Shown here: positions 1 to 64,000 of the stretch, piece by piece
How the letters are laid out: every line of letters starts with the position of its first letter
How positions within the stretch are numbered: the first letter of the stretch is position 1
Source of the DNA: Squalus acanthias
Taxonomy: Eukaryota
Reading direction: 5' to 3'
Length of the DNA: 64,000 nucleotides
Assembly (NCBI GenBank): GCA_030390025.1
Contig: CM059432.1
Span: forward strand, 27,158,001 to 27,222,000
The notes under the pieces: generated by a model
The model's database searches: none
Told to the model about the DNA's origin: nothing
The model's input: the letters and a program-made list of their open reading frames with translations, nothing else
Program-made: the position numbers and the translations under genes

Positions 1-423
1 TCTCCTGGGAGGTCTCTTCCATCCATGGGAAGGGAAGAGAACCTCCCTGCATGCTGTGACTCCCTCCATGACTCCCTCCATAAGCATATGGAGGGAGTAA
101 TGGGAGAGCCTGGGTGCAGTTATGAACTTTTGTGCAGTGCTCGTCAGTGTTTGCAGCCCCTCAATGCTGTAGAACACTGACACCAGAACTGTCAAGATCA
201 ATTTGGACATGGCTTCTTTAAGGAAATTGACTGATGACGTGTCATCAAATGACGTCGTCAGATCCACTTCCTTTTAATTGGCTGGGTACCTCGCAGGGCG
301 GGCTTAACAAGCCCAATCAATGAAAAATCACTTGGAGAGTGCTGGCTGCAGCAGGCAGCGGGCTGGGACCGTGATACCGACCCTGGCCGCCCCGGACCTG
401 CCTCGGTTGGTGAAATCGTGGCC
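1..423 (-). mobile_element. PIF/Harbinger-derived remnant (5' part of Myb/SANT-like gene plus element end)
   Basis: 1-120 resembles 10870-10980 of the complete Harbinger; ends in aaatcgtggcc, similar to that element's TIR. Confidence 0.5.
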
Positions 424-439
424 TTGGTTTGGAAGGTTG

Positions 440-893
440 AGGTTGATCTAATCAAGGTGTTTAAAATGATAAAGTGATTCGATAGGGTAAATACAGAGAA
501 ATTATTTCCTCTGGTGGGCGAACAAGGGGGCATAACCTTAAAATTAGAACTGGTCCATTTAGGAGTGAAATCAGGAAGCACTTTTTCATGCAAAGAATAG
601 TGGAACTCTGGAACTCTGGAACTTGCTCCTCTAAAAGGCTGTAAATGCTGAGTCAATTGAAATTTTAAAGACTGAGATTGGTAGATTTTTGAAATAAAAA
701 CAGAAAATGCTGGAAATACTCAGCAGGTCAGACAGCATCTGTGGAGAGAGAAACAGAGTTAACGTTTCAGGTCGATGGCCTTTCGTCAGAACTGATAGAT
801 TTTTGCTAGCCACGGGTATTAAGCGATACAGAGCAAAGGTGGCTAAATGGGGTGGAGGTACAGATCAGCCATGATCTAACTGAATGGCAGAAC
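440..893 (+). mobile_element. Old CR1 3' fragment (resumes at ~4750-4790)
   Basis: Decayed RT C-terminus and 3'UTR motif cagatcagccatgatct..gaatggcagaac; continuation aacaggatcaaggg after the inserted CR1. Confidence 0.75.
692..795 (-). mobile_element. PLE 3' terminal fragment with hammerhead motif
   Basis: Matches PLE tail at 38563-38662; flanked by duplicated tagatttttg. Confidence 0.75.
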
Positions 894-1328
894 TACACTT
901 GTAGTGTCCCCCACCCTTCCACCTCCTCTAACCTAAAGGGGGTGAGTGTATATCAGGAGGCCCGGTGAGTATCTAAACTCACTTTCGCGGGCTTTTGTTT
1001 GCAGAGGCTGCTGTCGGGAGCAGAGAGAGCCGAGGCCCGAGGTTTACCAATCTCAGACCAGCGGCAGCGTTCCAGAGCCACGTTACGATTCAAAACGTGA
1101 CGTGGGCAGGAGGGAGCGGCTGATTGGGTGAGTACGGCAGGTTAGTATTTATACTACTTTATAGTTTGATAGTTAAGGTTCATAGTTTATAAAGTTTCGA
1201 AGATCTTAATTTTGTGATCATAATTTCTAGTGCTAGTAACCAAGGGCCCTTGAGTAATTCATTTAATTGAGTGAAATTGGTGGTATTGATTTGATTTATT
1301 TAAAGTTCAATTAATTAAAGGGTAAGTC

Positions 1329-2276
1329 ATGGCAGGACAGCCCAGCCCCATGTTGTGCTCCTCCTGCTCTATGTGGGAAATCAGGGACCCTTCCGGTGTC
1401 CCTGACGACAATGTGTGCGGGAAGTGTATCCAGCTGCAGCTACTGACAGCCCGCATTGCAGCGCTGGAGCTGCGGCTGGATGCATATTGGAGCATTCGCA
1501 ATGCTGAGAACCTCGTGGATAGCACGTTTAGTGAGTTGGTCACACCGCAGGTGAAGGGTGTACAGGCAGGAAGGGAATGGGTGACCACCAGGCAGAGTAG
1601 GAGGTGCAGGCAGGTAGTGCAGGGGTCCCCTGTGGCCATCCCCCTCTCAAACAGATATACCGCTTTGGATACTGTTGGGGGGGATGACTTAGGAGAAGGC
1701 AGCAGCAGCCAACTTCCTGGCACCATGGGCGGCTCTGCTGCACAGGCTGGGAGGAAAAAGAGTGGAAGAGCTATAGTGATAGGGGACTCAATTGTAAGGG
1801 GAATAGATAGGCGTTTCTGCGGCCGCAACCGAGACTCCAGGATGGTGTGTTGCCTCCCTGGTGCAAGGGTCAAGGACGTCTCGGAGCGGCTACAGAACAT
1901 TTTGGAGGGGGAGGGCGAACAGCCAGCTGTCGTGGTGCACATAGGCACCAACGATATTGGTAAAAAAGGGGATGAGGTCCTAAAAGCAGAATATAGGGAG
2001 TTAGGAGGTAAATTAAAAAATAGGACCTCAAAGGTAGTAATCTCAGGATTGCTACCAGTGCCACGTGCTAGTCAGAGTAGAAATAGGAGGATATTTCAAA
2101 TGAATACGTGGCTAGAGGAATGGTGCAAGGGGGAGGGATTCAAATTCCTGGGACATTGGAACCGGTTCTGGTGGAGGTGGGACCAGTACAAACCGGACGG
2201 TCTGCACCTGGGCAGGGCCGGGACCGCTGTCCTAGGGGGAGTGTTTGCTAGTGCTGTTGGAGAGGATTTAAACTAA
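1329..2276 (+). CDS. CR1 ORF1: Cys-rich N-terminus, coiled coil, SGNH esterase-like domain
   Basis: CxxC..CxxC, leucine heptads, IVIGDSIVR, VHIGTND, DGLHL motifs; uninterrupted 315 aa. Confidence 0.9.
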   Translation: MAGQPSPMLCSSCSMWEIRDPSGVPDDNVCGKCIQLQLLTARIAALELRLDAYWSIRNAENLVDSTFSELVTPQVKGVQAGREWVTTRQSRRCRQVVQGSPVAIPLSNRYTALDTVGGDDLGEGSSSQLPGTMGGSAAQAGRKKSGRAIVIGDSIVRGIDRRFCGRNRDSRMVCCLPGARVKDVSERLQNILEGEGEQPAVVVHIGTNDIGKKGDEVLKAEYRELGGKLKNRTSKVVISGLLPVPRASQSRNRRIFQMNTWLEEWCKGEGFKFLGHWNRFWWRWDQYKPDGLHLGRAGTAVLGGVFASAVGEDLN

Positions 2277-4546
2277 TGTGGCAGGGGGTTGGGAACCTGA
2301 GCAGGGAGACAGAGGAAAGCATGTCAGGAAGGGACAGAAGGTATGGAGTAAAAGGTAAAGTGTTAAATAAGGAAAAAGCAGGAAGTAAGTGTCGCAAAAC
2401 ACATTTGAAAGTTCTTTATCTGAGCTTGAATAAAGGAGACTATGATGGCATGAGAGCAGAATTGATTAAAGTGGGCTGGGAAAATAGATTAAAGGGTAAG
2501 ACGGTACATGAGCAGTGGTGTTCATTCAAGGAGTTATTTTACAACTTTCAAAATAAATATATTCCACTGAGGAAAAAAGGGTGTAAAAGAAATGACAGCC
2601 ATCCATGGCTAAGTAAAGAAATTAAAGAAAGTATCCAACTAAAAACAAGGACATATAAGGTAGCCAAAGTTAGTGGGAGGATAGAAGATTGGGAAATCTT
2701 CAAAAGACAACAAAAAGTAACTAAAGGATTGATTAAGAAAGGGAAAATAGACTATGAAAATAAATTAGCAAAAAATATAAAAACAGATAGCAAGAGTTTC
2801 TATAGTTATATAAAAAGAAAAAGGGTGCTTAAGGCAAACGTAGGTCCCTTAGAGGATGAGACCGGGAAATTAATGGTGGGAAACATGGAGATGGCAAAAA
2901 TGCTGAACAAATATTTTGTTTCAGTCTTTACGGTAGAGGACACTAAGAATATCCCAACACTGGACAAACAGGGGGCTCTAGTGGGGGAGGAGCTAAATAC
3001 GATTAAAATCACTAAGGAATTGGTACTCAGTAAAATAATGGGACTCAAGGTGGATAAATCCCCTGGACCTGATGGCTTACATCCTAGGGTCTTGAGGGAA
3101 GTGGCAGTAGGAATTGTGGATGCTTTGGTAATAATTTTCCAAAACTCCCTGAACTCAGCAAAGGTCCCGGCAGATTGGAAAACTGCTAATGTAACACCCT
3201 TATTTAAAAAGGGTTGTAGGCAGAAGGCTGGAAATTATAGACCAGTTAGCCTAACATCTGTGGTGGGTAAAATTTTGGAGTCTATTATTAAGGAGACAGT
3301 AACGGAACATTTAGATAAACAAAATTTAATAGGACAAAGTCAGCATGGCTTTATGAAGGGGACGTCATGTCTGACAAATTTGCTCGAGTTCTTTGAGGAC
3401 ATAACGTACAGGGTGGATAAAGGGGAACCAGTGGATGTAGTGTATTTAGACTTCCAGAAGGCATTCGACAAGGTGCCACATAAAAGATTATTACTCAAGA
3501 TAAAAAATCACTGGATTGGAGGTAATATTCTGGCATGGGTGGAGGATTGGTTATCTAACAGGAAGCAGAGAGTTGGGATAAATGGTTCATTCTCGGACTG
3601 GCAACCAGTAGCCAGTGGTGTTCCACAGGGGTTGGTGCTGGGTCCCCAACTCTTCACAATCTATATTAACGATTTGGAGGAGGGGACCGAGTGTAACATA
3701 TCAAAGTTTGCAGATGATACAAAGATGGGAGGGAAAGTAGAGAGTGAGGAGGACATAAAAAACCTACAAGGGGATATAGACAGGCTGGGTGAGTGGGCAG
3801 AGATTTGGCAGATGCAGTACAATATTGGAAAATGTGAGGTTATGCACTTTGGCAGGAAAAATCAGAGAGCAAGTTATTATCTTAATGGCGAGAAACTGGA
3901 AAGTACTGCAGTACAAAGGGATCTGGGGGTCTTGGTGCAAGAAAATCAAAAAGTTAGTATGCAGGTGCAGCAGGTGATCAAGAAAGCCAATGGAATGTTG
4001 GCTTTTATTGCTAGGGGGATAGAATATAAAAACAGGGAGGTATTGCTGCAGTTGTATAGGGTATTGGTGAGACCGCACCTGGAGTACTGCATACAGTTTT
4101 GGTGTCCATACTTAAGAAAAGACATACTTGCTCTCAAGGCAGTACAAAGAAGGTTCACTCGGTTAATTCCGGGGATGAGGGGCTGGACATACGAGGAGAG
4201 GTTGAGTAGATTGGGACTCTACTCATTGGAGTTCAGAAGAATGAGAGGCGATCTTATTGAAACATATAAGATTGTGAAGGGGCTTGATCGGGTGGACGCG
4301 GTGAGGATGTTCCCAATGATGGGTGAAACTCGAACTAGGGGGCATAATCTTAGAATAAGGGGCTCCTCTTTCAAAACTGAGATGAGGAGAAACTTTTTCA
4401 CTCAGAGGGTAGTGGGTCTGTGGAATTTGCTACCCCAGGAAGCTGTGGAAGCTACTTCATTAAATAAATTTAAAACAGAAATAGACCGTTTCCTAGAAGT
4501 AAAGGGAATCAGGGGTTACGGGGAGTGGGCTGGAAATTGGACATGA
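2276..4546 (+). CDS. CR1 ORF2 reverse transcriptase lacking the APE domain
   Basis: KSPGPDG, NYRPVSL, QHGF, YLDFQKAFD, GVPQG, FADD; 756 aa open; KVLYL joined directly to SLNKGDY. Confidence 0.9.
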   Translation: MWQGVGNLSRETEESMSGRDRRYGVKGKVLNKEKAGSKCRKTHLKVLYLSLNKGDYDGMRAELIKVGWENRLKGKTVHEQWCSFKELFYNFQNKYIPLRKKGCKRNDSHPWLSKEIKESIQLKTRTYKVAKVSGRIEDWEIFKRQQKVTKGLIKKGKIDYENKLAKNIKTDSKSFYSYIKRKRVLKANVGPLEDETGKLMVGNMEMAKMLNKYFVSVFTVEDTKNIPTLDKQGALVGEELNTIKITKELVLSKIMGLKVDKSPGPDGLHPRVLREVAVGIVDALVIIFQNSLNSAKVPADWKTANVTPLFKKGCRQKAGNYRPVSLTSVVGKILESIIKETVTEHLDKQNLIGQSQHGFMKGTSCLTNLLEFFEDITYRVDKGEPVDVVYLDFQKAFDKVPHKRLLLKIKNHWIGGNILAWVEDWLSNRKQRVGINGSFSDWQPVASGVPQGLVLGPQLFTIYINDLEEGTECNISKFADDTKMGGKVESEEDIKNLQGDIDRLGEWAEIWQMQYNIGKCEVMHFGRKNQRASYYLNGEKLESTAVQRDLGVLVQENQKVSMQVQQVIKKANGMLAFIARGIEYKNREVLLQLYRVLVRPHLEYCIQFWCPYLRKDILALKAVQRRFTRLIPGMRGWTYEERLSRLGLYSLEFRRMRGDLIETYKIVKGLDRVDAVRMFPMMGETRTRGHNLRIRGSSFKTEMRRNFFTQRVVGLWNLLPQEAVEATSLNKFKTEIDRFLEVKGIRGYGEWAGNWT

Positions 4547-6103
4547 GTTTGAGTTCGGATCGGTCAAGGCCCTGTGGGTGGCGGAGCGGGCCCAGGGGCC
4601 GAGTGGCCTGGTCCTGCTCCTACTTCTTGTGTTCTTTAGAGTTGAGGTTGAATCAGATCAGCCATGATCTCATTGAATGGCGGAGCAGGCTCGAGGGGTC
4701 GATTGGTCTACTCCTGCTCCTATTTCTTATGTTCTTATGTTCTTATGTTAACAGGATCAAGGGACTAAATGACCTATTCCTGTTCTTATGGAAGCACGTG
4801 AATGAGCAATGCTGCAGCATGTTTAGATAGTGGTTCCTTCAACAAGGAAGGGAAGAGTAGGCTGGGAAAGAGAAAAAGCCAGTTTCTCAGTAATTGAAGG
4901 TTACCACTAAATTCTGTTGCAAACAAATCACCTATTGTTACTCAACATTGAGAAGAATTGAAAGCAGTGACCGTGATCTGAACTTTCCAACAGAGGTGAT
5001 TACTATAATTCAGTGTATGTGGAACAGAGGTGATGATAGGTTGTGAACAGGCTATGTAAATCGAGAGCTCTGGTGCACTTTTCTTCTGTGCTGTGTGTAG
5101 AGAAAGAGACATGAGCTGTCACCATCAAGTCTGGAGGATGCTACCTTGGTGAAAGACATTAACCATTGGATTGTACTATATGTGGAAAGGAGGATAGAGA
5201 CAAAATATTTTAGGTAATCGGTGCCATTGCTCGCAAGTAGTTGGGTCCAGAGCGCCATGGTCTAGGCAGGGTGGGGTGGGTGCCCATGACTCAACTGACA
5301 CAATTTTCACGGTGGACTGTAAATGAATGAACAGCACGCCCGCTCACAACAGGCGGGAGCTTTCTTACATATGCGAATCAGGGTCCTACACTGGTTGTAG
5401 GACACCGTTTGCAATTTTCAAGTTACATCCTGGCTTCCATCTGTGAGTGTTAGGTGAGAGAACTGTAATCTAAATAAAGAGAAAATAATTGTTAATGCAG
5501 GAAAACTGAAACAAAAACAGAAAATTCTGGAAACATGGAGCAGGTCAGGCAGCATTGGGGTAGAAAATTAATATTTCAGGTATAACCTTTCATCAGAACT
5601 GGAAAAAACATAATTGATAGCATTTAAAAAAGGACATAATTTAGGGAAGAGGGAGGGAAAAGCACAAACGCAAGCATGTAAGAGGAAATATGAGTACAAT
5701 AACAAGTAAAGTACTTAAAAGGAAAACTGGAGATGAAAATGGCTGAAAATGATATTAATATGAAAGGCAAGGGAAAGAACTTTTATATAAGGGCCTTTCA
5801 CATCTTCAGACCGTACCAAAGTGCTTCATAGCCAATGAAGTAGTTTTTTAAGTGTAGTCACTGTTATAATGTAGGAAAATGATAGGAAGAAGCATGATAA
5901 AATTAATTAACAATTTTTAAGAGATGCAGAGAACGTATGGATAACAGAGGTGGTGAAGGGTAAGGTAAGTGTGAAATGGAAACAGGAATAGCTGGCAAAG
6001 TGGATCAGAATCCAGCAAGTAAAAAGCAAAATACTGCAGATGCTGTAAAACTTTCTTCCCCTGAAGCAAGATGCAGAGCAATATCTAACCAGTTATTCCT
6101 GTA

Positions 6104-6867
6104 ATAACAACAGAAAACGCTGGAAAAACTCAGCAGGCCAGGCAGCATCCGTGGAGAGAGAAAGAGAGTTAACGTTTCAGGTCGATTACCTTTCATCAGA
6201 ACTGGGAAGAGCCGGAAATCAAATAGATTTAAGGCCAGGGTAAAGCTGGGAAAAGGGGGAGGGGATAAAGGAACAAAGGGGGAGATGAAGAGACATTAAG
6301 AGACATTAAGAGATATGCAAGGCTAGAGGTGGTGTTAATGTGACAGATTAAGGCTGAATGAAGTGTGAAATCCACTGGCAGAATGAAGGACAGCTGCCAG
6401 CTTCTAGGAGGAAAAAAAAAGGTGGGGGGGGGACAAATAAAAGGGTGGAAAAAATAAAATATAAATGTGATTGGAGCTGAGGTTATGATCTAAAATTGTT
6501 GAACTCGATATTGAGTCCAGAGGGCTGTAGCGTGCCTAAACGAAAGATGAGGTGCTGTTCCTCGAGCTTACGCTGCGCTTCCGTGGAACAGTGTAATAGG
6601 CCGAGGACGGTGAGGTCAGAGTGGGAGTGAAGCGGTGAATTAAAGTGACAGGCCACCGGGAGCTCGGGGTCCCCCTTATGGACTGAACGGAGGTGTTCCG
6701 CAAAGCGGTCACCCAATCTGCGTTTGGTCTCCCCAATGTAGAGGAGTCCACATCGTGAGCAGCGAATACAGTATACTAAATTGCAGGAAGTACAAGTAAA
6801 TCGCTGTTTCACCTGGAAGGGGTGTTTGGGGCCCTGGAGAGTGGGAAGAGGGGAGGTATAAGGGCAT
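6104..6867 (-). mobile_element. PLE, 5'-truncated (GIY-YIG at 6483-6812 plus tail)
   Basis: NLVYCIRCSRCGLLYIGETKRRL..RFAEH..GLN; TSD-like gttattcctgta at 6092 and 6868; near-identical to 43514-44280. Confidence 0.9.
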
Positions 6868-7777
6868 GTTATTCCTGTATCCTACTTAGGCAGAGCTTGA
6901 TTAGCCTACACTAACAGGATGTAACTTTTAAGAATGAATAGTCACCTGAAGTCATCCTGAAATAAACAGCATTTGCCTATTTGATACAATCAGGAAGCAG
7001 ATTCCATTTCAAAGGACAGGAACCAACATACTCAAACAGGTCAACCAGCCAGCATTCATTTTATATGGGTATTGAGCTCCAGCACTGCTAATCATGTTGT
7101 ACGCAAGCCTAAGTTTTCTGCGTCAGGTAATGCAGGCTACCTGCATCTGATGTGCAGCAACACGAAAGGACATCATGCATGTCATATCGGCCCCAGGATG
7201 TCTCAATACTCCTCGACTCAGGTCAGCGCACATGAGAATACCTTTTGGATAAGGTACATGACGGACACCATGGCCGGAATTATGTAAAAGTCGGAGAAAA
7301 AGGGAGCGCGTCGGGAACCCGCCATCATCCCGCCTCCTCGCGCCTTTAACTCGGGCGCGTTTGCCAGCGCGGCACGGATCCGAATGGCAGAGGCGGGCGA
7401 CCTAACTTAGCTTATTAAAATCTTGTTGTCAGACCCTTAACAGTGTTTTTAACCAGACCTTTTGAATTTCACTGGATGACCACGGGAATCACGCAGCTCG
7501 GGAACTTCATCTGTCAACCTGAGGCGGAGGCTCAGTGGCCATTGTGCGACGTCATTACTGCAGAGCATGGAAACCCCAATAAATACTCCCACATGACACC
7601 TGCTTACTTGCCTAAAGGAAAGGCTCTTGTTGAGTGCATTTTGAGCACAGATTTAGGAGTCTAGAGTTTGCAAGTCTTTTCTGCAACTTCAGAAGTCACT
7701 CTCACCTCATTGCTACTGACTATCACACCATTGACAGATTGCTTCTCTGATCTCTACTTGACCTGCCATCTATTACA

Positions 7778-9001
7778 TGAGCATAGGGTGCTGTTTATAC
7801 TGTCTCACCTTGGTCCTCAGAATCGGACCACGATGAGCCCCAACACCAGCAGCAGCAGGCACACCAGCAACAGCAGCAACAACACCAACAACCTTCTCCT
7901 CAAACACCTGATGCTGCACAGGACAGAGGGCATTAGCACAGGGCTGCACCACGCTGGAAGAGATACCCCCAACACAGCGTAAACAGGCAGAGGATGAACT
8001 TCCTCAACATGACTGAGCAGCAGTGCCAAAGGAGGCTCAGGCTATTGCGCCAGTTCGTCACAGACATTTGTACCTTGCTGGAACAAGAGCTGCTGCCCAG
8101 AGGTCCTTGTGGACACTCCTTACCAGTGGCTGTCAAAGTCACCAGCACCCTCAACTTCTTCGCCTCAGGCTCCTTCCAGGGATCTGCAGAAGACATTTGC
8201 GGCATCTCGCAGTTGGCCGCCCACAGATGCATCACACAGGTCACTGATGCCATGGTTGACAAGTCAGCCAATTATGTCAACTTTGCCACTGATGATGCCA
8301 GTGTTACTGAGCAGGCACTCGGCTTTTCCACTCTTGTTGGCTTCCCAGGGGTGCAGGGCATCATCAGCTGCACACATGTGGCCATCAGGGCACCCCACAT
8401 CACCCAGGAGTGTTTGTGAAACGCAATGGCTTCAACTCTCTCAATGTGCAGCTTGTCTGCAACCATAGGAAGATCATCATGCCTGTGTGCGCCAAATTCC
8501 CTGGCAGCTGGCATGACTCTTTTGTCCTGCGCCAGTCTACCCTCCCTCGGCTATTTGCCAAATGCACTTACCGGCTGGCTGCTTGGAGACAAGGGCTATC
8601 CACTGAAGACATGGAGGCCAAGTACTGAGGCCCAGGAGTGCTATAATAAAAGCCACATGCCCACCAGATGTGTCATAGAGCAAACAATAGACATGCTGAA
8701 AATGCGCTTCAGATGCCTTGACAGATCTGGAGGAGCCCTTCTGTACGCACCAGCCAGGGTACCTAGAATCATCGTCGTCTGCTGTGCACTGCACAACATA
8801 GTGCAGCAATGAGGATTAACACTGCATGAGGAGCAAGGTTCTGAGCACACAGCCTCTTCAGAGGAGGAGGAGGAGCAAGTGCATCAGCTGGAAGGCGAGG
8901 AGGAGGAGCAGGAGGAACCTGAGGTCTAGATGCCAACAGCACTGGAGCACATTGCTGCCTGGGAGGCCAAGGATGGCCTCATCATGGCCAGATTTACTTA
9001 A
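7778..9001 (+). pseudogene. Harbinger DDE transposase (HARBI1-like), frameshifted
   Basis: [63 protein letters not shown] spread over different frames. Confidence 0.9.
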
Positions 9002-9296
9002 CTTCCTGCATTACACCCATATGGCTGCCACATGCTGTGCCAGATTCCCCCCTCCCAACAACACCATAAAGCATCCCTACCATGACCAAGCCATTCCTTT
9101 CACACTGACCCCCATTGCTGCAGGTAACGTTATGTCTCACCATTCACTCCAACTCACTAAGCCACTTTCAAAGTTGCATACAAAAATGGGCATGACGAGA
9201 AAGTGGTGAAAATAAATAGTTTAATATGTGTCATAACAGTAATGGAACCTTAACAATAGCACTTGTTTAAACATCCATGTACTTGCCCTTGTGCAG

Positions 9297-11003
9297 CTAC
9301 TTCTGTGTCATTTTTTGTTTATGCGTGCTTCTACGAGGTGCTACCCCTGTGGCTTCAGCAGAGGTAGAGTCAGGCTGCTCACTTCCCTGCAGTGACTGCG
9401 TGGATATTTTGGTGGACGTCCTCTGGGTTTTGGAGCCTCTGATGGCCGCGCCAAAGTCTGCTTGTCCTGCGTGTGTGCAGGGGCAGACTCGGCCATCGCG
9501 ATCCCAGGAGGCATCTGGGGCTCTGACTGAGGGGGAGGGGGGCAACGGGGGAGAAGTGTGAGCGCTTTGAGAAGAGCCCCCACTTCTCTGTCCCCTCTCA
9601 CTATCATCCCTCTCATGGGCCACCCGCACTTCTCTGCTAGCAAGGAGCTGGAGAGCACCTTGCTGCACAGCAGTGGGGCCATGAGGACCCAAGTCTATGT
9701 TTACATTCCTCCTAGAGAGGAGGTCTGTGAGCCTCTGCCATCTATTGTCCATAGCTAGCATGTGCTCATGTGAGTGGTGCATTAGCTGCTCCATGCAGTT
9801 GGCCATCCTTTCCATGGAAGAGCACATCGTCGCCACCGCCTGCGACACGGTAGTGAAGATGTTGGAGATGGACACCTCCATTCTCTGGACATTTGCAGAC
9901 ATTGTGGCCGGGAATCCTGTCACACAGCCTCCTGCACTTCTTCCTGCACTTCTTCCTGCACCTCCAGGATTGCCCTCTTTCTCGATGGCCCCGAGGCTCA
10001 GCGTCTGCATGTCGCTGAGCAGAGCTGGGAGCGTCCTGCGTACTCCAGCGAGGAGTCTCCTCTGCTGTCCCTGTCTCCACCACCTGCTCTTGTTCAATTG
10101 TGACTTGTGAGACACCAGGTGACAGCACTACTCTATCTCGCGTAGGACCCACTGAGGTGTGCATATCTGCTCTGGTGCTGGGTGCACTTATGTCTGGTGA
10201 CAGTGGACCCTCAGAGCATGGAGGCTCCTCTGAGGAGTTGTCTTCCTCCTCCAGCTGGACAGTGGGGGAGGGGGGGGGGGCTCTTGATGGACCTGTAGGA
10301 GAGTAAAGAGATGATTTAGAAATGTTATATTAAGAATGGGTAACAATACCATTATGCGCATGATGAACATTCACTGGCTGCTGACATCAGTCCCCATATG
10401 AGTGACTGCTGTATACCATGTATGAGATGTAATTCTGTCGCCAGGTTGTTGAGAGGTCCCCCTCTCTTAGTCTCCCACCGCCAGCTGCTCCACAACTCCT
10501 GAGATCTCCAGGGCAACCTCCTCTGCTGCTGTCAAAGTGGCGAAGGATGGAGGGCCACTTCCGGTTTTCTCCCTCTCCCTGTTGTTGTGCACTCGTTCCT
10601 CCTGCAAGGAGGGAAAGAAGAGAAGTTTGAGTGAGAGTGATGGCATGAGTGTAAGAAATGTGTGGGTTACATCTGTACAGGGTGACTATGAGGGAGTGTG
10701 GTGCCAATGACAAAGTGCTAATGCCAAATGGCCTCCTTGTGTGGAGTAAGTTGGTATGATTGCATTAGGATGAGGGTGAATGTGAAGGGTGGCACTGCAC
10801 CCAGGTCCGCCTCACCATATCCATGCTGTTGACCTCCTCTGCAATTTGGAGCCAGGCTCTTTTTGTCTCCTGGGCAGGTCTCTTCCACCCATCAGCAGAA
10901 AAGAGGACCTCCCTGCCTTCTCTGACTCACTCCACAAGAATATGCAGGGAGTCTTCTGAAAACCTGGGTGCAGCCCTCTGTCTTTGTGAAGCCACCTTTG
11001 CAA
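9297..11003 (-). pseudogene. Harbinger Myb/SANT-like accessory gene, 3 exons
   Basis: RAAPRFS..REVLF-type exon 1, TGSG-type exon 2 (~10430-10603), long exon 3 after acceptor ctctcctacag; homologous to 54250-56075. Confidence 0.7.
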
Positions 11004-12288
11004 GTCTGAGCAATAACCAGATCGTTATATATCCTCCCTGCACACTCCTAGATGAACCTTCAAAAGCGATGTGGCCAAGACTGCTTTAAATATCCCCTCT
11101 TAAAATGAGTCATTGATGATGTCATCAGACCCGCACCATTTAATAGGGCCGGGAAACGGGCAGGCAACCTGCCTTAATAGACTCCATTAACGGAAAGTCG
11201 CTCTGAGGAGCGGGATGATAAGGACAATGTGGTTCCGACCCGCCATGTGGTCTGCCTGCAACCGACCCGCTCAGGTAAGGAAAATTCCGGCCCATGTTTG
11301 TGGAACTACAATGAACCATTTAAATAGCAAAATATTTGATGTAGATGACCACTGGTCCCTCTAAACTGCCCATCCAATTTTCCGCTTGCCTTCCTGTGCG
11401 ATAACTTTAATTTTTTATTAACATTAATAACTACGAAATCCTTCAGATGCCAGGAATTTGTCTATTTTTGTTGTGAAAATCCTTAAAGTTTCAGGTTTTC
11501 CCCGCTGCATTGGATGTTTGTTTCAAAGGTTGATAATTTTTCTTATTAAATAAATCCTGTGTGAATTATCTATTTTGTTTCCCTTATCTTGAATCCATGT
11601 CCACCCCATAATATAATTATGGAAAGGGCAGAAAAATGTATCTGTTTTCAAATTATTGAATCCCTTCATTATCTTAAAAGCTTCAATCAAGTCTCCCGTA
11701 GTTTTCTCTTTACAAGAGAGAAATCCTTCAGAGCCAACAATTGCTGTTCATAATTCAATTCCTAAGTTCTGGTATTCATTTAATAACCTTCTTCTGAACC
11801 CTCTTGATATCCCTTTTGAAGTAAGTGATCAAAACTGGAAAATTGCAAGATCCCATACTGCCAAGTCTGTCAATTGTGTATAGAAAAGATTTGTATCTGC
11901 CAGGTGACTCTTTATAGTGCCTCAAGTAATTTCCGTACAATTGATGTGAAATGTACAGGTCTATAAATAAATGCAGGAGAGGTCCAAGTAATAAAAGCAG
12001 GAGAACTAAAGAATGAAATTGCCTTCTGTATTTTTAATTCCTTCATTATAGTTTTTACTTGAAGACCTAAGTCACTACCAAAACCCTGAATATCCCTAAT
12101 ATCTTTCAATCTGCAGCACCTGCCTCCACTTCACTCCCTGAAATCTTCAACTACTCCTAATGTGCTTCTCTTTTCCATCATTGCTTTTTGCCAACTAAGA
12201 TCATACTGACTTTCCTAATATCCCCTATGACCCTCTGATACTCACTTCTGCCCATGTCTGCCTACCTAAGATCAGCCTCACTAATATG

Positions 12289-12661
12289 AGGTTGAAGGGT
12301 GACCACATTGAGATATTTAAAACGATTAAGGGATTCAATAGGGTAGATATAGAGAAACTATTTCCTCTGGTGAAACTATTTCTTCTAATCTTAAAATTAG
12401 AACCAGGCCATTTTGCAGTGAAATCAGGAAGCAATTTTTCAGAGAGTGTAGTGGAAATTTGGAACTTTCTCCGCCATCGGCTGTGGATGTTGGGACAACT
12501 GAAATCTTCAAGAGTGAGATCGATAGATTTTTGTTAGGTAAGGGTATCAAGGGATATGGAGCAAAGGCAGGTAAATGGAGTTGAGGTACAGATCAGCCAT
12601 GGCCTAATAGAATGGCAGAACAGGCTTGAGGAGCTGAATGGCCTATTCCTGTTCCTATGTT
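12289..12661 (+). mobile_element. CR1 3' fragment
   Basis: RLKGD.IE.FK, VVEIWN and 3'UTR; TSD actaatatg at 12280 and 12662. Confidence 0.8.
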
Positions 12662-13820
12662 ACTAATATGCCATTGTGATCTAATGCCCACCTAACAGTC
12701 CCCTGTTGCCTCCTAATATCCCCCTCTACTTTTTGCCTCGTATATCTCTTTCTCTCTCATTCCCTAATATTCCCCTTCGCCTCTCTGCTTAATATCTCTT
12801 TGCGGCTCACTAACAGCTCCTTTACTGCAATTTTTACTGTGCTCCTCTTGCCTCACATAATCGGTTGAACTTATATTCCACACATGCAACTTTATGAAGA
12901 TCATTCTGAATTTGGTGCATTGAACCCCTCAGCGAGGACAACATGAGGGTGGAGGGGGGAGGCAGTGGACTATTGGGTGACTTGGAGGAGTGAGGGCCAA
13001 AAGAATCAGCTGGCACTATGGAAAGGTCGGGGAGCGGGGAGCCAGAAAGGTCGTATGAGCATCTCAGAACTATGAGCCAAAAGGTTCAAGAATGGGGCGG
13101 TGAGTGGAACTTGGACAAAAGGGAGACAAACGGCCAAGGAATGGAGAGTGCGCAAAGGCACTGATTTGCCAATGGGGTCTGAATGGCTGTAAGTGAGGGC
13201 AATACAATGCAGAAAACAGGATGAAGGTGGGATAAAGTTATTTTTAAAACAAAGGAAAAATAAAGATCTATTAAAAACATTTAAAAATAAAAATAAAGAT
13301 ATAAATAAATTTATGGTTCAACAGAAACCAGTGTGGTATTGGAGCTAGAAGACAAAGGTGAGACATTTTTGCTCCACAATGGCCAAAGCATGGAACTGAG
13401 GGTGAACTCAAGCCAAACGTTTTAATAGAGAATTGGACAGTCACAGACTTTTGTGACTGAAAAACATCATAAAGGGCTGAGTGCTTTCATTGAAAAAATT
13501 GTCAGCAACATTTAAATGCAGAACATGCAATTAAAAATAGATTAGGATGTGGGCACAATATACATTCCATAAGGGATGTTGACAGGTGACAGGATAAATA
13601 TCACATGTTTAATCTGTCTACACTATTAAAGGCTATGACTGGAGGGAAAGGCAGTTCAAAAGCTGACCCAAATTAAAGAACAATTGAACGTAATCCATGC
13701 GCTAAGATCCTCCAACCATCACTAGATAAATACTGGGAAGACCAACACAAGAGTTTGATCCTGCAACTCTTGTTCATCTTCCTAAGAGGAGATGGAAAGT
13801 TTGCCAATTACTGAAATAAA

Positions 13821-14690
13821 GGCCCTGATATTTACTGGGGTGTGATTTCCAAGGACAGAGTTCTGGTCGGAATGAGGTGGAGTTTTAACTCCATGGCATA
13901 CTTGTTTTTCTTTAACAGGTTCTCAGCCTGGAAGCCAGCCTGATTGACATGCATGGCTGCCTGTCGGGCTGGGAAAACTGCAGAAGAGGCCGCAGCCCCG
14001 GAGCAGGTAGATTTCTTGCTGCTCGGGTTAGAGATCACGAGGGGGTGGGTGGGTACAGCATGGTTTGGAGGGTCGGGGGGTGATAGTGGGGGGTCGGAGA
14101 TAGATCGAGAGCAGAGATGGGGGGGGTCGGGGAGAGATCGGAGGGAGAGATGGGGGTCAGAGTATGATTGGAGGGAGAGATGGGGGTCGGAGTGAGATCG
14201 GAGGAAGCTTTGTGTGTCAGAGAATGATTAGTGGGAGAGATGGGGGGTTGGAGAGAGATCGGGGGTTCGGAGAGAGATTGGAGGGAGAGATTGGGGGTTG
14301 GAGGGAGAGATGGGGGGATCGGAGAATGATTGGAGGGAGAGAGGGGGGGCCGGGGCAGAGTCGGTGATCACAGGGAGGTTGGTGATCGGGGGGGTGGGTG
14401 GGGGATCGGTGACTGCAGTGGTGGGGATCTGATTGCTGGGGAGGTATACAGATTTGCTATGGGGCTGGGAGGGAGCACTCCTGCTCCTCCTGACCCACAA
14501 GCAGTGCTGGAAAAGCACTTACCTGTTCCATGCAGCAGTCCTTGCATCCCTTTAGCTTGGGAAATCCGGCTGGCCAGCGTTAAGCCTGAAACACAGATAA
14601 AATCTTAGGCACGCAACCTCATTAAAATATTTAAATGCGTGATTCACATCCTGGTTTAACATCCCACCTGACCAAACACACCCGTTTTTG
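13821..14690. mobile_element. Probable Harbinger-type MITE with G-rich low-complexity core
   Basis: ggccctgatattt start resembles other TIRs here; ggagagatcggggg-type repeats at 14040-14430; right end not identified. Confidence 0.4.
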
Positions 14691-14757
14691 GGGGTTGTGT
14701 CAGCTAGTTGCTCAGTTGGTAGCACCCTCACCTCTGAGTCATGAAGGTTGTGGGTTC

Positions 14758-15619
14758 ATAAGAACACAAGAAATAGGAGCAGGAGTAGGCCATTTGGCCC
14801 TTTGAGCCTGCTCCGCCATTCAATAAGATCATGGCTGATCTTCTACCTCATCTCCACTTTCCTGCACTATCCCCATATCCCTTGATTCCCTTAATATTCA
14901 AAAATCTATCGATCTCTATCTTGAATATACTCAATGACTGAGCCTCCACAGCCCTCTGGGGTAGAGAATTCCAAAGATTCACCACCGTCTGAGTGAAGAA
15001 ATTTCTCCTGATCTCAGTCCTAAATGGCTTATCCTTTATTCTGAGACTGTGACCCCTGGTTCTGGACTCTCCAGCCAGGGGAAACATCCTCCCTGCATCT
15101 ACCCTGTCAAGCCCTGTAAGAATTTTGTGTGTTTCAATGAGATCATCTCTCATTCTTTTAAACTCTAGAGAATATAAGCCTAGTCTACTCAATCTGTCCT
15201 CATAGGACAATCCTCCCATCCCAGGAACCAGTCTGGTGAACCTTTGTTGCACTCCCTCTATGGCAAGTATATCCTTCCTTAGGTAAGGAGACCAAAACTG
15301 TACACAATACTCCAGGTGTGGTCTCACCAGGGCCCTGATATAATTGCAGTAAGACGTCTTTACTCATACTCAAATCCTCTTGCAATAAAGGCCAACATAC
15401 CATTTGCTTTCCTAATTGCTTGCTGTACCTGCATGTTAACTTTCAGTGATTTGTGTACAAGGACACCCAGGTCCCTCTGAACACCAACATTTCCCAATCT
15501 CTCACCATTTAAAAAATACTCTGCTTTTCTATTTTTCCTACCAAAGTGAATAACTTCACATTTCTCCACATTATATTCCATTTGCCATGTTTTTGCCCAC
15601 TCACTTAGCCTGTCTATAT
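14758..15619 (-). mobile_element. CR1 3' fragment
   Basis: RPHLEYCVQFWSP..RRMR.DLIE..VVNLWNSLP; tail at left. Confidence 0.9.
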
Positions 15620-15790
15620 CCCACTCCAGAGACTTGAGCACAAAAATAAAGGCTGACACTCCAGTGCAGTACTGAGGGAGTGCTGCACTGTCGGAGGTAC
15701 CATCTTTCGGATGAGACGTTAAACCGAGGAGCCAGCTGCTCTCTCAGGTGGATGTAAAAGATCCCATGGTACTATTTCGAAGAAGAGCAA

Positions 15791-16103
15791 CACGGTGGCA
15801 TAGTGGTTAGCACTGTTGCCTCACAGCGCCAGGGACCCGGGTTCGAATCCGGCCTCAGGTGACTATCTGTGTGGAGTTTGCACATTCTCCCCGTGTCTGC
15901 GTGGGTTTCCTCCGGGTGCTCCGGTTTCCTCCCACAGTCCAAAGATGTGCGGGTTAGGTTGATTTGGCTATGATAAATTGACCCTTAGTGTTAGGGGGGA
16001 TTAAATACGTGGGGTTATGGGGATAGGGTGGGATATGTGTCGGTGCAGGCTCGATGGGCTGAAATGGCCTCTATCTGCACTGTGGGGATTCTGTGATTCT
16101 GTG
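15791..16103 (+). mobile_element. V-SINE (HE1-like)
   Basis: tRNA head, V-domain ctgtgtggagtttgcacattctccccgtgtctgcgtgggtttcctccgggtgctccggtttcctccc, CR1-like tail. Confidence 0.85.
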
Positions 16104-16879
16104 AAGAGGAGGGGAGTTAGCCCCGGTGTCCCAACCAATATTTATCCCTCAATCAACATCACTATAAAAAAAATTATCTGATCATTGTCACATTGCTGTT
16201 TGTGGGAGCTTGCTGTGCGCAAATTGGCTGCCACGTTTCCTACATTACAACAGTGACTACACTTCAAAAAATACTTCATTGTCTGTAAAGTGCTTTGGGA
16301 CGTCCACTGATCGTGAAAGGCCCTATATAAATGCAAGACTTTCTTTTTTTTAAACCCCCCCCAAAAGATACAGAAGATAACTACAATGGGAAGTCTAGAG
16401 GGGACACTTTTCAGAAATTCAGTAAGATAAACTTGAGTTTACTAACACTTGTGACAGCACGAACATATGTAGGTATGAAATCATCAGCAAAGTTTACAAT
16501 ATTATTACAAGTTCCCTAGTTCATAACATTGTATGTATAAACTACCTGAATACCTTGACCTAACCTAACCCTAACTGTATAACTCACATCTCTGCCCTCA
16601 GTCTCCTCTCCACAGAGTTCTACCTGAGATTGGACACTCATCTTTTCAGGGGGTAATCCCGGACATGAAACCCATGCCCTACTATTCCCTACCGTGTGGC
16701 TCAGCGGACTAACTAGGTGATGCTCTTTGTTTTAGTGCATCTTCTTGCTGTAATCATTGGCTTACCGCCGGCAATCCTTGGAAAATATTTTTTGAGCTGT
16801 TACGTGAAACTAATGCAGATTGAAAAAGCCGATAAAATACTCTTCAGTGCCAGGATGAATCAAATCGCTTACACTCTAT

Positions 16880-16994
16880 GGCCTAGAAATCTGTCTTGGG
16901 CGGTCCACAAAACGGGCAGTCAGTGGAACTGAATATCTGGCGCTGGGTATTACGGGCGGCCGATCCATCACCGCCCGAGATGAATTTCTAGGCT
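16880..16994. mobile_element. 115-bp Harbinger-type mini-MITE
   Basis: ggcctagaaat..atttctaggct termini, TSD TAT. Confidence 0.65.
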
Positions 16995-19304
16995 TATGTC
17001 TGCTGTTTATCTTTCACCCACTAGCTCCAAGATCAGGGATTATCCACAGATTCAGTAGTTCCAGCTGGAAGCTGTAATTTGTTGCTTGTCCAGCTGTTAA
17101 AGCTGGCGGTGAATCTTGCAGCAAGATTGTTTGCATTACTCGTCCTCTATTCACCTCAAAGCACTGAGATTGCTCCTCTACAAACATTCCTGGCCAACAA
17201 CAGTCACATAGCACTCTTCGTTTGAGTTTGATAAGGACATTCCTACCATAGTTTTGATTTACAGGCCTGTTGAACAGGATTGGTTACCCCACCCCAACCC
17301 ACCACCCCTGCCGGCACTGTTCCAATACCTTAAATGGACATGAAATTCTGGGATTCATTTAAATGATAGTGTGTGACCTAGTAGTTACTGATAATTTTGT
17401 GGGTCAGCTCTAAATACAGTTGTAGTGTTGCTGCAGAAGCCATTGTTCGGACCTCATCTGCATTACGGTGTAGAGTTCTGATCACCTACTCTTAGGAAGC
17501 ATGTTATTGCTCTTGAAAGGACATAAAATCAAGCACTGAAGATGATTCCAGGTATCTACAATTTCTGTTAAGAGGAAATGTTAAGAAAGTTGACCTGAAG
17601 TAATTTGTTTGAAATTTTTACGGTTAGGAAGAGATATAATAAAAATGTATCTTTCACGATCCCCTCTGACCTTCCTCTCTCCGACCCTGAATGATTAGCC
17701 CTCAGCAAAGGCCTCATCCTCACCCCCTTATGCTCCAACCTCAATGAATTTTGAGCTTGGCATGATGCTGAGCTCTTCTTCCGTCGCCTTCGCCTCTGCG
17801 CCCACTTCTTTGGCCAGGAGTCTTGCCCCTGCACAGCGGACCCTTTCTCCAGTCTTCAGAATTCTCGTTACACCTGGACCCCTCCCTCTGGCCTCTTACC
17901 CTCTCTAAATCTTTTCATTGGGAATTGCCAGTGTGACATCGGCCTGTCTCAAATTTTCTACTCCCCTCGCTCACTCTAACCTACCTCCTTCTGAACTTGC
18001 AGCACTCCATTCTCTCAGGTACAACCCTGACATTGTTATTGTTTGGCGAACAGGCCTCTACCTTACGGAGGCTGAACGTCAAATCTCCGACACCTCCTCC
18101 TACCTCCCCCTGAACCATGACCCCACTACCGAACATCAAGCCATCTTTTCCCAGTCCATCACTGACCTCATCTCCTCTGGAGTTCTTCCCCCCACGGCCT
18201 CCAACCTCATATTCCCCCAACCCCGCATAGCCCACTTCTACCTCCTTCGCAAGATTTACAAACAGGACTGCCATGGTAGACCCATTGTTTCAGCCTGTTC
18301 TTGGACCATGGAACTTATTTCTTCCTATCTCAACTCTATTTTTTCTGCCCTTGTCCAATCTCTTCCCACCTACATCCGCGATCCTTCCGACTCCCTCCGT
18401 CATTATAACAGTTTCCAGTTTCCTGGCCCCAACCATCTCCTTTTCACCATGGACTTCCAGTCCCTCGACACCTCCATTCCCCAACAGGAGGGCCTGCAGG
18501 CCCTCTGCTTCTTCCTTGAAATAAGGCCCAACCAGTCCCCATCCACCACTGCCCGCCTCCGCCTGGCTGAACATGTTCTTACATTAACAACTTTTCCATT
18601 GACTCCACTCACTTTCTCCAAATAAAAGGTGTTGCTATGGGAACCCATATGGTTCCTAACTATGCCTGCCTTTTTGTGGAACATACTTTGTCCCAGTACT
18701 ACACAGGCCCCCCTCCCTTACCTCTTTTTCCGATAGATTGATGACTAATTGGTGCTGCTTCCTGCTCTCGCTCCGAACTGGAAAATGTCATCATCTTTGC
18801 TACCAATTTCCATCCCTCCCTCGCCTTCACATGGTCCAGCTCCAACTCATCCCTTCTCTTCCTCGACTTTCCTATCTCTATTTCTGGAGATAGGCTATCG
18901 ACCAATATCCACTATAAGCCCACTGACTCACACAGCTACCTTGATTACACTTTCTGTAAGGACTCTATGATCTCATTGAATGGCGGAGCAGGCTCGAGGG
19001 GCCGATTGGTCTACTCCTGCTCCTATTTCTTATGTTCTTATGTTCTATTCTTTTCTCCCTGTTTCTCCTTCTCCGTCACATTTGTTCTGACAATGCCACC
19101 TTCCACACTAGTACTTCCGACATGTCTTCCCTTTTCCTCAACCAAGGGCCCTCGAACATGTCCGTCCCATTTCCCGTACTTCTGCTCTTGCCCCTTCCCC
19201 TCACTCCCAGAATCACGATAGGGTTTCCCTTGTCCTCACCTTCCACCCCAACAGCCTTCAAATTCAACAGATGACCCTTTGCTATTTCTGCCACCTCCAG
19301 CATG

Positions 19305-21231
19305 AGACCGGGAAATTAATGGTGGGAAATATGGAGATGGCAAATACACTGAATCAATATTTTGTATCAGTCTTTACAGTAGAGGACACTAAGAATATCC
19401 CAACACTGGACAAACAGATAGCTATGGGGGGGGGGGGGAGGAGCTAAACACGATCAAATTCACTAAGGAAGTGGTACTCGGTAAAATAATGGGACTCAAG
19501 GCGGATAAATCACCTGGACCTAATGGCTTACATCCTAGGGTCTTGAGGGAAGTGGCGGTAGGGATTATGGATGCATTGGTAATAATTTTCCAAAACTCCC
19601 TGGACTCAGCAAAGATCCCAGCAGACTGGAAAACTGCTAATGTAACACCCTTATTTAAAAAGGGCAGTAGACAGAAGGCTGGAAACTATAGACCAGTTAG
19701 CCTAATATCTGTGGTAGGTACAATTTTGGAGTCCATTATTAAGGAGACAGTAACGGGACATTTGGATAATCATAATTTAATAGGACAAAGTCAGCATGGT
19801 TTTATGAAGGGGAAGTCATGTTTGACAAATTTGCTGGAGTTCTTTGAGGAAGTAACACACAGGGTGGATAAAGGGGAACCAGTGGATGTGGTGTATTTAG
19901 ACTTCCAAAAGGCATTTGACAAGGTGCCACACAAAAGATTATTGCTTAAGATAAAAAAATCACAGGATTGGGGGTAATATTCTGGCATGGATAGAGGCTT
20001 GGCTATCTAACAGAATGCAGAGAGTTGGGATAAATGGTTCATTCTCAGATTGGCAATCAGTAACTAGTGGTGTTCCGCAGGGGTCAGTGCTGGGTCCCCA
20101 ACTCTTTACAATCTATATTAACGATTTGGAGGAGGGGACCGAGTGTAACATATCAAAGTTTGCAGATGATACTAAGATGGGAGGGAAAGTAGTGAGTGAG
20201 GAGGACATAAAAAATCTGCAAGGGGACATAGACAGGCTAAGCAAGTGGGCAGAGATTTGGCAGATGGAATACAATACTGGAAAGTGTGAGGTTATGCACT
20301 TTGGCAGGAAAAATAGTAGAGCAAGTTATTATCTTAATGGCAAGAAATTGGAAAGTACTGAAGTACAAAGGGATCCGGGGGTCCTGGTGCACGAAACTCA
20401 AAAGGTTAGTATGCAGGTGCAGCAAGTGATTAAGAAGGCCAATGGAATGTTGGCTTTCATTGCTAGGGGGATAGAATATAAAAATAGGGAGGTATTGCTT
20501 CAGTTGTACAAGGTATTGGTGAGACCGCACCTGGAATACTGCATACAGTTTTGGTGTCCATACTTAAGAAAAGACATACTTGCTCTCGAGTCAGTACAAA
20601 GAAGGTTCACTCGGTTAATCCCGGGGATGAGGGGATGGACATATGAGGAGAGGTTGGGTAGATTGGGACTCTACTCATTGGAGTTCAGAAGAATGAGAGG
20701 CGATCTTATTAAAACACATAAGATTGTGAAGGGGTTGGATCGGGTGGATGCGGGGAGGATGTTCCCGATGATGGGTGAAACTAGAACTAGGGGGCATAGT
20801 CTTAGAATAAGGGGCTGCTCTTTCAAAACTGAGATGAGAAGGAACTACTTCACTCAGAGGGTGGTAGGTCCATGGAATATGCTGCCCCAAAAAGCTGTAG
20901 AAGCTACATCATTACATAAATTTAAAACAGAAATAGACAGTTTCCTAGAAGTAAAGGGAATTAAGGGTTATGGGAAGCGGGCAGGAATTTGGACATGAGT
21001 CTAGGTTCGGATCGGTCATGGCCCTGTGGGTAGCGTAGCGGGCCCAGGGGCCGTGTAGCCTAATCCTGCTCCTATTTCGTGTGTCCAATTCTGTTAGGTT
21101 CAGGAGATGGTTCTGTGATAGTAGATTGGCGGTTAGGATCAGATCAGCCATGATCTTATTGAATGGCGGAGCAGGCTCGAGGGGCCGATTGGCCTACTCC
21201 TGCTCCTATTTCTTATGTTCTTATGTTCTTA
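19305..21231 (+). mobile_element. CR1, 5'-truncated, frameshifted
   Basis: RT ORFs 19471-19977 and 20015-20998; near-identical to 60080-62003; double 3' stem-loop. Confidence 0.93.
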
Positions 21232-21292
21232 TGGTGCTACTGCCAAACACATCTTCCCCTCCTCTCACATTTCAGCATTCTGAAGGGACCGT

Positions 21293-22624
21293 TGTAAGAA
21301 ATTGTGAATTGTAAAATAACTAATGGTTTTATAAAAGAAATGGGTTTGCCCAGCTCAGCAGCTAGGTTAAGCTGATGGCACAGAAGAAACCAATCATGTC
21401 AGATAAGGAGTTGCACAAAGAGGTGAGGTCATTTACAAGGGCATAATGCAGAAACAGGCCTTCATGTAGGCATAGCTAGGCCTGATATGAGGTCGAGTAA
21501 GGAGCCTTATGATAAACAAACTGTCTAGGAGAAAGTGCAAGATGTCCAAACAAGAGATAAGCAGAGGGATGACCTCAAAAGTCTGAGAGGAGTTTGCCGT
21601 AGGTACTTATTCCTCTGCAATTGGACAATTGAACCTAACATCTGTCTGAGGCTGAACCACACTGTTCGCAAACTTGGTGTCATATTTGACCCTGAAATGA
21701 GCTTCCGACCACATATCTGCAGCAAAACAAAGACCGCCTACTTCCACCTCCATAACATCGCCCTTGCCTCAGCTCATCCGCTGCTGAAACCCTCATCCAT
21801 GCCTTTGTTACCTCTAGACTTGACTATTCCAACGCACTCCTGGCTGGCCTCCCACATTCCACCCTACGTAAACTTGAAGTCATCCAAAACTCGGCTGCCC
21901 GTGTCCTAACGCACAACAAGTCCCGTTTGCCCATCACCCCTGTGCTCGCTGACCTACATTGGCTCCTGGTTAAGCAGCGCCTCGATTTCAAAATTCTCAT
22001 CCTTGTTTTCAAATCCCTCCATGGCCTCGCCTCTCCCTATCTCTGTAATCTTCTTCAGCCCAACAACCCCCCGAGATACCTGCGCTCCTCTAATTCTGCC
22101 CTCTTGAGCATCCCTGATTATAATCGCTCAACCTTTGGTGGCCGTGCCTTCTGTTGCCTCGTCCCTAAGCTCTGGAATTCCCTGCCTAAACCTGTCCGCC
22201 TCGCTACCTCTCTTTCCTCCTTTAAGACGCTCCTTAAAACCTACCTCTTTGACCAAGCTTTTGGTCACCTGCCCTAATTTATCTTTGTGTGGCTCGGTGT
22301 CAAACTTTTTGTCTTAAAATACTCCTGTGCAGCGCCTTGGGACATTTTACTATGTTAAAGGCGCTATATAAATACAAGTTGTTGTTGTTGTTGTCCCAAT
22401 GCGCTTTACAGCCAGTGAAGCACTTTTGAAGTGTAGTCACTGTTGTAATCTAGGAAACGCGGCAGCCAATTTGCACTCAGCAAGGCCCCACAAACAGCAA
22501 TGTGTCTATCCTGATTGCGTGTTGTACTTAAACTATGTTTGAACTGCCGCTCCTTAATAAAATGACATATGACTCCGAAGACCCTTTGGGTAATCTGTGT
22601 GTGACCTGTGATCCAAATGTTACA
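21293..22624 (+). mobile_element. Solo LTR containing an L2 and a SINE fragment
   Basis: TGT..ACA ends, 4-bp TSD CCGT, aataaa near 22555. Confidence 0.8.
21636..22393 (+). mobile_element. L2 LINE 3' end
   Basis: LGVIFD, ITPVLADLHWL, RAF..PKLWNSLP, FKTLLKTYLF; (gtt)n tail. Confidence 0.9.
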
Positions 22625-22806
22625 CCGTTCCCTCCGCAGCAGTCTGGTCTACTCTCATTACCCCAACACCCACTACCCTTCCCACGGCACCTTCCTATAT
22701 AAGCACAAGAGATGCAACACCTGCCCTTTCACCTCCCATCATCCAGGGCCCCAAACACTCCTTCCAAGTGATGCAGTGATTTACTTGTACTTCTTTCAAT
22801 TTAGCA

Positions 22807-24208
22807 TACTGGAGCTCATGGACATCTTTGTCTCTAAGATTGAGCCCATCTGTTCAGCTGCCTCTGCTGCTTCCCTCCCTTCCCCTAGCCCATCGGGCCA
22901 AACTTTCTCTAAGGTTCCCCCTGCCCTAGCCCTGAACCTGCATCTTTCTCTGGTTTCTCTCCAATGTCCCCTCATGCCCTTTCCATCTTGTCTATGAAAC
23001 CCACCTCCTGCTCCCTCGATCCTAATCCCACTAAACTGCTGACCACCCAACTTCCCTTCCTGGTCACCATGCTAGGTGATATTGTTAACGGTTCCCTCTC
23101 CTGAGGTACTGTCCTCCACTCCTTCAAATCTGCTGTCATCACCACGCTCCTCAAAAAGCCAACCCTTGACCCCTCCATCCTTGCAAACTATCGCCCCATC
23201 TCCAACATCCCTTTCCTCTCCAAAGTCCTTGAACATGCTGTCGCCTCCCCAAATTCATGCCCATCTTTCCAGGAACTCCATGTTTGAATCCCCCCTGCCA
23301 AAATGGCTCTTATCAAAGTCACAAATTACATTCTATGTGACTGTGACCGTGGTAAGCTATCCCTCCTTGTCCTTCTTGACCTGTCAGCAGCTTTTGACAT
23401 GGTTGACCACACCATCCTACTCCAATGCCTCTTCACTTTCGTCCAGCTAGTTGGGACTGAACTCGCCTGGTTCCATTCTTATCTATCCAGTCATAGCCAG
23501 AGAATCACCTGTAATGGCTTCTCTTCCCACCCCCGCACCGTTACCTCTGGTGTCCCCCAAGGTTCTATCCTTGGCCCCTCCTACTTCTCATCTATGTGTT
23601 GCCCTTCGGCGAAATCTTTCGAAAACACTGCATCAGTTTCCACATGTACGCTGATGACACCTAACTCTACCTCACCACCACCTCTCTCTCTCTCGAGCCC
23701 GCCACTGTCTCTAAATTGTTAGGCTGCTTATCCGACATCCAGTTCTGAATGAGCAGAAATTTCCTCCAACTTAATATTGGGAAGACCGAAGCCATTGTTT
23801 TCGGTCCCCGCCACAAACTCTGTTCCCTAGCCATTGACTCCATCCCTCTCCCTGACAACTGTCTGAGGGTGAACCAGACTGTTCGCAACTTTGGTATCAT
23901 ATTTGACCCCGAGATGAGCTTCCGATCACATATCCGCGCCATCACTAAGGTTGTCCAATTCCACCTCCTTAACATCTCCCTACTCGGTTGCTGAAACCCT
24001 CATCCATGCCTTTGTTACCTCTAGACTTGACTATCCCAACGCACTCCTGGCTGGCCTTCCATGTTCCACCCTCCATAAACTTGAGGTCAACCAAAACTCT
24101 TCTGTCCTAACTCACACTAAGTCCCATTCAACCATCACCCCTGTGCTCGCTCCTGTGAAGTGCCTTGGGACGTTTAAAGGCGCTACATAAATACAAGTTG
24201 TTGTTGTT
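22807..24208 (+). mobile_element. L2 LINE RT fragment
   Basis: [38 protein letters not shown]. Confidence 0.88.
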
Positions 24209-24954
24209 TCTGTATTTGCTGCTCGCAATGTGGTTTCCTCTACACTGGGGAGACCAAACGCAGATTGGATGATTGCTTTGTTGAACACTTCCGCTCAGTC
24301 TGCAAGCATCACCCTGAACTTCCGGTCGCTTGCCATTTTAATTCTCACTCCCACTCTGGCCTCTCTGTCCTCGGCCTCCTACACTGTTCCAATGAAGCTC
24401 AACGGAAGCTCGAGGAACAGCACCTTATCTGTCAATTAGACGCTTTACAGCCTTCTGGACTCAACATTGCGTTCAACAATTTCAGATCATAACCACTCTC
24501 CCATTTTTTCCATACAGCAGGTGCTGATAATGGTTCTGCTGTTGTCATTTACACCTCTTCTAGACCCATTTTTTGTTTCTTTACGTGTCCCATTACCACC
24601 TCCTTTGCCATGCACCATTATCCCTTTTGTCATTTAATCGCTCCTGCCCTTCCGCCCTGTCACAGGCCTTCCCTTTTGTTCATTCCTCCTCTCCACTCTT
24701 TTCCCTGCCTCTGCAGTTGCTTAAATCCTGTTACATCTTTAACCTTTTCCAGTTCTGATGAAAGGTGATCGACCTGAAATGTTAACTCTGTTTCTCACTC
24801 CACAGATGCTGCCTGACCAGCTGAGTATTTCCAGCATTTTCTGTTTCTATTTCAGTTTTCCAGCATCCGCAGTATTTTGCTTTTGCTAAAAAGCTAGGTG
24901 CATTAATTATTGCTATGTGGCAAACGAAGCAGAAAGAAACATTAGAAAGAAAGA

Positions 24955-25260
24955 GGAAGAAAGATTTGGATTTATATCGCGTCTTTCATAACCTCAGGAT
25001 GTCCCACGGCACTTTACAACCAATCAAGTACATTTTGAAATGGAGTCACTGTTGCAACATAGGAAACATGGCAGCCAGTTTGTACAGAGCAAGGTCCCAC
25101 AAACAGCAATGAGATAATGACCAGATTAATGTGTTTGAGTTACGTTGGTTGAGGGATAAATATTGACCAGGATCTCCCCTGCTCTTCTTCGAATAGTGCC
25201 ATGGGATCATTTACGCCAACCTGAAAGGACCTTGGTTTAGCGTCTCATCCAAAAGATGAG
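24955..25260 (-). mobile_element. Deu-type SINE fragment
   Basis: Reverse complement of the body at 15700-16340. Confidence 0.65.
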
Positions 25261-25267
25261 ACTATAA

Positions 25268-26685
25268 GAAACTATAGACCAGTTAGCCGAACATCTGTCA
25301 TTGGGAAAATGCTGGAGTCCATTATTAAGGAAGTAGTAGCAGGACATTTAGAAAATCATAATACAGTCAAGCAGAGTCAGCATGGTTTTATGAAAGGGAA
25401 ATCATGTTTGACAAATTTGCTGGAGTTCTTTGAGGATGTAACGAGCAGGGTGGATAAAGGGGAACCAGTGGATGCGGTGTATTTGGATTTCCAGAAGGCA
25501 CTCGATAAGGTGCCACATAAAAGGTTATTGCACAAGATAAGAGCTCACGGGGTTGGGGGTATTATATTAGCATTGATAGAGGATCGGCTAACTAACAGAA
25601 AACAGAGAGTCGGAATAAATGGGTCATTTTCCGGTTGGCAAACTGTAACTAGTGGGGTGCCACAGGGATCAGTGCTGGGGCCTCAACTATTTATAATCTA
25701 TATTAATGACTTGGATGAAGGGACCGAGTGTAATGTAGACAAATTTGCTGATGATACAAAGATAGGTGGGAAAGCAAGTTGTGAAGAGGACACAAAGAAT
25801 CTGCAATGGGATATAGACAGGCTAAGTGAGTGGGCAAACATTTGGCAGATGGAGTATAATGTGGGAAAGTGTGAGGTTATCCACTTTGGTAAGTAAAAGA
25901 GAAAAGAAAATTATTATTTAAATGGAGAGAGATTACAAAATGCTGCAGTTCAGAGGGACCTGGGGGTCCTTCTGCATGAAACACAAAAAGTTAGCATGCA
26001 GGTACAGCAAGTAATCAGGAAGGCAAATGGAATGTTGGCCTTTATTGCAAGGGGGTTGGAGTATAAAAGCAGGGAAGTCCTGCTACAACTATACAGGGTA
26101 TTGGTGAGACCACACCTGGAATACTGCGTACAGTTTTGATCTCCTTATTTAAGGAGGGATATACTTGCATTGGAGGCAGTTCAGAGAAGGTTCACGAGGT
26201 TGATTCCTGAGATGAAGGGGTTGACTTATGAAGAAAGGTTGAGCAGGTTGGGCCTATACTCATTGGAGTTTAGAAGAATGAGAGGTGATCTTATTGAAAC
26301 ATATAAGATACTGAGGGGGCTCGACAAGGTAAATGCGGAGAAGATGTTTCCCCTCATGGGGGAATCTAGAACTAGGGAGCATAGATTCAGAATAAGGGGT
26401 TGCCCATTTAAAACTGAGATGAGGAGGAATTTCTTCTCTCAGTGGGTCGTAAATCTGTGGAATTCTCTGCCCCAGAGAGCTGTGGAGGCTGGGTCATTGA
26501 ATATATTTAAGGTGGAGATAGACAGATTTTTGAACAATAAGTGAGTGAAGGGTTATGGGGAGCGGACAGGGAAATGGAGCTGAGCCCAAGATCAGATCAG
26601 CCATGATCTCATTAAATGGTGGAGCAGGCTCGAGGGGCTAAATGGCCTACTCCTGCTGCTATTTCTTATGTTCTTATGTTCTTAT
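25268..26685 (+). mobile_element. CR1, 5'-truncated
   Basis: RT motifs with stops, 3' stem-loop and ttcttatg tail. Confidence 0.9.
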
Positions 26686-26794
26686 TAAGGGCTAAAAATT
26701 CGTTTGCCCCCGAAAACAGGCATGTGATGTGTGATCAACCCGGACCCATTCAACGTAATGCAAGTAGCACAGTAACTTCGTGCTGCCTGCTGAT

Positions 26795-28915
26795 TTGTTT
26801 TGTGCTAGGTGTGACTCCAGCCAGTGGAGCGTTTTCCACCTGATTCCCATTGACTTCAATTTTACTAGGGCTCCTTGATGCCACACTCGGTCAAATGCAG
26901 CATTGATGTCAAGGGCAGTCACTCTCACCTCACCTCTGGAATTCAGCTCTTTTGTCCATGTTTGGACCAAGGCTGTAATGAGGTCGGGAGTCGAGTGGTC
27001 TTGGCGGAACCCAAACTGGGCATCAGTGAGCAGGTTATTGGTGAGTAAGTGCCGCTTGATAGCACTGTCAACGACACCTTCCATCACTTTGCTGAAGATT
27101 GAGGGTAGACTGATGGGGCGGTAATTGGCTGGATTGGATTTGTCCTGCTTTTTGTGGACAGGACCTACCTGGGCAGTTTTCCACATTGTTGGGTAGATGC
27201 CAGTGTTGTAGCTGTACTGGAACAGCTTGGCTAGAGGCGCTGCTGGGTCTGGGGCACAAGTCTTCAGCACAACAGCCGGGATGTTGTCGAGCCCCATTGC
27301 CTTTGCTGTATCCAGTGCACTCTGCTGTTTCTAGATAACACGTAGAGTGAATCGAATTGGCTGAAGACTTGCTTCTGTGATGGTGGGGACCTCAGGAGGA
27401 GGCTGATATGGATCATGCACTCGGAACTTCTGGCTGAAGATGGTTGCAAATGCTTCAGCATTGTTTGTTGCATTCGCTTGCTGGGCTCTGCCATCATTGA
27501 ATGGGGATATTCATGGAGCTTCCTCCTCCTGTTGTTTAATTTTCCACCACTATTCACGACTGGATGTAGCAGGACTGCAGAGCTTTGATCTGATCCGTTG
27601 ATTGTGGGATTGTTTAGCCCTGTCTATAACATGCTGCTTCTGCTGTTTAGCATGCATGTAGTCCTGTGCTGCAGCTTCCCCAGGTTGGCACCTCATTTTT
27701 AGGTACACCTGGTGCTGCTCCTGGCATGCTCTTCTACACTTCTTATTGAACCAGGGTTGGTCCCCTGGCTTGATGGTAATGGTAGAGTGAGGGATATGCC
27801 GGGCCATGAGGTTACAGATTGTGGTGGAATACAATTCTGCTGCTGCTGATGGCCCACAGCGCCTCATGGATGCCCAGTTTTGAGCTGCTAGATCTGTTCG
27901 GAATCTATCCCATTTAGCAAGGTGGTAGTGCCACACAACACGATGGAGGGTGTCCTCAGTGTGAAGACGGGACTTTGTCTCCACAAGGACTGTGCAGTGG
28001 TCACTGTCATGGACAGATGCATCTGTGACAGGTAGATTGGTGAGGATGAGATCAAGTATGTTTTTCCCTCGTGTTGGTTCTCTCACCACCTGCTGCAGGC
28101 CCAGTCTGGCAGCTATGTCCTTCAGGACTCGGCCAGATCAGTCAGCAGTGGTGTTACCGAGCCACTCTTGGTGATGGACGTTGAATCCCCCACCCAATGT
28201 ACATTCTGTGCCCTTGCTACCCTCACTGATTCTTCCAAGTGATGTTCAACATGGAGGAGTACTGATTCATCAGCTGAGGGAGGGCGATAGGTAGTAATCA
28301 GCAGGAAGTTTCCTTGTCCATTCTTGACCTGAAGCCATGAGACGTCATGGGGTCCGGTGTCAATGTTGATGACTCCCAGGGCCACTCCCTCCTGACTGTA
28401 TACCCCTGTGCCACCACCCCTGGTGGGTCTGTCCTGCTGGTGGGACAGGACATATCCAGAGATGGTGATGGAGGAGTCTGGGACATTGGCTGAAGGTATG
28501 ATTCTGTGAGTATGAGTATGTCAGGCTGTTGCTTGACTAGTCTGTGGGACAGCTCTCCCAATTTTGGCACAAGTCCCCAGATGTTAGTGAGGAGGACTTT
28601 TCAAGGTTAACTGGGCTGGGTGTGCAGCTGTCATGTCGGTAGCCGGTGCCGAGGTCGGTGCCGGGTGGTCCGTCCCATTTTATACTTATTATTGTTTCTC
28701 GTAGCGGTGTGTTATAACTGAGTGGCTTGCTAGGCCATTTCAGAGGGCAGTTAAGCGTCAACCACTGTGGGTCTGGAGTCACATATAGGTCAGACCAGTT
28801 AAAGGCAGCAGATTTCCTTCCCTAAAGGGCATTAGTGAACCAGATGGGTGTTTACGACTATCCGATAGTTTCATGGTCACCATTAGTGATAGTAGATTTT
28901 TATTCCAGATTTAAT
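26795..28915 (-). mobile_element. Second CR1-group LINE family (APE + partial RT) with SINE-like 5' leader
   Basis: ILTES, YRPP, PTRGKNILDL, SDH, PWFN, GLDNIP, NYRPISL, QFGFR, ALDI.AAFD. Confidence 0.85.
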
Positions 28916-29119
28916 GTGATTGTGGCATTCGGCCCAACTCTGAAAGCTTTGCTGAGTATCTGAACGCTCATCAGAGGGTGCAAGTTTGTGCAATTAAAGC
29001 TAGCCTGCACTTCTTAAAGTCTATCTGCATGTCTTAAAGGGGAGGAGCATTCTGCCTGAAGCAACTCATTGAACTGTCTGGGGGAAGAGAGTCAGCAGCA
29101 AAAAAAAAACAATTATATC

Positions 29120-31355
29120 ACAACAGAGCGTGCTCCAAGGTTCTCTAATGCAGCACTGGAGGCCTTGGTGCAGGAGGTGAAAACAAGGAGAGAGGTCTTG
29201 TTTCCATAGGAGGCCCTCTAGGCAAATGCATAAAAGGCAATGGGAGCAGATAGCCATTGTGATGAATGCCAGCAGTATAGCCCTGAGGACCTGTACGCAG
29301 TGCAGGAAGAAGTTTAATGACCTCACTCGAGTGGTCAATGTCAGTGAATTCATCTTCAGATGCCATATCCCACCATCTACACCACTAGAAACATAGAAAC
29401 ATAGAAGATAAGAACAGGAGTAGGCCATTCGGCCCCTCGAGCCTGCTCCGCCATTCGATGAGATCATGGCTGATCATCCAAACTCAGTACCCTGTCCCTG
29501 CCTTCTCCCCATATCCCTTGATACCTTTAGCCTTAAGAAATATATCTAACTCCTTCTTGAATATATTTACTGACTTGGCCTCAACTGCCTTCTGTGGTAG
29601 AGAATTCCACAGGTTCACCACTCTCTGGGTGAAGAAATTCCTCCTCATCTCTGTCCTAAATGGCTTACCCCTTATCTTTAGACTGTGACCTCTTGTTCTG
29701 GACTCACCCGCCATCGGGAACATCCTTCCTGCATCCAGTCTGTCTAGCCCTGTTAGAATTTTATAAGTTTCAATGAGATCTCTTCTCATTCTTCTAAATT
29801 CCAGCGAGTATAAGCCCAATCGACCCAATCTCTCCTCGTACATCATTCCTGTCATCCCAGGTATCAGTCTGGTGAATCTTCGCTGCACTCCCTCCATGGC
29901 AAGAACATCCTTCCTCAGATAAGGCGACCAAAACTGCACACAATACTCAAGGTGTGGTCTCACCAAGGCCCTGTACAGCTGCAGCAAGACATCCTTGTTC
30001 TTGTACTCAAACCCTCTCGCTACGAAGGCCAACATACCATTTGCCTTCTTAACCGCCTGCTGTACCTGCATGCTTACCTTCAGCGACTGGTGCACAAGGA
30101 CACCCAGATCTCGTTGCACTTCCCCTTCTCCCAATCTATTGCCATTCAGATAATAATCTGCCTTTCTGTTTTTGCCACCAAAGTGGATAACCTCGCATTT
30201 ATCCACATTATACTGCATCTGCCATGCTTCTGCCCAATCACCCAATCTGTCCAAATCATCCTGGAGTTTCTCTGCATCCTCCTCGCAGCACACACGCCCA
30301 CCCACCTTTGTGTCATCTGCAAACTTGGAGATATTACATCTAGTTCCCTCGTCTAGATCATTAATATATATAGTGAATAGCTGGGGTCCTAGGACCGATC
30401 CCTGCGGTACCCCACTAGTCACTGCCTGCCACTCGGAAAAAGACCCGTTTATTCCAACTCTTTGCTTCCTGTCTGCCAACCAGTTCTCTATCCAAGTCAA
30501 TACCTTGCCCCCAATCCCATGTGCCTTAACTTTACATGCTAATCTCTTATGTGGGACCTTATCGAATGCCTTCTGAAAGTCCAAATACACCACATCCACT
30601 GGTTCTCCCTTATCTATTCTGTCAGTTACATCCTCAAAAAATTCCAGTAGATTAGTCAAGCACGATTTACCTTTTGTAAATCCATGTTGACTTTGTCCAA
30701 TCCTGGCACTGTTTTCCATTTGCTCTGCTATTACATCTTTCATAATGGACTCCAGCATTTTCTCCACAACCGATGTCAGGCTTACCGATCTATAATTCCC
30801 CGTTTTTTCTTTACCACCTTTTTTGAACAGTGGGGTAACATGAGTTACCCTCCAATCCATGGGAACTGTTCCAGAGTCTATAGAATTTTGGAAGATGACC
30901 AGCAATGCATCTACTATTTCTAGGGCCACTTCCTTAAGTACCCTAGGATGTAGATTATCAGGCCCTGGGGATTTATCGGCCTCATACACTGCTCAATGCA
31001 CCACAATCCCATCACTCACCTACCAACAATCTCTACCAGACAAGACTTATACCTCACATTCATAGTTTCACCTCACACACTTATCACTACTGCAAGCCTC
31101 ATTCCCACAGCTCACAGCTTGCACACACTGTCAGCTATTCAACCATGACAGCCATATCATCCAAACACATTGACACACTTCCCTTTCTCCTGCAGGACAA
31201 GGTGGCTCACAATCGGTGCCAGCAGGGCCTAACTGGCGGGGGACAGGCGCGCCTGCATAACCTGACCCCGATGGAGGAGACGGTGCTGGCCATTGTTGGG
31301 AGGGCCATCGCTGAGCCTGTGGCCAGCTTTGGGGCTGAAAGAATACAAGATGACG
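29120..31355 (+). pseudogene. Harbinger Myb/SANT-like exons (about 29120-29345 and 31195-31355) split by a CR1
   Basis: ERAPRFSNAALEALVQEV..RREVLFP..W..QCRKKFNDL; DKVAHNR..TGGG..LTPMEE. Confidence 0.75.
29387..30981 (-). mobile_element. CR1, 5'-truncated, RT open
   Basis: 501-aa ORF 29484-30989 with all RT motifs; tail at left. Confidence 0.93.
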
Positions 31356-31420
31356 GTATCATCATATGTTATCCTCCTTCTCACACCCCACTTCCCCTCA
31401 TCCCACAATCTCTTCTGATC

Positions 31421-34400
31421 CGTTCGCTCGATTATCGTTCGTTTGATCGTTCACCACGCGATCATTCGTTCGCTCGAGTGTAAGTTCCAATGTGCATGCT
31501 TGCGTTTGCTCGAATCGTTCGTTCGACCACTACCCCATGAGGTCGTTCGTTTGATCGAGTGTAAGTTCCAATATGTATGTCTGAATGCGTGCGTGCGTAT
31601 CATTTGTCTAAGTGCGCGCCTGCGTGCGTTCGCTCGAATCGTTCGTTCTATCACTGCACAAGTGATCATTCGTTCGATCGAGTCTAAGTTCCAACATGCA
31701 TGAATGCGTTCGTTCGAATCGTTCGTCCGTTCGGTCACTCGAGCGTCCGTTCGTTCAATAAATTACCAATATTAATTTACTTTATCTTTCCAAACACACC
31801 AACACTAGACAATAACCTCAAAGTAAATTCCTACATAACCACCAATACATCATCATGTGCAAATTCCCACAGTCCTTATCAGAAAATCAATTAAGCTTCA
31901 AGTAAACTGCTTTCAAACAGAAAACCTGAAACCTTCCCAACAAAACAATTAAATACCAGTTCTACGCCAGTCCTATTGGCAATCCATTAACTCATATCAT
32001 TTGATGTTGTTGAACCATGTAAAGTCACAGTCCTTGTCCACAGTCTTCAGCCCTTCCACAGAAAAAAAAGCCATCCACTTCCTGAAATCCCATAAAAAGA
32101 CCGAACACTCAAATCTTCTTCTGCTTGCTATTATCGCTCACAGGACCCAACCATCAAAGAATACTCATCATTCCTTACTGATATTACTTTGCTTTGTCTT
32201 TTACTTTCCTTTTATTTTCCGTCTTTTAACCATTCACATTTTCCATCATGTAACTGCTCACGTGCCACATTACAGATGGAAACAGTTTGTCTTTCCTCCA
32301 CCAATATGGCGACGCATAAACCGGTCCCATGACCAAGAAAAAGCCTCACAGCTGCCGCCAGACAGAGCACATGCTGGGCCGTTGGAACTCATTCAGGCCC
32401 GAGACCATTCTGCAACTTTTAGAACCAGTGCAGCAATGCTCACCAACCGCATCTCCCAACTCCACCTCTGCCGACCAGCTGCCCCGCCCTGGGCCCCCCG
32501 CCTGGGGTTCTCCGTGCTGGGCCTCCCGCCTGGGCCACTCTCCTCCGGGTCTTCCACCTTGGGCCTTCTGCACCGGGCCCTCCGCACCGGCATTCCCCGC
32601 GAGCAGCCGGGGTGTGGAGCAGCCCGTTCACACAGCACCGAGTTGAGCCGAGTTGAAAATCTCACAGCCTTTTCTCCCCGGGCCTTCTGCACTGGGCCCT
32701 CCACACTAGCATTCCCCGCAAGCAGCTGGGGTGTGGAGATCACCCGTTCACACAGCACCAAGCACCAAACTGAACTGAACTGAACTGAGCTGAACTGAGC
32801 TGAACTGAACTGCGAATCTTGCAGCCTGGGCTTCGATTTTGTCATTTTTTTTTGTCATTAATCTTTTTATTCAAGTACAATAGTACTTATACAACTCATC
32901 AATTACATAGTAAACCTTTTCATTCCTTGATCACAATAAACAATAAAGCCTTAAAAAACAGCTTTATGGATTTTGATTTTGTCATTTTCTTTTACAAATA
33001 ATCAATAATGTTTACAGTACAAATACTCTTAAACAATACCACACAACTTTAGATTTAAAATAATAAATCTCAAAGTTAACTCCACATAAAACAAAAACCA
33101 TTTCAACACCACAGTGTACAAACACATAGCACCATCATAATCCAATTAAATGCTACAGATAACACTTATTCCAATAAACCAAGAAAAAAAAACCCCTGTT
33201 TTACGCATTGTTCGTTCGATCATTCGATCATTCATTCAATTGTTCGTTCGTTCATTCAAGCGTTCGTTCGTTCGTTCGATCGAGCGTAAGATCCAATATG
33301 TATGTATGAGTGCGTGCGTGCGTATCATTTGTCTAAGTGCGCGCTTGTATGCGTTCGCTCGATTATCGTTCGTTTGATCGTTCACCACGCGATCATTCGT
33401 TCGCTCGAGTGTAAGTTCCAATGTGCATGCTTGCGTTCGCTCGAATCGTTCGTTCGACCACTACCCCATGAGGTCGTTCGTTCGATCGAGTGTAAGTTCC
33501 AATATGTATGTCTGAATGCGTGCGTGCGTAGCATTTGTCTAAGTGCACGCCTGCGTGCATTCGCTCGAATCGTTCGTTCTATCACTGCACAAGTGATCAT
33601 TCGTTCGATCGAGTCTAAGTTCCAATATGCATGAATGCGTTCGTTCAAATCGTTCGTCCGTTCGGTCACTCGAGCGTCCATTCGTTCAATAAATTACCAA
33701 TATTAATTTACTTTATCTTTCCAAACACACCAACACTAGACAATAACCTCAAAGTAAATTCCTACATAACCACCAATACGTCACCATGTGCAAATTCCCA
33801 CAGTCCTTATCAGAAAATCAATTAAGCTTCAAGTAAACTGCTTTCAAACAGAAAACCTGAAACCTTCCCAACAAAACAATTAAATACCAGTTCTACGCCA
33901 GTCCTATTGGCAATCCATTAACTCATATCATTTGATGTTGTTGAACCATTTAAAGTCATAGTCCTTGCCCTTCCACGGAAAAAGAAACCATCCACTTCCT
34001 GAAATCCCGTATAAAAAGACCGAAAACTCAAATCTTCTTCTGCTTGCTGTTATCGCTCACAGGACCCAACCATCAAAGAATACTCATCATTCCTTACCGA
34101 TATTACTTTGCTTTGTCTTTTACTTCCCTTTTATTTTCTGTCTTTTAACCCTTCACATTTTCCATCAAGTGACCGCTCACGTGCCACATTACAGATGGAA
34201 ACAGTTTGTCTTTCCTCCACCAATATGGCGACGCATAAACCGGTCCCATGACCAAGAAAAAGCCTCACAGCTGCCGCCAGACAGAGCACATGCTGGGCCG
34301 TTGGAACTCATTCAGGCCCGAGACCATTCTGCAACTTTTAGAACCAGTGCAGCAATGCTCACCAACCGCATCTCCCGACTCCACCTCTGCCGACCAGCCG

Positions 34401-34723
34401 CCCCGCCCTGGGCCCCCCGCCTGGGGTTCTTCGTGCTGGGCCTCCCGCCTAGGCCACTCTCCTCCGGGTCTTCCACCTTGGGCCTTCTGCACCGGGCCCT
34501 CCGCACCGGCATTCCCCGCGAGCAGCCGGGGTGTGGAGCAGCCCGTTCACACAGCACCTAGTTGAGCTGAGTTGAGAATCTCACAGCCTTTCCTCCCTGG
34601 GCCTTCTGCACTGGGCCCTCCACACTAGCATTCCCCGCAAGCAGCCGGGGTGTGGAGCTCACCCGTTCACACATCACCAAACTGAACTTAGAATCTTGCA
34701 GCCTGGGCTTCGATTTTGTCATT
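31421..34723. repeat. Unclassified ~1.93-kb head-to-tail tandem unit (~1.7 copies)
   Basis: 31421-32846 aligns to 33352-34723 with high identity. Confidence 0.85.
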
Positions 34724-35426
34724 GGGCGGGCTGGGGTCGTGTCATCCACTTTTCGTGTTAGCCACCCGACTCCAATTGGATGTGGGAGAATTATTCGATT
34801 TTCACCTAATTGGGCAATTGAGTTCCAGCATGTGGGAACCCATGACCCAATTAGTGTTTTCAGTCTGAAAGTCGCCTCTGATGATGTCATCATTGCTGCT
34901 GCATTTAAGGTCTGCAAAGACTGGGAAGCTTTTGGCCTTTGCTGTGAGCGGGACCTGGAGGCAAAATGAGCAGCAGGAGACCTTAGTCTGTTTCCAGAAT
35001 TTTTTTGTACCACCACCACTCCAGGCTCCAAACTTCCACAACAATGGTTATGACTGCTAAAAGTTCCCCCAGAATGATGATTGATCAAATCTCCTTCTTA
35101 ATGGTGGACCTGCGGCTGATAGTCAGCAATCCAAGTGTGCTACCGCCAGGTTTCACCGTCGTGTTTCAGAGGAGGCGTGCATCACGTCGGAAAAGTCTTA
35201 AAATCAGAAAGGCCTCTCAAAATGGGATTATAGAGGCAATTAAGTGGTTGTTAAGGGCCTTAAGGGACTATCGCGCCTCTTGGAGGCGGGACGGAGACGG
35301 GATCAGAAACCACGCATTTGGGAAAATTGCTCGGAGGCGGGGTCGGGCCCGCCCGCCATTTTTTGCAATTTTAACACCCCACACTCCTCCATTCCCGCCT
35401 CCTCTGGCCTGGCAAAATCCAGCCCA
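34724..35426. mobile_element. Harbinger-type element end
   Basis: Ends ggcaaaatccagccc; terminal region resembles the reverse complement of 39063-39130. Confidence 0.5.
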
Positions 35427-37922
35427 TAGGGTGTTTCACACCTTATATGGAAAATCTCCGTCTGTTTGGAACAGATTTAAAATTGAGAAATTAAAAGTTA
35501 GGGTATTCGGGGAATAGTATAGAACACACGCAAGATTTGAGATTCGGTGTAAAGTGAAAATGGTGTTGTTTCTACGTGTATTCCACTAGCAGAAGCAACA
35601 AGGTCATCATGCCAGTTCTCTTGAAACACATCCTGGCTACTTTGCTGTGCTCCCACCCTGTGTGTCCCCAGATCTGGTTTAGAAAATATGGTCACCCTAC
35701 TTAACAACATTGTTTGTTCCAAAGAGTAATGGTTGATGCTCAGACTATTAAACACCTCAACTGCTTCTTTGTGACAGCAGTCAGTATGTGTTTACTTTTG
35801 ACATTTAGCTAATGTTCTGCCCCCTCCCCTCTTTGATTTGGTGAGTCTTGTAGCGAGTTTTCTTTTGTCTCCCTTTTTCCAGCTCTAATGAAACTGATGG
35901 GGATCTGCAGTTTATTTCTAGCAGTCTCTTTTGTATTTGTTTTATCAACTCCCTCACATCATGATAATTATTATGGTGCCTCATTCAATGCAGTTAGGCC
36001 ATCTGTTGTTTTTTGTGCACCCTCTCGCTATATGCGCTGTGCCGTTTAAATGGGCAGTGATGTTACTATTGAACAAGACTGTAGTGGATCACGGCTGAAA
36101 CTGTAACTCCACACCACTTAAAGCGGAGTAAGTACACCAGGTAATTGGATCCTAAAGAGAGGCTATTTATTTATTGAACATGCTTGTTATTGCAGTCACT
36201 GCCGAGCCGGCATGCTGTAATGCAACACCAGAGATAGGTGATTAAGTATACAAGGCAATTGAACCTTAATGAGGTGCGAACTACTAAGTCAACACCTGTA
36301 ATAAAAACAGAAAAGGCTGGTAATACTCAGCAGATCAGGTAGCTTCCATGGAAAGAGAAACAGAGTTAACGTTTCAGGTCGATGACTTTTCAGCACACCT
36401 GTCTCTGCCCAAAATAACCAGAGGAAAATAGGAACAATGTAGGAACAGGAGTAGGCCATTCAGCCCCTCGAGCCTGTTCCGCCATTCAATGAGATCATGG
36501 CTGATCTGCGACCTAACTCCATATACCGCCTTTGGCCCATATCCCTTAATACCTTTAGTTGACAAAAATATGTCAATCTCCAATTTAATATTAACAATTG
36601 ATCTAGCATTAATTGTTATTTGCGGAAGAGAGTTCCAAATTTCTACCACCCTTTGTGCGTAGAAGTGTTTCCTAATTTCACTCCTGAAAGGTCTGGCTCT
36701 AATTTTTAGACTATACCCCCTAGTCCTAGAATCCCCAACCAGTGGAAATAGTTTCTCTCTATCTACCCTATCTGTTCCCCATAATATCCTGAAAACTTCG
36801 ATTGGATCACCCCTTAACCTTCTAAATTCTAGGGAATACAACCCTAGTTTGTGTAATCTCTCCTCGTAACTTAACCCTTGAAGTCCGGGTATCATTCTGG
36901 TAAATCTACGCTGCACTCCCTCCGAGGCCAATATATCCTTCCTAAGGTGTGGTGCCCAGAACTGTTCAAGATACTCCAGGTGTGGTCTAACTAGGGTTTT
37001 GTATAGTGGTAGCATAACTTCTACTCCCTTGTGTTCTAGTCCTCTTGATGTAAAGGCCAGCATTCCATTTTTAAATTATTTTCTGTACCTTTTCATGACA
37101 GTTTAATGATCTATGTACCTGGACCCCCAAGTCTCTTTGGACATCCACTGTTTTTAGCTTTTCACCATTTAGAAAGTGCCCTGATCTATCGTTTAAGGTC
37201 CAAAGTGGATGACCTCACATTTGCTTACATTGAAATCCATTTGCCACAGTTTTGCCCATTTACTTAATCTGTTGATATCCCTTTGTAATTTTATGCTTTC
37301 ATCTACACTGCCTACAATGCTGCCTATCTTGGTGTCATCGGCAAATTTGGATAAATGCCTTTCTATGCTATCATCTACGTCGCTAATAAATACTATGAAT
37401 ATTTGAGGCCCCAAATCAGATACCTGCGGGACACCACTAGTCACCTCCTGCCAATTTGAGTACTTACCCATTATCCCTACTGCCTGTCTCCTGCCGCTCA
37501 GCCAATTTACTAACCAGGTCAATAATTTGCCCTCAATTCCGTGGACTTCTACCTTAGTTAACAGTCTCTTATGTGGGACTTTATCAAATGCCTTCTGGAA
37601 GTCCATATAAAAAACATCCATAGACATTCCCCTGTCCACTACTTTAGTTACCTCCTCAAAACATTCAATCAGGTTTATCAGGCATGACCTACCTTTCACA
37701 AATCCATGCTGGCTCTCTCTAATCAACTGAAAATTTCCAGGGTGTTCAGTCACCCTATCCTTAATTATAGACTCTAGCAACTTCCTGACAACAGATGCTA
37801 GGCTAACTGGTCTATAATTCTCTGATTTCCCTCTCTCGCCATTCTTAAATAGCGGAATGACATGTGCAATTTTCCAATCTAAAGGAATGGTTCCTGAATC
37901 GAGAGAATTTTGGAAGATTATA

Positions 37923-38662
37923 AAAAAGCAAAATACTGCGGATGCTGGAAATCTGAAATAAAAACAGAAAATGCTGGAAATACTCAGCTGGTCAGGCAGC
38001 ATCTGTGGAGAGAGAAACAGAGTTAACGTTTCAGGTTGATGACCCTTTGTCAGAACTGGAAAAAGCTGGAGATGGAACAGGTTTTTAAGCAAGTGCAGGG
38101 GCAGGGAAAGGGGGGAGGGGAGGAAAGAACAAAAGGGAAGGTCTGTGATAGGATGGAAGGCAGGAGAGAATAAGAGACATTAAGAGATGGTGCAAGGCAA
38201 AAGGAGATGGTAATGGGACAAGTTAAGAAACAAAAGATGGCTCTAGATGATGTGTAAATGGCACTGGCAGAATGAAAGACAGCTGCCATGTGGGACAGAG
38301 AAAAAAAAAATAAAGAAAAAAAAATGGGGGAAAAAAAGATAGGGGCAGGGGTGAGATGCAACACATGCCCTTTTACCTCTACCCTTCCCACCCATCAAAC
38401 TGCAGAGAATGTCACTGTTTGTCAGCTTCACAGAGCTGTCAATCTCTCTTAATCTCTCCTGCCTTCCATCCTATCACAGACCTTCCCTTTTGTTCTTTCC
38501 TCCCCTCCCCACTTTCCCTGTCCCTGCACTTGCTTAAAAACCTGTTCGATCTCCAACTTTTTCCAGTTCTGACGAAAGGTCATCGACCTGAAACGTTAAC
38601 TCTGTTTCTCTCTCCACAGATGCTGCCTGACCTGCTGAGTATTTCCAGCATTTCCTGTTTTT
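37923..38662. mobile_element. PLE insertion with inverted terminal arms
   Basis: Minus-strand tail at left, plus-strand tail at right; duplicated attttggaagattata at 37907 and 38663. Confidence 0.85.
38563..38604 (+). ncRNA. Minimal hammerhead ribozyme motif (PLE-associated)
   Basis: agtt-CTGACGA-a-aggtc(atc)gacct-GAAAC-gtt-aact: core boxes, stems I and II, palindromic stem III. Confidence 0.7.
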
Positions 38663-39062
38663 ATTTTGGAAGATTATAGTTAGGGCGTCTGCAAAGTGCT
38701 CACCTACTTCCTTTAAAACCCTGGGATAGAAACCATCTGGCCCTGGGGATTTGTCACTCTTTAGTGCCATTATTTTCTTCATTACTGTTATTTTACTTAC
38801 ATTAATTTTATTGAGTCCTTGTCCCCAATTCAATATCAGTTTCCTTGGGATTTCCGGCATGCTATTCTCTTCCTCTACTGTAAATACTGATGCAAAGTAA
38901 TTATTCAACATGACCGTGACTTCCTTAATATCATTGACAATATCACCGCTTTCAATTTTTAAGGGGCCAACATTGCTCCTGACTACCCTTTTTTTGCCAA
39001 TATAATTGTAAAAATTCTTTGTGTTGATTTTGATATCCCTTGCAAGTTTCTTTTCATACTCT

Positions 39063-40570
39063 GGGGGCGATTTTGCCAGCCCTGGGGAGGCGGGTATGGA
39101 GGCGGGACTGCCGGGAAAATGGCAGAATTTGGGGGCGGGTGCCCAACCCGCCCCCAACCTGCCTCCATGCCATCTTCCCAGGAGGCGGGTAGCCGTCCCG
39201 TGCTGGGTCCCGTCTCCTTGCAGTCAGGAAGGGATTAAAACCTATTAACTGCCTGTTAGCAAATAGTTAACAGGCACAGAAAATAGGATTATCCCCTTTT
39301 TGCCCTCACAAGTGCGGGCTTCCCAAAGGCTTCAAAACACGCCAGCTCAGCTCAGCGAGTACTGGGGTCTGCGGGAGTCGGGGAGTGCAAAAGTGCGGTG
39401 TGAAAGTAAGTGATGGGTGCAAGAGTGTAGAGGTGAGTATCTGAGGTAAGTGCAAAGTGCTTTTAAAAGTGTACTTACCTTTGTTTCTTCCTGCAGGCTT
39501 CAGTTGTTTTGTATGCAGAGACTCTCGGACCTCCGTGTTGCAGGTGAGAGATGGCCATTGCATTCTCATATGCAACAACCATCTAATTTCTGTAAAAGAA
39601 AGAAGGTTGATGAGGTCTTGTATGCAAGACCTCGTCAAACTGCAGAGAATGTCACTGTTTGACAGCTTCACAGAGCTGTCAAAAGATGACGGCCCAGAAA
39701 TTGATCTCGCTCTGTTCCCGCGGGGGTAAGCCTTTCCCGCGATGTCTCACCTCGCTTATGCTTTTTCTGATCCAGCTCGCACGAAATTGATGTTCCAGAC
39801 ATCAGCTGTGCTGGGCTTGCGTATCCCAGCGGCGTAGTTAATTCGTGCGAGCTGTGGGATCACGTGACTCAGTTAGAGCCAATGGCAGCACACCATCTTC
39901 CATTCATAAGTCTCACAGCATGGCTGAGAGACTTATGAATCTTACACCCCCCCAAAATAACAGCTAAACCTCAATTAAATTTAAAAAAAAACCCATCACA
40001 TTAATAAAATAAGTATAGTTAATTAAATTAACCATTTTAAATAAAAAATTAAATTTTTGAAAAAATTTAAAATCTTTTAAAAAGTTATAAAAATAAACTT
40101 ACCTGTCTTTAAAGTCTATAAAAAAGATATACCTGTAAAAAAAAATTCAAAAAAATACTTAATTCACTACTTACCTTCTTAAAAGCGGGTCTTACTCCTC
40201 CTTTTTACATTTCCAAAATCTTCCCTACTTACCTGCGCGTCCAAAGCATGAAGTGCACAGCGTGCGCGCAGCCTGTAGCGCGCACGCGATGCACTCCGGC
40301 CCCGCCCCCTTTTCGGAAGAGCAATTGCCGGTTTTCAGCGCATGCACAGGGCATGCAGAAAACCGGCAATTGGAGTGGGAATACGCGAGAGTATGCAGTG
40401 CGTACTCTCGCGTCCCGGGATCAATTTTCGGCCAGACAATTCATCTGTCAAGGCTTTCCCTTGATTGGCCTGCTAAGCCCAAATCTGGCCACAAATCGAT
40501 GGAGGCGGGACATCGACCCGACAAGCAGCAGTCCCGCCTCCAACGCGCCCCCATTCACAAAATCGCCCCC
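39063..40570. mobile_element. Harbinger-type MITE (outer)
   Basis: TIR gggggcgattttg..caaaatcgccccc; interrupts CR1; TSD imperfect. Confidence 0.8.
39691..40434. mobile_element. Nested MITE with multiple internal hairpins
   Basis: ggcccagaaattgatc..gatcaattttcggcca, TSD GAC. Confidence 0.7.
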
Positions 40571-42590
40571 TCCCTTTTTGTAGCTCTTACTATCTGTTTT
40601 GTGACCCTTTGCTGTTCTTTGTATCTTTCCCATTTGCCAGGATCTGTGCTAATTTTTGCATTTTTGTATGCTTTTTCTTTTAGTTTTATGCTGTCCCTTA
40701 CCTCTTTAGTCATCCATGGCTATTTATTTTGGCAAGTAGAGCTCTTGCCCCTCAGGGATGTAAACTGGTTCTGTATCACGTTAAATTCTTCTGTCAGTTT
40801 ACCCATTTACCCAGAGCGCTTGACATGTAGTAATCGGCAACTTTAGAATTGACTATACTGGTGCTGGAAAACGTTCAGTGATTTTTGGCAGATTTAAACA
40901 ACTGCCTGATTTAAATAGGGATGCTTTAAGTGATGGGGACTGTATGTAGAATATATTAAACTATGTGACTTCTTAAAGAGATGGCGTCACCATGTTAGAG
41001 AGTGCTTGAGCTGACTGAGTTCCTGTAACAGACAGGAATCGTCTGATACTTCACAGCTGAGTTGCCAATTCGGATGTCATAATGCTCTTGATTCTTTATA
41101 ATTTTTCTTTGTTAAATCTTAGCATTGAATAATACATGTTTAGAGCTAGGTATGATTGATGAGTTGATGACAATATTACATTGAGGATTACCTCAGTATT
41201 CAGGGAATTCTCCCAGTGTCCTGGCTAACATTCATTCCTCAACCAACATCAAAAATCAACAGGCCATTTATAGCATTCTCTGTTTGTGGGACATTTCAGT
41301 GTGAAAATTGGCTACTGCATTTATCTACAAAGTAACAGAGAGTCGCAATGCGGATTCCGCCCACTAATGGACATGATCTTCACCGCGTGTTAATTACAAG
41401 AGAAATGCACCAACCACTGTACATGGCCTTCTTTGACCTCACAAGTGCCTTCGACACTGTCAACCGTGGAGTGTCCTCCTCAAGTAAGGCTGCCCTCAAA
41501 AGTTTGTCACCATCCTCCTCCTGCTTCACGACGACATGCAAGCTGTGATCCTGACCAACGATTCCACCACAGACCCAATTCCCGTACGGACCGGGGTCAA
41601 GCAAGGTTGTCATCGCGCCAACACTCTTCTCGATCTCCCTTGCTGCAATGCTCCATCTCACCCTCAGTAAGTTCCCCGCTGGAGTGGAGCTAATTTACAG
41701 AACAAACGGGAAACTGTTCAACCTCCGTCACCTCCAGTCCAGATCCAAGGTCGTCCCATCCTCTTTCATCGAATTACAGTATGCAGACGACGCTTGCGTC
41801 TACGCACACTCAGAGGTCGAACTCCAAACCATCGTCAACACCTTCACCGAAGCATACGAGAGCATGGGCCTTACACTAAACATCCATAAGACAAAGGTCC
41901 TCTACCAACTTGCCCCCGCCACACAGTACTGCCCCCCGATGATCAAAATCCATGACAAGGCCTTGGACAATGTGGACCACTTCCCATACCTCGGGAGCCT
42001 ACTGTCAACAAAGGCAGACGTCGAAGACGAAGTCCCAACACCGCCTTCAGTGTGCCAGTGCAGCCTTCGGTCACCTGAGGAAAAGAGTGTTTGATGACCA
42101 GGACCTCAAACCCGGCACCAAGCTCATGGTCTACAGAGCAGTAGTGATACCCGCCCTGCCTGTATGCTTCAGAGAGATGGACCATGTACAGCAGGCACCT
42201 CAAAGCACTGGAGAGGTACCACCAACGCTGCCTCCGCAAGATCCTGCAAATCCATTGGCAGGATAGGCGCACCAACATCAGTGTTCTCGCTCAGGCAACC
42301 ATCCCCAGCATCGAAGCTTTGACCACGTTCGATCAGCTCCGATGGATGGGCCACATCGTCCGCATGCCCGATACGAGACTCCCAAAACAAGCGCTCTACT
42401 CGGAGCTCCGCCACGGCAAGAGAGCCCCAGGTGGGCAGAGGAAATGCTTCAAGGACACCCTCAAAGTCTCCTTGAAAATGTGCAACATCCCCACCAACAT
42501 CTGGGAATCCCTGGCCCAAGACCGCACAAAGTGGAGGAGAAGCATTCGGGAAGGTGCCGAACACTTCGAGTCTCTTCACCGGGAGCAAGC

Positions 42591-44865
42591 TGTAGGGGGT
42601 GGTGGTGGTAGGGGTCAGCCTTACCCCTGACTCAGTGAGCGGTTCGAATTGCTCCCACGCCCCAGGTTCAGACCTTCGACTTATTTAGGGGTTGTGAATA
42701 AAGATGCAGTAGACAACAGGCTCCGATGAAAGAATTTTGACTTTTATTAAAAGAAAAAGGTAACAAACTTAAAACACACTTCACACTTAAACAGGTTGGG
42801 GAACACACAGTACAGGCGAGGGAGAATAACAATATAAAAAAAACCCTTATCCCTCCGAAAAATCCCACTATCTAGCTAGGTTTCGGTTTCAGGAGATCAG
42901 GGATAATGCTCACCAAACAGGGGTTTTAACAGTGCAAAATCCAGCCAGGTAAGTTGATGGTGGTCTGGTCATCGAGTGTCTTCCTGGAACGTGCTGCTTC
43001 TGGAACAGAGCCGAGAGGGAGAGTCTGGAGAGAGAGAGCCTCTTGGGGAATTACTTGTGATATTATACATGTTCACTCCTTTGTTCTTTTCTTCGCTCCC
43101 AGAACCCCTTACTAAAAATAGTTTAGTGCTGAAGTGATTTGATTTCAGTTGAGGCCTGTTCATTCCATTGTCTTGGTTCCTTGCAGGCTTGTTAAGTTTT
43201 GATGGGTTTAACTTGGTGTTAAAATGTTCTGAACTCTCTTCTTACTGAACTGTTGTAACTGCTTGATGGGCCTTCAATTATGCTAAACCAAATCAAATCC
43301 TGGTCATTGTAAGACCTCGTTACTAGTAACGGCTTTTTACTGAGTGTCAAATGGCTTGCGTCCTGTCGGTCTGTTGTTTAATCGGAGTTTGCATTGTCCT
43401 CATGTTTTGGGTTTCTTGCTGGGCCTAGCACTCCTATCTTTATGCGTCTCTTTAATGGGTTCTGTGTTTTGGGTGGGGCTGCCTTCTCCCAGGGCCTATT
43501 GTCAAAATGTTAAATAACAACAGAAAACGCTGGAAAAACTCAGCAGGCCAGGCAGCATCCGTGGAGAGAGAAAGAGAGTTAACGTTTCAGGTCGATGACC
43601 TTTCGTCAGAACTGTGAAGAGCCGGAAATCAAATAGATTTAAGGCCAGAGTAAAGCTGGGAAAAGGGGGAGGGGATAAAAGAACAAAGGGGGAGATGAAG
43701 AGACATTAAGAGACATTAAGAGATCTGCAAGGCTAGAGGTGGTGTTAATGTGACAGATTAAGGCTGAAAGAAGTGTGAAATCCACTGGCAGAATGAAGGA
43801 CAGCTGCCAGCTTCTAGGAGGAAATAAAAGGTGGGGGGGGGCAAATAAAAGGGTGGAAAAAATAAAATATAAATGTGATTGGAGCTGAGGTTATGATCTA
43901 AAATTGTTGAACTCGATATTGAGTCCAGAGGGCTGTAGCGTGCCTAAACGAAAGATGAGGTGCTGTTCCTCGAGCTTACGCTGCGCTTCCGTGGAACAGT
44001 GTAATAGGCCGAGGACGGTGAGGTCAGAGTGGGAGTGAAGCGGTGAATTAAAGTGACAGGCCACCGGGAGCTCGGGGTCCCCCTTACGGACTGAACGGAG
44101 GTGATCCGCAAAGCGGTCACCCAATCTGCGTTTGGTCTCCCCAATGTAGAGGAGACCACATCGTGAGCAGCGAATACAGTATACTAAATTGCAGGAAGTA
44201 CAAGTAAATCGCTGTTTCACCTGGAAGGGGTGTTTGGGGCCCTGGACAGTGGGAAGAGGGGAAGTATAAGGGCATGTGTTGCATCTCCTGCGCGTGCACG
44301 GGAAGGTGCCGGGCGAGGGGGAAGGGGTGCTGGGGGTGGTAGAGGAGTGGACTAGGGTGTCGCGGAGGGAGCGGTCCCTGCGGAATGCTGAAAGGGGAGG
44401 TGAGGGGAAGATGTGTTTGGTGGTGGGATCACGTTGGAGGTGGCGGAAATGGCGGAGGATGATCCGTTGAATGTGGAGGCTGGTGGGGTGAAAGGTGAGG
44501 ACAAGGGGAACCCTATCGTGGTTCCGGGAGGGAGGGGCAGGGGTGAGGGCAGAAGTGCGGGAGATAGAACGGACACGGTCGAGGGCCGTGTCGACCACGG
44601 TAGAGGGGAATCCTCGGTTGAGGAAAAAGGAAGACATGTCGGAAGCACTGGCATGGAAGGTGGCATCATCAGAGCAGATGCGGCGGAGACGTCAAAATGT
44701 TAATGTTTGCTGGGGCTTGAATTCCAGCCTTTTAAAATGCCAAAGCTTGGTTTTTGTCTTAGATTCCTTATGTTAGGCCCAAATGCATTTTTATCACTCT
44801 GGGGTAGTTCCAAAGTCCTTTTTCCTTAGATTTTTGGGGATCTGCAAATTTTGGAAACTTTTACA
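42591..44865 (-). mobile_element. Solo LTR (~1.1 kb) carrying a PLE insertion
   Basis: TGT..ACA ends, 4-bp TSD AAGC. Confidence 0.8.
43514..44690 (-). mobile_element. Young PLE, 5'-truncated
   Basis: Open 248-aa ORF 43891-44637 (linker + GIY-YIG); 13-bp TSD gtcaaaatgttaa. Confidence 0.93.
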
Positions 44866-45569
44866 AAGCGGAAGCCAAGTACAAGCAGCACACGACAACC
44901 CAAGCACCCCACCCACCCACCCCTTCAACCATCGTCTGCCCCACCTGTGACAGAGACTGTAGGTCCCGCATTGGACTCATCAGTCACCTGAGAACTCATT
45001 TTTAATGTGGAAGCAAGTCATCCTCGGTTCCAAGGGACTGCCTAAGAAGAAGAACAGTGACTGCACTTTCAAAAGTAATTAAATGCTTGTGAAACATTTT
45101 GGGACATGCTGAGGAAAGGAAAGCATTATATAATAGAAAATTATTTCTTTAGTGAATCTGGATACCGTCTTGATGGGGCAAAGAAATATCAGACTATGCA
45201 GTTACTTAACTTAATTGCTTATTCGAAAATTGATAGCTTTTAGTTCGCTGCTGTAATCATTAAATACTGCGCTTAACCTATATCAGAATGTGCAGTGTGA
45301 TCAACCACCTCAATAACTACCCTGAGCAGTAATTAACTAACTCATACCAAGTCCCGTTCACCCATCGTCCCTGAGCTCGCTGACCTACATTGACTTCTGG
45401 TCCGCCAACACCTTGATTTTAAAATTCTCATCTTTGCTTTCAAATCCCTCCATGGCCTCACCTCTCCCTAGCTCTGTAACCATCTCCAGCCCTACAAACT
45501 TTCGAGATCTTTGTGCTTCTCTAATTCTGATCTCTTGTGCATTTTGATTTTAATCACCCCACCAGTCAG

Positions 45570-45855
45570 GAATGGTAGCATAGTGGTTATGTTACTGGAC
45601 TTAGTAATCTAGAGGGCTAGACTAATAGATCTGTGAGATATGAGTTCAAATCCCACCATGGCAGCTGGGGAATTTAAATTCAGTTAATTAAATCAATCTG
45701 GAATAAAAAGCTAGTATTAATAATGGAACTATTGGATTGTTGTAAAAGCCCATCTGGTTCACTAATGTTCTTTAGTGGAAGGAAATTTGCCATGGGATGG
45801 GCAATAAATGCTGGCCTTGCCAGTGACACCCACATCCCATGAACAAATTTTAAAA
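45570..45855 (+). mobile_element. tRNA-headed SINE inside an L2 3' fragment
   Basis: tagcatagtgg..gagttcaaatccc head; ccatctggttcactaatg body; gggcaataaatgctggccttgccag tail. Confidence 0.75.
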
Positions 45856-46252
45856 AAACCATTGGTGGTCATGCTTTCAGCTGCCTCGGCCCTAAACTCT
45901 GGAATTACCTGTCTCTCCTCCTTTAAGATGCTCCTTAAAACCTCACCTGTCCTAATACCTCCTTACGATAGCAAAATACTGCGGATGCTGGAAATCCGAA
46001 ATAACAACAGAAAACGCTGGAAAAACTCAGCAGGCCAGGCAGCATCCGTGGAGAGAGAAAGAGAGTTAACGTTTCAGGTCGATGACCTTTCATCATCATC
46101 AGTGATCAATATGGTATTGGCAGTTAAGTTATTGTTAAGTAAGTTGGTTTTTCCTTCTAGTTAATTCTAAACACCTGGCTCCCCAGTCAGCCTGAACTTC
46201 ATACAGTTGGGCTATAGTTTGAGTGCAGGCCTTCTTCCCTGAACGACATTGG

Positions 46253-47140
46253 GGGGGGGAAATTCAGTTGGTTGCACCTCCCGTTAGCGCCTTAAGAGGG
46301 CGCTAATGGGGCGCAAAGCATTTAGCGCCCGGGCACGGCGATGTTTGTGCCGCTCGCGAAATTAACTAGACATTTTGCGGCGGCGCTAAACACTACCGCC
46401 ACGATCTCCTGCGCCGGCAGATCGTGACATCAGTCGAGTGCGCAACGCCCCGGTATCGCCCCAGAGCGGATATTGAGTGGCGCCCCCTGCCTTACTGCCT
46501 GCTGCTAGCAACGACAGGTTGAGGGGAGCGTTTTGCAGTCATGAAGGGACTGGGGGAGCGCTATTTAAAGGCGACCGCTTCCTGCCTTTTATTGTTGATG
46601 ACATTTTTGAACCATGCATTCTGAGAGAGAGAGAGACTTCTGGAGAGATTCAATGCTGTGTGAAGGAGTTTTGGGTACTGAGCAGCACTTTGCAGGTTCA
46701 TTTTGATTTGCCCTTCCTTGTATCGATTTAGAAGAGACTTTGGGGGCTGCACTCTGAGCTCTTTCCCTGGGCCTCTCCATTGTTCTTTCCAGCAGATTTG
46801 ATGTGCAGGTCTCTCCAGGCCGAGATTCAAGGCTGCAATGAGCAGGATGTGGATGGAAAGCAAGATCAACCATCTCTTTAAGAACTGGCCCGTGCCATTG
46901 TGTGTGTGTTCCATTGCTGACTGACATCACATGAGCTTCTCCAGCGCTCTGAGGTAGCGCCTCGCTCCTCGGCCTTTGCGCCTTAAGACAGGTGTGAAGC
47001 GCCTGATTTAGCGCTCCAATCACCTCCAAGGGTGATAAAAGTCAAGTTTGCAGTCGGTGACGATAATTAGCGGCAGGTGCTAATCTTTGCGCCCGGCCGA
47101 TAATTGCGCCCCAAATGGGGCGATACTGAATTTCTCCCCC
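46253..47140. mobile_element. Harbinger-type MITE
   Basis: TIR gggggggaaattcagt..actgaatttctccccc, TSD TGG. Confidence 0.8.
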
Positions 47141-47247
47141 TGGTAAACAAGTTGGATTTTTATGATAATCCAGCAGCTTCATTTTGTGCTGTTACAAATC
47201 ACCAGATTAATTGAATTGAGTATCATATTTCATTAATGCTAATGAGC

Positions 47248-47927
47248 ATAAGAACATAAGAAATAGGAGCAGGAGTAGGCTATTCGGCCCTTCGAGCCTG
47301 CTCCGCCATTCAATAAGATCATGGCTGATCTTCTACCTCATCTCCACTTTCCTGCACTATCCCCATATCCCTTGATTCCCTTAATATTCAAAAATTTATC
47401 GATCTCTGTCTTGAATATACTCAACGACTGAGCCTCCACAGCCCTCTGGGGTAGAGAATTCCAAAGATTCACCACCCTCTGAGTGAAGAAATTTCTCCTC
47501 ATTTCAGTCCTAAATGGCCGACCCCTTATTCTGCAACTGTGACCCCTGGTTCTAGACTCCCCAGCCAGGGGAAACATCCTCCCTGCATCTACCCTGTCAA
47601 GCTCTGTAAGAATTTTGTATGTTTCAATGAGATCACTTCTCATTCTTCTAAACTCTAGGCCTAGTCTACTCAAACTCTCCTCATAGGACAATCCTAGGAA
47701 CCAGTCTGGTGAACCTTCGTTGCACTCCCCCTATGGCAAGCATATCCTTCCTTAGGTAAGGAGACAAAAACTGTACACATTACTCCAGGTGTGGTCTCGC
47801 CAGGGCCCTTTTTTAAAAATATAATTGCAGTAAGACGTCTTTACTCTTATACTCAAATCCTCTTGTAATAAAGGCTAACATACCATTTGCTTTCCTAATT
47901 GCTTGCTGTACCTACATGTTAACTTTC
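47248..47927 (-). mobile_element. CR1 3' fragment
   Basis: Same family as 14758-15619. Confidence 0.88.
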
Positions 47928-48439
47928 ATTGCAACAGTGACTACACAGAACTTCATTGGCTGTAATGAGCATTGGGACATCCTGAAATCGTGAAAGGTGC
48001 TATATCAATGCAAGTTCATTCTTTCTGTCTTTTAATGTCAATTTCTACGGGCATTAGCAGTTGAAAATATACCTGACAGCAATGACCCCCATAAGCTGCA
48101 CTGTCTCCTGCGCGAGCTGCCTCCCCCATTGCGCAACCCATGCACGGTATCTACAGTGTAAAAGTTGGTGAGAGGCCGGAGCATGGCCGCACAGCTCAGT
48201 GGGAACATTGCCTGAGAGTTGTTGAAAATGAGAATGAATCCATAGAACTACAGATACACTACAGGTGTGCCTCAAAGCTGTGTTTCATTCTTGTGGTTTA
48301 GAAAATGTTATTCTACATCCATTACCTAGGCATTGCAAGTGAAATTAGTCACTATAGTGCTGTTACTCTGTGCTGATTGTAGGGATGATTCCGCACCTCC
48401 ATGCTTCCAGTGAGGAGCCATGCTCACAACAACTTGGAT

Positions 48440-48922
48440 TTATCACCCCCTCCTCTTAAAACCCACCCTTGACCCTTCTATCCTTGCAAACTTCCCCCCA
48501 TCTTCACCCTCCCTTCACTCCCCAAAGTCCTTAAATGTGTTGTTGTCTCCCAAATCCATGCCTATCTTCCCACAACTCCATATTTAAGCCCCTCCAATCA
48601 GGTATTCACCCCTGCCATAGTACTGAAACGGCCCTTATCAAAGTTACAAATGACATCCTATGTAACTGTGACCGTGGTAAACTATCCCTCCTCACCCTTC
48701 TCGACCTGTCTGCAGCCTTTGACAAGGTTGACCACACCATCCGCCAATGTCTCTCCTCCGTCGTCTAGCTGGGTGGGGCTGACCACGCCTCATTCCATTC
48801 CTATCTATCCAGCTGTAGCCAGAGAATCACCTGCAATGGCTTCTCTTCCTGCTCCCGCACCGGTACCTCTGGAGTCCCTCAAGGATCTATCCTTGGCCCC
48901 CTTCTATTTCTGATCTACATAC
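48440..48922 (+). mobile_element. L2 RT fragment (resumes at ~53857-53983)
   Basis: [28 protein letters not shown]. Confidence 0.8.
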
Positions 48923-49531
48923 TGTAAGCTAAAGCCTAGAACAGTGGTCCCCAACCTGTGGTCCGCGAGGGTACTGCAGGTGGTCCGTGAAAAAATGGTC
49001 CAAACCCCTAAAATAAACGTGTCTGTTGTCTACAGATGTTGAATGACCCGCCGTGTGGTTCCAGTGTTTTTATTGCTGTTTAAATCTGGGTTTTGGGGAT
49101 AAGCTGATGGAAGTGAAAACCTGCCGGTGATGGAGGGCGGGCTGGTTTTCTGGAAAGCGCAAATCAACTGGGCCGAAAAATCAGCTCCAGACAAATTCAC
49201 CAAAATATTTCCCACCGCACTACCGCACAACGGCAAGTACTGCTCCACTCTATCATATAAACCCAACCAGCGCCCCCTCAATTCAACAATCTTCACCAGT
49301 GTCCCCACTAATATACAACCTCAGGTGTGTGGGACTTTGACAGTGGGTTTTATACAACAGCAGCCGCCAGTCCTCTTGTGTCACACTAAGTAAAGCTAGA
49401 CGTCATAAATATAAGATCCTCAATAATAAATCCAGTTGGGAAATCAGGAAAAACTTGTTTATGCAAAGAGTGGTTGGAATGTGGAACGCGATACCACAGG
49501 TACCAGATATCAGTGAGCTGAGCAGACAGTT

Positions 49532-49606
49532 GACACCGTGGCTTAGCTGGTCAAAGCGCCTGTCGAGTATACAGGTAGAACTTGGGTTCGATTCCCAGCG
49601 GGGCAT
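49532..49606 (+). pseudogene. tRNA-Thr(AGT) pseudogene
   Basis: gacaccgtggcttagctggtcaaagcgcctgtcgAGTatacagg..ggttcgattcccagcggggca then T-run; U33 and acceptor stem mutated. Confidence 0.85.
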
Positions 49607-50707
49607 TTTTTAAAGAACAAAATATTCTCTTAAGATCCCACAGAGGTTGGTTGCTTCTCGTTTGAAAGTGCTGCAATCCTTTGGGATGGGAACGGAAAAA
49701 AGGCTCATCCCAAATACATATTAAAGTCTGACTGTCATTCGGCCAACATGCGAACATTTCCTCCAGTCTGTGACAGAAAGTTAACGGTTTATTAATGGCG
49801 ATTAAAGCAATTATTCATCGTGATACTGCCTTTAATTATATGTTCGTGTAATTAATTTAATAAACTGCACAACTGTTTTATAAAAATCAGACCGGAAATC
49901 AACCCCGTGCTCTGGTTGCACCGAATTCCAACCCCTGGCCCACCGAGGAAAGCTCCACCCAGCAGCTGTGAGAGCTGTCAATATACTGGGTGCATTCCTG
50001 CTAGATACAAATGTATTCCTGACTTGTGATCGATGTAAATGTTTATTATCTCTGCAAGTTACAAGTGTCTGTAGATATATCTGAATTAATTATTCATTTA
50101 TTGGGACGCATCTGTTTAATTCCAGATCCAAACAACTCGCAGTTTAAAAAAAAAATGGTTCCTAATGTCGCCTCGGATTCTTCTGCCAATCACCTTCAAT
50201 CTGTGTCCTCTGGTCACCGACTCTTTAACCACTGGAAAAATGTTTCTCCTCATTTACGATATCAAACCCATTCATGAATTTAAACACCTCTGTCAAAACC
50301 TCTGCTCTAAGGAGAACAACCCCAGCTTCTCCAGGCCCCCACATTCTGAAATCCCTCATCCCTGGTACCATTCCAGTGAATCACTTCTGTTCATTTCTTC
50401 CTTCTAATAAATAACTACAGTGGAACGCTTCTAAGAAAAAGCACGAACAGAATAAAAAAAGAGAGAGAAATAAATACTGAGCAAAATGGATGTGAATGTT
50501 TAAGAACAGAAGAAATAGGAGCAGGAGTAGGCCATGCGGCCCTTCGAGCCTGCTCCGCCATTTAATGAGATCATGGCTGATCTTATAAGGTGAAATAGCA
50601 GAAGGTCTGGGTTTTATGATCGGTCAGTGAGTGGAATTCATCTTTCAATCGGGGTTTGGCCGTTCGATTTACTGATAAAGACAGACAGAGAGAATTGTTG
50701 CAGACAG

Positions 50708-50780
50708 GGCCGGCTAGCTTAGTCGATAGAACATGCGGCTTTTAATCTCAAGCTCGTGGGTTCGAGCCCCAGGTTGGGTG
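50708..50780 (+). pseudogene. tRNA-Lys pseudogene (CTT-type body, anticodon reads TTT)
   Basis: ggccggctagcttagtcgatagaacatgcggctTTTaatctcaagctcgtgggttcgagccccaggttgggtg; several stem mismatches. Confidence 0.85.
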
Positions 50781-51270
50781 GTTATTTTTACTGCTGATTT
50801 TACAGGCGATCCCCAGCTCTGAATTCCGAGGGAGAGAGTCCAAGGAGTGTTTGATGTAAATGAGATACAACAACAATATCAGTAAATCTCTCCATGATTC
50901 TGGACTCTTATCTCTCTCTATTTGAACTTCATATCATTTCACCTACAGCTCGGCGTCAGTGCGGCTCTGTGGGACATCGGGCCAGTCTCACCCTTCACAA
51001 CGCATCAGTGCCGGTTAAACAACGGGGAATTTTACACACATGTTGTGCTCAGCAACTTCTTATAAAAACTTCAGTATACTTCACTGCGTGTCCAACCCTG
51101 TGAGGTCTCCCCTGGAGTGACAGCTTTAGATGTTTATAAACACGTCAGCAGAACATTAACATAACCCGAGTTCCGAGATCTGGTCGGGTCCCATTCCCCT
51201 GAAGTGATTAATGAGCAGGAGGGATCAGAGTTTCTTTAAAAGAATGACACGAAAATCACTTTGATGTGAG

Positions 51271-51298
51271 GCCGAAATAGCTCAGATGGGATTCGGCG
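51271..51298 (+). pseudogene. Internally deleted tRNA-Phe remnant
   Basis: gccgaaatagctcagatggga (5' end) joined to ttcggc (3' end), then T-run. Confidence 0.6.
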
Positions 51299-51805
51299 GC
51301 TTTTAGATATTTTGTGTCTCTTTCTTTGGGTCCTTTTCTCGAACTTACCAGTTTAAGCTGAAGTCTTTTATCTGCCACTGAAGGGTTGGGTTTGAATAGA
51401 GAGAGACATCAAGGATGGAAACTATTTCTATTGGCTGTATTTAGCTTTTATTTCTCTATTTCCTTCTGCCCCTTTCTCTGGTTTTTGTCTCTCTCGGGGC
51501 CGGGTGAACATTTGATTTGATACATTTGTCCTAAACTGATGCCTTTTACACATCTCGGGGCGGTCAGACACGCTCTGTCTGTCTGTTGCTGCCTGTGACC
51601 ATTAACGGAAACAGGCCGCCAGTTAAACGTTTCTCAGCAAACCGAAGAAAGACAAATAAACAGAGAGATGTGTTGCTCCGCCCAGTGCAAAGCTGAAATG
51701 GATGTTATTGAAAATAAGTTCCCCCTGACAGCTTGTGTAGATTTTTTGTAAAGTCTGGATTTTCAATGTCAGGAGAAACCGAAAAAGTAAGAAATAAACT
51801 GCTGA

Positions 51806-51879
51806 TGACCCGTACAGGGATTAAACCCGTGCCCTTAGCGATATCAGCACCACGCTCTAAACAAGTGTGATAAAAGCTG
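51806..51879 (-). pseudogene. tRNA-Ile pseudogene (AAT-type body, anticodon reads GAT)
   Basis: Reverse complement ttagagcgtggtgctGATatcgctaagggcacgggtttaatccctgtacgggtca. Confidence 0.75.
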
Positions 51880-51908
51880 TCCGGATTGTTCGAGCCCCAC
51901 GCTGGGCG
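51880..51908 (+). pseudogene. tRNA-Lys 3' remnant
   Basis: gttcgagccccacgctgggcg matches the tRNA-Lys(CTT) T-arm and acceptor strand. Confidence 0.6.
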
Positions 51909-52490
51909 GTTCGTGTTTTACTTCTCACACTGGGTCACAGAGTTATTGTACAGACAATGAGCACACCACATCCCTTAAACATGATTCCGATATAAAATAA
52001 TCACTGTTCGATAAAAACCGAGTATGTAAATCGAAAGTAACAGGAAAAGAGCACTTAATTGTGAAAAGAATGATTGCACCAACAGTGAAGGGGAATCTGC
52101 CGGCCTCCGCCATTCTAATCCTGTGACTGGGAGTTTGGTTCGGGCAGAGGTTTGACTGTGACGACACGAATACCAGCCTCCCCCCCCGCCCCCACCATCC
52201 ATGTTAAACCTGAAAAGTGTCTGGCAAAAATTCGGAACAGGCAGGGAGGAAGTAACCATTCGGAGAGGTTTGTGTTTCTGAATCCCTAACTCTTCTGGCT
52301 CTTTTTGACATGTCCCCATTCAATGTACAGACCCTCTGCTCAGTCTGCCCCTCGAGACCTGTCACCTCACATTTCTCTCCAGCTAATTTCAAAACATGTT
52401 TTACACACCCCTCCAGGATTGTCCTGGAGTCCCCAATACTTGTCAATTGTAGCACTTTCTGAAATACTACCCGTGTCATGTGTTAGTCAA

Positions 52491-52733
52491 GAGAGGTCGC
52501 ACAACACCAGGTTATAGTCCAACAGTTTTATTTGAAATCACAAGCTTTCGGAGCTATCGATTGCTCCTTCCTCAGGTGAAGTAAATTAGATACAGAATCG
52601 CCAAAAGCCTGAGGAAGGAGCAATCGATAGCTCCGAAAGCTTGTGATTTCAAATAAAACTGTTGGACTATAACCTGGTGTTGTGCGACCTCTCAATTTTG
52701 TCCACCCCAGTCCAACACCGGCATCTCCGCATC
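52491..52733. mobile_element. PLE tail insertion (second family) forming an 86-bp inverted repeat with hammerhead motifs
   Basis: Arms 52491-52576 and 52608-52693; CTGAGGA-a-ggagc..gctcc-GAAAG; ttagtcaagagag duplicated at 52483 and 52734. Confidence 0.8.
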
Positions 52734-53983
52734 TTAGTCAAGAGAGACAGAGGGGAATTAGGCAGACCAAGCGTCGCTGAGCCTTTGCTGTAGTGAAACA
52801 GGGGTTCGTTTCATGAAACAGTGCTACAGCTTTCGGAATAGAGGGAGCTTATAGAGACCTGATGGGTTCCACCGAAACAAAAAGGTTTGAGGTTTTGGCA
52901 GGCAGGACAGATAGAATATGGGGAGTGTTTAAACTAGATGTGGAGGTTTTTGCTGTAGTTGTTCTATGGAGTTCCTTCAAGGAGGTGATTCTGAATACAA
53001 AGCAAAGGTACTGAGCATCATTAGAGTCCAGCCTGGTCCAACGGAACTAACAAACAATGCATCCAGAAGAGAAAAAGGGATTTAAGGCCATGACGGTAAA
53101 TGGCGCAGAATTCAGGCGGCTTCAAAACCAGAAGGCAAGACAAGAGTGTAAAAACTGCAACAGAATGGCGAAGAACAACTTCACATTGAACATGGCAAGT
53201 GAAGAGAAGGCTAAAAATAGTGCCAGAGGTAAGTTGTGATATTATTCACAAAATGTTTTAAACGGCTTGCTTACGTTGTGGTCCGCAAAAGCTTCTGATG
53301 ACGATGTAGTGGTCCGCATAAAGGAAAAGGTTGGGAACCGCTGGCCTAGAACACCTGTAAATGCTTATTTAGATATTTTATGTATTGGAAAGGCTAAGTA
53401 TCCCAGCATGCTTTTCCAACAGGCCAAGAAGTGCTTGATGAGATGTAGCAGCTGTCAATCTCCCACATTAGGCAGACAAACAGGCTGTAAATAACAAGAT
53501 GAGGGGAGAGTCCTTGATTAGATCTAGAAAGCTATCAATCTCCCAAATAGCTAGACTGAAAGGAATATGAACAACAAGATAAGGCTAGGTATGAAAAAGT
53601 ACAAGAAGTTCCACATGTGGAGGCAGAGAAGAAAGATTCTTGAAGTCAACATTCTTCCTAGCAGAACCGGGTAATATTGGGTCTGTTGTATTAACTTTAA
53701 CTTGTTGAAGTTAATACAACAGACCCAATATTACCCGGTTCTTGAGTGTAAGGATTGTCCTTTGCTAGTGGGTCAGCTTGTCCTGCCATGTGTTATTTTA
53801 AATCTATTAATAAAATATACTTACTACATAACATATTGGTTTGGTCTCCTTCGGAATCTCTACCTCACCACCACCTCTCTCGACCCCTCCACTGCCTTTG
53901 ATTTGTCACACTGCTTGTCCGACATCCAGTACTTCATGAGCAGAAATTTCGTCCAGCTAAATATTGGGAAGAGCAAAGCCATT

Positions 53984-56395
53984 GGCCGGAAGTTTTACCT
54001 GTGAGTGGATTTGGGTGTGGGGTGGGGGCGGGGGGGGGGGGGGGCGGTGGGGGGGTGGGAGGGGGGAATGGTGGTGCCGTGTAGCGGGTCACCATCACAA
54101 ACTTTTCACCAGCGCGCTCTCCACTGTGCATTTAACTGAATTAGATCAATTGACTGAGTAATGCGGGTTTCCCAGCCAATTAACTGGAGCGGGTCTGATG
54201 ACTCGCCTTCAGCTCAGAGATTTAAAGGAGCCTTGCACACTTTGAAGGTTGTTGTAGAGGTGGTTGGGAGAGGTACCTATGCTGATCCATCCAGAGCACA
54301 GAGGGAGGTCCTATTCCCTGGTAATGGCAGGAAGAGAGCAGCCAGTGAAACCAAGATGGCATGGCGAGCTGCTCCTGGATACAGTGTTCCAAGAGATTTA
54401 ATGATCTCATGAGGTCAGGAAAGGTAAGTACAATGCCACATCCTTATGTGCGTGTTACCCCAATCCCATCGCTCTGCCTTCCCAAGCCTACTCCTGCACA
54501 TCACTCCTCACACCAACCTACCTTGCAGGTGCATCCATCCCTCTCTGTCTGTGCACCTACTCACATCCCCATCTGACTAACCACCACTGACACTCACCCT
54601 CATCCTAATGCAATCATAGCAAGTAACGCCACAGAAGGAGGCCATTTGGCAATGTCATGCCACTTCCCCATAGTCACCCTCTACAGATATAGCCCATTCA
54701 TCCCTTACACTCATTACACCACTCTCACTCAAAGTTCTCTTCTTTCCCTCCTTTCAAGAGAAGAGAGTGCAGAACAATAGAGAGAGACAAAGAACCGGAG
54801 GTGGCCCTCCAATAGACACAACTTTGACACCAGCAGAGGAGGAGGCGCTGGAATTAAGCGGAGTGGCAGAGCTGCTGGCGGTGGGAGACAGCGAGAGGGG
54901 GACCTCCCAGCAACCTGGTGACAGAATTAAATATCCCACATGGCATACAACAGTCACTCATGGTGACTTGATGTGAGCAGCCAGTGAAATATCATTATGT
55001 GCATAATGGTAATGTTAAACATTCTTATCATAAGAGTTCTAATTCATGTCTTTACTCTCCCACAGGTCCATCAATTGCCCCCCCGCCCACCCCACTGTCC
55101 AGCCAGAGGAGGAAGGCAACTCCTCAGAGGAATCTGCGGTTTCTGAGAGTGCACCATCACCAGACCCATGCGCACCCAGCACCAACGCAGATATGCGCAC
55201 GTCGGTGGGTCCAGTGAGACATAGCGTAGTGTTGTCACCTGGTGTCTCACACATCACAGGTGAGCAAGAACAGATGATGGAGACAGGAACAGCAGTAGAT
55301 GTCCTCGCTCGATGAAGATGCTGAACCTCGGGGTCCGTCGACAAAGAGGTTGATCTTGGAGGAGCAGCAACAAATACGCGAGGCTCTGGCAGCTTTTCCA
55401 GTCATGATGTGCACGATTGTAGAGAGAATGGAGGAGTCCATCTCCAACATGAGCAGCACCATGTCGCAGGCGATGGCGATGATCTGCTCTTGCACGGAAA
55501 GGATGGCCACCTGCATGGAGCAGCTAATGCGCTAGTCAAACGAGAACATGCTTACTGTGAACAACAGCTTGCAATCTCTTATTGAACTCATCTCGAGAAG
55601 GGATACTAACGTAGACTTGTGCATTCATCGCCCCATTGATGTGCAGCAAGGTGCTCTCCAGCTCCCTGCGAGCAGGGAAGTGGGGGTGGCCCATGCCAGG
55701 GATGATGGTGAGAGGGGACATGGAAGTGGGAGCTCTGCTCAAAGTGCCCCCACTTCTCCCCCGTTGCCTCCCCCTATGTCAGAGCCCCACATGCTGCCTC
55801 GGATCCTGATGGCCGAGTCTGCCCCTGCACAGTTGCAGGAGGAGCAGTCTTTGGCGGGGCCCTCACAGGCTCCAAAAGCCAGAGGACATGCGGCAAAAGT
55901 GTCGAAGCAGACACAGCAGGGAAGTGAGCAGCCTCACTCTAGCTCTGCTGAAACCACAAGGATCGCATCTCGTAGAAGCACTCGGAAAAGAAAAATGACA
56001 CAATTGTCGATGCTCAAGGGCATGCACATGGATGTTTGCCAAAATGTTAGTGTTAAGTTTCAGTTCTATTCATGACACACATAAATTTATTTCTTGGCAC
56101 CACTTTCCCGTCTTGTCCATTTTTGGCTGCTACCTGGGAAGTGGCTTGTCACTTGGAGTGAATGATTAGACATTAATTAACCTCGAGCAATGGGTGTGTG
56201 TGTGACAGGAATAGTTTGGTTACTTTAGGACTGCTTTGTGGTGTTGGTGGGGTGGGGGGTGGTGGGAAGTTGGTACAGCATCTGGGAGCCAGATAGGTGC
56301 CCTGGTGCAACTTAAATAAATCGTGCAATTATCAGGGCATCCCACTGTTGGTGTCATGTGCACCTCAGGTTCCTCCTCCTTGTGTTCCACCTGCT
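53984..56395 (+). mobile_element. Harbinger remnant with Myb/SANT-like gene (~54250-56075)
   Basis: ggccggaagtttt terminus; REVLFP, QCSKRFNDL, RTGGGP..LTPAEE; exon 3 homologous to 9297-10295. Confidence 0.8.
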
Positions 56396-56905
56396 GATAG
56401 TGTCAGCATTCTTCATTCTCTGAACTCGATGGTATCAGCATTGTGCATTCTCTGAAGTCGATAGTGTCAACGTTGTACATTCAGTGACCTTGATAGTGTC
56501 AGCGTTGCACATATTCTGAACTCGATAGTGTCAGCGTTGGACATTCTGTAAACTCGATAGTGTCAGCGTTGTACATTCTCTGAACTTGATAGTGTCAGCG
56601 TTGTACATTCTCTGAACTCGATAGTGTCAGCGTTGTACATTCTCTGAACTCGATAGTGTCAGCGTTGTACATTCTGTAAACTCGATAGTGTCAGCCATGT
56701 ACATTCTTTGAACTCGATAGTGCCAGCGTTGTACATTCTGTAAACTCGATAGTGTCAGCCATGTACATTCTTTGAACTCGATAGTGCCAGCGTTGTACAT
56801 TCTCTGAGGTCGATAGTGTCAGCGTTGTACATCCTGTGAACTCGATAGTGTCAGCGTTCTGCATTCTCTGAACTCGATAGTGTCAGTGTTGTACATTTTT
56901 TGAAA
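56395..56905. repeat. Minisatellite, ~32-bp unit gatagtgtcagcgttgtacattctctgaactc (left part)
   Basis: About 16 tandem units. Confidence 0.95.
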
Positions 56906-57193
56906 TTGGGAGGGAGTAAATCTTAAAGGTTAATCTCTTATTTTTATAAATTTTTATAATTTCTAGTCTTGTGTGCTTGCAATTAGCATTTAAATTTACT
57001 GTTTCAAGTTTTAAGTTTCTTCCAGGCTTGGGCAGGGCTAAGCAAGCTCTGTGCTGGAGAGCAGGTGACAGTAATTAATTAATTAACTGGTCTAATCTGG
57101 TTCTGTAACTGCCAGAGAGCTCACTTATTTAAATCTCAGCAGTATAAATAAGGGAGACTAGAGTGCAGTTTGTCACAGAGTGCAGAGCTGTGA

Positions 57194-57445
57194 GGTTGGT
57201 TGGTTGGTTGGTTGGTTGGTTGGTTGGTTGGTTGGTTGGTTGGTTGGTTGGTTGGTTGGTTGGTTGGTTGGTTGGTTGGTTGGTTGGTTGGTTGGTTGGT
57301 TGGTTGGTTGGTTGGTTGGTTGGTTGGTTGGTTGGTTGGTTGGTTGGTTGGTTGGTTGGTTGGTTGGTTGGTTGGTTGGTTGGTTGGTTGGTTGGTTGGT
57401 TGGTTGGTTGGTTGGTTGGTTGGTTGGTTGGTTGGTTGGTTGGTT
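57194..57445. repeat. (GGTT)63 microsatellite
   Basis: Perfect tetranucleotide run. Confidence 0.97.
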
Positions 57446-57828
57446 CCTTTTTCCATCTTTGTCAGCTTCCTGGTGCGGCGGCGGACCTGCGTGAGGCAAG
57501 GCGGCGGCAGAGGGTTTAAAAGGCTCCAGAGACCAGGTAAGGCGGGACCAGTCTCCGAACTCGGAGGGAGGGAGAGAGGTAAAAATAATCGAATGTGTGA
57601 CATCACCAGAAAGCAGGTGAGTATTTCTCTCTTTTTAAACTTAAACTCTGTGGGTTGTAGTTAATAAGGCCTTTCTGATGCAGAGTGACTGTTGGTAAAC
57701 CATTTAACTGGTGTAATTTAGAGGGATTGATTTAATTTAAATCCAATTAATTAGAGGGGATACTAGCATCTATAATCGGGCAGAGAGTGTCCATAACTAA
57801 CAATAAAAAATTTAAATAATTACATAGA

Positions 57829-58782
57829 ATGGAGCAGGTGATGTGTTACTGTTGCGAGATGTGGGAGCCGGTGGACCCCATTGAGGCTCACGGTGATTAC
57901 ATCTGTGACAAGTGTCTGTTGCTACAGGAACTCCAGTTCCGTGTTGATGAGCTGGAGTCTGAGCTTCAGACACTGCGACACATCAGGGAGGGGGAGAAGT
58001 ACCTGGACTCTATGTTTCAGGAGGTGGTCACACCTATGCAGTTAATTAATTCAGATGTAGCCCATGGTCAGGGACAGGACGGTGTGACTACGAGTGAGGC
58101 AGGTACGGGGATCCAGGAGGTAGTGTTGGAGGAGCCGCAGCCCTTGCTCTTGTCCAACAGGTTAGAGGTTAGAGGTTCTTACTCCCTGTGGGGACAGGAG
58201 CAGGGACTGCAGGGAGGATGAGCAACCTGGCCACAGCACTGTGGAACAGGGGGCCATTCAAGAGGGGGGAGTAAATAGAAATGTTGTAGTGGTAGGGGAT
58301 AGTATTATTAGGGGGATAGAAAGAGTTATCTGCAGCCGAGAGCGAGAGTCCCGTAGGCTGTGTTGCCTGCCAGGGTTAAGGACATCTCCTCTGGGCTGGA
58401 AAGAAACTTGCAGTGGGAGGGGGTGGATCCAGTTGTCGTGGTCCATGTTGGTACAAATGACATAGATAGGACAAGGAAGCCGGTTCTGTTAAAGGAGTAT
58501 GAGCAGCTAGGGGTCAAATTAAAAAACAGAACCTCAAGGGTAATAATCTCTGGATTATTACCTGAGCCACGAGCGAATTTGGCTAGGACAAATAAAATTA
58601 GAGAGTTAAATGAGTGGCTCAAAGACTGGTGTGGGAGAAATGGGTTTTGCTTCCTGGGACACTGGCACCAGTACTGGAGCAGGAGGGAGCTGTTCCGTTG
58701 GGACGGGCTTCACTTGACCAGTGCTGGGACTAGAGTCCTGGTGGATCATATAACTAGGGCTGTAGAGAGGGCTTTAAACTAA
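57829..58782 (+). pseudogene. CR1 ORF1 (esterase type), frameshifted
   Basis: CxxC..CxxC, VVGDSIIR, VHVGTND, DGLHL in different frames. Confidence 0.85.
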
Positions 58783-58820
58783 CTAGTGGGGGGGAGGTTC
58801 CTAGAGAGCAAATAATAAAA

Positions 58821-61769
58821 ATGACAACAGAGAAGGTCATAGACTTAGGTAGCAGTGGGGAAATTAAAAACCAGAGTGTGTCAGGAAGGGGCAGAAGGTA
58901 TGGAGTAAAAGGTAAAGTAATAAAAAGGGCAAAAGCAGGAACTAAGTGTCACAAAACATATTTGAAAGTTCTCTATCTGAATGCACGTAGCATTTGTAAC
59001 AAAATAGATGAGTTAATGGCACAAATAACTACATATGGGTATGATCTTGTGGCCATTACAGAAACATGGCTGCAGGGTGACAATGCCTGGGAATTAAACA
59101 TACCAGGTTATTTAACGATCAGGAAGGACAGGCTGGAAGGAAGGGGAGGTGGGGTGGCTATGTTAATAAAGGAAGGAATCACTGTAATACAGAGAAATGA
59201 TATTGGGTCAAAAGATCAGGATAATGAAACAGTTTGGGTGGAGATAAGGAATAATAAGGGGAAAAAACACTAGTGGGCATAGTCTATAGGCCTCCGAACA
59301 GTTGCAACTCTGTTGGACGGAGTATCAATCAGGAAATAGTTGAGGCTTATAATAAGGGAACATCTATAATTATGGGGGATTTTAACTATCATATTAATTG
59401 GACAAATCAAATTGGGCAGGGCTGCCTTGAGGATGAGTTCATTAAGTGTATTAGGGATGGGTTTCTTGAGCAGTATGTAACTGAACCGACCAGGGGGCAA
59501 GCAACCTTAGATCTGGTCCTGTGTAACGAGACAGGATTAATTAAAAATGTCCTAGTAAAGGATCCCCTTGGAATGAGTGACCATAACATGGTTGAATTCC
59601 ATATTCAATTAGAGGGTGAGAAGGTTGGATCTCAAACAAGCGTGCTAAGCTTGAATAAAGGAGACTATGAAGGTATGCGAGCGGAATTTAGTAGAGTGGA
59701 TTGGGAAAATAGATTAAAGGGTAAGACGATACATGATCAGTGGTGTACATTTAAGGAGTTATTTTACAACTTCCAAAAAATATATATTCCACAGAGAAGA
59801 AAAGGGTGTAAAAGAAAAGACAGTCATCCGTGGCTAAGTAAAGAAATTAAGGATAGTATTTGACTAAACAAGGGCTTATACGGTAGCCAAATCTAGTGGG
59901 AGGATAGAGGATTGGGAAAACTTTAAAAGACAGCAAAAAATAACAAAAAGATTGATTAAGAAAGGGAAGATAGATTATGAAAGTAAATTAGCAAAAACTA
60001 TAAAAACAGATAGTAAGAGTTTTTACAGTTATATAAAAAGAAAAAGGGTGGCTAAAGTAAATGTTGGTCCCTTAGAGGATGAGACCGGGAAATTAATGGT
60101 GGGAAATATGGAGATGGCAAATACACTGAATGAATATTTTGTATCAGTCTTTACAGTAGAGGACACTAAGAATATCCCAACACTGGACAAACAGGGGGCT
60201 ATAGGGGGGGAGGAGCTAAACACGATCAAAATCACTCAGGAAGTGGTACTCGGTAAAATAATGGGACTCAAGGCGGATAAATCACCTGGACCTGATGGCT
60301 TACATCCTAGGGTCTTGAGGGAAGTGGCGGTAGGGATTGTGGATGCATTGGTAATAATTTTCCAAAACTCCCTGGACTCAGCAAAGATCCCGGCAGACTG
60401 GAAAACTGCTAATGTAACACCCTTATTTAAAAAGGGCAGTAGACAGAAGGCTGGAAACTATAGACCGGTTAGCCTAACATCTGTGGTAGGTAAAATTTTG
60501 GAGTCCATTATTAAGGAGACAGTAACAGGACATTTGGATAATCATAATTTAATAGGACAAAGTCAGCATGGTTTTATGAAGGGGAAGTCATGTTTGACAA
60601 ATTTGCTGGAGTTCTTTGAGGAAGTAACACACAGGGTGGATAAAGGGGAACCAGTGGATGTGGTGTATTTAGACTTCCAAAAGGCATTTGACAAGGTGCC
60701 ACACAAAAGATTATTGCTTAAGATAAAAAATCACGGGATTGGGGGTAATATTCTGGCATGGATAGAGGATTGGCTATCTAACAGAATGCAGAGAGTTGGG
60801 ATAAATGGTTCATTCTCAGACTGGCAATCAGTAACTAGTGGTGTTCCGCAGGGGTCAGTGCTGGGTCCCCAACTCTTTACAATCTATATTAACGATTTGG
60901 AGGAGGGGACCGAGTGTAACATATCAAAGTTTGCAGATGATACTAAGATGGGAGGGAAAGTAGTGAGTGAGGAGGACATAAAAAATCTGCAAGGGGACAT
61001 AGACAGGCTAAGCAAGTGGGCAGAGATTTGGCAGATGGAATACAATACTGGAAAGTGTGAGGTTATGCACTTTGGCAGGAAAAATAGTAGAGCAAGTTAT
61101 TATCTTAATGGCAAGAAATTGGAAAGTACTGAAGTACAAAGGGATCTGGGGGTCCTGGTGCACGAAACTCAAAAGGTTAGTATGCAGGTGCAGCAAGTGA
61201 TTAAGAAGGCCAATGGAATGTTGGCTTTCATTGCTAGGGGGATAGAATATAAAAATAGGGAGGTATTGCTTCAGTTGTACAAGGTATTGGTGAGACCGCA
61301 CCTGGAATACTGCATACAGTTTTGGTGTCCATACTTAAGAAAAGACATACTTGCTCTCGAGTCAGTACAAAGAAGGTTCACTCGGTTAATCCCGGGGATG
61401 AGGGGATGGACATATGAGGTGAGGTTGGGTAGATTGGGACTCTACTCATTGGAGTTCAGAAGAATGAGAGGCGATCTTATTGAAACATATAAGATTGTGA
61501 AGGGGTTGGATTGGATGGATGCGGGGAGGATGTTCCCGATGATGGGTGAAACTAGAACTAGGGGGCATAGTCTTAGAATAAGGGGCTGCTCTTTCAAAAC
61601 TGAGATGAGAAGGAATTACTTCACTCAGAGGGTGGTAGGTCCATGGAATATGCTGCCCCAAAAAGCTGTAGAAGCTACATCATTACATAAATTTAAAACA
61701 GAAATAGACAGTTTCCTAGAAGTAAAGGGAATTAAGGGTTACGGGAAGCGGGCAGGAATTTGGACATGA
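58821..61769 (+). pseudogene. CR1 ORF2 (APE + RT), disrupted
   Basis: Three ORF pieces: 58821-59273, 59273-59863, 59952-61769. Confidence 0.9.
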
Positions 61770-62002
61770 GTCTAGGTTCGGATCGGTCATGGCCCTGTGG
61801 GTAGCGTAGCGGGCCCAGGGGCCGTGTAGCCTGATCCTGCTCCTATTTCATGTGTCCAATTCTGTTAGGTTCAGGAGATGGTTCTGTGATAGTAGATTGG
61901 TGTTTAGGATCAGATCAGCCATGATCTTATTGAATGGCGGAGCAGGCTCGAGGGGCCAATTGGCCTACTCCTGCTCCTATTTCTTATGTTCTTCTGTTCT
62001 TA

Positions 62003-62301
62003 TGATAGTGTCAGCGTTGTACATTCTCTGAACTTGATAGTATCAGCATTGGACATTGTTTTAATCGATAGTGTCAGCGTTTAACTTTCTGTGAACTCGA
62101 TAGTGTCAGTGTTTAACATTCTGTGAACTCGATAGTGTCAGCGTTGTACATTTTCTGGACTCGATAGTGTCAGCTTTGTACATTCTCTGAACTCGATAGT
62201 GTCAGCATTGTACATTCACTGAACTCGATAGTGTCAGCGTTGTACATTCTCTGATCGATAGTGTCAGCGTTGTACATTCTCTGAACTCGATAGTGTCAGC
62301 G
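62003..62301. repeat. Same ~32-bp minisatellite (right part)
   Basis: About 9 units resuming immediately after the CR1 tail. Confidence 0.93.
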
Positions 62302-63516
62302 TCCATTCCACCAGCCTGCCTATGTCCCCTTGAAGTCTATCACTATCCTCCTCACTGTTCACTATATTTCCAAGTTTTGTATCATCTGAAAATTTTGAAA
62401 TTGTGCCCTGGACCCATTTATGCTGCTTCATTTGTATTAAAGTCGAGGCTGCCTTCACCAGCTGTGCTGCCGTATGAATACGGTAAAAATGAGAAGAAAA
62501 TGAAGCTCTGGGGTTATAAAATAAACTTACAATATTTATACAGCTATAAAGTACCTTGCCAAGACCAACTAATAATGCACACACAATGTCAACTTTTTCA
62601 ATCCAAAGAAAGACCTAGGGTAATGGAAAATATTATATTTCAGATGTTACTAATAACAACAAATTTATAAGTTTTTTATTTATACTTACTTAAATTTATT
62701 CCATGCTGGAATCTTTACTCATGATTACTCAAATCATAAATTTCCTCTGCTGCTTCCAAGGCAAACCGTTTGCTGCATCACCTCCCGCAAGCTTCCAAGG
62801 GGCCAAGGCGGCACGAACTCTGACAGGCCTTGAAGTTGGATGAGATCTTCTCCATGACAGTCTTAATGTAATTGAAACACTCTTTGACACCATGCCATTT
62901 TATTTTATTTAGCTCAACTGTTCACCAACTTTATCCAATGGATTCTGGGGTGCAGTATAGTTGGGACATTATTATAGGAAAATGGGACCTCATGCTCCGT
63001 AGAACTGTTTTCCTGGTTCCATCAGATACAGATCCTAATTTTCAGTAACATTGAGCCCCCTTTTTCTGCAATATTGTGCCAGCTGTACCACATCCAGTCA
63101 TTGAAAGTATGTTTTCTGTAGCGTAGTCCTGAGCCATAAAGACCAGAAACTCCCTAATTCCTTACCCGAAATGTGCTGCTGTTGTAGCAGTTTTTTTTTT
63201 AAATCGTTCATTAGATCTGGGCATCACTGGCAAGGCCAGCATTTATTGCCCATCCCTAGTTGCCCTTGAGAAAGTGGTGGTGAGCTGCCCTCTTCCACAT
63301 CTATCCTTGATCGTGTGCTTATGCACGCACCTTCCAAAAGGGTGACTGGAAGGAATGGGAATCCTGGCGGATATTTTTTTTTACACACACTCCCTAACCC
63401 AGGGGTACTAATGCCCATTGTAGCTTAACTTCATTGTTGCTGGGTCAAAATCCTGGAACTCCCTACCTAACAGCACTGTGGGAGTTCCTTCACCACATGG
63501 ACTGCAGCGGTTCAAG

Positions 63517-64000
63517 AACATAAAAACATGAGAAGTAAGAGCAGGAGTAGGCCATATGGCCCCTCGAGCCTGCTCCGCCGTTCAATAAGATCATGGCTGA
63601 TCATTGACCTCAACTCCACTTTCCCGCCCAATCTCCATATCCCTTGATTCCCCTAGAGTCTAAAAATCTATCTATCTCAGCCTTGAATATAGTCAAAGAC
63701 TCAAGAGATTAGCGTGCAAAGTTAAAGCACATGGGATTGGGGGTAAGGTACTGATTTGGATAAAGAACTGGTTGGCAGACAGGAAGCAAAGAGTTGGAAT
63801 AAACGGGTCTTTTTCCGAGTGGCAGGCAGTGACTAGTGGGGTACCACAGGGATCGGTGCTAGGACCCCAGCTATTCACAATATATATTAATGATCTAGAC
63901 GAGGGAACTAGATGTAATATCTCCATGGGTGGGCATGTGTGCTGTGAAGAGGATGCAGAGAAACTCCAGTATGATTTGGACAGGTTGGGTGATTGGGCAG
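63517..64000. mobile_element. CR1 tail (-) joined head-to-head to CR1 RT fragment (+)
   Basis: 63517-63702 reverse 3'UTR; 63703-64000 [23 protein letters not shown]. Confidence 0.8.

Follow-up and report, generated by a model that had tools for sequence, protein, structure and literature searches.

A Buster-type non-autonomous hAT element that probably captured a tRNA gene cluster once and then spread through a vertebrate genome

Introduction

In plants, there is ample documentation of cut-and-paste transposons capturing host DNA. Plant Pack-MULEs and Pack-TYPE elements are described as non-autonomous TIR elements of the MULE, CACTA and hAT lineages that capture and amplify host sequence in the form of protein-coding gene fragments (PMC8903248, PMC5861414). 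In animals, a survey of 100 genomes reports 370 Pack-TIRs, 4 of them multicopy; captures are mostly single-copy and a few hundred bp long (median 224 bp), and the worked example has 3 copies of a 291-bp cargo (PMC8277862). Among hAT transposons, Buster elements are given as 2.5–3.0 kb long, with 597–677 aa and 14–16-bp TIRs (PMC12637253), and their TSD consensus is nnnTAnnn (PMC3517528). Mar, a Buster-type MITE family of Drosophila, consists of short deletion derivatives with CAG-starting TIRs and nnnTAnnn target sites, and is described there without captured host DNA (PMC3517528).

Here we analyze an element in a window of 64,000 nucleotides from Squalus acanthias (the window being the whole stretch of DNA studied; positions refer to it unless stated otherwise). 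In contrast to the plant Pack-TYPE elements, its host is a vertebrate and its cargo consists of whole Pol III genes with their spacers. An autonomous partner in the same genome resembles the Buster elements TcBuster and AnBuster (2,385 bp, one 627-aa ORF, 16-bp TIRs and 8-bp nnnTAnnn TSDs), whereas the window element lacks a transposase and has ends cut to 52 bp and 93 bp. Parent MITEs of 144–178 bp resemble Mar.

Results

Boundaries and setting of the window element

The initial annotation had described 16-bp TIRs, a perfect 8-bp TSD, subterminal repeats at both ends and no transposase, and all of these features were recovered (Table 1). The element spans 4,402 bp (48942–53343) and has the same 8-bp TSD on both sides without a mismatch. 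The left TIR (48942–48957) reads CAGTGGTCCCCAACCT and the right TIR (53328–53343) reads AGGTTGGGAACCGCTG, the reverse complement agreeing with the left TIR at 14 of 16 positions. The subterminal motif GTGGTCCG occurs twice per end, at 48958–48965 and 48980–48987 on the left and at 53278–53285 and 53309–53316 on the right. Within the element, no stop-to-stop ORF exceeds 114 aa. Transposon DNA is confined to the two outer segments and the cargo makes up nearly the whole element, which is too large for a MITE (under about 800 bp), a size for which the parent forms qualify. The 8-bp nnnTAnnn TSD and termini shared with an element that encodes a ZBED5-like hAT transposase (see below) uphold the assignment to hAT, and we class the window element as a predicted non-autonomous member of the Buster group. 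The label "Charlie-like" applied earlier is, we assume, compatible with a ZBED5/Buster-type transposase and an nnnTAnnn target.

Table 1. Features of the element and its flanks, by window position.
Feature	Position	Strand	Remarks
TSD, left copy, 8 bp, GCCTAGAA	48934..48941	.	Identical to 53344–53351; fits nnnTAnnn
Left transposon backbone, 52 bp (16-bp TIR and two GTGGTCCG)	48942..48993	+	Aligns with left ends of MITEs L071 and L072 and of autonomous L073
Captured cargo, collinear with the C26 native tRNA cluster	48994..53250	+	Includes the private nested insertion in the window copy
tRNA-Thr(AGT) pseudogene, then T6 run	49533..49605	+	ARAGORN call; Rfam 32.6 bits
tRNA-Lys pseudogene, then T5 run	50708..50780	+	Other copies yield Lys(CTT) calls of up to 47.9 bits
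Collapsed tRNA-Phe(GAA): 5' 21 nt fused to 3' acceptor remnant	51271..51299 (about)	+	Form common to 7/7 copies
Degenerate tRNA-Ile-like pseudogene, insertion in D-loop region	51803..51884 (about)	-	Degenerate in 45/45 aligned rows
3' remnant of a second tRNA-Lys(CTT)	51885..51911 (about)	+	Forms direct repeat D4 together with the Lys 3' end; present in 45/45 rows
Private nested insertion, 251 bp counting one copy of the 13-bp duplication TTAGTCAAGAGAG	52496..52746	.	
Right transposon backbone, 93 bp (two GTGGTCCG and 16-bp TIR)	53251..53343	+	Aligns with MITE and autonomous right ends
TSD, right copy, GCCTAGAA	53344..53351	.	

The window copy also carries a nested insertion, which had earlier been left unseparated from the cargo. 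It contains 86-nt perfectly complementary arms (52491–52576 and 52608–52693) and is missing from all 6 other full copies; additionally, contigs in which 52482 is joined to 52734, the two sides sharing 13 letters, occur in 4/4 runs examined. The surroundings had been read as an LTR remnant inside an L2. Of this, a LINE-like flank interrupted by other DNA was borne out: the left flank is a decayed LINE reverse transcriptase when read by eye, and comparison with the paralogue at 23138–23756 shows the LINE to be broken by 24 bp plus 514 bp of other DNA, which hosts the element.

Parent MITEs and an autonomous partner

Two MITEs, one of 178 bp (L071, TSD AATTAGAT) and one of 144 bp (L072, TSD CTCTAACC), have exactly the end segments of the element. 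Their homology starts where homology to the native tRNA locus stops, the two overlapping by AATG at the left junction and by about 1 nt at the right. The autonomous hAT with the same TIRs for which the initial annotation had proposed a search lies at positions 189–2573 of locus L073, with TSD CTATATAC. It has the same 44-nt terminus as the composite except at position 4, which is T in all cargo copies examined (left TIR CAGTGG) and C in the MITEs and the autonomous element.

The ORF of this element (P0001) has ZBED5-like homologues (E 8.7e-277, 67% identity) which carry PF14291, PF27073 and PF27046 and, in a minority, PF05699; its Atlas score was 0.98. A local Pfam scan of P0001 gave sub-threshold matches only (PF05699, E 0.082, 13.2 bits, cut-off 21.4; PF14291, E 0.11). 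The PF05699 miss points to a weakness of the family model in this clade and does not contradict the assignment, and the predicted transposase is of the ZBED5/Buster hAT type. In a genome search, the 70 candidates scored gave 79 matches; 22 matches covered residues 1–627, 14 of these without a stop codon, and several of these transposase ORFs lie ~255 bp from left-terminus matches.

Spread of the family

The genome counts are to be read as minima or first-look figures and not as a census: the left and right 200-bp ends gave 699 and 645 candidates, of which the 40 scored for each end all matched (94–100%), and a junction-spanning 80-mer gave 240, with all 40 scored matching at 96% or better (39 across 80 bases, 1 across 78). 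Three diagnostic patterns yielded 153, 153 and 215 matches, and the reversed-pattern controls 0. The complete 3,251-bp cargo query was found at 21 other places (89–95%). Each of the 7 full copies is bounded by TIRs and by an 8-bp TSD of its own (4 perfect, 3 with one mismatch), and TSDs were identical in 6/6 left/right locus pairs. TA occupies positions 4–5 in 57 of the 58 flanking 8-mers, and the flanks are distinct in 25/29 cases on the left and 27/29 on the right. The composite has demonstrably reached 150 or more sites, each with an 8-bp nnnTAnnn duplication.

The window copy belongs to the long form and differs by ~3% from the family majority. A commoner short form lacks Lys and Phe, and internally deleted derivatives of 2.2 kb and 0.8 kb also occur. 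Some copies lie within segmental duplications on C4, C6, C23 and C29, and copy number therefore overstates transposition events.

The carried tRNAs and their decay

Thr(AGT), Lys, a collapsed Phe, Ile and a second Lys remnant had been listed within the element. Thr is recovered by ARAGORN and Rfam; the other four are too decayed for tRNA calls in the window copy and were confirmed when aligned with better-preserved copies and with the native genes. The window Thr differs from the native gene at 10 positions and scores 32.6 bits versus 69.5. For the window Lys there was no Rfam call at E≤1 (native Lys, 65.1 bits); it differs from the native gene at 11 positions, as compared to 2 for the family majority, and the ancestral CTT anticodon has mutated to TTT. 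A full 74-nt Phe is found in the native locus and in a tandem array, whereas the element Phe has an internal deletion of 43–46 bp (BLAST join, 43 bp; alignment gap, 46 bp). The minus-strand piece, which we take to be Ile by comparison with canonical Ile, reaches at best 21.7 bits among the copies (in L063), and it was not called in the native locus either. The second Lys remnant matches the Lys 3' end of the tandem array. Measured against functional tRNA genes, the carried copies score 23.6–47.9 bits and the native genes 53.6–69.5, and the tRNAs carried by the element are, judged by their sequences, now pseudogenes.

This decay bears on the idea that copies were retained for working tRNA genes or Pol III boxes, which would add to the tRNA supply or form chromatin boundaries bound by TFIIIC. 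tRNA genes are reported to be able to serve as barrier elements (PMC11830863), the A- and B-box regions of the family majority Lys are intact, and some copies still score 47–48 bits. However, the carried tRNAs score below the native genes, and the family majority Thr and 41 of 43 aligned rows are altered relative to the native gene in the anticodon loop, T-loop and acceptor end. Per-copy differences from the native genes (Thr, 4–14; Lys, 2–11) are similar to the divergence in the rest of the element, and the commoner short form is entirely without Lys and Phe. We regard such retention as very unlikely.

A native donor-type cluster

A search for the donor cluster identified a TIR-less native locus, L069 (C26:41001300–41007700), with intact Thr(AGT), Lys(CTT) and Phe(GAA) genes (69.5, 65.1 and 53.6 bits). 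Element positions 53–4309 align to L069 at 85.6–88.6% with sharp breakpoints. The left backbone has no homology to L069 and the left junction falls within the microhomology AATG (48994–48997); on the right, native-locus homology ends at ...TATTCACA, a breakpoint that rests on one native locus, two other native stretches having fallen short of it. TIR and subterminal motifs are absent from L069 at the cargo boundaries. A paralogue, L070, has 418 bp of flank in common with L069 past the left breakpoint, as part of a 1,271-bp alignment at 97.5%. The Lys–Phe part of L069 is 97% identical to a tandem array on C26, whose 1,798-bp units, each holding Lys(CTT) and Phe(GAA), follow one another head to tail at 99% identity. 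Identity between L069 and the family majority is 92.9%; L069 may be a donor-type paralogue, or may be the very donor, diverged since capture. Since the element keeps the spacers and both gene orientations in collinear arrangement with the native locus, the capture took place at the DNA level and not by retroposition, in agreement with the initial annotation. The cargo also holds an unrelated, very common 84-bp repeat (50501–50586), with 11 other copies in the window.

The comparison could be read in reverse, with the C26 loci and the tandem array derived from an element copy without ends and their tRNAs repaired by gene conversion. The native locus and the family majority do differ by 7%, with the direction deduced, and the array Phe is non-canonical (53.6 bits) while the 5' half of the element Phe looks more canonical. 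Against this, Phe is full-length in the native loci and deleted in 7/7 element copies, the flank past the breakpoint is common to two native paralogues, the native boundaries carry neither TIR nor GTGGTCCG, and the MITE and the autonomous element hold different, mutually homologous DNA at the cargo site. The reverse direction is thus highly improbable.

A reading of the tRNA-like pieces as tRNA-derived SINE heads that landed in an ordinary hAT has next to no likelihood. The cargo does contain the common 84-bp repeat, but the acceptor ends of Thr and Lys run straight into T-run terminators, and across about 4 kb the cargo is collinear with the native cluster in gene order, orientation and spacers. 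The family majority Lys is only 2 nt from the native gene, no SINE bodies, tails or own TSDs were seen around the pieces, and TIRs and an 8-bp TSD enclose the unit. A one-off landing of a tRNA fragment in a resident MITE, here only, with all other same-TIR elements short and tRNA-less, is already refuted, since the 144–178-bp tRNA-less MITEs with the same ends are the parent form and not the sole form, cargo flanked by these ends recurs at many loci whose TSDs differ, and no separate insertion boundaries mark the cargo, whose edges fall where MITE homology begins.

Discussion

We put at roughly 90% the probability that this is a composite non-autonomous Buster-type hAT, formed once from a MITE and a tRNA cluster and then spread. 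A short MITE of about 150–180 bp would have lost its ~37-bp middle and gained about 4.06 kb from a chromosomal tRNA cluster, taking up, in order, Thr-AGT, Lys-CTT, Phe-GAA, the Ile pseudogene and the Lys remnant together with the spacers. The likely route is template switching at short microhomologies during double-strand-break or gap repair. The composite would have retained only its 52-bp and 93-bp ends, each with a TIR and two GTGGTCCG, and the shared ends suggest that autonomous 2.4-kb relatives supplied, in trans, the transposase that mobilized it. Because all copies share the junctions, the Phe deletion (7/7) and T at TIR position 4, the capture is best read as a single event. The window copy is a long-form insertion which later decayed and received the private palindromic insertion.

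In another Buster element, AnBuster, ends of 41–64 bp gave very little activity (PMC12637253), a result with which the 52-bp left end appears to sit uneasily. It is conceivable, although unlikely, that the Pol III cargo (A/B boxes, TFIIIC binding, nucleosome-free chromatin) aided excision, reinsertion or retention. If so, it would account for a 4-kb composite, with its minimal ends, having been roughly as successful as the family it came from, and the 150+ insertions would have seeded TFIIIC/Pol III sites, as boundary elements or new tRNA loci, throughout a vertebrate genome.

The suggestion in the initial annotation that Pol III genes or tRNA pseudogenes could be dispersed holds for pseudogenes, perhaps for Pol III promoter boxes, and not for working genes. 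The element represents a route, besides retroposition and tandem duplication, by which tRNA pseudogenes, and with them possibly Pol III regulatory sites, become scattered over a vertebrate genome, and dispersed tRNA pseudogenes matter for tRNA gene annotation in such genomes. Donor-type cluster, parent MITE, autonomous partner and amplified product are all found within one genome and the breakpoints are resolved to the base; thus, the capture mechanism and the minimal cis-requirements of Buster elements are directly testable.

Vertebrates have tandemly repeated tRNA clusters, such as the 3.18-kb tDNA repeat of Xenopus laevis. The Lys/Phe array on C26 is like these; the array is immobile, whereas in the window element a more complex unit, one that neighbours the array, has been copied and transposed. 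Host DNA lies between the TIRs and a copy of the parental type, L069, is unlinked to TIRs, as in a Pack-TIR, and the cargo consists of tRNA genes and spacers instead of the protein-coding gene fragment of a strict Pack-MULE. Our literature searches found no tRNA-cluster case of a multicopy Pack-TIR, and the word "tRNA" occurs 0 times in the main text of the animal survey (PMC8277862), whereas the cargo here is a Pol III gene cluster. The closest likeness is Pack-hAT-N8_XT of Xenopus tropicalis (Tan et al. 2021, PMC8277862), which is reported as a non-autonomous hAT with host DNA between its TIRs, a TIR-free parental copy, breakpoint microhomology and distinct 8-bp TSDs. Compared to the animal Pack-TIRs of that survey, the element described here has a cargo of about 4.06 kb and 150 or more copies. 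It is a multicopy Pack-TIR, and so of a known kind, and an unusually large and successful capture of host DNA in an animal.

The window copy and its surroundings

The element lies on contig C8 of a eukaryotic, 3.7-Gb assembly (G000), and its sequence matches exactly the initial annotation of a hAT transposon carrying a captured tRNA gene cluster. The termini, confirmed by eye and by pattern, are CAGTGGTCCCCAACCT on the left and AGGTTGGGAACCGCTG on the right; 14 of 16 positions agree after reverse-complementing the right end, the longest exact run being 8. As had been claimed, the 8-mer GCCTAGAA flanks both ends as a target-site duplication (TSD), the subterminal motif GTGGTCCG occurs twice close to either end, and no transposase is encoded, the longest stop-to-stop frame being at most 114 aa. 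The sole tRNA called in this copy was tRNA-Thr(AGT), by both ARAGORN and Rfam (32.6 bits); decay of the remaining tRNA-like pieces is too great for calls by either program. Matches to Rfam miRNA families were rejected as hairpins of palindromic repeats with scores below gathering. The window copy is an ordinary decayed member of its family.

The reading frame of the flanking LINE has 10 stop codons. Comparison with a paralogous decayed LINE elsewhere in the window (79% identity, reverse-transcriptase motifs) shows this host LINE to be interrupted by ~540 bp (24 bp + 514 bp) of other DNA, annotated initially as an LTR remnant, in which the hAT element is inserted. Just right of the element is a second near-perfect hairpin with sub-threshold matches to MIR6450 (43.8 bits) and mir-2012 (41.6), which is probably another palindromic mini-repeat.

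Coordinates of the element, its internal features and related loci
Feature	Location	Remark
Host LINE, left and right parts	window 48442-48917 and 53858-53943	
Paralogous decayed LINE	window 23138-23756	
TSD, left and right	window 48934-41 and 53344-51	GCCTAGAA
Composite element	window 48942-53343	4,402 bp
Cargo query	window 49200-52450	3,251 bp
Thr-upstream variant	window 49506-49531	~26 bp
tRNA-Thr(AGT)	window 49533-49605	
Dispersed repeat in cargo	window 50501-50586	84-bp segment
Palindromic insert with direct duplications	window 52483-52746	
Extra bases of insert	window 52496-52746	251 bp
Second hairpin	window 53644-53761	
tRNA array (L067)	C26:44310974-44341556	44.31-44.34 Mb
Donor-type cluster (L069)	C26:41.005 Mb	
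Autonomous element locus (L073)	C15:42968100-42972100	element at positions 189-2573

The composite is dispersed through the genome

First-look searches of the genome with the terminal 200 bp returned 699 (left) and 645 (right) candidates, and in each search 40 of 40 scored candidates matched at 94-100%. An 80-mer across the junction between the left end and the cargo returned 240 candidates; again all 40 scored matched, at 96% or above, 39 spanning all 80 bases and one spanning 78. The cargo is dispersed as well, being found full-length at 21 other places (89-95% identity). Diagnostic patterns were searched with at most 3 mismatches, and each reversed-pattern control gave 0 matches. A Lys-downstream 36-mer yielded 153 matches, native arrays among them; a Thr-downstream 41-mer likewise yielded 153, a few native loci among them; and a left-terminal 44-mer yielded 215, which include short miniature elements (MITEs) and autonomous copies.

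For detailed comparison we used six other full copies (L061-L066, 4,174-4,339 bp) and 58 end loci (29 left, 29 right). Terminal inverted repeats (TIRs) and an 8-bp duplication of its own were found in each of the seven full copies, the window copy included (4 perfect duplications, 3 with one mismatch). In the 58-locus set, TA occupies positions 4-5 in 57 of the flanking 8-mers, left and right TSDs from one copy are identical in 6/6 pairs, and flanks are distinct at 25 of 29 left and 27 of 29 right ends. These data show insertion of the composite at numerous sites, with duplications of the Buster type. The repeated flanks trace to segmental duplications on C6 and C23, and clustered copies are present on C4 and C29 too; there are therefore more copies than transposition events. 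Seven composite copies on C29 (1.86-4.71 Mb) and C3319 have a private TIR variant, CAGTGGTTCACAACC, in common; segmental duplication, not independent insertion, is their probable origin.

Mean pairwise identity among the seven full copies is 94.8%, and each is 96.6-97.3% identical to their own majority sequence. In other sequencing runs, 20 rows (organisms coded A-I) contain 0.14-0.36 of the sampled words, and contigs assembled from four runs cover 28-30 of 30 bins. No RNA data set was among the runs listed, which speaks neither for nor against expression.

Length classes and internal variants

Length classes were counted over the 29 non-self left-end loci. The long form runs unbroken to the locus end at 9 and carries other indels at 3; a short form of ~2.2 kb, in which element positions 1-705 (counted from the left TIR) are joined to 2671-4402, occurs at 15; and other forms, including one of ~0.8 kb, occur at 2. 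The short form is without Lys and Phe. Because it retains positions 2671-2768, which are derived from the tRNA array, it arose by deletion and is not the ancestral form.

Private to the window copy is a palindromic insert: two 86-nt arms in perfect (100%) complementarity enclose a 31-nt loop, and the whole is bracketed by a 13-bp direct duplication, TTAGTCAAGAGAG. None of the other six full copies has it, and contigs from all four other sequencing runs bridge directly across the site; the insertion is young. Pieces related to it occur at three loci (L014, L046 and L059), and its Rfam miRNA matches are sub-threshold (mir-1597, 48 bits vs a gathering score of 93).

Directly upstream of tRNA-Thr, ~26 bp of the window copy recur in the C17 copy (L061/L005) but are wholly unlike the other 40 aligned rows, which suggests a small replacement or conversion within a sub-lineage. 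A C at TIR position 8 is likewise common to these two copies. One 84-bp stretch within the cargo is a dispersed repeat of very common occurrence: 11 more copies (87-94%) lie in the 64-kb window, and loose ends in the contigs assembled from sequencing runs show it to be part of a much more abundant element.

The ends derive from a MITE and the cargo from a native tRNA cluster

Many matches to the terminal 44-mer have CAGCGG instead of CAGTGG and lie at cargo-free places. Two such MITEs are L071 (178 bp, TSD AATTAGAT) and L072 (144 bp, TSD CTCTAACC). Both have the left ~52 bp in common with the composite; on the right, the common part is ~93 bp in L071 and the last 37 bp in the internally shorter L072.

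The cargo, which had been annotated as a mobilised block of a tRNA cluster, has a TIR-less counterpart. The Thr-downstream pattern led to a locus on C26 (L069) that aligns to element positions 53-4309, that is, to the whole element save 52 bp at its left end and 93 bp at its right. Its tRNAs score 69.5 bits (Thr), 65.1 (Lys) and 53.6 (Phe, full-length). Homology to the element breaks sharply at both boundaries, where no TIR or GTGGTCCG motif was found, and MITE homology begins where L069 homology ends. At the left junction these templates have AATG in common; at the right, their overlap is about one A. A paralogue, L070, has 418 bp of flank past the left breakpoint in common with L069, within a 1,271-bp alignment at 97.5%, as would be expected of native paralogues and not of transposon copies. 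Two further native paralogues (L074 and L075) diverge or are interrupted short of the right breakpoint and provide no second-locus confirmation there. Because L069 is only 92.9% identical to the family majority, we regard it as a donor-type locus and not as the proven donor.

The Lys-Phe part of L069 is 97% identical to a tandem tRNA array. On C26, within ~0.1 Mb of the contig end, the Lys-downstream pattern recurs in 18 consecutive matches at 1,798-1,799-bp spacing, forming a head-to-tail array (L067). More arrays were found on C271 (L068), with a variant unit of 2,173 bp that is 99% identical in the common parts. The array unit contains Lys(CTT) (65.1 bits) and a non-canonical Phe(GAA) (53.6 bits), and it aligns to element positions 1266-2768 at 87-90%. 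The C271 variant unit was ruled out as the source of Thr and Ile, since it contains Lys and Phe only.

By alignment, the composite is thus shown to consist of MITE ends and native-cluster DNA. The same comparisons show a single formation, because all copies have in common the junctions, the Phe deletion and, at TIR position 4, a T in place of the C of the parents. Capture probably occurred by template switching guided by microhomology while a break or excision gap within a MITE was being repaired, a route proposed for animal Pack-TIRs in excerpts of PMC8277862.

The carried tRNA genes are decayed

In the better-kept copies, ARAGORN and Rfam gave at most 47.5 bits for Thr(AGT) and 47.9 bits for Lys(CTT). 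We aligned 43 rows for Thr, in which several genomic copies were entered twice (e.g. L061=L005, L063=L002), 9 for Lys, 7 for Phe and 45 for the Ile/Lys remnant. Relative to the native genes, individual copies carry 4-14 differences in Thr and 2-11 in Lys. The Lys family majority and the native gene differ by 2 nt, and the window Lys has the anticodon TTT, a private change from CTT. The Phe collapse is identical in 7/7 copies, and degeneration affects the Ile-like piece on the minus strand and the Lys 3' remnant in all aligned rows. The carried tRNA genes are pseudogenes. In the Thr majority and 41 of 43 aligned rows, the anticodon loop, T-loop and acceptor end do not match those of the native gene; Thr was therefore probably impaired already at the onset of the burst.

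An autonomous partner with the same termini

An autonomous hAT with the same TIRs was found through three further terminal-pattern matches on C15, spaced 3,567-3,568 bp apart. This element, at L073, is 2,385 bp long, has TIRs CAGCGGTTCCCAACCT and AGGTCGGGAACCGCTG and TSD CTATATAC, matches the MITE in its subterminal sequences on both sides, and contains a single ORF of 627 aa. The three autonomous copies in the C15 tandem repeat have identical 627-aa frames.

Local Pfam searches with the ORF gave sub-threshold hits only (PF05699, E 0.082; PF14291, E 0.11), and a PDB sequence search gave no meaningful match. The ESM Atlas grouped it with ZBED5-like, FAM200 and GTF2IRD2-like clusters (0.98). A protein search recovered 1,199 proteins at E<=1e-10 (best 67% identity, E 8.7e-277); named homologues are mostly 'zinc finger BED domain-containing protein 5-like', with domains PF14291, PF27073, PF27046 and sometimes PF05699.

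Against this genome, the protein gave 948 first-look candidates, 70 of which were scored and yielded 79 matches. Among these scored candidates, 22 matches span residues 1-627, and 14 of the 22 are stop-free (92-100% identity). At least 8 transposase matches adjoin left-terminus pattern matches at the L073 spacing. Apart from the three C15 frames, at least 11 that are full-length and stop-free, at 92-96% identity, occur at other sites. In this genome the autonomous Buster-type family remains in good condition, and the transposase of such 2.4-kb relatives may have mobilised the composite in trans.

Comparison with known systems

In its size, in having one ORF, in its 16-bp TIRs and in nnnTAnnn TSDs, the L073 partner agrees with Buster-family hAT elements as described in extracts from PMC12637253 and PMC3517528. 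Capture of host DNA by TIR transposons is of a kind already known. According to excerpts of a survey of 100 animal genomes, 370 Pack-TIRs were found, 208 of them hAT, with only 4 multicopy and a median capture of 224 bp (PMC8277862). The term 'tRNA' is absent from the main text of that paper, and our literature search found no DNA transposon with a tRNA gene cluster within the library searched. The composite should be of solid interest to specialists in transposons and in tRNA genes. Compared with the animal Pack-TIRs as excerpted, its cargo is ~4.06 kb, it is present in at least 150 copies, and it carries a Pol III gene cluster with spacers; additionally, a donor-type locus, a parent MITE and an autonomous partner are all identifiable for it.
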